From NCBI GenBank assembly GCA_002104905.1, contig MCFE01000078.1:62001-126000 (forward strand): DNA of 64,000 nt, written 5' to 3'. A model generated the notes under the pieces. The model searched no databases and was not told the DNA's origin. It saw nothing but the letters and a program-made list of their open reading frames with translations. Both the position numbers and the translations under genes were made by a program. This document shows positions 1 to 64,000 of this stretch, one piece after another (position 1 is the stretch's first letter; every line of letters begins with the position of its first letter). The stretch comes from Basidiobolus meristosporus CBS 931.73 (taxonomy: Eukaryota; Fungi; Basidiobolomycota).

Positions 1-563
1 AACTCCATACTGGCTGCATTTTTCCGCCAACTGCCGAAGGTTGTACATTACTTATAATCCTACACCCATCTACTGTGCTGGGCAGTGTAACATGACGAAT
101 GGAGCCTTATCACCACTTGCTTGATGTCATTTCTAGGCCTTAATAGTAGGGCTGGTTCTAAATTTGGACGCCAATGATAATTCTGGATATAATCATTCAT
201 TTTCGTAAGTTGACGTGCTACGATCCATATTAATGGCGATGGCTCATACGTTTATTTATTCTTGGCGTATATTATTGACCTTACCCTGCCTTATCTAAAC
301 AATCGTGGAGTCGAGGCTGGCCAATACGAAAGCCTGAAATGCTAATTTGTTTCTCAATATTTATTAGACAATATTAATAGCAGGTGTAACGATTAATTAT
401 TGGACATTTAGTAGACAAGTTGGGTTGACATACCAATTTCGAGAGAGGATATCAAAGAAAGGAACAAGGAGTCGGATGAGATTAAGGAAAAATACAATAG
501 AAAGAGTGGGAGGGATTGTGAAATGCCAAAGAAATAAAATATCTATGCTATTATATTATGGGA

Positions 564-2189
564 TTAAGCGTGATTACTGACTTTGAGAAGCATTCTATCG
601 CCTATTTCATTGATTTGCTCTAAAGCCCAGTCCAAATCCTCCTTGGTATGTGCGGATGAGAGGCAGAAGCGAACTCGGCCGCTTACAATAGGTGTCGCGG
701 GATAGGCTACGACCACAACAGCAATTCCACGCGCGAGACACTCACGAGAGAATGCTGGGATCTTAGCAGGGTTAAACAACATCAAAGGAACAACAGGTGA
801 CTGTTCGTGACCATAAATGATGAATCCCATTTCTCTAAGTCTCTTGGCGAAGTAACGGCCGTTAAACGCAAGAGTATCCAATCGCTTTTTACCATCGTCG
901 GATCCATCCTCACCCATAATGATGGTCATCGAGGTAATCACTTGCTGGAGAACTGGGACCGACATTGGCTCGGCATAAACAGAGGAATGGCAAGTAAGGC
1001 GAAGATGATCAATCAAATTCTTGTTGCCAGCAATGTAGCCTCCAGCAGCACCGAAGCTCTTGGTGAAAGTTCCCATCAAGATGTCAACCTCGGCAGGGTC
1101 AACTCCCCAGAAGTCACAAACACCTCTACCTTTAGGGCCCAAAGCACCAATAGAGTGAGCCTCGTCGACATAGAGGTAGAACTTGTACTTCTTCTTCAAT
1201 TCAATAATCTCGGGAAGGCGAACAATGTTGCCTTCCATACTGTATAGACCTTCCACGATAACCATGATCTTCTTCCATGGGCGGTGTGTACGTGGTTGAC
1301 CTTGAGAGATAGACTCACGGAGTACGTTCTCCAAGCTCTCCATACTGTTGTGCGTGAAAACGCGGATAGCAGCTCCGGATAATCTGGCACCGCTCACGAT
1401 AGAAGAATGATTGAGCTCATCAGAGATGATCAAGCACCCTTTAGAAAGAAGAGAAGGAAGTGTGGTAGAGTTGGTGGCAAATCCCATGCTAACGATAATA
1501 GCATCCTCCTTGCCAACAAAGCGGGCGACCAATGCTTCGGCTTCCTGATGGAGTTGAGTAGTTCCAGCCTCCATACGGCTACTGGCGAGTGAAATACCGT
1601 ACTTGCGAATGGACTCCTCAACTGCATCTGCGCAAGCACCTTCACTTTGAGCGAAACCCAGGTAATTGTAGGAGGACAGATTCAGAACACTACGTGTTTT
1701 GCCGGTGTATCTGAAGGTGGTATTGAAGTCGTGACTGACACGTTCAATGAGAGTTAGAGTGCGACCAGGAACACCAGTAATGGGGCGGTTGAAGCAATCA
1801 CTAATACGACGGTACAGGCGACGACGGTAGAAAGATTCAAAATCCGAGAGGACGGGAGCATAGCCATTCTGGAAAGTGAACGGAACATACTCGGCGCTCT
1901 TAAACCTCTTTCCGAAAAAGTCACGAATATGGCCAAACATGATAAGAACAATGTAGCCGAAGTATGTAGAAATCAAGATGAACAGTGGCACATTCTCAAG
2001 CTCGTCAGGCTCAGACTTGGATACTGGCAGAGACGCAGTGGCAGTAGACTCCGCACTGGTTCTTTCGAAAGTGGTATCATTTTCTTTTAGAAGAGGTGGA
2101 GTGAGAAGCTCTTTGCCAGAGTGAAGATTTGTCTCGGTTATTGGGGAGCTTTTGAGGAATTCAAGGTTGGCTCTCTTGCCTTTACCCAT
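564..2189 (-). CDS. LCB2: Serine palmitoyltransferase catalytic subunit (LCB2/SPTLC2), single exon, 541 aa
   Basis: Class II PLP aminotransferase motifs: LNLSSYNYLGF, DELNHSS, VDEAHSIGA, and the PLP-lysine motif GTFTKSFG. Confidence 0.97.
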   Translation of the reverse strand: MGKGKRANLEFLKSSPITETNLHSGKELLTPPLLKENDTTFERTSAESTATASLPVSKSEPDELENVPLFILISTYFGYIVLIMFGHIRDFFGKRFKSAEYVPFTFQNGYAPVLSDFESFYRRRLYRRISDCFNRPITGVPGRTLTLIERVSHDFNTTFRYTGKTRSVLNLSSYNYLGFAQSEGACADAVEESIRKYGISLASSRMEAGTTQLHQEAEALVARFVGKEDAIIVSMGFATNSTTLPSLLSKGCLIISDELNHSSIVSGARLSGAAIRVFTHNSMESLENVLRESISQGQPRTHRPWKKIMVIVEGLYSMEGNIVRLPEIIELKKKYKFYLYVDEAHSIGALGPKGRGVCDFWGVDPAEVDILMGTFTKSFGAAGGYIAGNKNLIDHLRLTCHSSVYAEPMSVPVLQQVITSMTIIMGEDGSDDGKKRLDTLAFNGRYFAKRLREMGFIIYGHEQSPVVPLMLFNPAKIPAFSRECLARGIAVVVVAYPATPIVSGRVRFCLSSAHTKEDLDWALEQINEIGDRMLLKVSNHA

Positions 2190-5157
2190 GTTGTGGAGTG
2201 ATGAACGGAATTAGAAGATTAAAGAAGGCAAGTAAAAATCCTAAAGAAGGATATAAAAGGAATGGATATCAAGGAAATCAGAGAAGAGGATATGTAGACT
2301 CAGGTGGGCAGTGACCTTGTAAATATATGGACGAAATACCCCGAGATTTTTTTCACCACTCTTAGCTAAGATCAATACAACCCCAAATTATTCGGCAAGA
2401 AAGGGGAAAATAAGCCGTTCAGGGAAACAATGATCTTGTAGATCGGCAAATTACTGAAGAATATTGCTAAGCAACATACACACAATAGCAATGGGCAGCG
2501 ATGGACACTACGGATTGTATATCATGAGGGTTAGGCAGGTTTCATGCGTGACCGATGTTTACCTTGGCCATGTAGGAAAACTGCCTTCCACATATTCATA
2601 CACCAAGTTGCACATGCTAATCGATTTTCAGCTGAATTGAAATGCAGTACACGAATAAAGATTTATTAATCAGCATTTGATAGTGTATTCAGAGTGTTGA
2701 TTGGTCTGCACGACTCCCCAATTTCCACCCTAATGTCTTTTTAGGGAGGGAAGGGTATCCGATCGTCGGATTTATTGAGCTGCTGTACATTTGGGTCACT
2801 GTCAAGCCATTGGTGAGGAGGGCGTTCATGACGATTTGTGAACATGAGGAATGAATTCTGTCATACCCATATTAGTACAAGTCCTTGGCCTGGTTGACCT
2901 CTCAATACTTGGTCCCTACAAATATTCTGTGCTACTGATGATATTATAAACTCAGCCTTCTAATATATACGTTATTTAGGAAGCATGATTGATTCCCCTT
3001 CCGTGTGTATGTCTAGACTACGTTTCGAAAGGGTTGGTATCTCTTTGCATTAAACCCTTCCTAGGCCGGCCCTTATCTGACATCTAATTAGTATTAATAA
3101 GCAGCATTTAATTATTTTAATTGCTATCATTCTAGCTAGGTTTACCTTAACTATGATTCTACTCACATGTATGCCAGGCCTTAGAATACCTCACGGTGTC
3201 GCGGGTAGTTGGTGCTCGTGCCGGCATATTATTTGTAATAAAGCAATAGCCTTTCGCTCATTTAAATCGTACCACCCAGTTGAATGCTCTTAGAGAAGGG
3301 CTGTGCCGATTACAAATGCGGATTTGCTTGCCACTCAGGCCCATGTGTATATCCGCAATAAAATTATACAAGTTCTAAACCAGAAGCCATGTCTTCTCTG
3401 AGACAGCCCCTTAAAATGAGCAGCATCCCCTTCATTGTGGATCCATTCCATAAGTATATGCCAGGCAGCTTCATATATTGCAATTGGACAACATAGCGGA
3501 CCTCTTTCGGCAGAAATGACAACCCAGTTGCCGCTACGAATAGTATTGGTAACTCGCCAATTACTCTCATTCGTGAATCAACTTCCTATATCTCACCGGC
3601 AGCATTCGGTAAACGTCGTGTCCTCTTTAGAGGCAGACCGGTGGAGTTGATATTTAATATTCCATAATGGGCCGAATGTGGCTTACAAGCTTAAAGGTTA
3701 TAAGATTTTCCACTACCCAGTGCGCTCCAAAGGGGTACATTTTGCAGAAGGCTCATCAAGAGTTAATTTAGTTAAATTGTTGGTGCAACACACAAATTAA
3801 TTGATTGTATGACATCTTGGGCTGGTGAAATTGGGACAGAGTTCCGGAGCGTTAAATATGATTTTCGCAATCACTCTTCATCATCTTGTGAGGTTAACAA
3901 AGTTAGGCAAAATAGATAAAATCGCTTATGGCGAGTGGAAATTAGGCCAAGTATAACGGCCATTCCAAATCTGGGTATTGCATCATTGTATGTTGGAATC
4001 AGATTAGCGATTGCTCATAAAGGGAATGGTTATGTATCCTAAACTCAAAATCGGCCTCTTGGAGGCGTAGTTGAGCCACCTCTTGTTGGGTTTACTAAAT
4101 CACACCTAGTGGCATCAGATTAATGACATAACCATCCCAATAGAGAATACGCTGTAAATGCGAAAAACACGGCAGGTAGCGCGACCATCTTCGTCAAATA
4201 ATGCTGGATTGAAACCCACCCATAGCGTCGTGGACTCTTGCGCACGCCCCGCTAGTAGAGCATCTGAGTTATTCCCAAAGAAACTTGTGCTGAGGCTTCA
4301 TTGGAGGAATTACTTGGTTGGCTTTGGGAATTCCTATGGACTGGTCGAACCAAGACTCACCGCTAAAGCCTAGCCTATCTTAGCCAGTTCATGTTTAGCG
4401 AAGGTGAATTGAAGCTGGTTAACTTAACAACCATTACGTATGCGGTTGGAGCTTATCAACACCAGTAACTTTATGCTTGAATAAAGGAGGGCACCCTTGT
4501 GAGAACAACTATATTTAGCACTGTCAAAAATCAACATGACCTTAATCTGACAATGTGCAGCTTTGGTAACAAGTTTCACTTGGGCTGTTAATATGGCCAA
4601 TGGCATACCAACATGCGTATCTCATATTTGGGCGCTACCGCGGCTGGATAGCATTGCTATTAATATCCATCACATCACTAGAAATCCAGTGCTTAGATGT
4701 ATCTCAGATGTCCAAGGCTTTGCGTAGCATAAGTATACCACAACCAGCCAAAGGTTCAGTTATCTCTGAGATCTGGTGATACCGCCGTTGCTGTGAGTCC
4801 ACTCTTGAAATTAGGCTTTACAAATGAGGGGCATCAATGCTATCTATGGTATGAACTGAAACCTCCAAAAATATAATCCTCAAGGTGAAATATCGATTGA
4901 TATCTGAAACAACGGTCCAAGATTTCTTAAATGGGACCAGTTTGTTATGATATTGATGATAGGAGAACAAAGTAATATGGCAAAGGTTAACTGTTCATTG
5001 GCTAGTGAACATTAAGATTGCTCTTTTGTTGATGGAACGATCAGTTGGTTTTGGGGAAAGGTGAAGGGGAAAGCGCAAGGGGATCATTTTAAAAAGGCTG
5101 ACTCTCCCCTTTCAGTCTACAGCATTCGCACACGAAACACATATCAATCATCGTATC

Positions 5158-5796
5158 ATGGCTTCTCCTCTTTTCTCGCCCAAGTTGATCTCTCAGGAGA
5201 TTCAATCCAAACTTCCGGAGGGTTTCGTTATCAGACCACTTCAAATTGATGACTACGAAAAGGGCTTTCTTGAAACTCTGTCCCAGTTGACTGTGGTCGG
5301 AGACTACGGCAAAGATAAATTCATTGAGAGATATGAGTATATGAAAAAGCATAATCACGAATACTTCACCATCGTTATTGAAAACACCAAGGAAAAGCGT
5401 ATCTTTGCTGCTGGCACAGTACTAATTGAAAGAAAGTTCATCCGAGGTGCTGGTTTGGTAAGTATCATTTAGCAAGGCTTGTCCATCGATGCTATTTTAA
5501 CCAGGTGTTCTCTAGGTTGGTCATATTGAAGATATCGTTGTTCACAAGGGGGCTCGTGGCCTCAACTTTGGCAAATGGTACGTAATAGCTGGTTGGCTAC
5601 GGAACTAACTTGGCGCTAACTCATCGAATGCAGGATAATTCTTCAGCTCAAGCACATTGGAGCCTCGGTCGGATGCTACAAAATCATCTTAGATTGCTCC
5701 AAAGACAACATCCCCTTTTACGAGAAGTGTGGTTTTGATCATAAGGAATATGAGATGGTTTGGTATTGTAAGGATGCCGTCAAAGCTAAACTCTAA
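5158..5796 (+). CDS. GNA1: Glucosamine-6-phosphate N-acetyltransferase, 174 aa, join(5158..5457,5516..5577,5634..5796)
   Basis: Motifs IRPL..DY.KGFLETLSQLT, IERKFI, GHIEDIVV..GARG..FGK, GCYKIILDC and FYEKCGF. Two GT-AG introns restore one frame (525 nt). The protein ends ...VKAKL*. Confidence 0.95.
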
Positions 5797-7470
5797 ATTA
5801 GATTACTGTACAATGATCAAACAGCTACCCTTCTATACTGTATTCTGCTTTTAATCTACAGAGCTCCACGTTAATATACACCGTGGTTGACTGCTCACAA
5901 CTTCAAGGTGATTGATATCTAGTAAAATCACGTCACTTGTTTCATTTACATCTAAGCGCCCTTGTCATCCCATCAAATAAACGGATATGAGACTTGATAT
6001 TTTTGGTAGTTGGTTTCAAGGTCAAGCAATTGCCACATCCTAAACCTGGAATGCATGGCAATTGGTGAGAATGTGTTTCATGCAATTGGGCTCCAACATC
6101 GTGGAAAACGGTGCTACATCTGTGATATGTATTAGGTACAAGAAGTTGGGCACCATGCGTAAGAGCATTTACCTCTGTAATGCTGAATATCATATCTGCC
6201 GGTGCTTCATACTAGTTGGTTTCTGCTCAGCGAATCCCCATGAAAATCCGTCCGCTTCCCAGCTGTGTGCTTCAGAGGCACTGCTGGCATTGCCAAGAAA
6301 TATAATCCAAGACTACTGATGATTATCATTAAAATACATCTGTATGCTTGACGTGTGCAGCGAGAATTGATGGGAAAATGCATCAATTAATTGACCTTAA
6401 ATATCAGGTGATACTTATCGGGTCCAGTGGTAAATAGTTGGGTTTGCAACCAATAACTGTTACAATCTCCATACAATTCTAATTCGTAATACAGCCACTA
6501 GTCTGCAAGGCTGGCAATTGTCTAGTATATATGATTGAAAATCATGAATGATCAAATTTCAACAAGTGAACAGTACCCTCACAAGATTCTTCAATTATAT
6601 GGCGTTGTGTAGAGCTACGACTAAGCATATGGTGTATAAGACCATTAATGGAGGACAAATGCAGACCTTGGAGACTCGTAGGCGGCTTGCTTTAGTATAT
6701 AAGCCCTATTTTGGTAAGTCTCCCATGTTACCCTGCAATGTATAAGAATAAGTACTTTAAAGGTGGAAAGTCTGTTTTTATGCCAAGGTACAATGAGAAA
6801 ATTTACAAGCTCTTGTGGCTATCAGGCAGTTTTTATTAGCTTGATTTTGTTGAACAATATTCGGGAATGGTTTCATACAAATCTTCTACAAAACTACCAA
6901 CCTTTGTCATACATTCTCCAACACATTCCAGATTGTCAATAGGTATGTCTCCAGTTTGTTTGCACAGTAATCCTGAACATCCAATTTCCAAATACCTGGT
7001 GAATGTAAAGCTCTCAAGCGAAATTAATTTCCAAACTTAAACCAATTTGCAAAAAACTGACTCAATACAACATGATGATGTTCGAATCGTTTGGTGGAAT
7101 ACGAACTGCTTGAAATGTTATTGTGCATAGGCAACAAAGCTGATTATTATTTTGCTAACTTCATAAGTGTCCAGACAACTTTGTATCCACTTGATGAAAA
7201 TTGAGACAAGCATAAAAGTGCCAAACCTATCTCTATGTACTATGATGCTGACTTGGGATTTGTTAAAATCCCTGAAGCGCGTAGATTTGAATAATCTAGA
7301 AGGGACGATGTGTACATATATATAGTATCAGCACTATTTTTGGTTCATAATTTCATGCATGTTTGGGTACAGGAAGGTAGAAATTCCATGGTTAATGGTC
7401 AATAGGGTCCCATAACCACTCCCAATATTCAACCTCATATTTAATAATGTGATTTACTTCCGTAATAAGC

Positions 7471-7635
7471 ATACTTACCTGGCAGGGACAGTCCGTGATC
7501 AAGTAGGCGGGCTGTTCGTTTTAGAACTTGGGCATTGCACAGCGTCCCAGGGTCTTTAACGCGAACATCTTTCGGGGTGTCTCGACTGTTAAATTTTTGT
7601 TTGTGGGAGGTGAGCGCTATGCGCCGCCTCCTGCC
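7471..7635 (+). ncRNA. U1: U1 spliceosomal snRNA
   Basis: Starts ATACTTACCTGG. Stem I GGACAGTCCGT/GCGGGCTGTTC closes loop GATCAAGTAG (U1-70K site). Loop II is CATTGCAC (U1A site). Helix H is GCAG/CTGT, followed by Sm site AATTTTTG and a GC-rich terminal hairpin GGGAGGTG...CGCCTCCT. Confidence 0.95.
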
Positions 7636-7695
7636 ATTCTCCATTTTATTGCTAAATCCCTGGAACTTTTTAAGACAATGAAGTTTAAATATGAT

Positions 7696-8952
7696 TTAAT
7701 TTGCATGAGCTTTGTTGACCTTATCTTCCTTTTTGATCTCATCATTGAGTTCCTGAAGCTCCTTAACATATTGTTTGGTGAAAACATCGAAGTAGTATGT
7801 ACTTCCGTTCCACAAACTGATCAGCGAGATACCTAATAAAAAGGCTGTATGGAGCCAAAAGTATCGATATAGCAAGATGGTTGGTAACATGGTGACAAGT
7901 GCGTAGATAAGCTGCATCCCCATGAACGTATAAATCTTGTACTTGTCTCCAAAAACCGCCGCAGTCTGGCCGATCTTTGATTTTCTATCCTCAAGTAGCC
8001 ACGTAATCGAAGTAGCCCTCTTGCCTTGGAAGACCTTCTCCTTTCTTCCAACCAATATGAAGATATAGTACAATACTTGCCATATGCCATATATCAGAAG
8101 TGAAAACAATATAGCATCAATAAATCTAACGGGATCTTCGATGCCTTTGTTCTTCTGTTGGTTAGCATAGGAGCCGTAACGCTCCATCCTTTGCGCCGAT
8201 ATGGGTATTAGCCAGCGGATGGTGTAAAGGGTGAATGGGGGTGCAATGTGAATGAAAGTGGATGTGACTTTGTCTAGAGAGTGAAATACCAAGGAGTTCC
8301 TCCACGCTACAACCGCCCATAATATTGGTCCGTGAGACAGGCAAAAGGCTGCACTAAAGATGTAGGCATTTTTGGGAAACACCCACAGATAGAAAATCAC
8401 CAGGACATTAACAAAGTAGCACAGGTCAAATACGAAATAATGCCAAGCCTTCGATTTGTATATCACAAAACGAAGAAATACCAAACCAACAGCCCAGAAG
8501 GTATACCATTCTGGCATCCAGGCAGGTATCCTTCCGACTAGATAGGCCACTGAGAATATGTTACTGACACCCAAGACAAAGGAAATCTTATCCCTTAATC
8601 TGATTACGTGTTTCTCCTGCCATTTGCGGGCCATCTTCTCCCGTTGCTCCACTAGCTTGATCTTTTTCTGAAGACGCTCGCGGGATTCCTTGTCGAGCTT
8701 GGCTTTCTTCAAGAGGTTATTATAGGTTTCATCAAGTTTTTTACTCCAATCATTCCGCTTCGCCTGCATGGCCTCTTTTGTGTGAAGTGGGATCTGGTTA
8801 ACCAAGGCCAAAAGGATATTGTCAAACAAGGAGAATTGCTCCTCGGACCAGATATCATCAAAGTCTGTATCTGACATGGAGCTGTTGGTTGGCGAAGGAG
8901 GAATCTGCCTGAGTTCAGCGTCAGGCTTGTCTGGAAAGGAGGCTTCGTTCAT
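7696..8952 (-). CDS. GPC1: Glycerophosphocholine acyltransferase (Gpc1/DUF2838 family), multi-pass membrane protein, 418 aa
   Basis: Motifs YFVFDLCYFVN, WRNSLVFHSLDKVTSTFIH and SLWNGSTYYFDVF, with multiple hydrophobic segments. Confidence 0.85.
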   Translation of the reverse strand: MNEASFPDKPDAELRQIPPSPTNSSMSDTDFDDIWSEEQFSLFDNILLALVNQIPLHTKEAMQAKRNDWSKKLDETYNNLLKKAKLDKESRERLQKKIKLVEQREKMARKWQEKHVIRLRDKISFVLGVSNIFSVAYLVGRIPAWMPEWYTFWAVGLVFLRFVIYKSKAWHYFVFDLCYFVNVLVIFYLWVFPKNAYIFSAAFCLSHGPILWAVVAWRNSLVFHSLDKVTSTFIHIAPPFTLYTIRWLIPISAQRMERYGSYANQQKNKGIEDPVRFIDAILFSLLIYGIWQVLYYIFILVGRKEKVFQGKRATSITWLLEDRKSKIGQTAAVFGDKYKIYTFMGMQLIYALVTMLPTILLYRYFWLHTAFLLGISLISLWNGSTYYFDVFTKQYVKELQELNDEIKKEDKVNKAHAN

Positions 8953-9225
8953 TATGTGATGAGAGCTTGTGGTAAGCTGTAATAGCGAATGTCAATTCTT
9001 TTCCCATAATAACTCCATTTGAGTCAACCAATTAGCGACTTGGAGTCCATGATACATCATAATTACGTATTACCATATTTGTAGCACGCTTCTGGTAACT
9101 AGATTGGAGATGTCGGATAATTGCAGTCGGACAGCAGCGGGTTGTCCGGCTAAAAGTGATAACCTCAAAATTATAAAAACATGTATTGCGGCCCTTACAA
9201 TACACTACATCCAATACCTTACAAC

Positions 9226-9942
9226 ATGTTCCGTAGAAAATTGTTTACCATTCCACTTTATGGAGCTTCAGCTATAGGCTTAGGTGCTGTGTCTGCCGGC
9301 ATGTATTATAATCAGAGTGCGCTTAAAAAGGTGAACGAATTCTCAGGGGTGCCATCCTGGAGTTCACTGCATTCCTTAAAGGGCCCATTGAATAATAAAA
9401 CTGCTGAAGAGCAGATTTATCTCGATTCCTTCAGTATTCAAGTTCCCCAATCGCAGTTATCCACCCCTCATTCAACTGCTGATCAGGACAGATTGCTTAG
9501 CAACTATGCTCGTGCATTTTACACCTCCCCCGTGTTCAAATTTGAAAGATTCCTCCTTGGATTGTTCAAGGGATCTTCTCAAACTCCACCCGAAACGGAC
9601 AAGGATATTCTCTCCAAGAAGTTCCAAGTTGGCGACGTTGTTGCTGTTGAAACTTACCAAGTTTCTAAGCGGGATTCTAACCAGATTGAGTTCAAGTTCA
9701 GCCTACAGAAAGACGTGATTGACGGATCTAGTTGGCTGGCAGTCCAAGAGCCGGAGACCGAGGGAGGAGCCTATACCTTTTGGTTTGGCACAGCCATATA
9801 TCCAGCTAACAAGGAGCTAGCAGATTTTGAAAGTCGATTCAAATCAGACAATCTCGAGGCTCGCTTCCACAAACTATACTCCCGTGTCTTAATTGACATG
9901 GCAGTCAAAAAGCTAGCCTCCATGTATCCGCAAGCAGGATGA
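9226..9942 (+). CDS. Uncharacterised protein (~238 aa) with a basic, hydrophobic N-terminus
   Basis: Long protein-like ORF. The likely start is MFRRKLFTIPLYGASAIGLGAVSAG at 9226. It is head-to-head with GPC1. No family recognised. Confidence 0.7.
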   Translation: MFRRKLFTIPLYGASAIGLGAVSAGMYYNQSALKKVNEFSGVPSWSSLHSLKGPLNNKTAEEQIYLDSFSIQVPQSQLSTPHSTADQDRLLSNYARAFYTSPVFKFERFLLGLFKGSSQTPPETDKDILSKKFQVGDVVAVETYQVSKRDSNQIEFKFSLQKDVIDGSSWLAVQEPETEGGAYTFWFGTAIYPANKELADFESRFKSDNLEARFHKLYSRVLIDMAVKKLASMYPQAG

Positions 9943-10472
9943 TCAATAAAATCCAATCGACTCTCAAGCTAAGACTTCCCATGTTTACCTGCTTCACGAG
10001 AGGCTTGGGAAGATAGTGGTGGTGAAGCAGGTAAATAATCAGATCCGAAGATGTAGATTTATGTACATCTGATTGATATCGATGAAACACTCCCACACAT
10101 GTTTTTTAATCTCTGACAAAAGGTGTGATCAGGGCAGTGAAGGTCGGCTTATGGGAATAAGGTTAGTACCCAATACTTATCTGGAACCTGTTTGATAAAT
10201 GATTCCCACATGCTGCATTGATGTGAATGTTTACTCTGAATGCACGACGCCAGGTCGCTCTTCACCATATTCGACAGTATCTACGGGTTGTTTGTTCAGG
10301 TTAATAACGATGCCAATCAGTGTATAATGGTTGGGTTTTCCGCACAACAATATGCATACTGAGAGAGTATCAACATGCAAAGCTCGCATAGATATCGGGT
10401 TGGCTATACCAAAAGGTATCTGTAAATCAGAGTATCTCTGGTGTTACCCGACATTCATTCAATATATCAAAA

Positions 10473-11170
10473 ATGAAATCACAGCTGGCACTCGCTCTCC
10501 TCGCTTTCTCCTCCGTTATGGCACAAAATAATGGTCAAGCTGCCCAAGGTAAGTGAACCTGGGGTGCTACCGTGGGACTGTAAGAGATATGTTAAATAGA
10601 GGTGGTAGATTGTATGTCGAGATGTAATCAGGAAAGTTCTACGTGGGTCAACTGCGCCGCAGAATGTATGGGGGTCCCACACCCAACCACAAAGGATGAT
10701 ATGTTTCATTTACTTGCACTGGCCAGGTGTGTCTGATATCTCGTAGAAACACTTACTCATGTAATTCTCGATCCATAACTGTAGTACAAGATACTAGAGA
10801 TTGTTTCAATGAGTGCGGCCAAGCCGATGGAGGGTGTCAGAGTAATTGTATCAAAACGCATTTTGTTGAGGATGGTAATACAAAGGGTGAGTCTTCGGTC
10901 CAGCCCATTGATACAAACCCTACTACTACCGCTAGTACAGAGGGCTCGAAGACTACAAATACCTCAATTTCTTCAACAGGCGCTAATGTATCAACCACCA
11001 CTACCAGTAACCAGAGTTCAACAAGTTTAAATAAGCTATCGAGCACAGCAATGCCTACGGGTGTAGTTAAATCTACTGCAAACACTCTATCAAGTGGTGC
11101 AGCACTGAAAAAGATAATCATCGCAAGTGTAGGCCTGCTTTTAAGTGGACTAGTACGGATGCAGTACTAA
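10473..11170 (+). CDS. 8-Cys secreted, probably GPI-anchored Ser/Thr-rich protein, paralogue 1, join(10473..10548,10609..10698,10785..11170); intron 2 donor reads AT instead of GT
   Basis: Signal peptide MKSQLALALLAFSSVMA, then DCMSRC..WVNCAAECMGVPHP..QDTRDCFNEC..GGCQSNCIKTHF, an S/T tail and a hydrophobic C-terminus. Exon sizes match the other paralogues. Confidence 0.75.
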
Positions 11171-11610
11171 GCAGGTATTCATAGGGGGTGAGATAAAGGA
11201 AAGTAGATATGACAAGATATACCTGTTGATATGGTTATTTCTGAAATAAACACTATCATTCCCATAGATAGCCAACTGAGTTGTTTCCATTTTTCTGCAG
11301 ATTCATCAAAATATGTATATCAATGTGTGATACTTGCTTCAACATAAAAAACGAATCAATAAATATGAGCTATCAAAAGTTCTGACACAAGCAGCCAGTC
11401 ATAAAGCTTACAACAGTAGCATTCCAATAGTGCACGAAGCATGAGCCCAAGCACCGACCACTTTATTTGGAACAAGTGTTACACGAAAAAACTGACGTAC
11501 CCACTCTGGCTATTAATATGAATACAATGCTACACTGGTGTGCCTTTACTTATAATGGGGCTACATGAGAGTATACTGAAGATCCATACCATTTATGGTT
11601 GATCTGTAGT

Positions 11611-11618
11611 TATAAATA
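11611..11618 (+). promoter_or_regulatory. Candidate TATA box of the alcohol oxidase gene
   Basis: TATAAATA beginning 43 nt upstream of the ATG at 11654. Confidence 0.4.
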
Positions 11619-11653
11619 CAGTTGGAAGGACCTTGCCAGAGAGTATCAACACC

Positions 11654-13819
11654 ATGTCTCAAATCGCATTCAATGAAAAAGGGCAATTCTGTTTCCCCAA
11701 GAAAGTAACTCCTCAGCTCAACCATGAAGAATGGTCAATACTGCAAGTCCTCCTGGACACCTTTACTCCCGAGTTGACTTTGAAGCAGTGCGATAATATA
11801 GTTAAAAGCCATCCACAACTTCGCAAAGATAAAGCTCAACGCTTTCTTAGAGCCCCGGCCAGTAGTTGGGTGACCAAGGAATTCGTGGATCTAAAGTTAT
11901 CCGCCATGAGTCAAGCAAAGTTAAATGACCTGAGAAGTGCTCTGCACTCTCTGAACTCTTCAGCTACTGCATTACCCTTGACAGGCCATGCCACTCCGTT
12001 CACCAAGCTTTCCTTCGAACAACGTGAATTGGCTGTACAAAAATGGGCCCTTAGTAGTATCAATGCTATCAAATCCCTGTATAATTCTTTGGGGAGTTTA
12101 TGTATCATGCTAACATACTCTCAGCCTGCTCTTGGCAATGAATCTATCTACTGGTCAGCCAGTGGCTACCCTGGTCCAGATCCTCTAAGAGATACCAAGA
12201 AGCTATCGCTGAATCTGAACGAATATCAGTTTTTGGAGGTGCCCGCTCAAGGTGCTACAGTGGAATATGACGTGGTGATTGTGGGAACCGGAGCTGGAGG
12301 AGGTGTTGTGGCCGGAAGACTCGCTTCGGCTGGTTTGAAGGTATTGGTTTTGGAGAAAGGGCAGTTCTATAATATGGACCAGCTCTCCTTGACTGAAGCT
12401 GAATCCTACCACTATCTATTTGAGGGTAATGGGTCAGTTGTAAGTGAGGATGGTGGATTGACATTGTTGGCTGGTTCTACATTTGGTGGCGGGACTTTCG
12501 TTAATTGGTCAGCATCTCTGGCCCCACCTCACGACGTGAGAGAAGAATGGTCTCGTGAATACGGTCTTCCTTATTTCGAAAGTACTCAGTTCCAACGCAA
12601 CATCGATGCCGTATGCAAAAGACTTGGTGTATCAGATGCGCACCTTAAGCACAACTTGGCCAATGAAGCATTATTAATTGCTTGCAAGCGACTTGGATAT
12701 CCTTCTGGAAACATTCCTCAGAATACCGCCAACAGCCGCCATGATTGTGGTTGGTGTACATTTGGCTGCTCTAATGGAGGCAAACAAAGCACAGCGGTAA
12801 CGTGGTTGCAGGATGCCCAGCAGCATGGAGCTCATTTCGCAGTGAACTGCTATGTGCAGGAAGTGATAACCAACAATGGAAGAGCCGAAGGAGTTATTGC
12901 TCATGTGAATGGATCCCCACTTGTGGTCAAGGCGAAACGAGTTGTGGTGTCAGCAGGCGCTCTTAACAGTCCGTTGATTCTTGAGCGTTCTGGACTTAAA
13001 AACAAGAATATTGGTCGTACTCTTCGTGTTCACCCAGTATACATAGCCAGTGGTTACTTCCCCAATCTTGAGATTGATCAGTTCAGTGGAAGTATCATGA
13101 CTGCCATTTCTGGTATTGCCGATCGTCGACAAGGCACTGGATACGGGGCCAAGCTTGAGATCCTCGCCGGACATCCAGTCTTGGGAAGCTTTTTGAGATC
13201 TTGGAAATCTGGAGAGAGTCACAAGACTAGCATGGTAACATTGAGAAACCAAATAACTGTAGCTATTTTAATTCGAGACAAGGATAGTGTGGCCCGAGTG
13301 TTTGCTGACAAAGAGACACAAAAGCCATGTGTTGAATTTTCACTTGGCAAGTTTGACGCGGAATCGGGGGTCGAGGGCGTTCAAGCAGCCACAAAAATCT
13401 TAGTTGCCCTGGGAGCCAAGGAAGTGGAAGTTCCATTCCCTGGAATGAAGCCGTTCGTAGCTGATTATTTGAAGACTCCATCAGGTGATGACTCTACTTT
13501 CCCCAATGTCGAACTCAAGGATCCAGCTAAATTGGCGCAATTCCTTGATGACATGGGTCGTATTAATTTCAAGCAGCTATCACCCATGGTAGCTTCCGCT
13601 CATATTATGGGTTCGTGCCGCATGGGAACCTCACCAAAGGTGTCAGTTGTGAATCCCAAGGGCGAGACATGGGAAACTAAAGGATTATATGTTGCTGATG
13701 GAAGTGTGTTCCCAACACCAAGTGGAGTCAATCCCATGATTACCATTCAATCGGTAGCATATTCAATTGCTGAGTTCATCAAAGAGGACATAGCACAAGC
13801 CCCTGGATCCAAGCTCTAG
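11654..13819 (+). CDS. FAO1: Long-chain fatty alcohol oxidase/dehydrogenase (GMC oxidoreductase), 721 aa, C-terminal PTS1 SKL
   Basis: FAD-binding DVVIVGTGAGGGV, AGSTFGGGTFVNW, CGWCTFGC, SAHIMGSCRMG and GLYVADGSVFPTPSGVNPMIT. It ends GSKL*. First ATG at 11654. Confidence 0.92.
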   Translation: MSQIAFNEKGQFCFPKKVTPQLNHEEWSILQVLLDTFTPELTLKQCDNIVKSHPQLRKDKAQRFLRAPASSWVTKEFVDLKLSAMSQAKLNDLRSALHSLNSSATALPLTGHATPFTKLSFEQRELAVQKWALSSINAIKSLYNSLGSLCIMLTYSQPALGNESIYWSASGYPGPDPLRDTKKLSLNLNEYQFLEVPAQGATVEYDVVIVGTGAGGGVVAGRLASAGLKVLVLEKGQFYNMDQLSLTEAESYHYLFEGNGSVVSEDGGLTLLAGSTFGGGTFVNWSASLAPPHDVREEWSREYGLPYFESTQFQRNIDAVCKRLGVSDAHLKHNLANEALLIACKRLGYPSGNIPQNTANSRHDCGWCTFGCSNGGKQSTAVTWLQDAQQHGAHFAVNCYVQEVITNNGRAEGVIAHVNGSPLVVKAKRVVVSAGALNSPLILERSGLKNKNIGRTLRVHPVYIASGYFPNLEIDQFSGSIMTAISGIADRRQGTGYGAKLEILAGHPVLGSFLRSWKSGESHKTSMVTLRNQITVAILIRDKDSVARVFADKETQKPCVEFSLGKFDAESGVEGVQAATKILVALGAKEVEVPFPGMKPFVADYLKTPSGDDSTFPNVELKDPAKLAQFLDDMGRINFKQLSPMVASAHIMGSCRMGTSPKVSVVNPKGETWETKGLYVADGSVFPTPSGVNPMITIQSVAYSIAEFIKEDIAQAPGSKL

Positions 13820-14566
13820 TTGATTGCAAATTTCTGAACTGTATTTAAATATGTGCCTTATGAATTGATTCAATTTTTGCAAAATACTCATGTTAATTTC
13901 TATTAAATACCATTTTAAGCAAATCCAGCTCATATCAATGTAAGTTAACTTATATTGCGTTCACTGGGTGACTACGACACAATCTTGCGCCTGGGTGCTT
14001 TATAGTTTTGAGATTGTTATTGAGATGCAGATCTATGCCATTTACGAATGATTTTGAAGATTGCTATCAATTGAAGGTACCTATCAAAGACACAAATATT
14101 CAGCATTTATGATGAGTGAGGCAAATTCTCATTGTTGCCTTGTAAAATGATGAAGAATGGTCAGCGAGCCAAGTTTTCCTTTGTCCATACACTCTTAATT
14201 ATGAAACAGTGTGACATGATACTTGACTACTGTTGTTGGGGCCAGAAAAACCATACACATGCGGTTACAAAATTTAAGCTGTAGTTTCGTTACTTTTACA
14301 AGGGTTGAAGGGAGCCTGGGATATCACGAAACATCACTTTTAGACCCTTTGATGTAAATCTAACGAAAGATAAACAGCATCAAACACAACTTTGGTGTAA
14401 TCTAACAAGTAAAGTGTGCGGTGTAACATTGTAAAATATATCATGTATCGATTCAGTCAATGCTCATCTAAACATGGCTTGTTCTGATATATAAACTTAA
14501 GACCCTAAGTGCTGGTAATTCACTAGTCCCAAAATACACAAGAATACCTCTTTTGAAAGCTTTACT

Positions 14567-15275
14567 ATGAAGGGTTGTCTTATAATTGCCTCGATTGTTT
14601 TCTCATCTGTTGCGGCCCAGGGCAATGGACAATCTGTCCAAGGTATGTGATTTGTAGTTGTGGATGCGGATGCGGATGTGGTGTTGGTAGTATTTCTGGG
14701 CGTTTATCAGTTTCAACTGCTAGGTTGTATATCAATGTGTGATCAAGGAAGCTCTACATGGGTCAGTTGTGCCGCGGAGTGTATGGGAGTTCCACACCCA
14801 ACCACCAGAGATGGTAAGTACTGGCCCAATGTCGAGTTTGTTGTGCAGCAAAACCCACTTGCTAACCCTCGAATCAATTCCCAAAAATGCAGTACAAGAT
14901 ACCAAAGATTGCTTCAATGAATGTGATCAGGCTGATGGGGGGTGCCAGAGTAATTGTATCAGGACACATTTTGTTGAAGGAGAGAATTCAAAGAGTGAAT
15001 CCGCTACCCAGCCAACTGATACACACAGTCCTACTTCCACGGCAAGTGCAGAAGTCACGAAAACCCCAATTCTTTCAACAGGCGCCAACAAACCAGGCAT
15101 TACCATCTCTAGCCAAAGCATGACTAGTGGAGTCAGTGGAGCTTCAAATACCGCTACATCAACTGGAGTAAGTCGATCAGTCCCAACCACTGTATCAAGT
15201 AGAGAGACAAGAAATAAGGTCGCCATCAAAACTATAGGATTGCTACTGAGTGGGCTATTGTGGATGCAAAATTAA
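14567..15275 (+). CDS. 8-Cys secreted/GPI-like protein, paralogue 2, join(14567..14642,14724..14813,14893..15275), 182 aa
   Basis: Signal peptide MKGCLIIASIVFSSVAA, same Cys pattern and VPHP motif, canonical GT-AG introns, in-frame total of 549 nt. TATATAAA at 14488. Confidence 0.88.
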
Positions 15276-15544
15276 ACAAGTGTCAGGAAAAGAACAATGC
15301 TAGAGAGAAGTTTAGCATTATAACGGCCTATAGAATATATATCAGTAAACAAATGTATGCAATAGCGTGAGAATATATAGGAATATACGATAAAGGCGAG
15401 ATACACAGAGTACATTTGACACATGCCAAGCCTTCACTCTTTTCCTGCCTCCAACAGTATAGTTTAGATTAGGTCATTAGACACAAACGAGGCCTCCTAT
15501 GTATTAAATTACGTGCTTAGGCACCCCACCAGCCTAAGGTGATG

Positions 15545-15846
15545 TTTACATAATCGCTGCAGTTCTCCACCCCCTCATATTAGCAATGGTTCTCTTGCTT
15601 GACATTGTGACAACAACCGGGGCGTGTGGAGGTTCACACCCCAACTTGTTGATTTGTGTCTCTCATTGACTCCTCCAGTCTGGCCCTAAGGCCAAGTATA
15701 AATCCCACGGGGGCTCATGTCTCAATCACTATCACCATCACGACAGCAACAATCCCCTGCTATTGACCAAATTCCTTGTGTGCAATCGACTTTTCCAAGA
15801 TGAAATCGACCTTGCTAATCGCGCTTATTACTTTCTCGGTGGTTGC
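15545..15846. repeat. Left arm of a 302-bp inverted repeat (partner 17970..18271)
   Basis: Reverse complement of 17970..18271 with only two mismatches seen. Contains TATAAA (15697) and the first 47 nt of the paralogue 3 CDS. Confidence 0.95.
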
Positions 15847-16710
15847 TTCACAGAATGATGACCAGGAAACCCAAGGTAAACAATGAGTGGATTATATGAA
15901 GGATAGGGCATGGGTTACTGAGGTGGTATTTATGAATTTCAGGATGTTTATCTCTTTGCGACCAGGGTAGCCCACAATGGGTGGCCTGCGCAGCTGACTG
16001 CGTTGGCGTAACCCATCCAATAATTAAAGATGGTAATGGAGATATTTCTATTAATAATATGGTGATACTTACTATTGTCTATAGTACAAGACACGCAGGA
16101 CTGCGTTAATGGATGCGACTTTGACGATGGTCAATGCCACAATCAATGCATCAAGGCTCATTTCGATCGACATGTGTCTCAGATCGAGCTCATTGAGTCT
16201 ACTTTCGGGGAAGATAATGAAGAAAGCTCCCCAGTTGCGGATAATGCTTCAGCCCAGACTCCAGAACCTAAAGCAAGCGTCAGTGATCATCACTCCAGTC
16301 AACCTACTGGTCATGTAAAAGGTGACACATCCTCGTCCGAGGATAATGGGGCGGTAATACCATCTGTAGCCACTGGAAATGGGAATTCAAGATCAGACAA
16401 TATCAATAACGGTAACAACCATCGATTCAACCCAGTCGAGAATCCAGTTGCAGGACCCGCCTCTGAGGGATCGAGCGTTCATACCTCAGTAACAGCTAAA
16501 GTAACAATTCCAAGCACTCTCACCGGGAAGATTCTAAACAAGAGTGTGGCTTCACATGGCACTCCTACATCATCTCCATTTGTTGGCGTAAGCCGTACAT
16601 CTGCTAGAGTTGTATCCACTTCTATCCTACCAAGTAGTCAATCGTCTAGCATAAGGGCTACTTTAGCTATGCTATTATTGGGGAGTTTCGTTATTTTGAG
16701 CCAGTATTAG
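15800..16710 (+). CDS. 8-Cys secreted/GPI-like protein, paralogue 3, join(15800..15875,15943..16032,16085..16710), 263 aa
   Basis: Signal peptide MKSTLLIALITFSVVA, 76/90-nt exons, GCLSLC..WVACAADCVGVTHP..QDTQDCVNGC..GQCHNQCIKAHF, a long S/T/N linker and a hydrophobic tail. Confidence 0.88.
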
Positions 16711-16789
16711 TTGAAAATCGCATACAATAATATCAATAAATGCATTACTACGGAATTTCCATGATGTTTGACTCTGCTAAGTATATTTG

Positions 16790-17133
16790 CGAATTCAGGA
16801 CTAGTATCATTTCAATCATCTCAGCTGATGTAGCAGTGCCTGAAGCCTCGACAACTCCACTACTCATGTTTTGAATAAAGATGGTAGTACCTAATATACT
16901 GGTTCCTGCTGAAGGGATTGATATGTTCGTAACTTCTGAATTTTCTTAATTACAAATTGAGATACAACCTAGTAGCTGCATCTGACGAGCGCCCAGGAAT
17001 ACTACTACATAATATCCACATCCACAGCTACATCCACAACTCTAAAGTAAACACGATGAACAGATTGCTCATTGCCCTGGGCCGCAATAGAAAAGAGAGA
17101 TTGAGGCATTTTTTTTATAAGTGTTATCTTCAG
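16790..17133 (-). pseudogene. Decayed, internally deleted copy of paralogue 2
   Basis: The minus strand aligns to paralogue 2 exon 1 (start ATG reads CTG; ...ttgcggcccagggcaatg...), intron 1 and the start of exon 2. It then jumps at about 16940 into exon 3 (EVTNISIPSAGTSILGTTIFIQNMSSGVVEASGTATS vs EVTKTPILSTGANKPGITISSQSMTSGVSGASNTATS). The 3' boundary is approximate. Confidence 0.8.
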
Positions 17134-17326
17134 CTATTGTAAAACAAACTTTATTCACTGTACTCGAGACAGAGAGGTGACTACCTTGAAGATAATCAGT
17201 AAGGTTACAAATAGCGGATTACGTGATAAATGTAACGGTGATGTATGAATGGGAGTCATGTCTACCCAATGTTTCTGCAGGTGTGATATGTGCAATACGA
17301 AAGAGTCTCTTATTGTGGTACATCCG

Positions 17327-18016
17327 TCAGATGTTCCAACAATATAATACTGCAGTCACTAAAATCCCTACATTAAATGAGACTTTAGTTTCAAATGCCT
17401 CGTTCATTTGTGGCACAAAGGCAACTGGGGACCGGCCAACTCTGGCCGAAGTGGTGCTTGGGACAGTTGCAGTTATTGAATTTGTATTATGGTTTAGTAT
17501 GAGTGTGACAGACTGCCGAGTAGGCATACTTGTGTGTGTGGCCATCTTTGAAGCAACAGATAGCGTTGTAGCAAACAAGGTATCTTCCCTGGAATCTGCG
17601 TTACTGGTTGGGATTGTGTGGCTACTCTCACTAATGTCGTTTTCCGAGTGACTCTCGTGACACCAACTAGGACAGTTACCTCCATCATCACATTCGTTCG
17701 TGCATTCTATCGTGTCGTGGTCTAGGTCAATTTCAACATGTAGGTTAACTTTGAGAGACGTTCTAATCGTAAAACTGTAAATGACAGACCATCGCTAATC
17801 TTGGTAGGTGGTAACCCAACACAATCGGATGCACAGTTAACCCATCCGGAGTTGACTTGATCACATAATGCTAAGCACCCTACAATTCATGAATCGCACT
17901 AGTTAGCCACCTCCTTTCGCTTAACCAATATCTCACTTACTCTGAACCTCGTGATTATCCTCCTGGGTCGCAACCACCGAGAAAGTAATAAGCGCGATTA
18001 GCAAGGTCGATTTCAT
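17327..18016 (-). CDS. 8-Cys secreted/GPI-like protein, paralogue 4, complement(join(17327..17721,17790..17879,17941..18016)), 186 aa
   Basis: Signal peptide identical to paralogue 3 for 16 residues, then RCLALC..WVNCASDCVGLPP..DTIECTNECDDGGNCPSWC. Exons are 76/90 nt and the total is in frame (561 nt). Confidence 0.85.
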
Positions 18017-18271
18017 CTTGGAAAAGTCGATTGCACACAAGGAATTTGGTCAATAGCAGGGGATTGTTGCTGTCGTGATGGTGATAGTGATTGAGACATG
18101 AGCCCCCGTGGGATTTATACTTGGCCTTAGGGCCAGACTGGAGGAGTCAATGAGAGACACGAATCAACAAGTTGGGGTGTGAACCTCCACACGCCCCGGT
18201 TGTTGTCACAATGTCAAGCAAGAGAACCATTGCTGATATGAGGGGGTGGAGAACTGCAGCGATTATGTAAA
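17970..18271. repeat. Right arm of the 302-bp inverted repeat (partner 15545..15846)
   Basis: Direct sequence comparison. Covers the promoter and signal-peptide codons of paralogue 4. Confidence 0.95.
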
Positions 18272-18578
18272 GATGTCATTTGCCTGAACACGAGTTGTGA
18301 GGGGAAACAGAGATTTGAAATGTAGTTATTGGAAGATTCGTTCTATATGCGAGCTAACGGAATAAAATGCAACAAATATATACATGCGTGCATGCTGTGT
18401 GCACGTATCAAAGAACATTAGAAATTCCGAAAATAGTTTCTCTCATTTGTGCGTTCTTCAGCCACTTTCATTCAAATTTATTGCTGCAGTATGTTTGTCG
18501 GTAAACAAAATAATTAACGGTATCATGAAACAAACACTATCCAAACCTACACCCAACTAACTATATCCCTCCCTTCAT

Positions 18579-19193
18579 CTACTGCTGAATCCAGAGCAAG
18601 CCACTCGTGAGCACCCATACGCCGAATAACGTCACATCTGCCATGGTTGCTCCACTCGCTGGTGTAACCGAGGATGACCGATTAGGGCCAGCTGAGGTGG
18701 CAGTATTAGTAGCACCTGTGGCCAGTGCGCTCCCTGCTCGGCCTGATGTTTTGGTTGCCGAACCAGACATACTAGTTGGAGTCACTGATCCGGAGCCCGA
18801 GGGCTGGTGGGACTGTGCCCCATCGCTGCTAACAAAGTGGGCTTTGATACAATTATCCTGGCAACCGCCATCGTTCTTCTCACACTGGTTAAAGCAATCT
18901 TTTGTATCCTGAACTACATGGAAGTTAGATGGTTGGGTCTTTCTTGGCCATAGTTATGCAAAAACATACCATCCTTATTGGTTGGATGCGGCACACCAAC
19001 ACATTCTGCCGCGCAAGTGACCCATAATGCGCTACTCTGATCGCACTTGGCCAAGCACTCTTTAAAACACTTGGTCAGACTGTATACACAACGATCGATC
19101 AGATTGGGGATCCTTACCTTTTGCCGGCATAGAGGTATTCTGTGCCAATATAGAGGACATCGTGATGAGCCCATAGACTACGAAGAATTTCAT
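18579..19193 (-). CDS. 8-Cys secreted/GPI-like protein, paralogue 5, complement(join(18579..18913,18970..19059,19118..19193)), 166 aa
   Basis: Signal peptide MKFFVVYGLITMSSILA, then ECLAKC..WVTCAAECVGVPHP..QDTKDCFNQC..GGCQDNCIKAHF, an S/T/G tail and a hydrophobic end. Confidence 0.88.
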
Positions 19194-19419
19194 TATTTTT
19201 TCTAGGCTGAGAATATGTTTCAACTGTTGGATCGGTTGGAGGAGGCGAGGGCTTATTTAAGTGTTGGATCCAGGAATTGGTTGGTTTGATATTGATGTAC
19301 CTCAAACGCGTGCGCAACACCCGTCAACAAAACAAAAACATCAATAAAGGATCGGAATATACATGTGGCCAGATAATACGGCGTGCTTGCATTAGTGATT
19401 GGTAAAGATAGGTAGCCGA

Positions 19420-20837
19420 TTAGTATGTTTGGATCCCATTACACCAGCCGTTGAATGGCAGGCAGCTGAAATATTTGCACCAAGGGCAGTATGTATTGGG
19501 ATTCACTCCGGCGTAGAAATATTTCAGACCTACTGAGTACAACACTACCACCACTACTAAGCCTAGCGCCCTCAGAATACGCTTGATCCACTTGTCCGTG
19601 GAAGAGGTATGAATAGTAGGAAGCAACGCCAACCCGGCGAAAACTCCGCAGACGAAGCCTCCAATGTGCGCAAAGTTGTCAATGCTAGGGAGAAGACCTA
19701 TGGCGAAGTTGATCAGCAGTACCAGCACCATTTTGATGAGTTCGCGACAAGGGCTCGCAAAGAGGGTCCAGTGCAATAGCAGGTTTACTAGCTGGCAGCC
19801 TATCAGACCAAAGAGTGCCCCAGATGCTCCAACCGAGGCTGACATTTGAAAGAAAGGTCAGTTCTACCGGGAACCAGGATCAATCACATTGACATTGAAC
19901 TTACGAAGATCTGGCGGGGCAAAGAGTGCACCAAAAATAAACCCACCGACCCCCGAAACCATGTACAGCGATGCCATCCTGAAAGGGCCTATCTCACGCT
20001 CCATTTGCGCACCAGTGGTAAGCTGAACTGTCATGTTGAGAAGATAATGAAGAACTCCCCCATGCAGAAAAACTGGCACGATAAACCGAAACCATTGGTT
20101 TGGGTGAGCCCCTTTGTACCCACCAAAACCACATAGGTATTCCAGGCTGTAATCCATCCCACCACTCCATACAACCGACTGGAACAGCACATTTGTACTG
20201 CGCATACAAGGGACGAATCGAGCCCCAATGTTGATTAATGTCTGGTCAATAAAAGCTTGTGTTAGGTTCAGTCATTGACGAATTAAACCCATGGAAGATC
20301 TACCTCTGGAGAAGGTCCTATCAGCCAATTGAAGTATGGTTGGGTTTGGATCCAGCTACCAGTTAACTGTGAGTTTCTAAAAAGTGAGTAAATTACTAGC
20401 GCCAACTGTGCCAGACTAACGGTTCTGATGAACCAAGGGCTCCAGCGTTTTCTTTCAGCGAGTTGCTTTTGAATCCGCGCCTGTTTAGAGTCAAGCATAG
20501 ACAGGTGTTGGGTAGGTGGGAGCGGTGGTGGTGATGGCGGCGTTGAGTACTGCAACGGTTGCTGGTAAGGCCTTGGAGCATATGGGTTGTTTTGTATGGT
20601 GGGAGCTCCAGTTGAGAGAAAACCTGGTTGTGGCGGCGGCATTTGCACTCTGTGGGAATAATTGGTTGGCTGCAGTGAATGCTGCTCAGTATACACCGAG
20701 GAATATACATTGTTTGAACCATTTTTCCGGACGTTGAAACCGGCTCTGCCATGGGAGACTCCTTCTGCGGGGAGAATGAGGTCAGGATCCTCTGAGTAGT
20801 GATCTCTTTTATTTAATTGCCCCCAACGAAACGACAT
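19420..20837 (-). CDS. Rhomboid intramembrane serine protease, complement(join(19420..19838,19905..20241,20304..20837))
   Basis: QWFRFIVPVFLHGGVLHYLLNM, catalytic SVGASGALFG and NFAHIGG. Pro/Gln-rich cytosolic N-terminus. The start ATG is uncertain. Confidence 0.92.
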
Positions 20838-21261
20838 GAACGACTTGTATCTCACCTAGCACAATCTGCGGAATGAAAATTGAACAGAAAAAAGACGGAA
20901 GCCCCCATATAATTATTGTGGTCCTAGTCTGTTTACTGAACGAACTTTCAGAATTCTATGAAGCATGGCCTTTACCGAGACTTGCCATATCAAAGGGTGT
21001 TTCCAAATTAAGCAATAAGCGCTTTACCATGTTTGGTTACTTTTAAGGAAGTTATTTTATCCACTAAGCTCTATTCAACAATACGGCTTTTACAGAACGA
21101 GAAAGACAGCCACGACTGATGCTGGGCAAAATTGAGGACATCAAATATAATCGCGGAAGGAAGCGCTGCAGATTACATAGAAATAAGTAACGGTGAGCAG
21201 GTACTTGTATTATTAGGCTAAGAGGCGGGAGAGGAGATCAAAATTAAATAGATAAACTAGA

Positions 21262-24200
21262 CTATACTACATCTGAAAGTGCGAGGCCAGCTTGACCCTC
21301 GGTGCTGGAAGTTGTAGGTGGTTGCAACCGTGTCGGCATTCGCAGCTGGAATATGTATTGATGATGACTCTGAAAGGGTTCCATAACACAGTAGATCCCG
21401 GTCTTGTTTTTGCCATTATTTAAACATCTCAGTCCGGTGGTTTCTATTACTTGTTCCAGCGCCCCAGTTTCGACATTTCTAATTTCAATAAAGGACGGGT
21501 TGAACCCAATCAAGTATGGATAATGTAAGGCGAGGGTCGTCGGTTGACCTTCCCATTCCATAAAGAACTCGGGTCTTGAACGATGTCCATCATTATCGAT
21601 GTAGAACACAAATTCGTCATAACATAGCAGAAGCTCTTCTGATCCGATTCGATACATGGCCAACGGCTTGTAGTGCTCATACTTCGTGAAGAAGCTGAAT
21701 TGGCGCTCGTTCTTGGGATCGGGGATGGCTCTGTGAGCCTCGTTCTCCAGGTCAAGAACCTCAAATCCCTTGCTGGACACGAGATACAGTCTCTTCTTCA
21801 TAAAGCAGATCGAGTTGAAATCGGTCGAGATGCAAAGCTGATTAGTCAACTTCAGGGCATAACCATTTTTCTGGCAGAGCAATTTGGGCTTCCCCTTGAC
21901 TTGACTGACTTTGACTGGCTCCAGGATTTTGCAAAACGATTTCAGCCCTTTGAGCTTCATGATTGCAACATACTTGTGGTCGTTCAGCGTGCCTGCACAG
22001 AAGTAAGTAACATGCGAGGCAAGCTTTTGTCCATGGCGATTTACGAATCTCTTGGGATTGTCCAACAAGTCGATACTGTAGCAAATCAATAATCTATCCT
22101 GCAACACCAGTATCATCTCGAACTCCTCCAGAATTTCGATGTGCCGTATCTTTTCCAGGCTCAGCACTTTACTAAAGCTTGTAGAATTCCCTTCGATACC
22201 GACATACACTCCATCATCTGCGCCAATCACGATCTTCCGCGACTTGTTGGCGGCAGTGTAGTGCGTGGAACATGTGATCCTACACACAAGGCCAAATGTA
22301 GAATCTGAGATGGTTATGATATCAAACGCATGAGGTCTTTCCATCATTCTGCGGGCACGCTGATCCTGTATTCTGTTGACCCATTGCTTCCGCTCAGCAG
22401 GAGAGGTGGCGAGTAGTGTGTAAGTCGACCCGCGTTTACTGATGTGGGTGAAGCAAAAGGGGAACCCTAGTTTAACAGAATCCGACACCGCGGGGGAAAC
22501 TGAATCAGGCTCATTAAAGGTAAATAGCTCCAACGGGATTGGCTGAAGAGAAGAGAAGAGAAGAGGGTGGTTTAGACAATGTAACAATTACAAATCGCGT
22601 GAATACTCACCCTTCCATAAACCCGATAGAAAACGGAGCCATTGGAGTGTTTTTTTTCCTTGGTGAGCAGGAAAACATGATCAAAAAGGAACACCCGCAG
22701 AGAATGGCCGGTGGGTCGCTTAAATTGGCCTTCACGGATCAGCTTACGATTCGGGTCATTCAGTTGTAAATCCTGCAACGAATCGGGGAGTGAGCATTTT
22801 GAAAATCACTGAAACCGTGAGGGATGCCTACCTGAAATTCACCAGGCTTGAATACGATTTGGTCCATCAGATCGTGAATGCGAATGACGGAGTTGCGCTG
22901 CCCAGTTTCTTCATTGATTCTTTTCAAGATCTCTCGAATTCCATCTAAGGCCTTTCTAAGGATCTCCTTGTCTGGATTTGTCTCGGGTGTGTATTTGATA
23001 ATGCTTTCGAACAGAAGATTATATCTTCCCAGGCGGGTGGTAGGCCGGCTCATGAAGCTCTTCAGATCCAGTTTCCTTGTTTCTGGGTTTCTCTCTTGCT
23101 CCTATTTGATGTACGAGTATGTTAGATCTCTTCTTGATAGGATGGAGGGCATTGGTGTTACTTACTTGTAGATATTTTACCAAGTTCTGATTCTTCTTCA
23201 ATTCTTTGTCCAGAACCCGCTGTGCAACAACCAGATTAGAGCCATATTCCAGATAAGCTTCCATTGCTTTGATCTCGCATAGATAAATATCTCCGATTTC
23301 CTGGACGACTAGGTTCTGGTTCTGTCTCGCAACTAAGGCCTCAACAATTCTATTGTGCACCACCTCCAATTCTTTAATATTGGCAAAAAGGTCTTGAAGA
23401 AACGAGTCGACACGCTCCTTCTCTATTATCTCCTTTTCTTTCAGCGGGATGACAAATACCTAAGATTAGAACATCAGTTGAAATTCCGATAGAAGTAAAT
23501 GTCGCATTTCCGTTACCTTTTCGATCAATCTCAAGTCAGCCAGGTATTCCTCCTCAGTATAAATAGTTTCGAATATGATTTCCTGTCGCTTTATATCCTT
23601 TTCCGACATGTTTTGTGTAACCTCTGGTGGGACAGTATTTGCCCAACACCTCAGCTATTTTGTATCAGTGCTACGTCCCATTATCATAGGATAACAAGTT
23701 AACAACGTACCTTATCCCCTACTACCTCAATGCTTCTTCTAGATGGCTCCTGTGATTGATCTTGATCTTTAACCAAGGAATTGTGACTTGTATTCTTGGA
23801 ATCAACATCCAGATCGTCTGACAGTATTGATTCTTCCGAGATGGTAGAAACTTCATTTTGTTCGTTTTGGAACTCCTCCAATTGGAATACTGCACTGTCG
23901 GCATGAAGGCTGGACACTCCATCCATCTCTTTAAGCTCTTTGTCGCAGAAAGATGTGGACAAGCTAAATTCGTCGCTCGATAGATCAGACATTACCGAAG
24001 CTTCATCCAAATTCCTCGATTGTCTGGTGCAACCAGCTGAATTTGTATCAGAATCTGACTCCTTAACATCAGGCTCCTTTGCACTTTCTATAGGTGCCAG
24101 TACAATTGGATGGACAGGTGAGCTTTTTGCGGATTCGAGGGTTTCCTTGATTTTGCTCAAAGTGGGCCTTAGGTCAACACTGTGCCTCAAATCGATAATC

Positions 24201-25278
24201 TCCGCCAACGGCTTCTCATCATCATCAGAAGTGTCTTTAATATCCTTATGGCTATCTTCATGGAATTGCTGGCTTAACTCGGGCACTGAAGATTTGCGTA
24301 ACGTTTGCGCTTCCGTCTGGACATTTAAACATGATTGAAGAAGCAAGGAACCTTGTCGATGAGTGTTCATATCACGTCTTGGCGTCGCAGTAGGTGACGC
24401 ACCAAGTTCGATTTGCGGATTGTCACTACCGGACTCAGCGATCGCTTCCTTGAAGTGGTTGAAATATGGTGATTTTCAATAAATGCTCTCAGTTCTAATA
24501 AGCAAACCTCCTTGCTGTGTCCTCTTACCTGAATTGTGTGAATCCTCTTGAAAATTCGCGATTCAGGGGAAGCTGATATTTCGGTATCGATGTTCGTCGA
24601 AGATTTATGCCGAAACTGTATTGAGGGGCGCTTTGGAGAGGAAATCCTTTGCTCTAATCCTGATACTAGTAAGCTATCGGTGGTAATCGACGGGGGAAGA
24701 GGACACGACGACTTCCGGGGGATTTGTGGAAGGGGTTTGTTATGATTCGGTGCTTTACGATATTCGTAAAATGCACTATTTTCTGGTTTAAGTGGCTTAC
24801 ATACAATTAAGGTTGGCTCGTCGTTGTTACATTGCGAAAAGAAGGGTTTTTGTTGTGGTGCAGGAAGTTGTTTTCTATTATCGATATTAAGTGAGTTAAG
24901 CACTGGTGTAGAGCTTCTCTTTAAGGTTCTATTACTCCCGTTGGTGGGGAGAATCGAAAGATTTGGGCTTGACAGTATTTTTGGACTGTCATTCAAAGAT
25001 AAACATCGCTCTCTATGCGATGGAGAATTTCCTGGGCTTCTCTCTACATACCAACTAGGTCTTGGTGGAAGCGGTGGACTATCATATATAGTTCTGGGAG
25101 AACCCGATACATTACGAGTAAAGACACTAATAGCAGGAGTATTTTGACTTTCTTGGGAGGAATCAGTAGGTGATAGAGGATAAGGAAATAGAGGAGATGG
25201 AGGTCGTTTGATGTTTTCACGGTTCAATGACAAATGGGTATATGGCGAGTTTGGAGGTGGTGAAGAACTCCCCATCAT
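21262..25278 (-). CDS. Rho guanine nucleotide exchange factor with DH, PH and CNH domains (Rom1/Rom2/Rgf1-like), multi-exon
   Basis: DH start KRQEIIFETIYTEEEY, SRPTTRLGRYNLL, PH-like VFLFDH and TYTLLA, and a CNH region IVIGADDGVY...FYIDNDG.RSRPEF.MEWEGQP. GT-AG introns link the ORF-track fragments. Confidence 0.9.
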
Positions 25279-25840
25279 TCACTTGTCTAGAGATAAAAAG
25301 GGACGGGTTGCGTAGAGCAAATCTGCTATTTGAGTATATAATATTAGTCAGAAATTCACATCGATCACCTTAGAAAGTGGCTTCATCAAAATCTGATATT
25401 ATTTGAGGTGATTAAAACTAGGTAGATATTATTGGAATGCTACACAGTATCAATCCGGATAAGTCAAGCTGATCATTTATCCACTCACCAAAATGTTTAC
25501 TAAATAAATAGCCTTCTTTGATTTGCATATAGCAGTTTCTAGTACCTCTGTGATTTGCTCAAGCAGGATCCACTAAATGAGGTCTTTTATCAGCCAATGG
25601 TATGAATATATGCAAAGTCGTATTTTCGTGAAATACGATAAAATCTATAAAATCAGGCAATCGAATACCAACCATGACACGTTCTAGATCACAATGGATG
25701 TTTACCTATCCCTTGACTGTTAAATATAAGTCAATAGTCTTTAATTAGCACTTGTTATTCTTCAGATTAATACGGAATATTACAAAAGTTCAACAGTGTG
25801 GTCATGTGAATACTCGCACCATTGGGAGACATTCTGAGGC

Positions 25841-28800
25841 CTAAGCCAAGTAGTTATAGATTTTCCTAACAAGGTGGAAGAAGTGAGTTGACTGATGGGT
25901 GAATTCATCCCGAAAACAAGCTGCTTACCGATCATCTTCGGATCTTTCTATATACTCGCGCTCAATCAGCGCTTCAATACGTTTCTTTATGTCCATCGGA
26001 TTCGGCAAGAAGCGTGAGGATAATTGACGGGTGACCTCTGATATGAGGTTGTTGTGCCCCATCGTTTTACGATCTTTCATGATTCGTACCGCAGCCGCCT
26101 CAATCTGATGTTTACGATCTTCATCTACTCGTTCACGTGTTTCCTTTCTTTCTCCCTCATTCTCCGCTTTGCTAGCAATGGTCTGAATTTTGATACGGGC
26201 TAATGGAGCACTAAATTCCGAGTTAAACATGAACCGATCCGTTTCGTGAACTTCTCTCGATTTGGGTTCTTTCAGTAAAATCTTATATTTGGCACATGCA
26301 AGGGATTGTAGGTGACGCTTGAGCTCATTTTCAGGAATTTCCGAGTCGCTTTTGATTTGCTAGGATGCCAGTTTTCATTAGAATTACAACGGATTGATGT
26401 ATAATACCGCATATTTGTTATACTTCATATGTTAAGTGCTCCCCTTCTTCCACATCGTTGAAAAGCATCAAGATAACCATCTGGTAGGTAGATACGTTTA
26501 ACTCGTGTTTCTTGGTTTTGAATTGGGTACGGATGTCTGCTGAGCCCTAAATAAAATGAGATAAGCCTTGGTCTGGCTTAATACTGCATTTTGGGATTCG
26601 TACAAGATTTGTTTGCCATGTAAGACGACGCCCACTATGTCTTCCAAGATAAAAGTTTTCAAAGGTTTGACAGGCGGCCATGACTTCAGGGGGGAGCATA
26701 CACGAGGTGCTCGAGGTATTAACAGGCCAAAAGGTGGATGTCAATACAGATACATGGAGCTCAATGGGCATACCCTGTCTCATGAGTTTTCGCTCAAATG
26801 AATGAATAATTCACGTGATCTATCTGTATACGGAGTACATTACCTCATTTTCTGTCAGATTGTTGATATACTCTTTGAAATCTGACATGGTATCAGATGT
26901 CAGTCTCATATCATTGAACATCCCTTCCAATTTGGTGGTGAATTGGTAGCCACATTCAATCTAGAAATATCCGTTATTTGAAGGTATTGGGGCCGTCTAA
27001 TGAAAGTAATAAAACCACCTTCAATTTAGATATCATTCCACGTTCAGCATCATCAGAAACGCTTCTTCCAGTCAAGAGACGTTTCGCAAGGTGTTGCTTG
27101 TAGTATCTTTCAAAGACATCTTTTTCTTCTATGAAACGAAATACTGATATCGTTTTATCCAGAAGCAAATCAACCTCTTCCTCTGATTTCTTGAAGCCGT
27201 TGAGTTATGTGAGATAAATCCGAATACATCATAGTTATACTCACCCCTTTAAGCCCTTTCTTGAGGTTTTCATCAATAAATAATGATAAATATTCTGGAC
27301 TTTTCTGATTTTTGTTGATGAAGCTTTCGAAAGCCTAAAATTAAAATTCTCGTCAGATAGAGGGCTTAGGTATACGTAAGTATCAACGTACATTATTGAT
27401 TGCAATCTGAAATTGCTTATCTTTACCAGTTGCCAGTTCAAGTACTTCGTCGAATTTGTCTTTCAGATCCAACACATCTTGAACCCATCTGAGCGCTATG
27501 CTCATAGCGGCGTTAATTCCGGACCCTTTCCCTGTAGTGCTATCTACTGCTTCGCAGTTCGAGTTTATAGTATCCCCAAGTTTTTTGATATGTTGGTTGA
27601 TTGCCGCTTTCATTTCAGCATGACCTGACTCAATGCGCGCAAGTAATTTGTACATTCGAAGAATATCTACAACGAAGATTAGTCAAAAAGCCGTGTTTTT
27701 CGGTCAAGTCAGCATACACACCTTCATTCCTATCATTCATCAACATAGCAACTAAGCCAGAGTTTTCCATCTATAACGCGATATACAAATATCAACATCG
27801 ATTGCCCATGGAAACCATAAGGTTTATTACCTCAATGATGATCTTGAGATGATTCTCCAGCATTTCCTTCTCAATGATTGACCTAATCTTGGGCTCAGTA
27901 CCCGAGTATAAATAGTGCTGAGAACGTTGTTCTTCTTCGGTGAGCCGCTTCTCAACCTATTCTAAAAATGAATATGTGCAGAGATAAGGGAAAGTAGAAT
28001 CGATGGATACATGACCTTTCTTAAATACTCCGGTGAATCACAAGCTCCAATAAGAGTTTGACCTTCCACTCTGTAAAACTGTGCGCTTGATTCGAGAAAC
28101 TTGCTCTCAAAGTCGACTTGATATACAGTAAAGAAGGAATTACCATCATCAGCCAAGTCCAACAACATATCGATAGTGGTTTTGATTACGCCTCTGTCGA
28201 TCATTTCACCTTCTCGTTCTCGCAGAATTTGTTGGAGCACCACTGCTACTAGCTGCGGTTGAATGCAGAACTTTGGAGAACGTAACACTTCATCTCTAAA
28301 AAGACATAACCCCAAGTCGTAAATGGGTGGACAATCCGGGGTTTTGGCCGAATAGATACGGTCCTACATTAAGCACATCATCAGCTTATTTTCCTGTCGA
28401 TATCACTCAAAGAGAAATCATATGTGAATTACCATATACAACAAAATATCCCTAATCATACGCATACATGTAACGTGCTCTGTCCAAACGGCATTCAACG
28501 TCTTAAGAGAGGTGATGCAGCTAGTGCCATTCGTAGAGATTCCCCCACTACTATTGCCAGAACTATTAAATGCAGGTACGATCTTGTTGATCGTTTCGTC
28601 CTTTAAATGCTCCGCGATAACGCCCTTGACACCAGTGTATAATTTTTCTCCACATTTATGCAAAACCATGTTGTATGCAGTACGATACAGCTCTTCGAAG
28701 CTTAAAGTTGATACATTTTTACAATAGATTTGTCGTATCGCTTGAGATATTTTTTCCCAACTTTCCTCGGAATGTTTTTCTGTGACCGCCTAAACAGGGG

Positions 28801-29093
28801 AGAATAGGTAATACAAGGTAAACAAATAAAATAAGACCTGGTCAGTGACTGGATGTTGTTTAAAGTAGAAGAATTAAAACATGCAATCAAATAATATGAG
28901 TAGGTAGCGGATAGCTGTTGAGGGTGGCACCCATTAGCTTATATTCGGTGAAGACTTTATGGAACATGGTCACACCCAGCCTTAAACAAACCTCAGAAAC
29001 GCCACAAATTGAAAAGGAAACTGAAGAAAATGTTCATACTTTACGTGGTGGCGCTCTAATTCTAATTTTGGGTTTGGGACTAACGTACGACAT
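25841..29093 (-). CDS. CUL3: Cullin-3, multi-exon
   Basis: N-terminus [64 protein letters not shown], neddylation motif AAAVRIMK and C-terminus KIYNYLA*. Confidence 0.96.
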
Positions 29094-29492
29094 AGGCGAA
29101 GTCGGGTCAATGAGTTGATACAGGTGAACAACAGAATGAACTTCTGTCAAAGAATTAGTAAATACAGCCGAGTTAAAAAGGGGCACAGCTTGATTAGCCA
29201 TTAAAATATATGTACCAAATGTATATGTATAATCGGCGTGTGAGGGTACTGTGGTAGTTTAATGCTAATTTTAGTGACGTTGGTTGTGACCTGATCCAAT
29301 TCTCAAACCACGTGATTTTGAGAAGATTCAAGAAAAAAAACCTCGTGAAGCTAGAATTCGATCAAATTGTGGGATGGGGTGGTAGATACTAACCCTAAAT
29401 TGAAACAAATAGGCCAACTCATAAAAAAGGGAAACATCGAAATCAGGACCTTCTCTTTTACGCACGTTCAACGGGCACTTTTTGCATCCAAC

Positions 29493-30366
29493 ATGAAGGT
29501 AATCAACGATCCATCTCGATATCCATCTTATGCATCAGTCCTTCAACACCATTATTAACTTTCATATAACTAGTTGAACATCGCCAACCCAGCTACTGGC
29601 TGCCAAAAGACCATCGAAATTGATGATGAGCGCAAGGTGTAAGTAGACACACACCAAAACGAATTAACCCCAAGAACGTATATTGATGTGCACTTCTTAT
29701 AGTCGTGCTTTCTACGACAAACGTATGTCTGCTGAAGTTCCAGGTGACTCCCTCGGTGACGAGTTCAAGGGATACGTTTTCCGTATCACCGGTGGTAACG
29801 ATAAGCAAGGTTTCCCTATGAAGCAAGGTATCCTTCTTCCCCACCGTGTTCGCCTTCTTTTGTCCAAGGGCCACTCTTGCTACCGCCCCCGTCGTACTGG
29901 TGAGCGCAAGAGAAAGTCTGTCCGCGGTTGCATCGTCGGCTCCGATCTTTCTGTCCTCTCCTTGGTCATTGTCAAGCAAGGTGAACAGGAACTCCCAGGA
30001 TTGACTGATACCACCGTTCCCAAGCGCCTGGGTCCCAAGAGAGCCTCCAAGCTCAGAAAGATGTTCAATCTCACCAAGGACGATGATGTTCGCAAGTTCG
30101 TCATTCGCCGTGAGGTCCAACCTAAGAACGCTGAGAAGAAGCCCTACACCAAGGCCCCCAAGATTCAACGTCTTGTTACCCCCCTCACTCTCCAACGTAA
30201 GAGACACAGAATTGCTCTTAAGCGCAAGAACTCCCAAGCTTCCAAGGAGGCTGCTGCCGAATACGCCAAACTTCTTGCCCAACGCGTCAAGGAGCAACGT
30301 GAGAGAAAGGAGGAGATCAAGAAGAGAAGACTCAGTTCTCAACACGCTTCCGCTGCCAAGAACTAA
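29493..30366 (+). CDS. RPS6: 40S ribosomal protein S6 (eS6), join(29493..29498,29574..29638,29703..30366), 244 aa
   Basis: [42 protein letters not shown] and [11 protein letters not shown]. Strong codon bias. Confidence 0.98.
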
Positions 30367-30548
30367 TTCCCTCAGTAATGAAATCATCCTTTATAACAAT
30401 AACCATGTTTACTTGAATAAAGCACAGTATTGTGGTCAAATATTCGAAAGGTTGATGTTAGTTAAATTAGTTACTTTAGTTCTAGGAATTTATTCAATCG
30501 CAAATATCTCGAGATATGGAAGGGAAAAATCAACATGTTGCTATTCAT

Positions 30549-30968
30549 TTAATTACGGGTAGGCTTGAGGGAATCGAAGTGGGCACGTTCAGCAACTTCT
30601 CTTTCGACTTCGTCAATAATGGGCTGAAGATAGCGAATATCATCTTCAGGCTTAGTCCACTTCTCCTTAGGAAGTTCGGTATGACTCAAACTACACTGCA
30701 TGGCAACACGCAAACGATAGGCTCTATCGTAAGCCTCTTTTTCGGAAAGACGCCTCAAGGCCTCTCTCACAACATCACTCTCCTCGGCAATAATGTCATC
30801 GTAACGTAAACCTAAGCAAATCCATGCTCAGTAATCAGGTCAAGGACTAAAGGAAAAATTAACTCTACCTAATTTACGATAACCAGCAGCGTTGGCGTAG
30901 GCGTTGCCTAAGGGAACAAAGATCTTCTTCAAGAAAGAGCTGCTTTTAATGTAATTGGCAAGGGACAT
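30549..30968 (-). CDS. QCR7: Cytochrome bc1 complex subunit 7, complement(join(30549..30811,30869..30968)), 120 aa
   Basis: AAGYRKLGLRYDDIIAEE..V.EALRRL and AYRLRVAMQCSLSH.ELPKE.W. Confidence 0.95.
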
Positions 30969-31865
30969 ATTGAAGAATAGGTCAAGTGCGGTCAAGAGAG
31001 AATTGTTGCGGGGGAAAGATTGGAAATTTTTCGAGTCAGGATAAGGGAGAAAAATTGATTCCACTAATACCCCAATCCTCCAATATAGGAACAAATTACA
31101 TTGACTTGTGCTACAGTGCGTCGCAAGTATTTGGAGCCCCAACAATGTCAACAGGATTGGATTTTGTTGGTTCATGAGTAATGCCAATCTGGGGTTATCT
31201 AAATATAAACCAATCATGCAATGTACATCTGTAGATCACTGCTATTCCTCCACAATAATTGCTTGGCTTAATGCCAACTACACTACAGCGTTACTGCTTT
31301 TTACGATTCACCCAGTGGAAGTCAATGCAGTAACGGTACACCAACTAAAATGGTATCACAAAGTATGGAAGGTAAGCGGTTCTAGTCTGCTCTTTGGTCT
31401 GCTCGGAGTGAGGGTTGAAGAATAGCTCGGCAAACATTGGAATTGAAGCTGTAACCACATAAGAACTGCAGATAATGACAGGGATCCGGATATTGATATA
31501 TCTAAGAGTACTATTAACTCCAGAAGGTTTAGGCTAAGGAATACTTGTGGTATATGAATACAAATATCAAAGAAACAATGGGAGCTGAAAAAATGCTGCG
31601 AACTACATCATACATTGGAACTACTTGTGAATATGCAACAACAGGCGCAAGAAACGGGCTTCATGATTAGGACAAATCAATCGCGACATTTTCTCACCAG
31701 TGGCCACTTAATTAGTTGTTACGGTTACATAAGATATTACCCAAGATTTTCATAAATCTATAGATAATATCGCGAACATGTAAACAACTCAAGATCGATC
31801 GAGTGCAGAAATATAGCAAACATGTTTGTTGCCTCCATTTGCTTCATTTCTTAGTTGAGTTCGCA

Positions 31866-32110
31866 ATGGCATTACCTCGTACACTTTGCCATGGACTGAC
31901 ACCAGCTGAGATTGAGCTTAGCAGAAAACGAAATGATCGAGATTTTATCCAACTTCCGCATTAGAATATGTACCAAAGAGGAGCTGTTCCATCGGTATTT
32001 TACCAGTGGATCTTAGCTACAGTGTATATACTTTCGCATAAATCATAAAGCTACTAGTCACTCCATAGAAATCGGACTGCTGCTTAAACTCTTTATTGAT
32101 CAAGAAACGA
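31866..32110 (+). pseudogene. PSF2: Frameshifted remnant of GINS subunit PSF2
   Basis: MALPRTLCHGLTPAEIE[frameshift]LAENEMIEILSNFR matches the Psf2 N-terminus (..TP.E.EFLAE.E...I.PNF). The central conserved block is absent, with only scattered weak similarity further on. Confidence 0.65.
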
Positions 32111-32480
32111 GGTACGGACCTTCCAAAGATAGTGGACATGGTGGAATAAAAAAAGGGAGGTAATTTACGATTACTAAAATAGAGTTGACACAACATGGTA
32201 TTATAATATGTTACGAGCGGAGGGTGAGTCTGAGAAATTACAAAATACCCCGCTCCTTAATCGGATATAATAAATCAATCACTGCAAATAACTGGAAGAG
32301 TTAAAGTCAACCAAAGGATATGTTTTAGAATGGCCAAAAGTTATGCACTACTTTGATCAAAACAAACCGATGGAATTCGCTTTGGAACGAGAGAATCGAC
32401 TAGTAAACTGACTTTCCACCGGGGAATATATTACAAGCAACTCGACCATTCGAAATTGATGCTCTAACAGAGCTGGATAT

Positions 32481-35181
32481 TCAAGTAGGAATCTGAATAA
32501 GCTCATCATCCTGAGCTAGTGTTTGGAACCAATAGATCAAGTATTCGAGCGGACGGGTGCGGGGCTGCTGCTGATCCTGCTGATTGGTAGCATGCTCTGG
32601 ATACCATGCCATTGCTGTGCCATTGGTATTGCTAACTTGCTCAATCTTCCGGTCAAGTATTGGTTGTTGCAGAAACATTGTGGTTAATATTCCAAGGATG
32701 TACACAACCAAGGTATACAGGATGACCGTGACAGTACCGCTTCCACGAGTTTTCACCAAAGTGGTGTTACCGCTGTCGAGCCTATTTAGACCGTTTAAAG
32801 ACTTTGAAGTGGACGCAGGGGCATCCAATCGACGCCGAAGTAGATTCTCTCGAGGTTTGGGGGCTCTTTGAAGGAGCCCAGTTGAGCTACCAGATGCCAT
32901 ATCACAATTATCGGAATGAGAAAGCAGCTCCTGGATAAGGAGTTCTTGCGCGTTAAACTTATTAATGAGTTTCTGGTACTCCATTTCCAAACTTTGGTGA
33001 AATTGATCGCTTTCTTCATCAAGCATTCTGTCAGCCTCTGACTCCAGTTGTTTACCAGCCAATTGGCTTTTAGTCGGTACAACATATTTATATTGTAGGG
33101 CTTCGTCAGTCTGAGCTTTCGACGTAGTTTGACGCTCAGATTGAATACCGGCTTCTTGGGTGACAAAGGTATTGGTGTTGTTTCGTAAGTGATCAATCTC
33201 TTCCTGAAGCGACTGTCTTTCAAGTGCTATTGCTTTCTTGGCTTCCTGAAGTTGATTTACGGCTTTTTCCAGCTTTCTAGAAGCATCTTCGGCTTCGGTT
33301 TTGAACATAGTGTTCTGACGCTCGAGAAATGCGATATAGCTACGGTCTGATTCAGAATCCAATTCTAAAACAGGTAGAACTTGATCACCATCTGCTGAAT
33401 TTGGGAATATGCCACTATTAGAATCATCAAGCAGTGACGATAGTTCGAAATGCAGGTTTTTCTCACTCTCTACAGTGGAAACCTCCTCAAACTCTTTTAA
33501 TGACACATTTATAGGCTTGTTGATTCCTTTGATGGCGTCATCAAGTTCATGCCGCAAGCGGTCAACCACATCCCGAAGATGTTGATTCTCATCCTTTAGT
33601 TCATCAACTTCTTGCTCAAGCGTCTGAGCAAATGCAACTTCCTGCTCCAATCGGGAGATATGAGTTTCGAATGCTATACGCTCTTGTTGGTATTTTTTTT
33701 GCTCAACTGCAAAGCCTTCAAGATCCATTTCAGATTTGAGGAGCTCTTCTTCTCGAACCTTCAATAGATGCTGTATCTTTTCCATTTCCTCCCGTTTTTC
33801 GTCATATTGTCGACGTAAATCACTATACAAGTTTTTGTGATGTGAAAGGACTCTGGATATTGACACGATCTCTGATTCCAACTACAATTGTTATATAATA
33901 GACTTAGTATCAGGAAGTCAAAATAAAGAGTCCCTGTTGCTATAGTACCATGCCTATTTGCTGTAGATGGGCTTTTTCATTGCTCTTGTACTCCTGGATT
34001 TCTCGTTTTTTGGCTGTTAATTCTGTATTCATTTCGTCTACACGAGATTGAAGCTCCGAAATACGCTCCTCATGTTGCCGAACTGAAAGAGTAAGATTCT
34101 TTTCCGTTTGATGGAGCCTCTTATTCAGCTCTAGTGAAATGCGACTTAAATGTCCGATCTGAGATACAGGGTCTTTGGACTACATAATGTATGCACTAAG
34201 TATGTGAAATAAATGGAGAACGAGCAGGAATTTGGGCACGTACATTAATACTAAAGTCATCGCCGCCAAATCCTTCAAAACTCTTTTCGTCTCCAAGAAA
34301 AGAGTCATCAAGGATTTCGCTACCATACAACTCCATGAAGCTGCGGCTATATCTCAGAGATTTTGGGTTCTCGGTGGGCGATGCCTATAAGGGTTACATG
34401 ATAAATGAGGAGGCTTAAGCATTCAGGCTATTGAGCACAATACCTTGGGAATTCTTGATTTAGTAGAATAATGCTCGATAGAGCGTTCAAACGATAAAGA
34501 GTCTTCATCCTCAAAATCATCAAGTGTAGGAACTGCTGCGTATGTATCCCGTTTCTTGTCTACCTCTGTTAAGTGAAAAAATAGGTCAGTAAGATACTGA
34601 TATATCATAACTCGGGGAAACTATATTACCGGCTGCAGCTTTGCGAGTTGAAAGTGTGCGTGTGACTGGTGTGGTCCTCTGTCTCGAGGAAAGCGGTGAC
34701 AAGGGGTGTGCAAAGCCCAAAGTAGTGTGAGGTCTTGGTGTAGTAGGGGGACGATTATTTCTGGCTGGGTTCTTAGGGCATGAGGAGGTATTAGAGGAAG
34801 GTGGGGGTGCAGAGAGTTGGGAAATTAATCTATAGAGGTCTTGGGGGGAAAGTTCCAATTTGGCGTTCTTCAGGCAAAATTTCTGGAATAGCTTTTTGGG
34901 CTCTGAATCTAAGAGTTCAACTCCCTGTTCGCGTTCAAAAAAATCAAATATAGGAAACAAATCTCGGGCTACGATGGAGCCGCGGTTATCTGGGTCGAAC
35001 TTTGTAAATATTGCCTCGAGGTTCGAATGGAGGGTTGAAAGTGTGCTGGCAGAGTTCCCCTAAGTGTAGTCCAGTCTGGTTTAGAGAGGAAGATAGACAC
35101 AGATAATGATGAAGAAGTATGGTGAATTGCTACCTTTTTTTTTATTTCTTCACCAGTGTTTTGGGCCCGAGTGGTTGACAT
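32481..35181 (-). CDS. EF-hand-like N-terminus, long coiled coil, single C-terminal TM and luminal tail ending IPT; candidate KASH-domain protein; multi-exon
   Basis: Exon 2 encodes IFTKFDPDNRGSI. The last exon is E/K/Q/L heptad-rich, followed by TM VILYTLVVYILGILTTMFL and a ~62-aa tail ...LEYLIYWFQTLAQDDELIQIPT*. The middle exons are modelled only in part. Confidence 0.7.
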
Positions 35182-36207
35182 TATTTGTATATTTTTCAGC
35201 TTGTTACTGGTTGTATCTGAATAAAAGGCCTGTTATTGTAATAAATTTAGCTTAATAGAAGAGTAACTTCGACCGTAAATATGCTTACAAAGTTAAAATA
35301 GGACAGAAGGTGAATAGGTAAGGGCTAAAGGAGCTAAAGAGAGAGAAAAGTTAAAGCCGACATAAGAAGTGCTATGAGTTCCTACCCGAGGATCAATGGG
35401 AATTAAATCAATACGTCTTATTTAATTAAGTGTTACATTGTGATCTTCATAGTAAATCAAATCATACCCTAAAGTATTACTCCACTGACAATCATATTGA
35501 TTTAATGTGATGATAAATGCTATTTACTCTTAAAGCATTTATTTAAATATCAATTAGGCTACATGAAGTACATGGACTGGTTTGAATATGCATGTTTCTT
35601 GGATGAGGACTGAAATATTGTGGGTTTGTTTAAATGCTGCATTGATTTATGTAATCTAACTCTCAACTATTTATTTTATTTAGCCTATGCCACGACAATG
35701 GTAACACGAATATCCCCAAAGTGTGTATATCTCAATGTCCATTTTGCTTTGTCATTGTGATGGACGATGCTATATTAAACCAAGCAACTTGTTTACACTC
35801 GTGAGAAAATTCAATGGATGGTTTACTTGATCAATTGAACAATGAGTAAATAGGTCTCTACGATGTGCGTTTTGCCTAGCATTATTAAGTTCACTATTAT
35901 GCAATTTATCTTGAGACGTGTAAATGCGTGTTGAGAATCCAACAAAATATCCAACCAATTATACTATATCTACTGTCAAATTGGAACTATTAATATCCGT
36001 TCGCATTCGAATATTTTAGCAACTCGGGAAGTGGGCTTTTGGCTTTGTGACGACAAATATTTCTTGATATCTATATAGAACATTTAGACGTATTTCCGAA
36101 GTGATTTCCGTGTTTTTTGGCTCAACACTTAAACGGTTAACCCATTACCAAACGAAAACCAAACCTATTTCACTTGACGTAGCACTCAAGAAAGAGGCTC
36201 GAAGGCC

Positions 36208-39200
36208 ATGTTTACACTTCCTACACTTTGTGAAAATTCTCACTTTTGGGAGGATATATTAAGCAATGAATACTTCATTGCTCAGCGTGCTCTTGGTTCC
36301 AACAATTCTCTGCTGAAAAACGTCATTGGAACCATTCAAAATGTGTTAGTGTCTTGATTCTCTTTAATAATGATCAATTTTCGTACTTGTCTTATCTTCC
36401 TTTCCACTGATACTCCTATTTGTATAGTTTGGATACAAAACAAGCTCCTTTCCGTATCCTATTTCGACCAAACGCAAATGGAGATAGAATGCATCTAATA
36501 GCCGAGTCTGATTCTCGTGATGGGATTGAGAAGCCATGGAAGTGGCTTGAAGGTAAAGTCTACACGTAACACTAGTTGATCTTGGAGTACTATCTAACTC
36601 TTTTGATAGACCATCTTGTCAAAGAGCTGCAGGCTTTAGACGATCCGTTTGAAAGAGAGACCTTTGTTCTAACGAAGATTAATTCATTGGTATCAAGCTT
36701 GGATGCTGGCGACGATTCGGCTAATGACGAAAAGCTTAGAGCGGCAACAAGAGCTTTTAGACAAACATTTAATTTACCTACGAGTGAAAGAGTCGTGAAT
36801 TTCTATTCATGTGGATATCACCGTAACTTTATGATCAACCAAGGCTGGATGTACATAAGTGAGCACTATCTATGCTTTTACTCGTTTATCCTTGGCATCG
36901 AGGCCAAAATCCAGATCCCATTGAGAGATATAGAAAGCTTACATAAGGAAGTGTCCAAAAGAGGGCTGCTCTCGGATGCAATCAAAGTTATTACCAGAGA
37001 TAAAAAAGAGGTATACCAACATTTATAGTGTATATATGATAGCTTGTGAACCAATATTAACAGGTATTTACTGGCACAGTACTTCTTCTCTAATCTATTT
37101 CGTCGTGATGAGGTAAGCAGGCGTGATTGTATGTACCTGGCGGATTTAGCAAGAATTAATTTGAGATTCTGTAGACATATGATCTTTTAGTTCAGTTAAC
37201 GAACTTATCAATGCAAAAGCTATTGCAAAATACTGCGATGGATTTCGCACCCGGGCTATCGTTGGATGCTCAAACTGCAGCTGAATCTCTCTACGACTCG
37301 TCAGACATTACACTTGGTACAAAATCATCGAGCCAGAGTCTTCAGAGCCGTTTTCAAAAAATGACCTTGAAGGAGGATCTCAGGCTGCAGAAACGAAATG
37401 CCATATTCCAGACAACCTTTCGTCTTCCATCATCAGAGCATTTACTCGTTGAAACGGATGCTATTCTTTCTGTACCCAACCGTGAAGAAAAATATCACGG
37501 AAAGCTCAGTATCTCCGAAACATTTATCACATTTTTATCTACCGATGGGCGCTTGTGTTCCACTGCCATTCCGTTATTTGTGATTCGTAGGGTAGAAAGG
37601 ATCAACCCCAAGTCGAATTTATGTATCCTGGCTATAACCACTTGGCATCATATGAAAGTGGTATTTCAAATACAAGGCTCGCGCAAGATCGGGGAAAGCT
37701 ACTGTACAGCACTCAGAACCAACCTCAAAGATCAGGTGAATGCCATGAAAGCGCTCAAGCCGTTTTTGCAAACATGCGTCTCCGAAACCATATTGAAAGA
37801 AAAGGAGATTCTGAAAAATGGTGGGCTTGGTCTGAAATTTGGGTATCCTGGCGATGCAAAGAAATCGAAGGAAAAAGGGAAAAACAAATACTGGTTCAGC
37901 TATCTCAAAGACAATGGCCGCAATCTTACCCTTCTAAAATTCCCGGATTTCTCTCGGTTAGTCAGGATTGGACTCCCAAACAATTTACGCGGTGAAATAT
38001 GGGAAATATGCAGTGGCTCTATCTATCTGAGAGCTATGAACTCAGGCCTCTACGAAAAAATTATAGACGAAAATGCTGGCAAAGTGTCGTTGTCAACTGA
38101 GGAAATCGAGAAAGATTTGAACCGCTCGCTACCGGAGTACCCTGCTTATCAAATAACAGAAGGCATCGATACGCTAAGAAGAGTATTGACGGCCTATTCT
38201 TGGAAAGATCCTGCACTTGGCTATTGTCAGGCCATGAACATAGTCGCATCAGCTATTCTCATTTATATGAGTGAGGAGCAAGCGTTCTGGACTTTGAGCG
38301 TGCTCTGCGATCGATTGCTTCCTGGATATTATAGTACATCCATGTATGGTGCGCTTCTTGATCAATCAATTTTCGAACACCTAGTTGAGCAGTGTATGCC
38401 TATCCTGCATGAACATCTCAAGAAAGCCGATATTCAACTGTCAGTAGCTTGTTTGCCCTGGTTTTTAAGCCTCTTCATCAATACTATGCCGCTCTCATTT
38501 GCCTTCCGGGTATTGGACTGCTTTTTCTTGGAAGGTCCACAAGTTTTGTTCCAGGTGGCGCTTGCAATTATCAAGATTAATGGGGATGAGCTTATCGAGG
38601 CAACTGATGACGGAGCGTTTATTCACACACTCAAACAATATTTCACCAAGTTGGATGATCCTCTCTATCCGCACAGCAAAAACCCAAGGGCTAAATTGTT
38701 AACCAAGTTCCATGAGCTTATGTTGGTTGCGTTTAAGGAATTCGCTCATGTCAACACTGAATGTATCACAGAGCTGCGCAAATCACACCAATTCCGGATC
38801 GTTCATAATATAGAGAGCTTCACAAAACGCACTCACATTCGTAATCTTATTGAAACGTCAAGATTCAACAAGGAGGAATTGTCAGCCATCTATGACAAGT
38901 TCTATGATGTCCAATTTTACAGCAACAAGAAGCAATCAGAAAGGCCTGACCTCAAAATGGACTTCTGGAATTTTCACAAGTTCCTCGGTACCCTTGCTCC
39001 ATGGGCCATTATAGAGACTAGTACCGAATCACAGCGATTGTTGAAAGGCCACGGGTCTTTGGTTATCCAGAAGAAAACTGTCGGCAGCTCATTCATTGAA
39101 AAGCTGTTCAAATACTTCGACAAAACCCGATGCGGCAGCTTATCCCTTCAAGACATCGTTAACGGGCTCCAAGACATCATGTTTGGTGATCTGATGTCGC

Positions 39201-39874
39201 AGATCCAACTTTTCTTCCATCTCCACGACAGCAATGATGATGGTTTCTTATCAAAGGAGGATATTTTACAATTATCTGAGAGCTTCTTGTTTCTATTCCG
39301 AAACGAGAAGGATGACCGGTATCTTCGCGCAGTTTCCAATCTTCTTCAGAACTCCATCCAATACTCCGAATCTGCTATGCATGCAGCCAACCCACAGGTC
39401 TTAGAAACGGTGGATGGAAATGGTGACATCCTCAGCACTGTGGTAGAAAGGGAGGATGATGGAATAATCGTATCGTTGCCTACATTTCGTATGATTGTTC
39501 TTACTGACGAAACATTGGAGCAATTTTTCGACTACAAGTTTGCTGCATCTTTCCAACTGACGGTTGATTCTAGTACTGATAAGCAGAAAGGCCTTGGTCG
39601 AGAAATCTTTGAATCATTACTTAATGAAGGGTCTCGACTCGCCGATCGTGTGTCTCAATTTCCTAAGAGAAAACTTATCAGGAGCTCACCTGTCCCGAGT
39701 GTGCATTCGCAAGTGGAGAATCTGATTGATATATCGCCACCATCTCTTTCCGCTTCAGATGCCAACAAGGATCCCCACGACGATGAGGATGAGGATGATT
39801 TGATGGCCGTAGACCACCTGCTTCGACATTTAGATGAACCCCACAAAGAAAGTTTAATTGATGATTTTCCATAG
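36208..39874 (+). CDS. MDR1: GRAM-TBC-EF-hand Rab GTPase-activating protein (Mdr1/Gyp2, TBC1D9-like), multi-exon
   Basis: GRAM exons (FRQTFNLPTSERVVNFYSC; FRLPSSEHL), TBC catalytic IEKDLNRSLP and GYCQAMN, and EF-hand FHLHDSNDDGFLSKEDI. Confidence 0.9.
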
Positions 39875-40245
39875 CTTGACGTTCTTTGATACAATCACAA
39901 AATATAACTTCATATATTTTTCCCCACCTTTAGAGGAGCATTAGACTGCTCGACTTTGATATAAAAGTATCTACACCTGTATTTCTTCACACCTTCAATG
40001 TTATAAAGATTCATTAGAGTACACGTTATTTTCAAGACGGTTTTTATTAATCCAAAGGTTGCTCCATTTTTCCAATATATGTACGGGCATGAGAGCTCAA
40101 GATAAAGCTAATAATATGGCACGAACATTAACTATCTCTAGAACTTTACTCTATGCGCTTAGTATTGAGAGTATAATTATACGTAGATTGATTCAGTAGC
40201 TCATGATATTCATATTCACAAAAACATCGCTAGTAGTTTGTACAA

Positions 40246-41318
40246 TTACTCATGGTTATGCTGCTCCATTTCTTCATTATCGATCACTTCGTCAATTTGT
40301 TGGCACTTATGTGTCACTTCCTCTCTTTCTTCTGATTCCATTGCACGAGATCTTTTACGTGCCGCCAATCTGACTAGGGCTCGCTCGCGGTTTTCTCTGA
40401 TACGACGCAGCTGATCCACCTCAATATCACCGCTGGATCCTGTTAATTACACTCCATCATTAGCATCGACAGGGGGAATTGTGTTTACTCCTAGCTGATT
40501 GCTTATGTTCTCATCGTTGTCGCCAAAGCACCAGTCAGTTAATGCTTCGGGCCTGCGTTCACATCTTGATTAACCACAAAGAAGCTAAAATAGTCTAGCA
40601 GGACAATCTTACCGGTTATTATCGAGCTGAATCTGAACCTCTGTAATACCTTTTGATACCTAAAATACCACCCTATATGCATTCAATAAATCATACCAGG
40701 AGCCATGTCGCGATTAGAAAGCTCTGTCTTTATGAGCTCTTCCCGAAAAATCTGTTGTGTAGAGGTAGTTAACTTCGTATCACTGAGCCATCAAAATCTG
40801 CAATTACTTTAAGTTTCCTTTCCGGGCACAGGTTTTCTATCTTCTTGACTGCGTCTAGGAAACGCATTTTTGGAAACAATTGATGGCACCAAAGTTGATA
40901 GAAATCCAATAGTTGTTGGAGGTCTTCAAACTATACCAAAGGTATTGGAATTGACAAAACTCGGGACGTCAGGTATTCATTTAACGATTACCTCCTGACC
41001 CTTTCCCTTGAATTTTAGCTTAGGACCTTTCTCCTTGATAAGCATCAATCCGTTGGGTTGAAGCAAACTAGGCAAAAATGAGCAAGTTGGTCAACCCAGG
41101 CTTTGAGAATATGCTACTTTACCGATTAGCATCTAACTTGGGTTGCGGTTCTCTCCTCTGACGAGTCTCGACTTTGTCGAGATCCTCGGCGGAGAGTGAG
41201 CTAGTCGAGAAGGGTTTGTTTGGTTGTTGGACCTCCTCGAACCCGCCCACTTCTTCATTCTGGTAAGTTGTGGAAGGAGTTTTTTGCCACTGTCGGCGTC
41301 TAGCTCGTATTCAAACAT
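40246..41318 (-). CDS. CSM3: Replication fork protection subunit Csm3/Swi3/TIPIN, multi-exon; 5' end and one internal junction unresolved
   Basis: Swi3 domain PKLDANRLLQPNGL...KLKFKGKGQEFEDLQQLLDFYQLWCHQLFPKMRFLDAVKKIE assembled across GT-AG introns. C-terminal QLRRIRENRERAL motif. Confidence 0.8.
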
Positions 41319-41876
41319 AAGAGTTGTTGAGGCTAATGGGACTACTCCCACTACTCACTACTAGATCGTAAATATCACCACACTCAATTGTGTTTGTTGA
41401 TTATTCTAATTAGGATTAATTGATTGGTGTATGCGGAATATAAACTGCTGATCACTCCACTCTTTATACCGAGAGTTAATCAGAGAACTAACCAACTCTA
41501 ATTACTTCGGCAGTCTGAGCAGATCAAGGTAAAAATATTCTCGACGTCTATTTATAATTTCACGGGAATGTTCTTGATCTGATAGGCTGAGCCATATATG
41601 TCCATCATCGATACGTCTCTGGAGCGTTTTTGACATCTTCAGAGAATTTGTTATTGGATGGACGAAAGCCATTCTTCAGACATGGCTTTCCCCTTCCGAG
41701 ATCACTCTTGTATCCGTATTTCGAAAATTTGGTTCCCTTCTTTGGACATTGCAATAATAACCCAATCTTTCTTTTTTTCTCTTGAGCTACTTGGTTTAAC
41801 GAAGCAACATTATTTCTAAACTCCGAACACTTCGTTTGACCCTCTCTGTATAAATCTCGGTTTAACAAAGCACTGT

Positions 41877-43197
41877 ATGTTCCTGTTACAGCTTTTATCA
41901 CTCCTCGGTCTAAACTCACTCGTCTACGGGCTGGACTCTACCGACACTTCTATCGGGGGTATGAATTTCGCCATATACGCCTTGTTGCCAGTACTAATCT
42001 CCTTACAGCGAGTTACCTCGATTCATACTGTGGCCCGGATCTCTACTGCCTCCCGAAGGAAGATGAACTATGGTACCCGCACGATAGTGAGTTTGTCAGG
42101 TGGAACAGGTACTATCCTACTTTTTCGACTTTCGTCAACATATCGCTATTCAATACGAAGTCAGAGGTCCCGGTGGAGGAATGGCCTCTTTATAAAAACG
42201 AAGGTCTGCTGGTTATCAATAATATCCCTTCCAGCTGGTTCATTGGGGTGAATTTAAGCGCCAATGTGACCCAGGAGTTTTACTTCTTCATCACTGGACC
42301 CTATACTCCTACAGTTGTCATACCAAGAGGCCCCAACTTCTATATACAAAGTAGGTGATCTTGTTTCAGATCAAGAATACAAAACGTTTACCAAGCAAAA
42401 TTCACTAATGTTGATGCGGATCATATTTAAGAGCCGCAGATATTACCTGCCTATGCTAACCCTGTAGCAGTTGTCAATGCCTCCGAATCTATTATTCACA
42501 CAAGTACTGTCGTATCCATGACTCCTACCAGCCGTCCCTCAACCGTAGTGAGTTCAATACCATCTAGTACCAGCTCATCACCAGCGACACAAAACTCGAG
42601 TTCCACCAATCTGTCAGCAGGCGCAATCAGCGGTATCACTGTTGGCAGTGTGGCTGGTGTTACGATAATTGCTTGATATCCTTTATTTTCACTCGCTCCG
42701 CTCGCTGCTTCACACATTCTATACTACCTCCATCTTTCCTTGACTTTGCTTTCCTTACTTTAGTCTATTTTTTCCGACGTAGACGCAGAAATCAAGCTTC
42801 CAGCTATGAAACCAAAGCGGAGATCGACTCGGGTCCCACAATGGCTTGCAACAGTTCAGCTGATACTTCTGGCCCTGATACAGATGTCACCATGGAGATG
42901 GCCGAGCCACCAAATCCCATCAAACGGAATTCGCTTCGACTAACTGTGAAAGGGGCCCAAGAGCTTGCCCACACCTACCGAAAGATGCTTACCAACCAGG
43001 AAACGGTGGAGGAGAGCTCCACCCAGAATCAGCCTCGGACTCTGTACAGTGATGAGCTGCTTCGTCGAGAGTTAGCAGCTGATGGTCACGGTGTGAAATA
43101 CGTCTCTACTGCACCGGCGATCGTCGTGATGGGTGACGACCAACAAAGTCTACGTAGTATGACTGCTGATACTTCGGATTCGAGAGAGATCCCTTGA
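41877..43197 (+). CDS. Type I membrane protein with Mid2/Wsc-like sensor architecture, join(41877..41958,42009..42350,42468..42675,42759..43197), 356 aa
   Basis: Signal peptide MFLLQLLSLLGLNSLVYG, ~130-aa ectodomain, S/T-rich stalk, TM LSAGAISGITVGSVAGVTIIACLVYFF, RRRRR stop-transfer and a cytoplasmic tail. The exons total 1071 nt in frame. Confidence 0.8.
42676..42758 (+). other. U12-type (minor spliceosome) AT-AC intron, 83 nt
   Basis: 5' splice site ATATCCTTT, branch site TTCCTTGAC at 42736-42744, 3' end ...TTAC. Excision removes a TGA and rebuilds the TM helix in frame. Confidence 0.85.
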
Positions 43198-43601
43198 GAA
43201 ATCACCACAACCTTCCAAACTTTTGCATCGAATTCATCCAACCTATACCCCACCCATCTTAGAATACCCTTGATTGTGTAAAAACCCCCTTTCGCCCCCG
43301 CACCTTCCCCTTCACATCAAATGTAAGTAAAAGTCATACCCATCGCTTCGCCCAGAAATCCTATCTCACCTGATTCGCTGAAGATCTGTTTCATTTAACC
43401 ATATGGGTGAAGATCCCTTATCTGCCTAATCTGTTGCGTGCATACCTAACCCCAACCTCGATACTTTATCCCACTAGTCCTCCAACTGACTGACAATTCA
43501 GCTTGATCGCTATGGGGGCGGTAAGACAGACCTGGGTATTATAGCTATTTTCATCATGTTGAGGATCTATCATACATTACTTGATTTATCCCATTTCCTA
43601 G

Positions 43602-44033
43602 CACTCTTCCAATCTGGGAACACTACCTAGACCTTGCTGGATGCAACGGCTGAAGTATTTATCAGATGGGTGAGCACAGAGCTTCATCATGATCGGTGGA
43701 GTCACATTCCGCCGATCCATACAACCTGTGCTGTCAAAGGTGACTGGAATATATAATAATCCGTTCTCATATTAAAAGGTAATTTTGGGATTAATTGCGT
43801 ACTGTTCTCGTATCAGCCCTTTTGTATCGAAAACATGCGACGTATGGGTATGTAGCGAACGAAAATCCAAAAAGAGGTTTAGACTAGGTAGGTAATAGGC
43901 AAACTATTGTCAAACATCATTCCCTGCCAATTCTTGTAAAGGCCAGTTCCTTCATGGAACAACAGAGGGCCCGTTACCGAGCGTATCACCCGTTTGATTT
44001 ACATGAGTCATTACATGTGGTTGGGATGACTGA
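43602..44033 (+). pseudogene. Decayed WD40-repeat gene fragment, CDC40(PRP17)/WDR25-like
   Basis: AYHPFDLH[-1 frameshift]VITCGWDD* at 43981-44033 resembles the CDC40-type C-terminal WHPHETSKVITCGWDG. Upstream are weaker WD-like pieces (TLPIWE), stops and intron-like GT-AG stretches. Confidence 0.45.
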
Positions 44034-45207
44034 AAACAACATGGCTCTTTTTCTACTTTTTTCTAATGTGGTTAGCAATTGCCACAAGCGTACCGATTTG
44101 TTACTGAATCTTATCTGGACATGGTTCAAATTTAATCAATCACTCAGAGCTACCTACTCAACAACAAATCACCAAACGAAAATACATCTAAATACTCTAG
44201 ATTGCTTGCAAGCGTCTTCAAACTTTCTCAAGGCGAAGTGGCCTCCGCAGAGGAAGACAGCCCAAAAGAAAGGGCTGTCGAACAAAAACCAACCTGGAAT
44301 AAACTTGCAAGTTGAAAAAAAGCAGGATTAGGGGCCACATTGAAATATACTATTGTATGGAACATGTAAACCCACCCCAACCCACTTCATATGCAAATAC
44401 GAAGCCTAACCACTAATTTTGCCACAATTAATGTGCCTAGCTACACTAAATTCTTATTTGTGTTGAAAGTGGCAGTGTGGACTTACAAATGATTTAGAGT
44501 ATTTAGATAAAAGTGTGGTATTTCACTTATTGATTTATTGAAACAAAGCCATCGTACTTTTATATGAACTTCGTAAGTGTAGCAACACGAGCGTTTTGAG
44601 AAAGGTTCCAGGAAGTCGTGTGCAAACTTTGGGGCCTTTTGGACGAGGTTGAAATATTAAGAATTAGCGAATCGTATGAATATAATTCCAAAACGGTAAC
44701 AAGGCAGGAATGTTAGCAAAAAACCCAGCTTGAAATTTTATTTGGGATTATTATGGCCGAGATGAAATGGCTGCAGCTTTTATCTTTCCCATCTTAACAA
44801 TCATGTTCTGGGAGATTCTCAAGAGTTTTCTTGTGGAAATAATGCGTTCTTTTAAATGTTGCTAGATTATAGGTGATGCGAAAAAGGGAGAGCATGTGGC
44901 CCATGCCATTAGGTGCAGAATGTGGAGCATATGGGCAAGTTCTCAGAGGACTCGCTCATCTGGCACCAGGCCAGCATAAACCTCGCCGCTCCCATTCAAC
45001 AAATTGGTAGCAAACTAGGGGTATGAACTAAACTCGCATTTGATCGGAAAACTAACGAGACCCTGAAAATTGTCTATGGCATTTTAATATCACAAAACTA
45101 AGGTGTATGTATAAGCGGGTGGGGAAATTCGATGCAAGGGTATGGATCTGATTGGTGGAGATGCGTTTGATATTAAGTACGACTGGTATATATCAAATCA
45201 ACAGCAT

Positions 45208-46951
45208 CTATGAACCGACAAGTCCCAGGTTTTGCTTGCATGCCTCGTAAACGACGTAGGAAATACTGACGGCAGGAACCACCTATAAGTAATTGGGTTA
45301 GCGTTTTGAATTGGTCTGTACACCTGTTTATCGAACGGGGTACCTTGGTAAGCGTAGGGATTATCCCTTTATAGAAACCTCGAATTGTTTCTCGCCTGTA
45401 TGTGGTTCGGATCACATCAAAAGCGCCGGTATAGGTGTGGGGATGGCCTGGGGTACCTTGCGCCTGCAATCTACCATCACAGTTGAATTAAACAGTTAAG
45501 GAAGGACGGATGCTAGGTGAGCTACCTTGTTCGGATCAAAGACAACGGGTAGACTATGGTTGCTCCCACTGTACCGGAAATCATACCACAACCCAGAAGA
45601 GCCAACACACTTGGCTCTTGACAAGAGCCACCATTTTTCGTGTAGTATCCGATATAGGAATACTTCAACGACTCGAACACGGAGAGATCGATCGCCGCAA
45701 ATGGGAACACTCCTACAAGTGAAGGCAACAGGCCTTTGAAAAAGGCGCGCATTCCCTCTTGCCTCCACATAGCCTTTGCGGTTGGGAGCATGATGCTACT
45801 TTGATGTGAGTTATTGACTACACCAGAGGAGCTCATCATTCGAGTTTTCAAGATCTCCAATGGATATATGGATGTTTGTGAGGCCAACCCGGCGAATCCA
45901 CCAGCGAGGAACCTACCAGCCATACTCAGATCCTCCCCATCTTCAAGTCCCCACGCTCTTCTGACCAGGAGTTTACAATGCTCGTAAGCGTAAAACTTGA
46001 CTGCTGACTCTGGGGCGATCTTCACTACATTCAGTCCATTCCCGCGAAAAAAATTCGAGATTCCTCCGGCGCTATAGAGTTCGCGAATGGCCCCATTCAG
46101 CGATAGCCCGTATTTTTTCCCACCATGGGTCTGGGTCTGCATGTAAACTTTCAATCGGTCCAATGGTGCCGTGATGGTTCGACTGACCGCCCCTGCGATC
46201 GCCCCTGCCAACAGGAAAAGAACCATCGAGGGCTGCAACACCTCTACTTCTTCGTCAGTAGTCAACTGGGCCGCTTCCACAAAATGATCATATACATGCG
46301 ACAGAGTTTTGACATGAGGAGCAAACTAGAAAAGGGACCTTGCTTGAGCATTGTTGTGTGACAGGGATACATTGTGGTGGTGCAGTTACCAGCAAAAAGT
46401 CTTTCCACTCGTCAAAATCAATGACTCCGTCGGCTTTAGAGTCTACGAACGATACAAACTCCTTCAATTCCTCCTGCCCTAACTCGATGCCTAGTATGAA
46501 AACCTAAGACCTCGAAGAAAACAACGCTCAATTGAGTAAGGAAATTACCGATACTCCTAAGCCGTTCGTGGAGTTGACTCGGAAGTAGCGAGCGGGAGGT
46601 TGAGTTTGACAGCTCGCAAAAAAGTTTCCAGAGTTGTGCTTCTCGGGTATTCAGGAAACTTCGAAAATCGAGGTAATCCACAACTCCATCCTTGTTCTCG
46701 TCCAGGAGTTCGAGTATCTTTGAGGCGTGTTCTTTGCCGAGCAAAGGGCGAGTTGTCCCTCGTTCTATATCTGTGACGACTAGGTAACCTTTCTTGTCCA
46801 GGTCAAACTGGCGGAATGACTTTTGTAAACGATCCTCTCGCTGCAGTGGTGTTTCCTGGTATGGACTTGAAGCAGCCGTCGACCTATGCTCGCTTATTAA
46901 TATAGGTTTGAGTGAGGAAGAAGGGGTATGCTTGGGGATGGTGGTAGCCAT
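45208..46951 (-). CDS. SAL1: Ca2+-binding mitochondrial ATP-Mg/Pi carrier (SCaMC/Sal1), multi-exon
   Basis: EF-hands (FDLDKKGYL; LDENKDGVVDY; VDSKADGVIDFDEW) followed by SLC25 repeats (SRTITAPLDRLK, FRGNGLNVVKIAPESAVKF, YPLEILKTR, YPLSLIRTRLQAQG). Confidence 0.93.
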
Positions 46952-47705
46952 AATCAGCTAGGGGAAAATCGACGGGGCTTTTCCTTCAGGTAGAGATGTC
47001 TAGAAACCAAATATGGGGGAATATGAAGCAGAGTCGCAAAAGCTCTCTAGCCTTTAGCGGAATGAAATGGCATTTTAGCAGTAATACGGAAGCTCATCTT
47101 TTTATTCTTTCTGATTAATTCGCTGGATTTGGACAACTGGTTCCTGAATTGGCTTGCGCTCCATCCCCACATGAATCTGCGGGGATCACGTGCTCGGGTA
47201 GAGAACTATCTCCATGATAATCATTGCTAAGGATTGGAGGTTTGTTCGTGATCTAGATATCAGCCTTCATGGGTGGAGATTCGATCTCATTAAAGACCTA
47301 ATTATTCACGAGTACTCACATTGCATGGAGACATTACATTCAATGAATTTGGGGAAATGGTAATGACGGCCATTTGTGAAACCGTAATTTTCCCACTCTC
47401 GGTCGAATGACTACGTCAATAAGATTTCTATCACGAGGCCATCTAGTTGTTAGACAGCTTGGTGTGGACGATTCAGCGAATAGCCTTGTTAAGTGCCGTT
47501 GGGAGTGGTGAATTTCAAGTCCTCCGAACCAGGTAAGTGGAGAGTAGAGTAGTGCGCCAGGTTGAATTTTAGCCAAGTGATCCTTACGAACACTTTTACC
47601 TTTAGGAAGTACCGAGACACCTTGTTGCTTCTTTGCGGCCACTTGTATTTGTAAGTCTTCGAAGATTTCTGTTATAACCACTGTTTACTGCTGCTCGGAA
47701 TACGA

Positions 47706-48871
47706 ATGCCTTTCGAGTTGTCGGACAATATAAAAAACATGATCGCTGGTGCTAGTGCTGGTTTTATAACTTCTATTGTAACCTGCCCTTTAGACGTAGT
47801 CAAAACGATCCTCCAGAACCAAGGAAAACATGAAGGAGGGAGCGTATATAGAGGGACTCTAGGTAAAGCTTGTCCAGGCCAGATACGGTGTTCAGCAAAT
47901 ATTCACCCGTGTAATAGGCACATTATCTCGTATTTGGGTGGAGGAGGGGGTGCGAGGTCTGTACCGAGGCCTGGGACCCACGATATACGGTTACCTTCCC
48001 ACTTGGTCGATCTACTTTAGTGTCTATAATAATCTGAAGGGTGTGTTGGGAAAGCGAGCGGGTAATGTCTAACATATTCTACCAAACAATCACTCCCACT
48101 GATTCTTGATGCAATAGGAGCAAGCGCTGATAATGCCATGGTCCATGTCGTATCAGCCATGGGCGCCGGTGCAACAAGCTCGATCATGACAAGTCCTCTC
48201 TGGGTGATCAAGACCCGCTTTATGGTAAATCATCACCCATCCGTAATTTCTATACCTTTGCTAATCAAATTGAGGAGTAGACTCAGTCAAAGAGCACCAG
48301 CTACCGATACAAGAACACACTAGACGCCTTCACAGTTATTCTCAGAGAAGAGGGGGTAAGAGGCTTTTACAAAGGACTCACCCCGAGTTTGTTGGGGGTT
48401 TTCCATGTTGCCGTCCAATTTCCACTCTACGAGCGCCTGAAGCGAATCCTGAGTAGGTATCTTACTCGAGCATCATCCACACTCAATGCCGCCAACAGTA
48501 AATCAATATCTTAGATTCCAGTGACAATCAGTCATTCGGGACAAATGCAATTCTGGTTGCCTCTTCATCGTCCAAGATGGTTGCCAGCGTAATTACCTAC
48601 CCGCACGAGGTAAGCCTCTTGCGCCCAACCAACTTGTCAATACTGAGCCTATTCTTATCATTAGGTAATTCGTACACGTCTCCAAAATCAAACCATGCGG
48701 CCATTCAAATATGGGAGTATAGCGCAAACGATCCAAATGATTTACAAGGAAGAAGGATGGACGGCATTCTACAAGGGGATGCCAACCAACTTAATTCGAA
48801 CAGTCCCAGCTAGCGCACTAACCATTTTTACATACGAGATGGTACTTATGAGTCTAAATTCTGCTACATGA
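47706..48871 (+). CDS. NDT1: Mitochondrial NAD+ transporter (Ndt1/Yia6-like, SLC25), multi-exon
   Basis: TCPLDVVKT, GYLPTWSIYFSVY, TSPLWVIKTRFMTQ, FYKGLTPSLLGVFHVAVQFPLYE and TYPHEVIRTRLQNQ. Confidence 0.85.
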
Positions 48872-48984
48872 GCACTTAGATTTGGTTATTAAAATCGATG
48901 GACATGAGTGTCTTTATTTCAATGAAGGAAGAGCCAGTCTTCTTTTAGATAGTAGTTATCAAGAGGGATTGATATGAGCACCAT

Positions 48985-50051
48985 TTAGAAGGACAAGGTG
49001 GACAGTGAGATAATGCTTAATACAAGGGTAGCAAAATTGAATGAATATATACTGGTTGAGTCTGAGGTATCCTTAGGCTTCTCCGGGCTGCTGGCGGTTG
49101 AGTTGTTGTCGGATTTCACGGTGGTGCCGTTGGCACTTTGGGTGCTTGCTGAATAATAACCAGGGGTCAGTTGCTCATCAGTAAGACCGGTAACACTTTT
49201 GACGAAGGCATTGAAGTTTGCTATGCGTGTGTATACACCGTATGTGTCGTTGCCGCCACATTTGAACAATTTCTCGCTATCTTTTTGAAGGCCAAAGCTC
49301 GTAACACCAAGTATCGAAAAATGCCCGTTTTCTTGATGGAATAGAGGACCACCCGAATCACCGAAGCAAGTATCACTTCCAGGAGTGTTAGCAACACAGA
49401 TTTTGGGTCCATTCATTCCTTCATATTGTGGAACAACAGTTGCGCACTTCGCCTCCGTTCCCACTGCCAAGTTTACTTCATACAGAGTGTCGGCAAAGTT
49501 CTGAGTTTCGGTGGCTCCCCAGCCAGCTGCAGTGACAATCTGTTTTTCCTGGATTGGCTGAGTGCTGATACCAATGGGGCGAATACTCTCGGATGTTTGG
49601 ACTGTGGTGCTCAGCTCAATGATAGCAAGATCGTTCTAGAGGGGAAACGGGTGAGTACAAGAACGAATTAGAGCGGTGCATTGCTTGAGCTTACCTTGTA
49701 CTCGAGATAATCGAAGTTGGGCTCAAGGCTATATTTCACAATGGAGTAGGGGGAGGTTGAGTTTGGCTTGTTAGTGCCAAGAACCACTTGAACCTCGGTT
49801 GGTGGGATATTGATCAATTGGTCACCAGTTTCGATGGAAGTGACGCTTTTGACTAAACAGTGGGCGGCAGTGATAACCCACTTATTTCCGATCAAAGCAC
49901 CGCCACATTCCGGCTTTTTCTCAATGATCAAGTGAGCCATGAATGGCAAACCATTTTCCTGAACAGGCTTTCCACCTACTATGTTGCTCAGGTTGTCTGC
50001 TGCGAGAGAGTAACTGACAAACGCCAACGGGCCAAATAAGCTTAATCTCAT
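48985..50051 (-). CDS. Trypsin-like (S1A) serine protease with a C-terminal GPI-type signal, complement(join(48985..49635,49695..50051)), 335 aa
   Basis: Signal peptide, IVGG, and the triad TAAHC / NDLAII / DTCFGDSGGPL. Asp at the S1-pocket position. S/T-rich linker and a hydrophobic tail FATLVLSIISLSTLSF. Confidence 0.93.
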
Positions 50052-50481
50052 TAAGAATTGAGGAGGATGGGGACAAGAAAGTGAATGAGTATCTCGATGG
50101 TGGAGAAGGTATTTTATTACAATCAGTAACGCGTTGTATCACGGTGGAATTCGCTTCCCCTTGGGCGAGAAAGCATTGAATGATCAGTTAGAATCCAGAT
50201 CCTTTTTGTGCCATGTCACCTATGCATTGTTGTACGGTGGCAAAGGCTAATGTTGTACAAATAGACTGGTATATCCGCTTGTGGGATTTACCCGCTCTCA
50301 CCCATCCCACTGTGTCCCCCATATATAGGATTCCTTCATATTGTTGATGAGTGTATTTAGTTACGCAAATCTTCTGACTGAAAACAAATCTTTGTTTTCG
50401 TAGACTCCACTCACAATGGATCATGTTTTTGTGATTTAGGGGTATCCATAGTCATATGACATCACCCCACCTAGATTTCTT

Positions 50482-51473
50482 ATGAACACCCATCGCTGGC
50501 TAGACACGGTTCACGTCATGACAGATAGTACTTCCCCCACAAACCCCATTGTGCCAAAGAAGAGCGAAGTCAGTAAAGAAGAATGGGCGAAATTTACCCT
50601 AAGAGATAAATTCTGGGGCACTACCAAGCAGGTGCACAAGAGGGCGCTGAAGTTCAGAGAGCTCAAAGCAGCCGTCGCGCTTGCGAACCATAAGATCTAC
50701 CGCACAGTGCTGAAAGATTTCTACTTGGTCTTCGCTACGTTTGAAGACATCTGGGAGCAAGAGAAGGCCCACTCAAAAATCCTGCAGGAGGCGTATATGC
50801 CAGAGCTTAAGCGCACCCGCGCCATGCAAAAGGATTTGGAGTTCTATTATGGTGAGGACTGGTTGAGATACGCGGTCCATACCCCAGTCACAAGGGATTA
50901 TACAGTATGTTAATTTGCTTGTATTGTTTGGCGTGATGAATACTGAGCTTTTGGTATCCTAGAATCATATCAAGTCCATAGCTAGGGAAAACCCAGAAAT
51001 CCTGATAGCTTACGGATATGCCTTGTAAGTTGTTTGTATGACTAGTGGAGTCACTTGATAGTGTCAATAACACAATGAACTGGGCGGTATTTAGCTATCT
51101 GGGTATCTTCGCCGGTGGGCAGATCATGCGATCCAGGATAACCCAATCTGCAGGCAAATTCTTCAAATTCGCCGGGAATCAGAGGACAGATCCCTTCTTT
51201 GATGGGTTGCAGGTGTTCCTATTTCGCGATACAGAGACGTTGGAGCCGCTTGCGATCTCTCAGCTGCGAAGAGACTTCATCGAGAAGCTGAACTCGTTGC
51301 AGGTTAATGACGAGCTGGAGGATAGGCTGTTGGCGGAGCTGTTGGAGATCCATCGTAGAAATGATCTGGTTATCGGGTCCATCAAAGGCACCGAATGGGT
51401 CATGCTTCAATGGATCGTTTACGGATTTTCCGTGATTTTCGTGTTGCTGTATATCAAACGTTTGATATTCTAA
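50482..51473 (+). CDS. HMX1: Heme oxygenase (Hmx1-like), join(50482..50904,50963..51024,51095..51473), C-terminal membrane anchor
   Basis: Proximal His in TKQVH, PELKRTRAMQKDLEFYYG, distal helix ILIAYGYAFYLGIFAGGQI and a hydrophobic C-terminus. The start could instead be the ATG at 50518. Confidence 0.88.
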
Positions 51474-52680
51474 GTCGTTGTCGCATGAGTGAATAAATTT
51501 CCGAGTGGCAATGCCTTGTAATATAACCTTGATGCTGGGTACTATACGGTCGAATGATATCTCACATCCGCCACTGCTCTTCCAACCATGACTACGGCGT
51601 GGGGGTCAAGGGAGCATAAAATAATCGGGGCTCGAAAATAACTGCAGTAGCCTTACGAGAGTGAGGGGTTTAGGCATCTTGCAAGTAGTACGCCCACAAC
51701 GCACGATACAGACAAGTAAATAGCCAAATTTGCACCCAATAGATATATTGAAAGTAAGGTGTACTAGCACATTTCCTATTCAGGACCGACTGTTTAACGA
51801 ACTCTTTTTCCATCCGATTTCGATATGTGTATTACGTATCTTGTCTGGAATCTCGACATACCAATTCTCCTTACATTCAACCGTAATCCAAATCCCGCTT
51901 GTTCACACCAATGTCTTTAATTAGGTTCCAGAGACGAGCATGCTGTCGAGTTTGTCCTTAAGTATCACTTTGAATGGTAGTAAAGCCCTATTAGCTGAGG
52001 CTGCTCAGTAGCGGGACATCAGTCCAAGTAGAACCAGAAATCATATTCGTGATGAATCTCTGGCCTGGAGTGTCAATATTGGTGGAGCGCCTTCTAATTC
52101 CGCGCTGTGCGGAATGGTAACACTACGCTCACGCTTGTACTTTCGGCGATCCATGTAGAACGTGAAGGCAAAAGAGGATATCTCGAGGTGCTCAGCAAAT
52201 TCGAAGCACAATAGAAAAATGCTACTTGAGAATGGAAGCAGAAAAAGGTTTCTGTTGAACGTTTATTGAGGAAACTGGCGAATCCATATTTCTCCTGATA
52301 TTTAAATTATTCCCTAGACCTAGGCTAGAGCCGGGAATGGGTCCCCGAGTACCCTACCAGTAAGATGTGGCTCATCAAGTCTAAAATCACCCAAGCAATC
52401 CTGGTTTGTGAGCTTGGATGATATATTTGGTTGAAAATTCGAAGCCTAGACTGCCCTTTTGGATCTGTTAACAGCCACCGAGAATGTGATCGCGAGACTT
52501 GCATATAACCTAGTTCACACGGGTTGTTGCCTCCGATTTAGTCTGCACTCCACCCATTTCCCCAATTCGTAACAATTTCGAAGCGGCACCGAGTTCAGAC
52601 AACTCAATCTTTTATTCACTAAATACAAACATATTCTAAACTAATGAATAATAAATATCGGGAACTACATGGCTTAGACC

Positions 52681-52989
52681 TTAAATTAAGCCAGACAATA
52701 CAGAGATTATAAGAACAACTGCGAAGTCTGGGACAAGGCTGACCGCAGAGTTAGAGACTGATGTTGAGGAAGGAGTTGGAGTCCGATTAACGGATACCTT
52801 GGTATAAGTTTGAGAGGGAATTCCTCTGGGTGTAGAGCTAGTGGATATCGGAGGAGTTGCGTTGTGTTCATTGGTCGGACTTAGGGGGGCAACAGGGGTT
52901 GATGTTGTTGTCACCGAGGCAACACCACTTTCTTGAGCTGATACAAGTGCGGCAAAGGTGGCCAAGATTAGGACGTTGAGGAGTTGCAT
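52681..52989 (-). CDS. Small secreted S/T/P-rich protein with a likely GPI signal, 102 aa
   Basis: Signal peptide MQLLNVLILATFAALVSA and C-terminus SNSA...FAVVLIISVLSGLI. TATATAAA lies upstream on the minus strand. Confidence 0.85.
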   Translation of the reverse strand: MQLLNVLILATFAALVSAQESGVASVTTTSTPVAPLSPTNEHNATPPISTSSTPRGIPSQTYTKVSVNRTPTPSSTSVSNSAVSLVPDFAVVLIISVLSGLI

Positions 52990-53454
52990 TATATTTGTAG
53001 GGGTATAAAGCAGTAGGAATACTTCAGGAAGACCGGCAATGGTTGTTTATATAGCGTGTTGTAGTCGGAAGTTACCAAATGGCGAATTTCTAGAACAGGA
53101 ATAAAATTCCGCGTATGATGTCTAAATTAGAGAAATTAAACAGTGTATGATATTCACGAGTAACCGGGTATTTCTGTCGTATGCAGCAAACCTCGGGCAT
53201 ATATTATCCAACTTGTGATCATTGGCAATTCAGCAACAGACTTCCTCTCATAAGCAATTGCTAGGTCACACAAGAGTTGGTAATTGACATCATAGCTACT
53301 ATCAGCAGCCTGCTCTTCTTTTTACCAACATTCCCCAATGTATGCTAAAATCGAATAATTCGGTTCCTTTATTGAACCAAAAGGTAAGATGTATACAATT
53401 TTCCTATACCAGAATCTCTAACGATTCTCAACTTCAGGCGCTTGTATTGAACAG

Positions 53455-53919
53455 TTATGCAAGGCAGAGCACGTAGTAGATGTTTGATGACTTGGCTTTA
53501 CCACCATATCCAAAGGCCATACCTTCTGCTAGGTGGGCTCCAGATTTGCCGACCTGCTCACCACCCTCGTAACGGGTCTTGGTGATGTAGAGTTCGTTCC
53601 CATCGGCCTCCTTTCCTGCTTGCAAAGGAGTGTAGTTCTCGGCGGTGGCTGCTCCGCTGCACTCGACCCAACGAAGTTGCTTGGCATCTCCGCAGAGGAC
53701 ATAATAGTCATGGATAATCACCTCTTTTTTACCATATGCAATGGATAGACCCTTGATATGTTCAGCAACCTTTCCGACTTGCTCACCACCCTCGTAGCGT
53801 TGACGACCAATGTACAAAGGTTGACCATCGGCTTCGACTCCTCCCTGGACAGCATTAGGTGGGATTTCACCATCCTTGGCATAGACCCATTGAACAGATT
53901 GAGATTGAGCAGATGGCAT
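53455..53919 (-). CDS. DM9-repeat (DUF3421) lectin-like protein, copy 1, 154 aa, no signal peptide
   Basis: Two DM9-type repeats: WV...GEIPPNAVQGG.EADG.PLYIGR...VGKV....L.I.YG.KE...YYVLC. Confidence 0.88.
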   Translation of the reverse strand: MPSAQSQSVQWVYAKDGEIPPNAVQGGVEADGQPLYIGRQRYEGGEQVGKVAEHIKGLSIAYGKKEVIIHDYYVLCGDAKQLRWVECSGAATAENYTPLQAGKEADGNELYITKTRYEGGEQVGKSGAHLAEGMAFGYGGKAKSSNIYYVLCLA

Positions 53920-54574
53920 GATTGTTGATAATTTTCGAAGTTGATGCTTCTATCAGCAGCGAAAGTGGCTACTTTATACTGTTTGCTCTGGTGTCGTCAT
54001 CATTAAATTTTTAAATACGTCAACCTCCTTCTCGCATCATGATGAAGTCGTTCATTCTGTGGATGAGCTTAGTTTGGATGGCTAAACTATGTTTAGATGC
54101 TTGATATTCTATTCCAGCATAAACGTATCACAACTCTATTTGTTTGACGCTTCAAATATTCCGCATCGAGATTATTACACGTTCCTATTTGATTAACTTA
54201 CACCTTCCTTACATAGCAATTGTAGTATGAGTGCCGAATCGATTCATATTGACCTTGTCGATACATATATAGAATGCTTCAGATTGCTACTGCAGCTAGA
54301 GGTAGAGTGCACTGTTCTCCAGGTTTGCCTATCCCCGCTATCTGGTGGTGTGACTCAATTCAAGCACTCTTGCTGGGCCTGTACGGCAGTATGGAGATAT
54401 TCGGAGATTCTGATTAGTGTAATGCATTGCATTGCATCGCATCTCACTGCCTTTGGCCTCTCTTCCCACTTGCATCCACACTCACGCCCACATCGACCAT
54501 ATCTTTGTCATTCCACCACACCATGTACCTGTCACTCATTCCATACATCGTGCACTGTGTTGTGCGCACATCCG

Positions 54575-54613
54575 ACCACCACCACCACTGCTGCTGCTGC
54601 TGCCGCCGCCGCC
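54575..54613. repeat. Compound trinucleotide microsatellite (CAC)n(CTG)n(CCG)n
   Basis: Seen directly. The counterpart near 58095-58136 is one unit longer. Confidence 0.9.
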
Positions 54614-54755
54614 TTCAACATGGTTATCATAAAAAGGGCAAGCCCGCGCCACATTCCATCCCACACACACCTCCTGTTGTCATCAGTTGATTAGTGAAGA
54701 GTTGACTCTCAAGAGCGAACACCCCGCATCCTGATTAAGCTGGACCTATTGAGCA

Positions 54756-55226
54756 ATGCACACACCGTACTACTTTACTGCTGCCATCACTTTCGCATCC
54801 CACAGACTCACGATGGTCTCGGGTATGGCAGAGCCCAACACCCCGATGATTGAGCCGATGGTTGTTCCCGGCATAAAGTTGCAATCCATTCTCAGCTCAC
54901 CACTCGCGTCACCGCTTCCTCACTTTTTCACCTCCATATCTGACAGCCTAGCCACGGTTGTCCTTGGAATGCTTATGCTCTCGATCATTGTCACTACCCT
55001 GCTCCTACTCTATCACGCACTTTTGGGGATCTCCCAGTCGGCGCGACACTTTGTATTAGGCAAGCAGGATGAATATGTACTCATTGAGAGTTTGGAGCAC
55101 AAGAAAGAGCTGAATGGTGAGGGGGCGATGATGGACGCGGGAATGGGGATAACAGGGGACGGGTTTGAAGAAGTCCAGCTTTACGGCTTTGACTCGGACC
55201 TGCCACCAGCATACGACCAGGTATAG
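54756..55226 (+). CDS. Single-pass membrane protein with C-terminal PPAY (PY) motif, copy 1, up to 156 aa
   Basis: TM LATVVLGMLMLSIIVTTLLLLY, acidic tail and ...SDLPPAYDQV*. Several possible start ATGs. Confidence 0.7.
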   Translation: MHTPYYFTAAITFASHRLTMVSGMAEPNTPMIEPMVVPGIKLQSILSSPLASPLPHFFTSISDSLATVVLGMLMLSIIVTTLLLLYHALLGISQSARHFVLGKQDEYVLIESLEHKKELNGEGAMMDAGMGITGDGFEEVQLYGFDSDLPPAYDQV

Positions 55227-56059
55227 ACAGCCTTTAGATCGAGGAGTGCCCAAACCTACCGTAAATACCCTCCGCAATTACCCTACCATTACATTAATTT
55301 GACATGCCATTGAACCAACCACAATAAAACGATTTGTGTCGAGTACATTTGAAGCTTGATGTGATAAAGAATGAGGATATACTCCAATTCCGTAGAGGTA
55401 ACAGTTATCGCATGACACTGCGTTACCAGATGAGCAGAACTGGAAGGCCCAAGTTGGGATTCTCTTGACAACGGGAACGCGGAATCAGAAACGGGATTTT
55501 CTAAAGCCGAACTTAATGTTGTCTTGGATTTTAGTTCACGAAGAAACAACCATGGACAGGCCAGTGAATTTATAGGGATCCCTATAATTAGTGAACCTCA
55601 TGGGATTTCGCGGATCAGCAGAATTTATGTATCAATCAGAAAATTTGCAGTACATGCCCAAATTATGATGGTGGCTGGAATGAATTATGCGGTAAGAGTT
55701 ATAGCTAAGGGATCCTCAAATAAATATGATCTCGTATATATTTTACGGAAGCAACACCAAAATCTTGACAATCCTTTATATTTTATCATTATTACTATAC
55801 AGCTATGATGCTGAAAATAAAAACACTCTTTGGTATGGGATTGCACGGGGAAGATTTGATGTTGAATGGAAAGTGTAGAAATGACCGTGGCTTGCTACAT
55901 TAAGGCAACAATATTATGGTTGAAGTATGTTTAATTGCAATACAATAGTAAATGCTTCGGCACAGAGAACATCGCTAATTCATACTATAAATAAAATTTC
56001 AAGAATTACAAAGCTCTTTGATATTGTTGTAATTGAAGAGGCTGCTTGTCATTGAGTGT

Positions 56060-56368
56060 GTACGACGCGATTTGATGACGTTTCTCTACCACTAAATCCC
56101 AAGGCCATACTTCTGCGTAATGATCTCTAGATTTTCTTACTTACCTACCGCTCTCGTAACGGGTCATGGTGATGCACAGCTCGATTCTATCAGCCTCTTT
56201 ACCAGCTTGCACAGGAGTGTAGTTCTCGGCGGTGGCTACATCACTGAACTCAACCCAACGAAGTTGTTTGGCCTCTCCGCAAAGATATAGCTGCTAGAAA
56301 TAGTAGCCTTCCAAACATTAAATACGATGGAGAGGCGCTTGCTGTGTTCGGATGCCTTCCCAATCTGA
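56060..56368 (-). pseudogene. Degenerate DM9-repeat gene
   Basis: Aligns to the DM9 CDS (QIGKASEH..., LRWVE..ATAENYTPVQAGKEAD). It has a 1-nt deletion near 56285 and an in-frame TAA at 56141-56143, and the 5' part is missing. Its 3' flank (~55920-56020) resembles that of copy 2 (~56570-56670). Confidence 0.85.
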
Positions 56369-56703
56369 TCAGTTTAGTGTGAATTTAGCTTTAGCCCACA
56401 TGAAAACTATCTTACTGATGTCTCAAATATCCGTATTGCTACTACACAAAAACATGGCTTCAAGTGTTCAACTACCGTAACGATCTCAAGTATGGACAAT
56501 TTGATGTAGATTAGGAAGGCTCAAGAATAATGGTGACTTGTGACATCAAGGCAGCAATGTGTTACTTTAAGCTTGTTTAATTACATTATAACAGTGAATA
56601 CTTCGGGACAGAGAACAACGCTAATTTGTATTACAGCCATGAATCCAAAGATTACAAGTATCTTTGACTGACCTATGACTCAAGCGCCTATTGGTCGTTG
56701 AGC

Positions 56704-57168
56704 TTATGCAACGCAAAGCACGTAGTAGATGTTTGATGACTTGGCTTTACCACCATATCCAAAGGCCATACCTTCTGCTAGGTGGGCTCCAGATTTGCCG
56801 ACCTGCTCACCACCCTCGTAACGGGTCTTGGTGATGTAGAGTTCGTTCCCATCGGCCTCCTTTCCTGCTTGCAAAGGAGTGTAGTTCTCGGCGGTGGCTG
56901 CTCCGCTGCACTCGACCCAACGAAGTTGCTTGGCATCTCCGCAGAGGACATAATAGTCATGGATAATCACCTCCTTGTTACCGTATGCGATAGAGAGGCC
57001 CTTGATATGTTCAGCAACCTTTCCGACTTGCTCACCACCCTCGTAGCGTTGACGCCCGATGTATAGAGGTTGACCGTCGGCTTCGACTCCTCCCTGGACA
57101 GCATTAGGTGGGATTTCACCATCCTTGGCATAGACCCATTGAACAGATTGAGATTGAGCAGACGGCAT
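56704..57168 (-). CDS. DM9-repeat (DUF3421) lectin-like protein, copy 2, 154 aa
   Basis: Differs from copy 1 at two residues (K66N, L153V). Confidence 0.88.
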   Translation of the reverse strand: MPSAQSQSVQWVYAKDGEIPPNAVQGGVEADGQPLYIGRQRYEGGEQVGKVAEHIKGLSIAYGNKEVIIHDYYVLCGDAKQLRWVECSGAATAENYTPLQAGKEADGNELYITKTRYEGGEQVGKSGAHLAEGMAFGYGGKAKSSNIYYVLCVA

Positions 57169-57827
57169 GATTGTGGACGATTTAGAGTTTAGTACAAATC
57201 CAGCTAGTTGTCAGACTATTCACCACGAGCCGCCATTTATATGGACATCTTCCCGAGATCTTCGTCTTCGTCATCATATGGTGTATGAAATGCAGAGTTC
57301 TGTGAGCTGACACGGATGCCAACTCAATTGGTTAATTATATTCGATAACGGTGGCTGAGCTCCTTATTTTGTATTCTTAAAGCCTTGATACTTCACTAAC
57401 CTCACCACGAACAATAGTGGGTGACGTCAACCCCTCATTAAGTCATCACTGCTAAAATGCCATCGGACCTGATTGAAACAATCACATATGTCACCTGTGC
57501 TAACCGTGCAAACCACTTGAGGTAACAAATAATTGAAAAGCAACATAAGATCTTAGTTTAATCAGATAACATAGCCGTATTTCTTACTCAGTTCAAGGTT
57601 TCTCGCATAGTCGTACCGCGGACAGTCAGCCAGTTGGAATTAGTATGGCTGTAGAGCACTAATATGCGACATTTTACTTACATCAAGAAGGCAACTAAGG
57701 TCAGGGCTCGGGCCTCAGTATATATATAAAATCATACAATTAGAACGCTACTTAAAATTGCCATACTCCAGTTTAGTCCTACATGGTAAGGTAATGCGGA
57801 CCCAGATTTCCGCCGCTGGAGGTGGAA

Positions 57828-59066
57828 TGCACTGTTCTCCAGGTTTGCCTATCCCCGCTATCTGGTGGTGTGACTCAATTCAAGCACTCTTGCTGGGCCT
57901 GTACGGCAGTATGGAGATATTCAGAGATTCTGATTAGTGTAATGCATTGCATTGCATCGCATCTCACTGCCTTTGGCCTCTCTTCCCACTTGCATCCACA
58001 CTCACGCCCACATCGACCACATCTTTGTCATTCCACCACACCATGTACCTGTCACTCATTCCATACATTGTGCACTGTGTTGTGCGCACATCCGACCACC
58101 ACCACCACTGCTGCTGCTGCCGCCGCCGCCGCCGCCTTCAACATGGTTATCATAAAAAGGGCAAGCTCGCGCCACATTCCATCCCACACACACCTCCTGT
58201 TGTCATCAGTTGATTAGTGAAGAGTCGTCTCTCAAGAGCGAACACCCCGCATCCTGATTAAGCTGGACCTATTGAGCAATGCACACACCGTACTACTTTA
58301 CTGCTGCCATCACTTTCGCATCCCACAGACTCACGATGGTCTCGGGTATGGCAGAGCCCAACACCCCGATGATTGAGCCGATGGTTGTTCCCGGCATAAA
58401 GTTGCAATCCATTCTCAGCTCACCACTCGCGTCACCGCTTCCTCACTTTTTCACCTCCATATCTGACAGCCTGGCCACGGTTGTCCTTGGAATGCTTATG
58501 CTCTCGATCATTGTCACTACCCTGCTCCTACTCTATCACGCACTTTTGGGGATCTCCCAGTCGGCGCGACACTTTGTATTAGGCAAGCAGGATGAATATG
58601 TACTCATTGAGAGTCTGGAGCACAAGAAAGAGCTGAATGGTGAGGGGGCGATGATGGACGCGGGAATGGGGATAACAGGGGACGGGTTTGAAGAAGTCCA
58701 GCTTTACGGCTTTGACTCGGACCTGCCGCCAGCATACGACCAGGTATAGACAGCCTTTAGATCGAGGAATGCCCAAACCTACCGTAAACACCCTCCGCAA
58801 TTACCCTACCATTACATTAATTTGACATGCCATTGAACCAACCACAATAAAACGATTTGTGTCGAGTACATTTGAAGCTTGATGTGATAAAGAATGAGGA
58901 TATACTCCAATTCCGTAGAGGTAACAGTCATCGCATGACACTGCGTTACCAGATGAGCAGAACTGGAAGGCCCAAGTTGGGATTCTCTTGACAACGGGAA
59001 CGCGGAATCAGAAACGGGATTTTCTAAAGCCGAACTTAATGTTGTCTTGGATTTTAGTTCACGAAG
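57828..59066. repeat. Segmental duplication, copy B (partner 54308..55543)
   Basis: Direct comparison. Homology stops at ...ttcacgaag. Confidence 0.95.
58279..58749 (+). CDS. Single-pass PPAY-motif membrane protein, copy 2
   Basis: Protein identical to copy 1. The few nucleotide differences are synonymous. Confidence 0.7.
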   Translation: MHTPYYFTAAITFASHRLTMVSGMAEPNTPMIEPMVVPGIKLQSILSSPLASPLPHFFTSISDSLATVVLGMLMLSIIVTTLLLLYHALLGISQSARHFVLGKQDEYVLIESLEHKKELNGEGAMMDAGMGITGDGFEEVQLYGFDSDLPPAYDQV

Positions 59067-59254
59067 TACAACCAAGAACGTACGCCGCATTATAAATATA
59101 TCCACAGCATTGTCAAATTGTGGGATTTATATTAGCAGCCAAATTTGAATGATATTCCTTTTGACCCTGTCACAACATCCCCCAAATATCCTGATCTAGC
59201 GATGTTTGTTTGGGTTGCACTCGAGTGTACTCATGACTGCTTAGAAAACAGAAT

Positions 59255-59280
59255 CACACACACACACACACACACACACA
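59255..59280. repeat. (CA)13 microsatellite
   Basis: Seen directly. Confidence 0.95.
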
Positions 59281-59349
59281 GAGACTAGCAGTGGCTTTCA
59301 TTTTGTCGAATTTTTCAAGTTTATATGTATTCGTAGGTAGTTTATGTAG

Positions 59350-59582
59350 GGATATACTCCAATTCCGTAATGGCAACGGTCATCGCATGACACTGCGTTA
59401 CCAGATGAGCAGAACTGGAAGGCCCAAGTTGGGATTCTCTTGACAACGGGAACGCGGAATCAGAAACGGGATTTTCTAAAGCCGAACTTAATGTTGTCTT
59501 GGATTTTAGTTCACGAAGAAACAACCATGGACAGGCCAGTGAATTTATAGGGATCCATATAATTAGTGAACCTCATGGGATT
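59350..59582. repeat. Third partial copy of the duplicated block (matches 55375..55607)
   Basis: 233-bp match that extends beyond the point where copy B stops. Confidence 0.9.
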
Positions 59583-59868
59583 GGATTGGATGCGAAATTT
59601 CCTGATCAACCGTTACAGTTCCAATTCCCCTGTATAACAGGTGGACAGAAGAACCCTTGAATCTGAACCTTGGTCCTTCCACACTACGCACCATCATCCT
59701 TCACTCATATCCAACCAACCATTTTGTTACCAACGATAAATGTTATAGACAATTACCCATTCTTTATTGAAAACATCGATTATTTGTACATAAAATCAGG
59801 GTCTAAATTAGATCATTGAATAATGGTTACAATTCATCAAGGATGAATGAATGGGTCGGATAGGTAAT

Positions 59869-62058
59869 TTAGTAACTTCTGCCGAACAAGGTCCAGCGCT
59901 TAGCGTCAGCACCACAAGCGGCACACTTGGTGACCCCGGGGACGATGGGCTTGTCTTGGGGTTGCTCTAAGGGGATGCAGAGGGATTTGGCTCCCATGGA
60001 TGGGGCTCTCTCGTCCTCAGCCTCATCCTCTTGCTCCTCGTTACGGGAGCTCTTCTCCTTAATGTCATCCTCACATTGGACTTCCTCACACCAGGGGATC
60101 ATCACGGAGCAGCGGGAGTTCAAGGCAGGAACGAAGTCCTTCCACTCGGTGACGTATTTCACGTGTGCGTCGCGAACAGCCTTGGCACTCTCGAACATAT
60201 CCTTTTGAATGGTTTGCAAAAGAGCAGGAACATCGGTAGCAAGAGAAGCCATGGGAATAGGTGCCTTCTTACCGTTGTCACGACGGACTGAGAGAGTGGA
60301 CTTCTTGGCAAGGTCCATGGGGCCGATTTCAAGACGAAGTGGAGTACCACGGAGTTCCCAGTGGTTGAACTTGTATCCGGGAGTGTAGTTCTCTCTCAAA
60401 TCAGCCTTGGCTCTAACGCCGACAGACTTGAGGATCTTCACAACCTCCTTGACACCCTCCTCAACGTTACGTCTGTCTTCGTCGGTACTCTTAACGGTAA
60501 GACCGCAAGGAACGACGATGACTTGGGTGGAGGCAACTCTAGGTGGGATAATCAAACCCTTGTCGTCACCGTGAACCATCACCATGACACCAATGGTACG
60601 GGTGGTGATGCCCCAGGAGTTCTGCCAGACGAACAACTTCTTGGCTTCAGCGTCATCACCGGCATTGGCAGGAGCGTTAGGGTCTTCAACGGTGATGTTG
60701 AACATCTTGGCGAAGTTTTGTCCCAAGCAGTGACTGGTGGCACCCTGAATACCACGTCCGGTGGTGGGGATGAAGCCTTCCACGGTGGTGGTGTAGAGGC
60801 CACCGGCGAACTTCTCCTTCTCGGATTTGATGCCCTTAATGACGGGAACAGCCAAAAGGTCCTCGTAGACTTGGCGGTAGAGATCCAAGATCTGGAAGAC
60901 TTCCTCACTAGCAAGTTCCTTGGTCAGGTGAGCGGTGTGGCCCTCCTGCCAGAGAAATTCTCTGGTACGAAGGAAAGGTTGAGGGTGCTTGAATTCCCAA
61001 CGAACAACATTACACCATTGGTTAATCTTGAGAGGAAGGTCACGATGACTACGAATCCACTTGGCAAAGTAAGGATACATGACAGTCTCGGAGGTGGGAC
61101 GGATGGCAATGGGCTCATCTAAATCAGAGGAACCAGCCTTGGTGACCCAAGCGACCTCAGGAGCGAATCCTTCGACGTGATCCTTCTCCTTCTCAAGAAC
61201 CTTAGATGAGACAAACATAGGGAAGTAGGTGTTCTCGACACCCAACTCTTGGATCTCGGCATCGAAGAAATCGGTGATGTATTTCCAGATGTTGTAGGCC
61301 AAGGGTCTGATAATGTAACATCCGCTGACGTCGTAGTACTCGAGCATTTCACTCTTGGTGACCACCTGTTGGTACCACTTGGGGAAATCGACCTCCTTTT
61401 TATACTCGATTCCAATCTTGACGCTGTCTTCCTCTGGCTTGGGCTTTTGGGCTTTGGTGGCGGCCTTAGGTGCCTTAGGTTGCTGAGGCTTGGCGGCAGG
61501 GGCTTCGGCAGCCAAGGCCTTGAAGTCAACTTCAGTGTATTTGGCGGAGGAGCTCTCGAGATATTTCTTGATCTCAGCGAGAGTAAGGAAAGTGGTCTTT
61601 TCGGAGGCAGATGGATGGAACCCGATGAGGGTTCCCTGGTCAACACTTAAAAGAGCAGCATCGACGACGAGATGAACGTTGCTGATGTTCTCGGCCGAGA
61701 CGTTTTCAAGAGCAAAAGGAGAGGTAGCCTCCTTGGTAACCCCAAAGAAACTGCTCAACAAATCCTCGTTGGCAAAACGAAGATCCTTCAAACTGAGTTT
61801 TTTACCCAAGGCGGACATGTTGGTCTCGGTGGATTCCAAGGCAACAACCATCACGGGGGTCACTGGAGCATTCTTGGCGGTCTTGGGCTTGAGAACCAAG
61901 GTCTTGGTCAAGACATAGGTGCTGGGAAGGGAGGCTTGATCGCATTGGCCTAGAGCCTCGCTCCATTCAGCATTGTTCTTGACAGGTTCGTGGTCCACAA
62001 CCTTAGGTGAAATGCTAAGCGAAGTGAAACGGTCAACAACAGATTGAAAAGTAGCCAT
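59869..62058 (-). CDS. Cytosolic prolyl-tRNA synthetase with N-terminal YbaK/ProX-like domain, single exon, 729 aa
   Basis: KTLVLKPK...DLRFA (YbaK-like), [51 protein letters not shown] and C-terminal LFGRSY. Confidence 0.97.
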
Positions 62059-62492
62059 GGAGGAAGAAACTGGTTGTGTCGAAGGAAAGTTTATTTCAGT
62101 TCCAAGCGTTTACCAGAGGCACTACCCTCTCTTGAATCAATCCCAAGAGAAAAAAAACCAATTAGAGGGCACATGCCCGGAGTAAGTATTTTTTTCGACC
62201 AGTAACTGGTCAGTTGGTTAGGTGGGAATTTTTAGTAACTTGGGTAAATCAGGCATGATTTGTGATTTTATTAATCGAATGGACGGCTAGCCAAATTAGA
62301 CGTCGGTTGATTATCCTGATCGATGGTGGCTTGCTGCATAGGTGAACTCTAATATATTAATTTACAAAGTACAGGGAAATACAAAGAGAGTAAAATAATA
62401 GAAAACATGGATACAATGGTGAGACCGAACTTAAATACATCAAACATGCTTAACTTTACATAGAATAGGGCCGATTCACTTTCTGACTCCCG

Positions 62493-63607
62493 TCATACCA
62501 TGGCCGACTTCTCCGGGCCGTTATCTGAAGGCACGGTAGTGATTTCGCCACCGAGGCTATTTTTCGCCCGGATCTTGTTCCTTAGTGCCTCCATAACCTC
62601 CGCATGAGATAGTGACCGACCACGTTTTTTCGCGGTGCTCTCCTGATAGATAGGCTCTAGACCATTGTCTGACTTACTATCGAGTTGTGAAGAGCCTCGT
62701 TTTTTCGGTGGTGAAGGAAACTGCCTTGGGGTGCGTAAGGGCTGCGAGCTTGCGCGATTGGCCAAAGTACTGTTAATTATCAACCTGTTTGCCGGATGAG
62801 TGGTGTTTTGGAGTACTGTTGTCTGCCGATGCAGATTTGTCGGAGTCCCGATGGCACTGAGGCGGGCTGCACCCACCAGTGAGGTGGACTTCGAAGGCGT
62901 CGTAGATCCTGGGATAAGTCCAGACAGGGCTCCGTATGAATCTATCACAACCCTAAATATACCGCTAGTCAGTCAGGCAGGCTGAAATACAAGCATCCGG
63001 GTCAGAATATATTACCTTGACGTATACAAATCATCAGCTATGTGGTGGATATGAAAGTAGGTAAGCATCCGATATTAACAGGTGAATGTGCAATTACTAT
63101 ATATACCGATGGGAGTCGAATAACCAACACCTATCCTTCGTTGCTCTCTCACAATCTCCAGATCGAGCAACCTTGACTCGAGAATGAGTTTTTCAGCGGC
63201 GCGTCGCTCTGCTTCACATACTCTCTGCAATCAACATGTCAGTTAAACCAATCATCGGCCGGAAGAGTATCTGGCAATCTTACATTATCTTCCGCGATTT
63301 TCGCATCGAGCACAAGCTGTAACAAATCAGGCTTATCAGCATACTGTCGAAGAATCTCCCGCAGAGAGCAATGGGCGAAGGTGAGGGCACCCGTGAGTTG
63401 AGCGCTGGCATCCACACTTGCCTGCAAATACACTTGCATCAAGTGTGTCTGCACCTCTTGTGCTTGGTGGTGCTGAGTATGCTGGAATTGTTCTTGTTGT
63501 AGTTGTAGATGCAATTGCTGCTGTATGTCAGGGTGAGCCTGACCCTCGGAAAAATAATGATGTTCGATAGCCGTCGAGGCAGGCGTGGTGGGTGGAAAGT
63601 TATTCAT
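62493..63607 (-). CDS. Uncharacterised Gln-rich, low-complexity protein, multi-exon
   Basis: Exon 1 is MNNFPPTTPAST..QQQLHLQLQQEQ..ILRQYADKPDLLQLVLDAKIAEDN, then a GT-AG intron to RVCEAERRAAEKLILE. The last exon has HAEVMEALRNKI. Internal junctions and the 3' end are uncertain. Confidence 0.65.
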
Positions 63608-64000
63608 ATCTGTCGCAGTAAACGCTGCAAACTTTATCACACAACCTCCGGGCAAAGCAACCAACGACAGACAAAGAAGATAAAAATAAGGGATCCTAGG
63701 AGGGGTAGGGAATTATTTATATTTGAAACCGACGATTATTTTGGATTAGCTTGGACTGCTGGATAATGCACGCATTTATTATCGCTACAATACCCGCGAA
63801 TTTACCGTTTCAAGACGTGGTTTGAATGCTTCAAAAAGACACCGGAGGGGATTCCCATCGATTGGTCGGTATATATATTGGAGCTGGTCTCAACGCCAAT
63901 TTCCATAACAACTAGGATACTTCCACTAATACAGTAGTTCGGCACACTGGTGGGATAATTGGCGGATATTTATAGATAGCGACAAGCAATGAGTATTTGG

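Follow-up and report, generated by a model that had tools for sequence, protein, structure and literature searches.

The window analysed here, a 64,000-nucleotide stretch of the genome of Basidiobolus meristosporus CBS 931.73, carries on its forward strand K493DRAFT_335228, a gene of four exons (Table 1; window position x is position x + 62000 of contig MCFE01000078.1, assembly GCA_002104905.1). The product is a type I membrane protein with a signal peptide, an ectodomain of about 115 residues, a Ser/Thr-rich stalk, one transmembrane (TM) helix and a tail of about 140 residues. Two cysteines, a CGPDLYC motif and several N-glycosylation sites were found in the ectodomain. The first two introns are of the ordinary major type, and the third and last is a U12-type AT-AC intron of 83 nt lying within the segment that codes for the TM helix. 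The public protein of this gene, P0019 (368 aa), matches the AT-AC-spliced model at every residue, and the intron is therefore already present in the public annotation.

The cytoplasmic tail encoded by exon 4 contains the conserved motifs SLRLTVKGAQELAH.YRKML and YSDELLRRELAADGHGVK, and across the family the long conserved tail motifs read SLRLTVK.AQ.LAH.YR and YSDELLRRELAA.GHGVK..S..PAIVV. At the nucleotide level, exon 4 is 74.5% identical to that of the B. ranarum orthologue over 294 nt. Further along in the window lies a single-exon prolyl-tRNA synthetase (ProRS) gene, whose 729-aa product is identical to a public protein and whose exact match on MCFE01000078.1 fixes the position of the window on that contig.

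Table 1. Features of the window and of the family loci compared with it. Positions are those of the window unless a locus is named; a slash marks a splice junction.
Feature	Position	Strand	Description
Exon 1	41877-41958	+	ATG and signal peptide (MFLLQLLSLLGLNSLVYG...); ends in phase 1
Intron 1	41959-42008	+	Ordinary major type, GTATGA...ACTAAT...CAG, 50 nt
Exon 2	42009-42350	+	Ectodomain, CGPDLYC motif, N-glycosylation sites; weakly Psg1-like
Intron 2	42351-42431	+	Ordinary major type, GTAGGT...ACTAAT...AAG, 81 nt
Exon 3	42432-42675	+	Ser/Thr-rich stalk and first 21 TM residues; ends TG/ (phase 2, Cys codon)
U12-type AT-AC intron	42676-42758	+	83 nt; supported by signals, frame, conservation and match to the public protein
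5' splice site of this intron	42676-42684	+	ATATCCTTT
Branch box of this intron	42736-42744	+	TTCCTTGAC
Terminal AC of this intron	42757-42758	+	
Exon 4	42759-43197	+	Last TM residues (C)LVYFF, RRRRR stop-transfer, cytoplasmic tail of about 140 aa; stop TGA 43195-43197
Rival in-frame GT-AG pair	42657-42763	+	GTGTTA...TTTAG, 107 nt; judged not the main splice
Second in-frame GT-AG pair	42648-42763	+	Donor GTGTGG
Other ATATCCTTT copy	8811-8819	-	
Other ATATCCTTT copy	23593-23601	+	
Other ATATCCTTT copy	32313-32321	-	
Other ATATCCTTT copy	60197-60205	+	Opposite the ProRS ORF
ProRS gene	59869-62058	-	Single exon
U1 spliceosomal RNA gene	7471-7633	+	Full length; Rfam RF00003, 99.7 bits
Duplicated block	39002-43437		RabGAP-TBC, Swi3 and Psg1-like genes; matches L010 88-4618 (MCFE01000159.1)
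Intron in L010	3845-3925 of L010		P0018, B. meristosporus; duplicated region
Intron in L001	3833-3909 of L001		P0002, B. ranarum; syntenic orthologue, RabGAP-TBC and Swi3 neighbours shared
Intron in L003	3788-3858 of L003		P0003, B. meristosporus
Intron in L002	3773-3847 of L002		P0001, B. ranarum
Intron in L006	2825-2897 of L006		P0012, B. meristosporus
Intron in L012	2242-2340 of L012		P0008, B. meristosporus
Intron in L011	1886-1965 of L011		P0023, B. meristosporus

Protein family

The original prediction described the gene as a Mid2/Wsc-like surface sensor, a label that the protein does not bear out. With P0019 as query, Pfam returned only Psg1/Ykl077w (PF14610) at 21.4 bits (E 2.4e-4; profile positions 27-184 of 186), below the gathering cut-off of 30.1 bits, and searches of the single exons gave no more than a faint match of exon 2 to the same profile (E 0.013). 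PF14610 was matched by 15 of the 20 family members (lowest E-value 6.4e-10), and the paralogue P0003 reached 32.0 bits. Conversely, neither Mid2 nor WSC was matched at E ≤1 in seven members or at E ≤0.01 in 20, although several members are named 'Mid2 domain-containing protein' in UniRef. The layout of Mid2/Wsc sensors (signal peptide, Ser/Thr-rich stalk, one TM helix and cytoplasmic tail) is indeed found in the window protein, but such a layout is not family-specific, and the ectodomain has two cysteines where a WSC domain has eight. We call the gene a member of a putative Psg1/Ykl077w-like family of membrane glycoproteins that has expanded in Basidiobolus.

Yeast Psg1/Ykl077w is a Golgi protein that stabilises Pma1, with KRR/KKxxKxx retrieval motifs in a short cytosolic part and with a Kex2 site (PMC5607100). 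What this protein shares with the Basidiobolus family is a signal peptide, heavy glycosylation of the lumenal or extracellular domain and a single TM segment close to where the Pfam match ends. They differ in the tail, which in the Basidiobolus family is about 140 residues long, ends in ...SDSREIP (P0019), carries other conserved motifs and shows no C-terminal retrieval motif, and in the lack of a Kex2 site. To our knowledge, the yeast Psg1 gene contains no minor intron and the minor spliceosome is absent from yeasts.

Splicing signals and competing in-frame splices

The 5' splice site ATATCCTTT of the third intron stands directly at the end of exon 3, the frame before it running as TG/ATATCCTTT at 42674-42684, and the unspliced stalk and TM frame meets a TGA at 42674-42676. 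The branch adenosine A42743 lies 15 nt before C42758, and neither GT nor AG occurs inside 42676-42761. These are exactly the 5' site, branch point and 83-nt span that had been proposed from the letters of the sequence. Removing the 83 nt gives ...GSVAGVTIIACLVYFFRRRRR and a coding sequence of 1107 nt that specifies 368 aa with no internal stop. The junction falls in phase 2 and makes a Cys codon (TG/T) five residues before the RRRRR stop-transfer, so that the predicted complete TM helix followed by a stop-transfer is obtained, as in P0019.

By itself, the 9-mer ATATCCTTT is weak proof of an intron, because the window holds five copies against 1.76 expected. The strict triple signal was defined as ATATCCTT, followed by TCCTTRAC and then by AC 9-16 nt past the branch A, within a total of at most 200 nt. 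Over both strands, chance would give this signal 0.0075 times in 64 kb; it was seen once, at the third intron. The four other copies of the 9-mer (Table 1) were rejected because they fell within coding sequence, stood on the wrong strand, or had no branch box and AC nearby that would give a coherent frame. A looser U12 scan (span ≤600 nt), for which 0.8 hits are expected by chance, returned further candidates that were also set aside, as they lay opposite coding ORFs (60197 and 49067) or in an incoherent frame.

Compared with catalogued U12-type AT-AC introns, no difference in kind was found. Shared with them are ATATCCTTT, a TCCTTRAC box at a distance of 11-15 nt from the 3' end, AC as the last two bases and a phase other than zero; the branch box is here a G variant. 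At the variant position of TTCCTTGAC, A stands in the consensus and in most paralogues (TCCTTGAC), and the same G variant occurs in the intron of the gene for P0008. The distance of 15 nt from branch to 3' end is at the long end of the family range of 11-15 nt. Five nucleotides beyond the terminal AC stands an AG, which might serve as a minor alternative acceptor.

This AG is also the acceptor of two in-frame GT-AG pairs, one of which (donor at 42657) had been noted as a weak competitor of the AT-AC splice. Use of either pair by the major spliceosome would yield a protein of 360 (GT 42657) or 357 (GT 42648) aa with a shortened membrane segment. Both are stop-free, and a TTGAC located 19-20 nt before the AG could act as a major-type branch site. 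However, neither donor, GTGTTA or GTGTGG, has a G at +5, a base present in both ordinary introns of the gene (GTATGA has it, GTAGGT being a good donor). The membrane segment is affected as well: the apolar run is reduced to 19 (GT 42657) or 16 (GT 42648) residues compared to 27 in the AT-AC model, and the best 19-residue Kyte-Doolittle hydropathy falls to 1.62 or 1.10, respectively, compared to 2.18. In addition, no equivalent in-frame GT-AG pair is present in the duplicate L010 or in the orthologue L001, the eight residues that the 42657 donor would delete are kept in every full-length homologue, and the public model splices AT-AC and not GT-AG. The competing pair at 42657 thus exists as described and is the weaker of the two splices, with its poor donor, short apolar run and lack of conservation; we consider it very improbable that either GT-AG pair replaces the AT-AC splice.

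The intron across the Basidiobolus family

A phmmer search with exon 2 against 1.84 billion representatives found 17 relatives, nearly all of them from B. meristosporus or B. ranarum. Outside these two species, the search matched a single sequence of Calcarisporiella thermophila, an environmental transcript and, weakly and at the E-value limit, two repeat proteins, one of them bacterial. A word search with exon 4 alone gave no match, the full-length relatives being outside the length band of that search. Eleven family loci were compared at the DNA level.

An intron at the same codon and in the same phase (phase 2) was found in seven further genes, each with ATATCCTTT, a CCTTRAC box and an AC 11-15 nt after the branch A (Table 1). 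The AT-AC intron in the TM-coding segment is thus conserved in eight genes of two species, and the conservation in orthologues on which the original prediction was to be checked is seen both in the syntenic B. ranarum gene (L001) and in the paralogues, which share codon, phase and signals. When the eight introns were aligned, with a mean identity of 48%, invariance was confined to the nine bases at the 5' end, the branch box and the terminal AC. Such invariant signals in a drifting body would be expected under selection for recognition by the minor spliceosome. The homologous proteins align through the AT-AC junction with no 8-residue gap.

The same comparison bears on whether the gene is simply broken, with the TGA at 42674 as a real stop and the downstream frame as a relic or a separate gene. 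The unspliced frame does end at 42674-42676, and the B. ranarum model P0001 is annotated as just such a truncation. The downstream frame is nevertheless strongly conserved in the orthologue and the paralogues, including the motifs SLRLTVK.AQ.LAH.YR and YSDELLRRELAA.GHGVK, and the frame of exon 4 has no sensible start of its own. Moreover, the locus of P0001 itself has the full set of U12 signals and the conserved downstream frame: the 211-aa model stops at the TGA formed by the TG/A of an unrecognised AT-AC intron, and the tail frame resumes after the AC. A broken gene is therefore almost certainly the wrong reading.

At the codon of the U12 intron, no intron was found in the genes for P0011 (L004) and P0009 (L005) or in the Calcarisporiella gene (L013). 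Introns 1 and 2 are present in all three of these genes, and the position of intron 1 is common to all family loci, Calcarisporiella included. In the protein tree, the two clades of Basidiobolus genes without the intron are nested between intron-bearing clades, with supports of 97-100. Because of this nesting, the simplest history would be that of one old intron that was already there when the family radiated in Basidiobolus and that at least two paralogue lineages have since lost. The claim that a lone minor intron sits in a fast-evolving gene accordingly has to be revised: the intron appears to be an old, conserved feature of a family expanded in Basidiobolus, and the cytoplasmic tail is well conserved. 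Since Calcarisporiella, a single outgroup, shares introns 1 and 2 and has no U12 intron, a gain in the Basidiobolus lineage followed by multiplication through gene duplication is also conceivable, and we hold it as a tentative alternative to an earlier origin and as the less likely course of events. If true, it would be a datable gain of a minor intron in fungi.

The RabGAP-TBC/Swi3/Psg1-like block to which the window gene belongs is duplicated in B. meristosporus, the two copies being 75% identical at the nucleotide level over 4.6 kb; one syntenic copy was seen in B. ranarum (L001). In the tree, the proteins of the two B. meristosporus copies form a sister pair, which places the duplication of the block after the split of the two species.

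Removal, retention and the minor introns of B. meristosporus

With a gene of the Psg1-like family as host, 42676-42758 is, on the combined signals, frame, conservation and protein match, very probably a genuine U12-type AT-AC intron, inherited from before the radiation of the family and removed by default. From these features we infer that the intron is removed in RNA, that the minor spliceosome is used, and that removal is the default and not one arm of a regulated switch.

In introns of the U12 class, U11 recognises the 5' site and U12 the branch box, after which U6atac replaces U11. At the window intron, U11 would pair with ATATCCTTT at the 5' site, and U12 with TTCCTTGAC, leaving A42743 bulged. 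U6atac would then take the place of U11, and cleavage would follow the AC 15 nt downstream of A42743. Joining of the exons would create the TG/T Cys codon in front of the stop-transfer.

The components for such a reaction have been described: Olthof et al. (2024, PMC11347168) report 237 minor introns in B. meristosporus, together with high-confidence U11, U12 and U6atac genes and a putative divergent U4atac. The absence of U11, U12 and U6atac, named at the outset as a finding that would speak against the intron, is thus, by that survey, not what the genome presents. A similar count of 249 minor introns (0.554%), the highest density in fungi, was given by Larue and Roy (2023, PMC10639083), who reconstructed a low ancestral minor-intron density for Zoopagomycota. 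In the 64-kb window, an Rfam search returned a full-length gene for the U1 spliceosomal RNA and no other match.

Regulated retention of a slowly spliced minor intron would lead to a second functional product, tail-less and ending in ...VTIIA, which could be shed, act as a decoy or possibly be lipid-anchored. Retention brings an immediate TGA in the five genes of the clade to which the window gene belongs. The U12 intron is the last intron, and there is therefore no exon junction downstream of it. At the C-terminus of the retention product, some 21 uncharged residues would follow a Ser-rich stretch, an arrangement that resembles a GPI signal. For the B. ranarum gene K7432_009463, a product of 346 aa (P0025) and one of 237 aa (P0007) are annotated. 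P0007 departs from the sequence of P0025 at the intron column of the family and ends in ...AAAGIYLFI, as a read-through of ATATCTTTTT... would; judged from the protein alone, it may represent retention of an ATATCTTT... minor intron.

On the other hand, the immediate TGA arises because a conserved Cys codon (TG/Y) meets an intron starting with A, and this codon is kept also in the intron-less relatives P0020 and P0022, so that the stop appears to be a by-product. In the paralogues whose exon ends in GC/ or GG/ there is no immediate stop and the frame reads on for many codons; therefore, no common truncated product is conserved. RNAs with retained introns are, in general, commonly kept in the nucleus or degraded, which also speaks against a second product. 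Taken together, a regulated, functional retention product seems unlikely. An anchor switch, in which the efficiency of the minor spliceosome would choose between a signalling-competent TM form and a lipid-anchored or shed form, is hinted at by the P0025/P0007 pair and is in our estimate improbable.

As a single case, this intron is solid but ordinary, since the public model and the richness of the species in minor introns were already known. What is new is the conservation throughout the family (at least eight genes), the losses (at least two) and two mis-drawn public models. The host also differs from the usual ones: here it is a lineage-expanded membrane glycoprotein gene and not an old housekeeping gene, and the intron has been multiplied by gene duplication to at least eight copies. 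The roughly 240-250 minor introns counted in B. meristosporus include copies of one ancestral intron, and the high count would thus be due in part to gene duplication and not to independent gain or retention. With retention beside at least two clean losses and one outgroup without the intron, this small system could help to date gain versus loss of minor introns in fungi.

Gene callers still mis-draw minor introns, and the models for P0001 and P0023 are useful cases for re-annotation. The P0023 model (K493DRAFT_334152, 470 aa) reads into the U12 intron, which adds 17 residues (GYPLIPNLFEFTRLPSF), and then returns to the frame through an invented 32-nt intron at 1929-1960 of L011; with AT-AC splicing the protein reads ...LLIG/LIYYLIRH. 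Two further models, P0004 (B. meristosporus K493DRAFT_343781) and P0024 (B. ranarum K7432_002029), show no normal signal peptide or TM segment where their relatives have one, and may likewise have been mis-drawn around the U12 intron.
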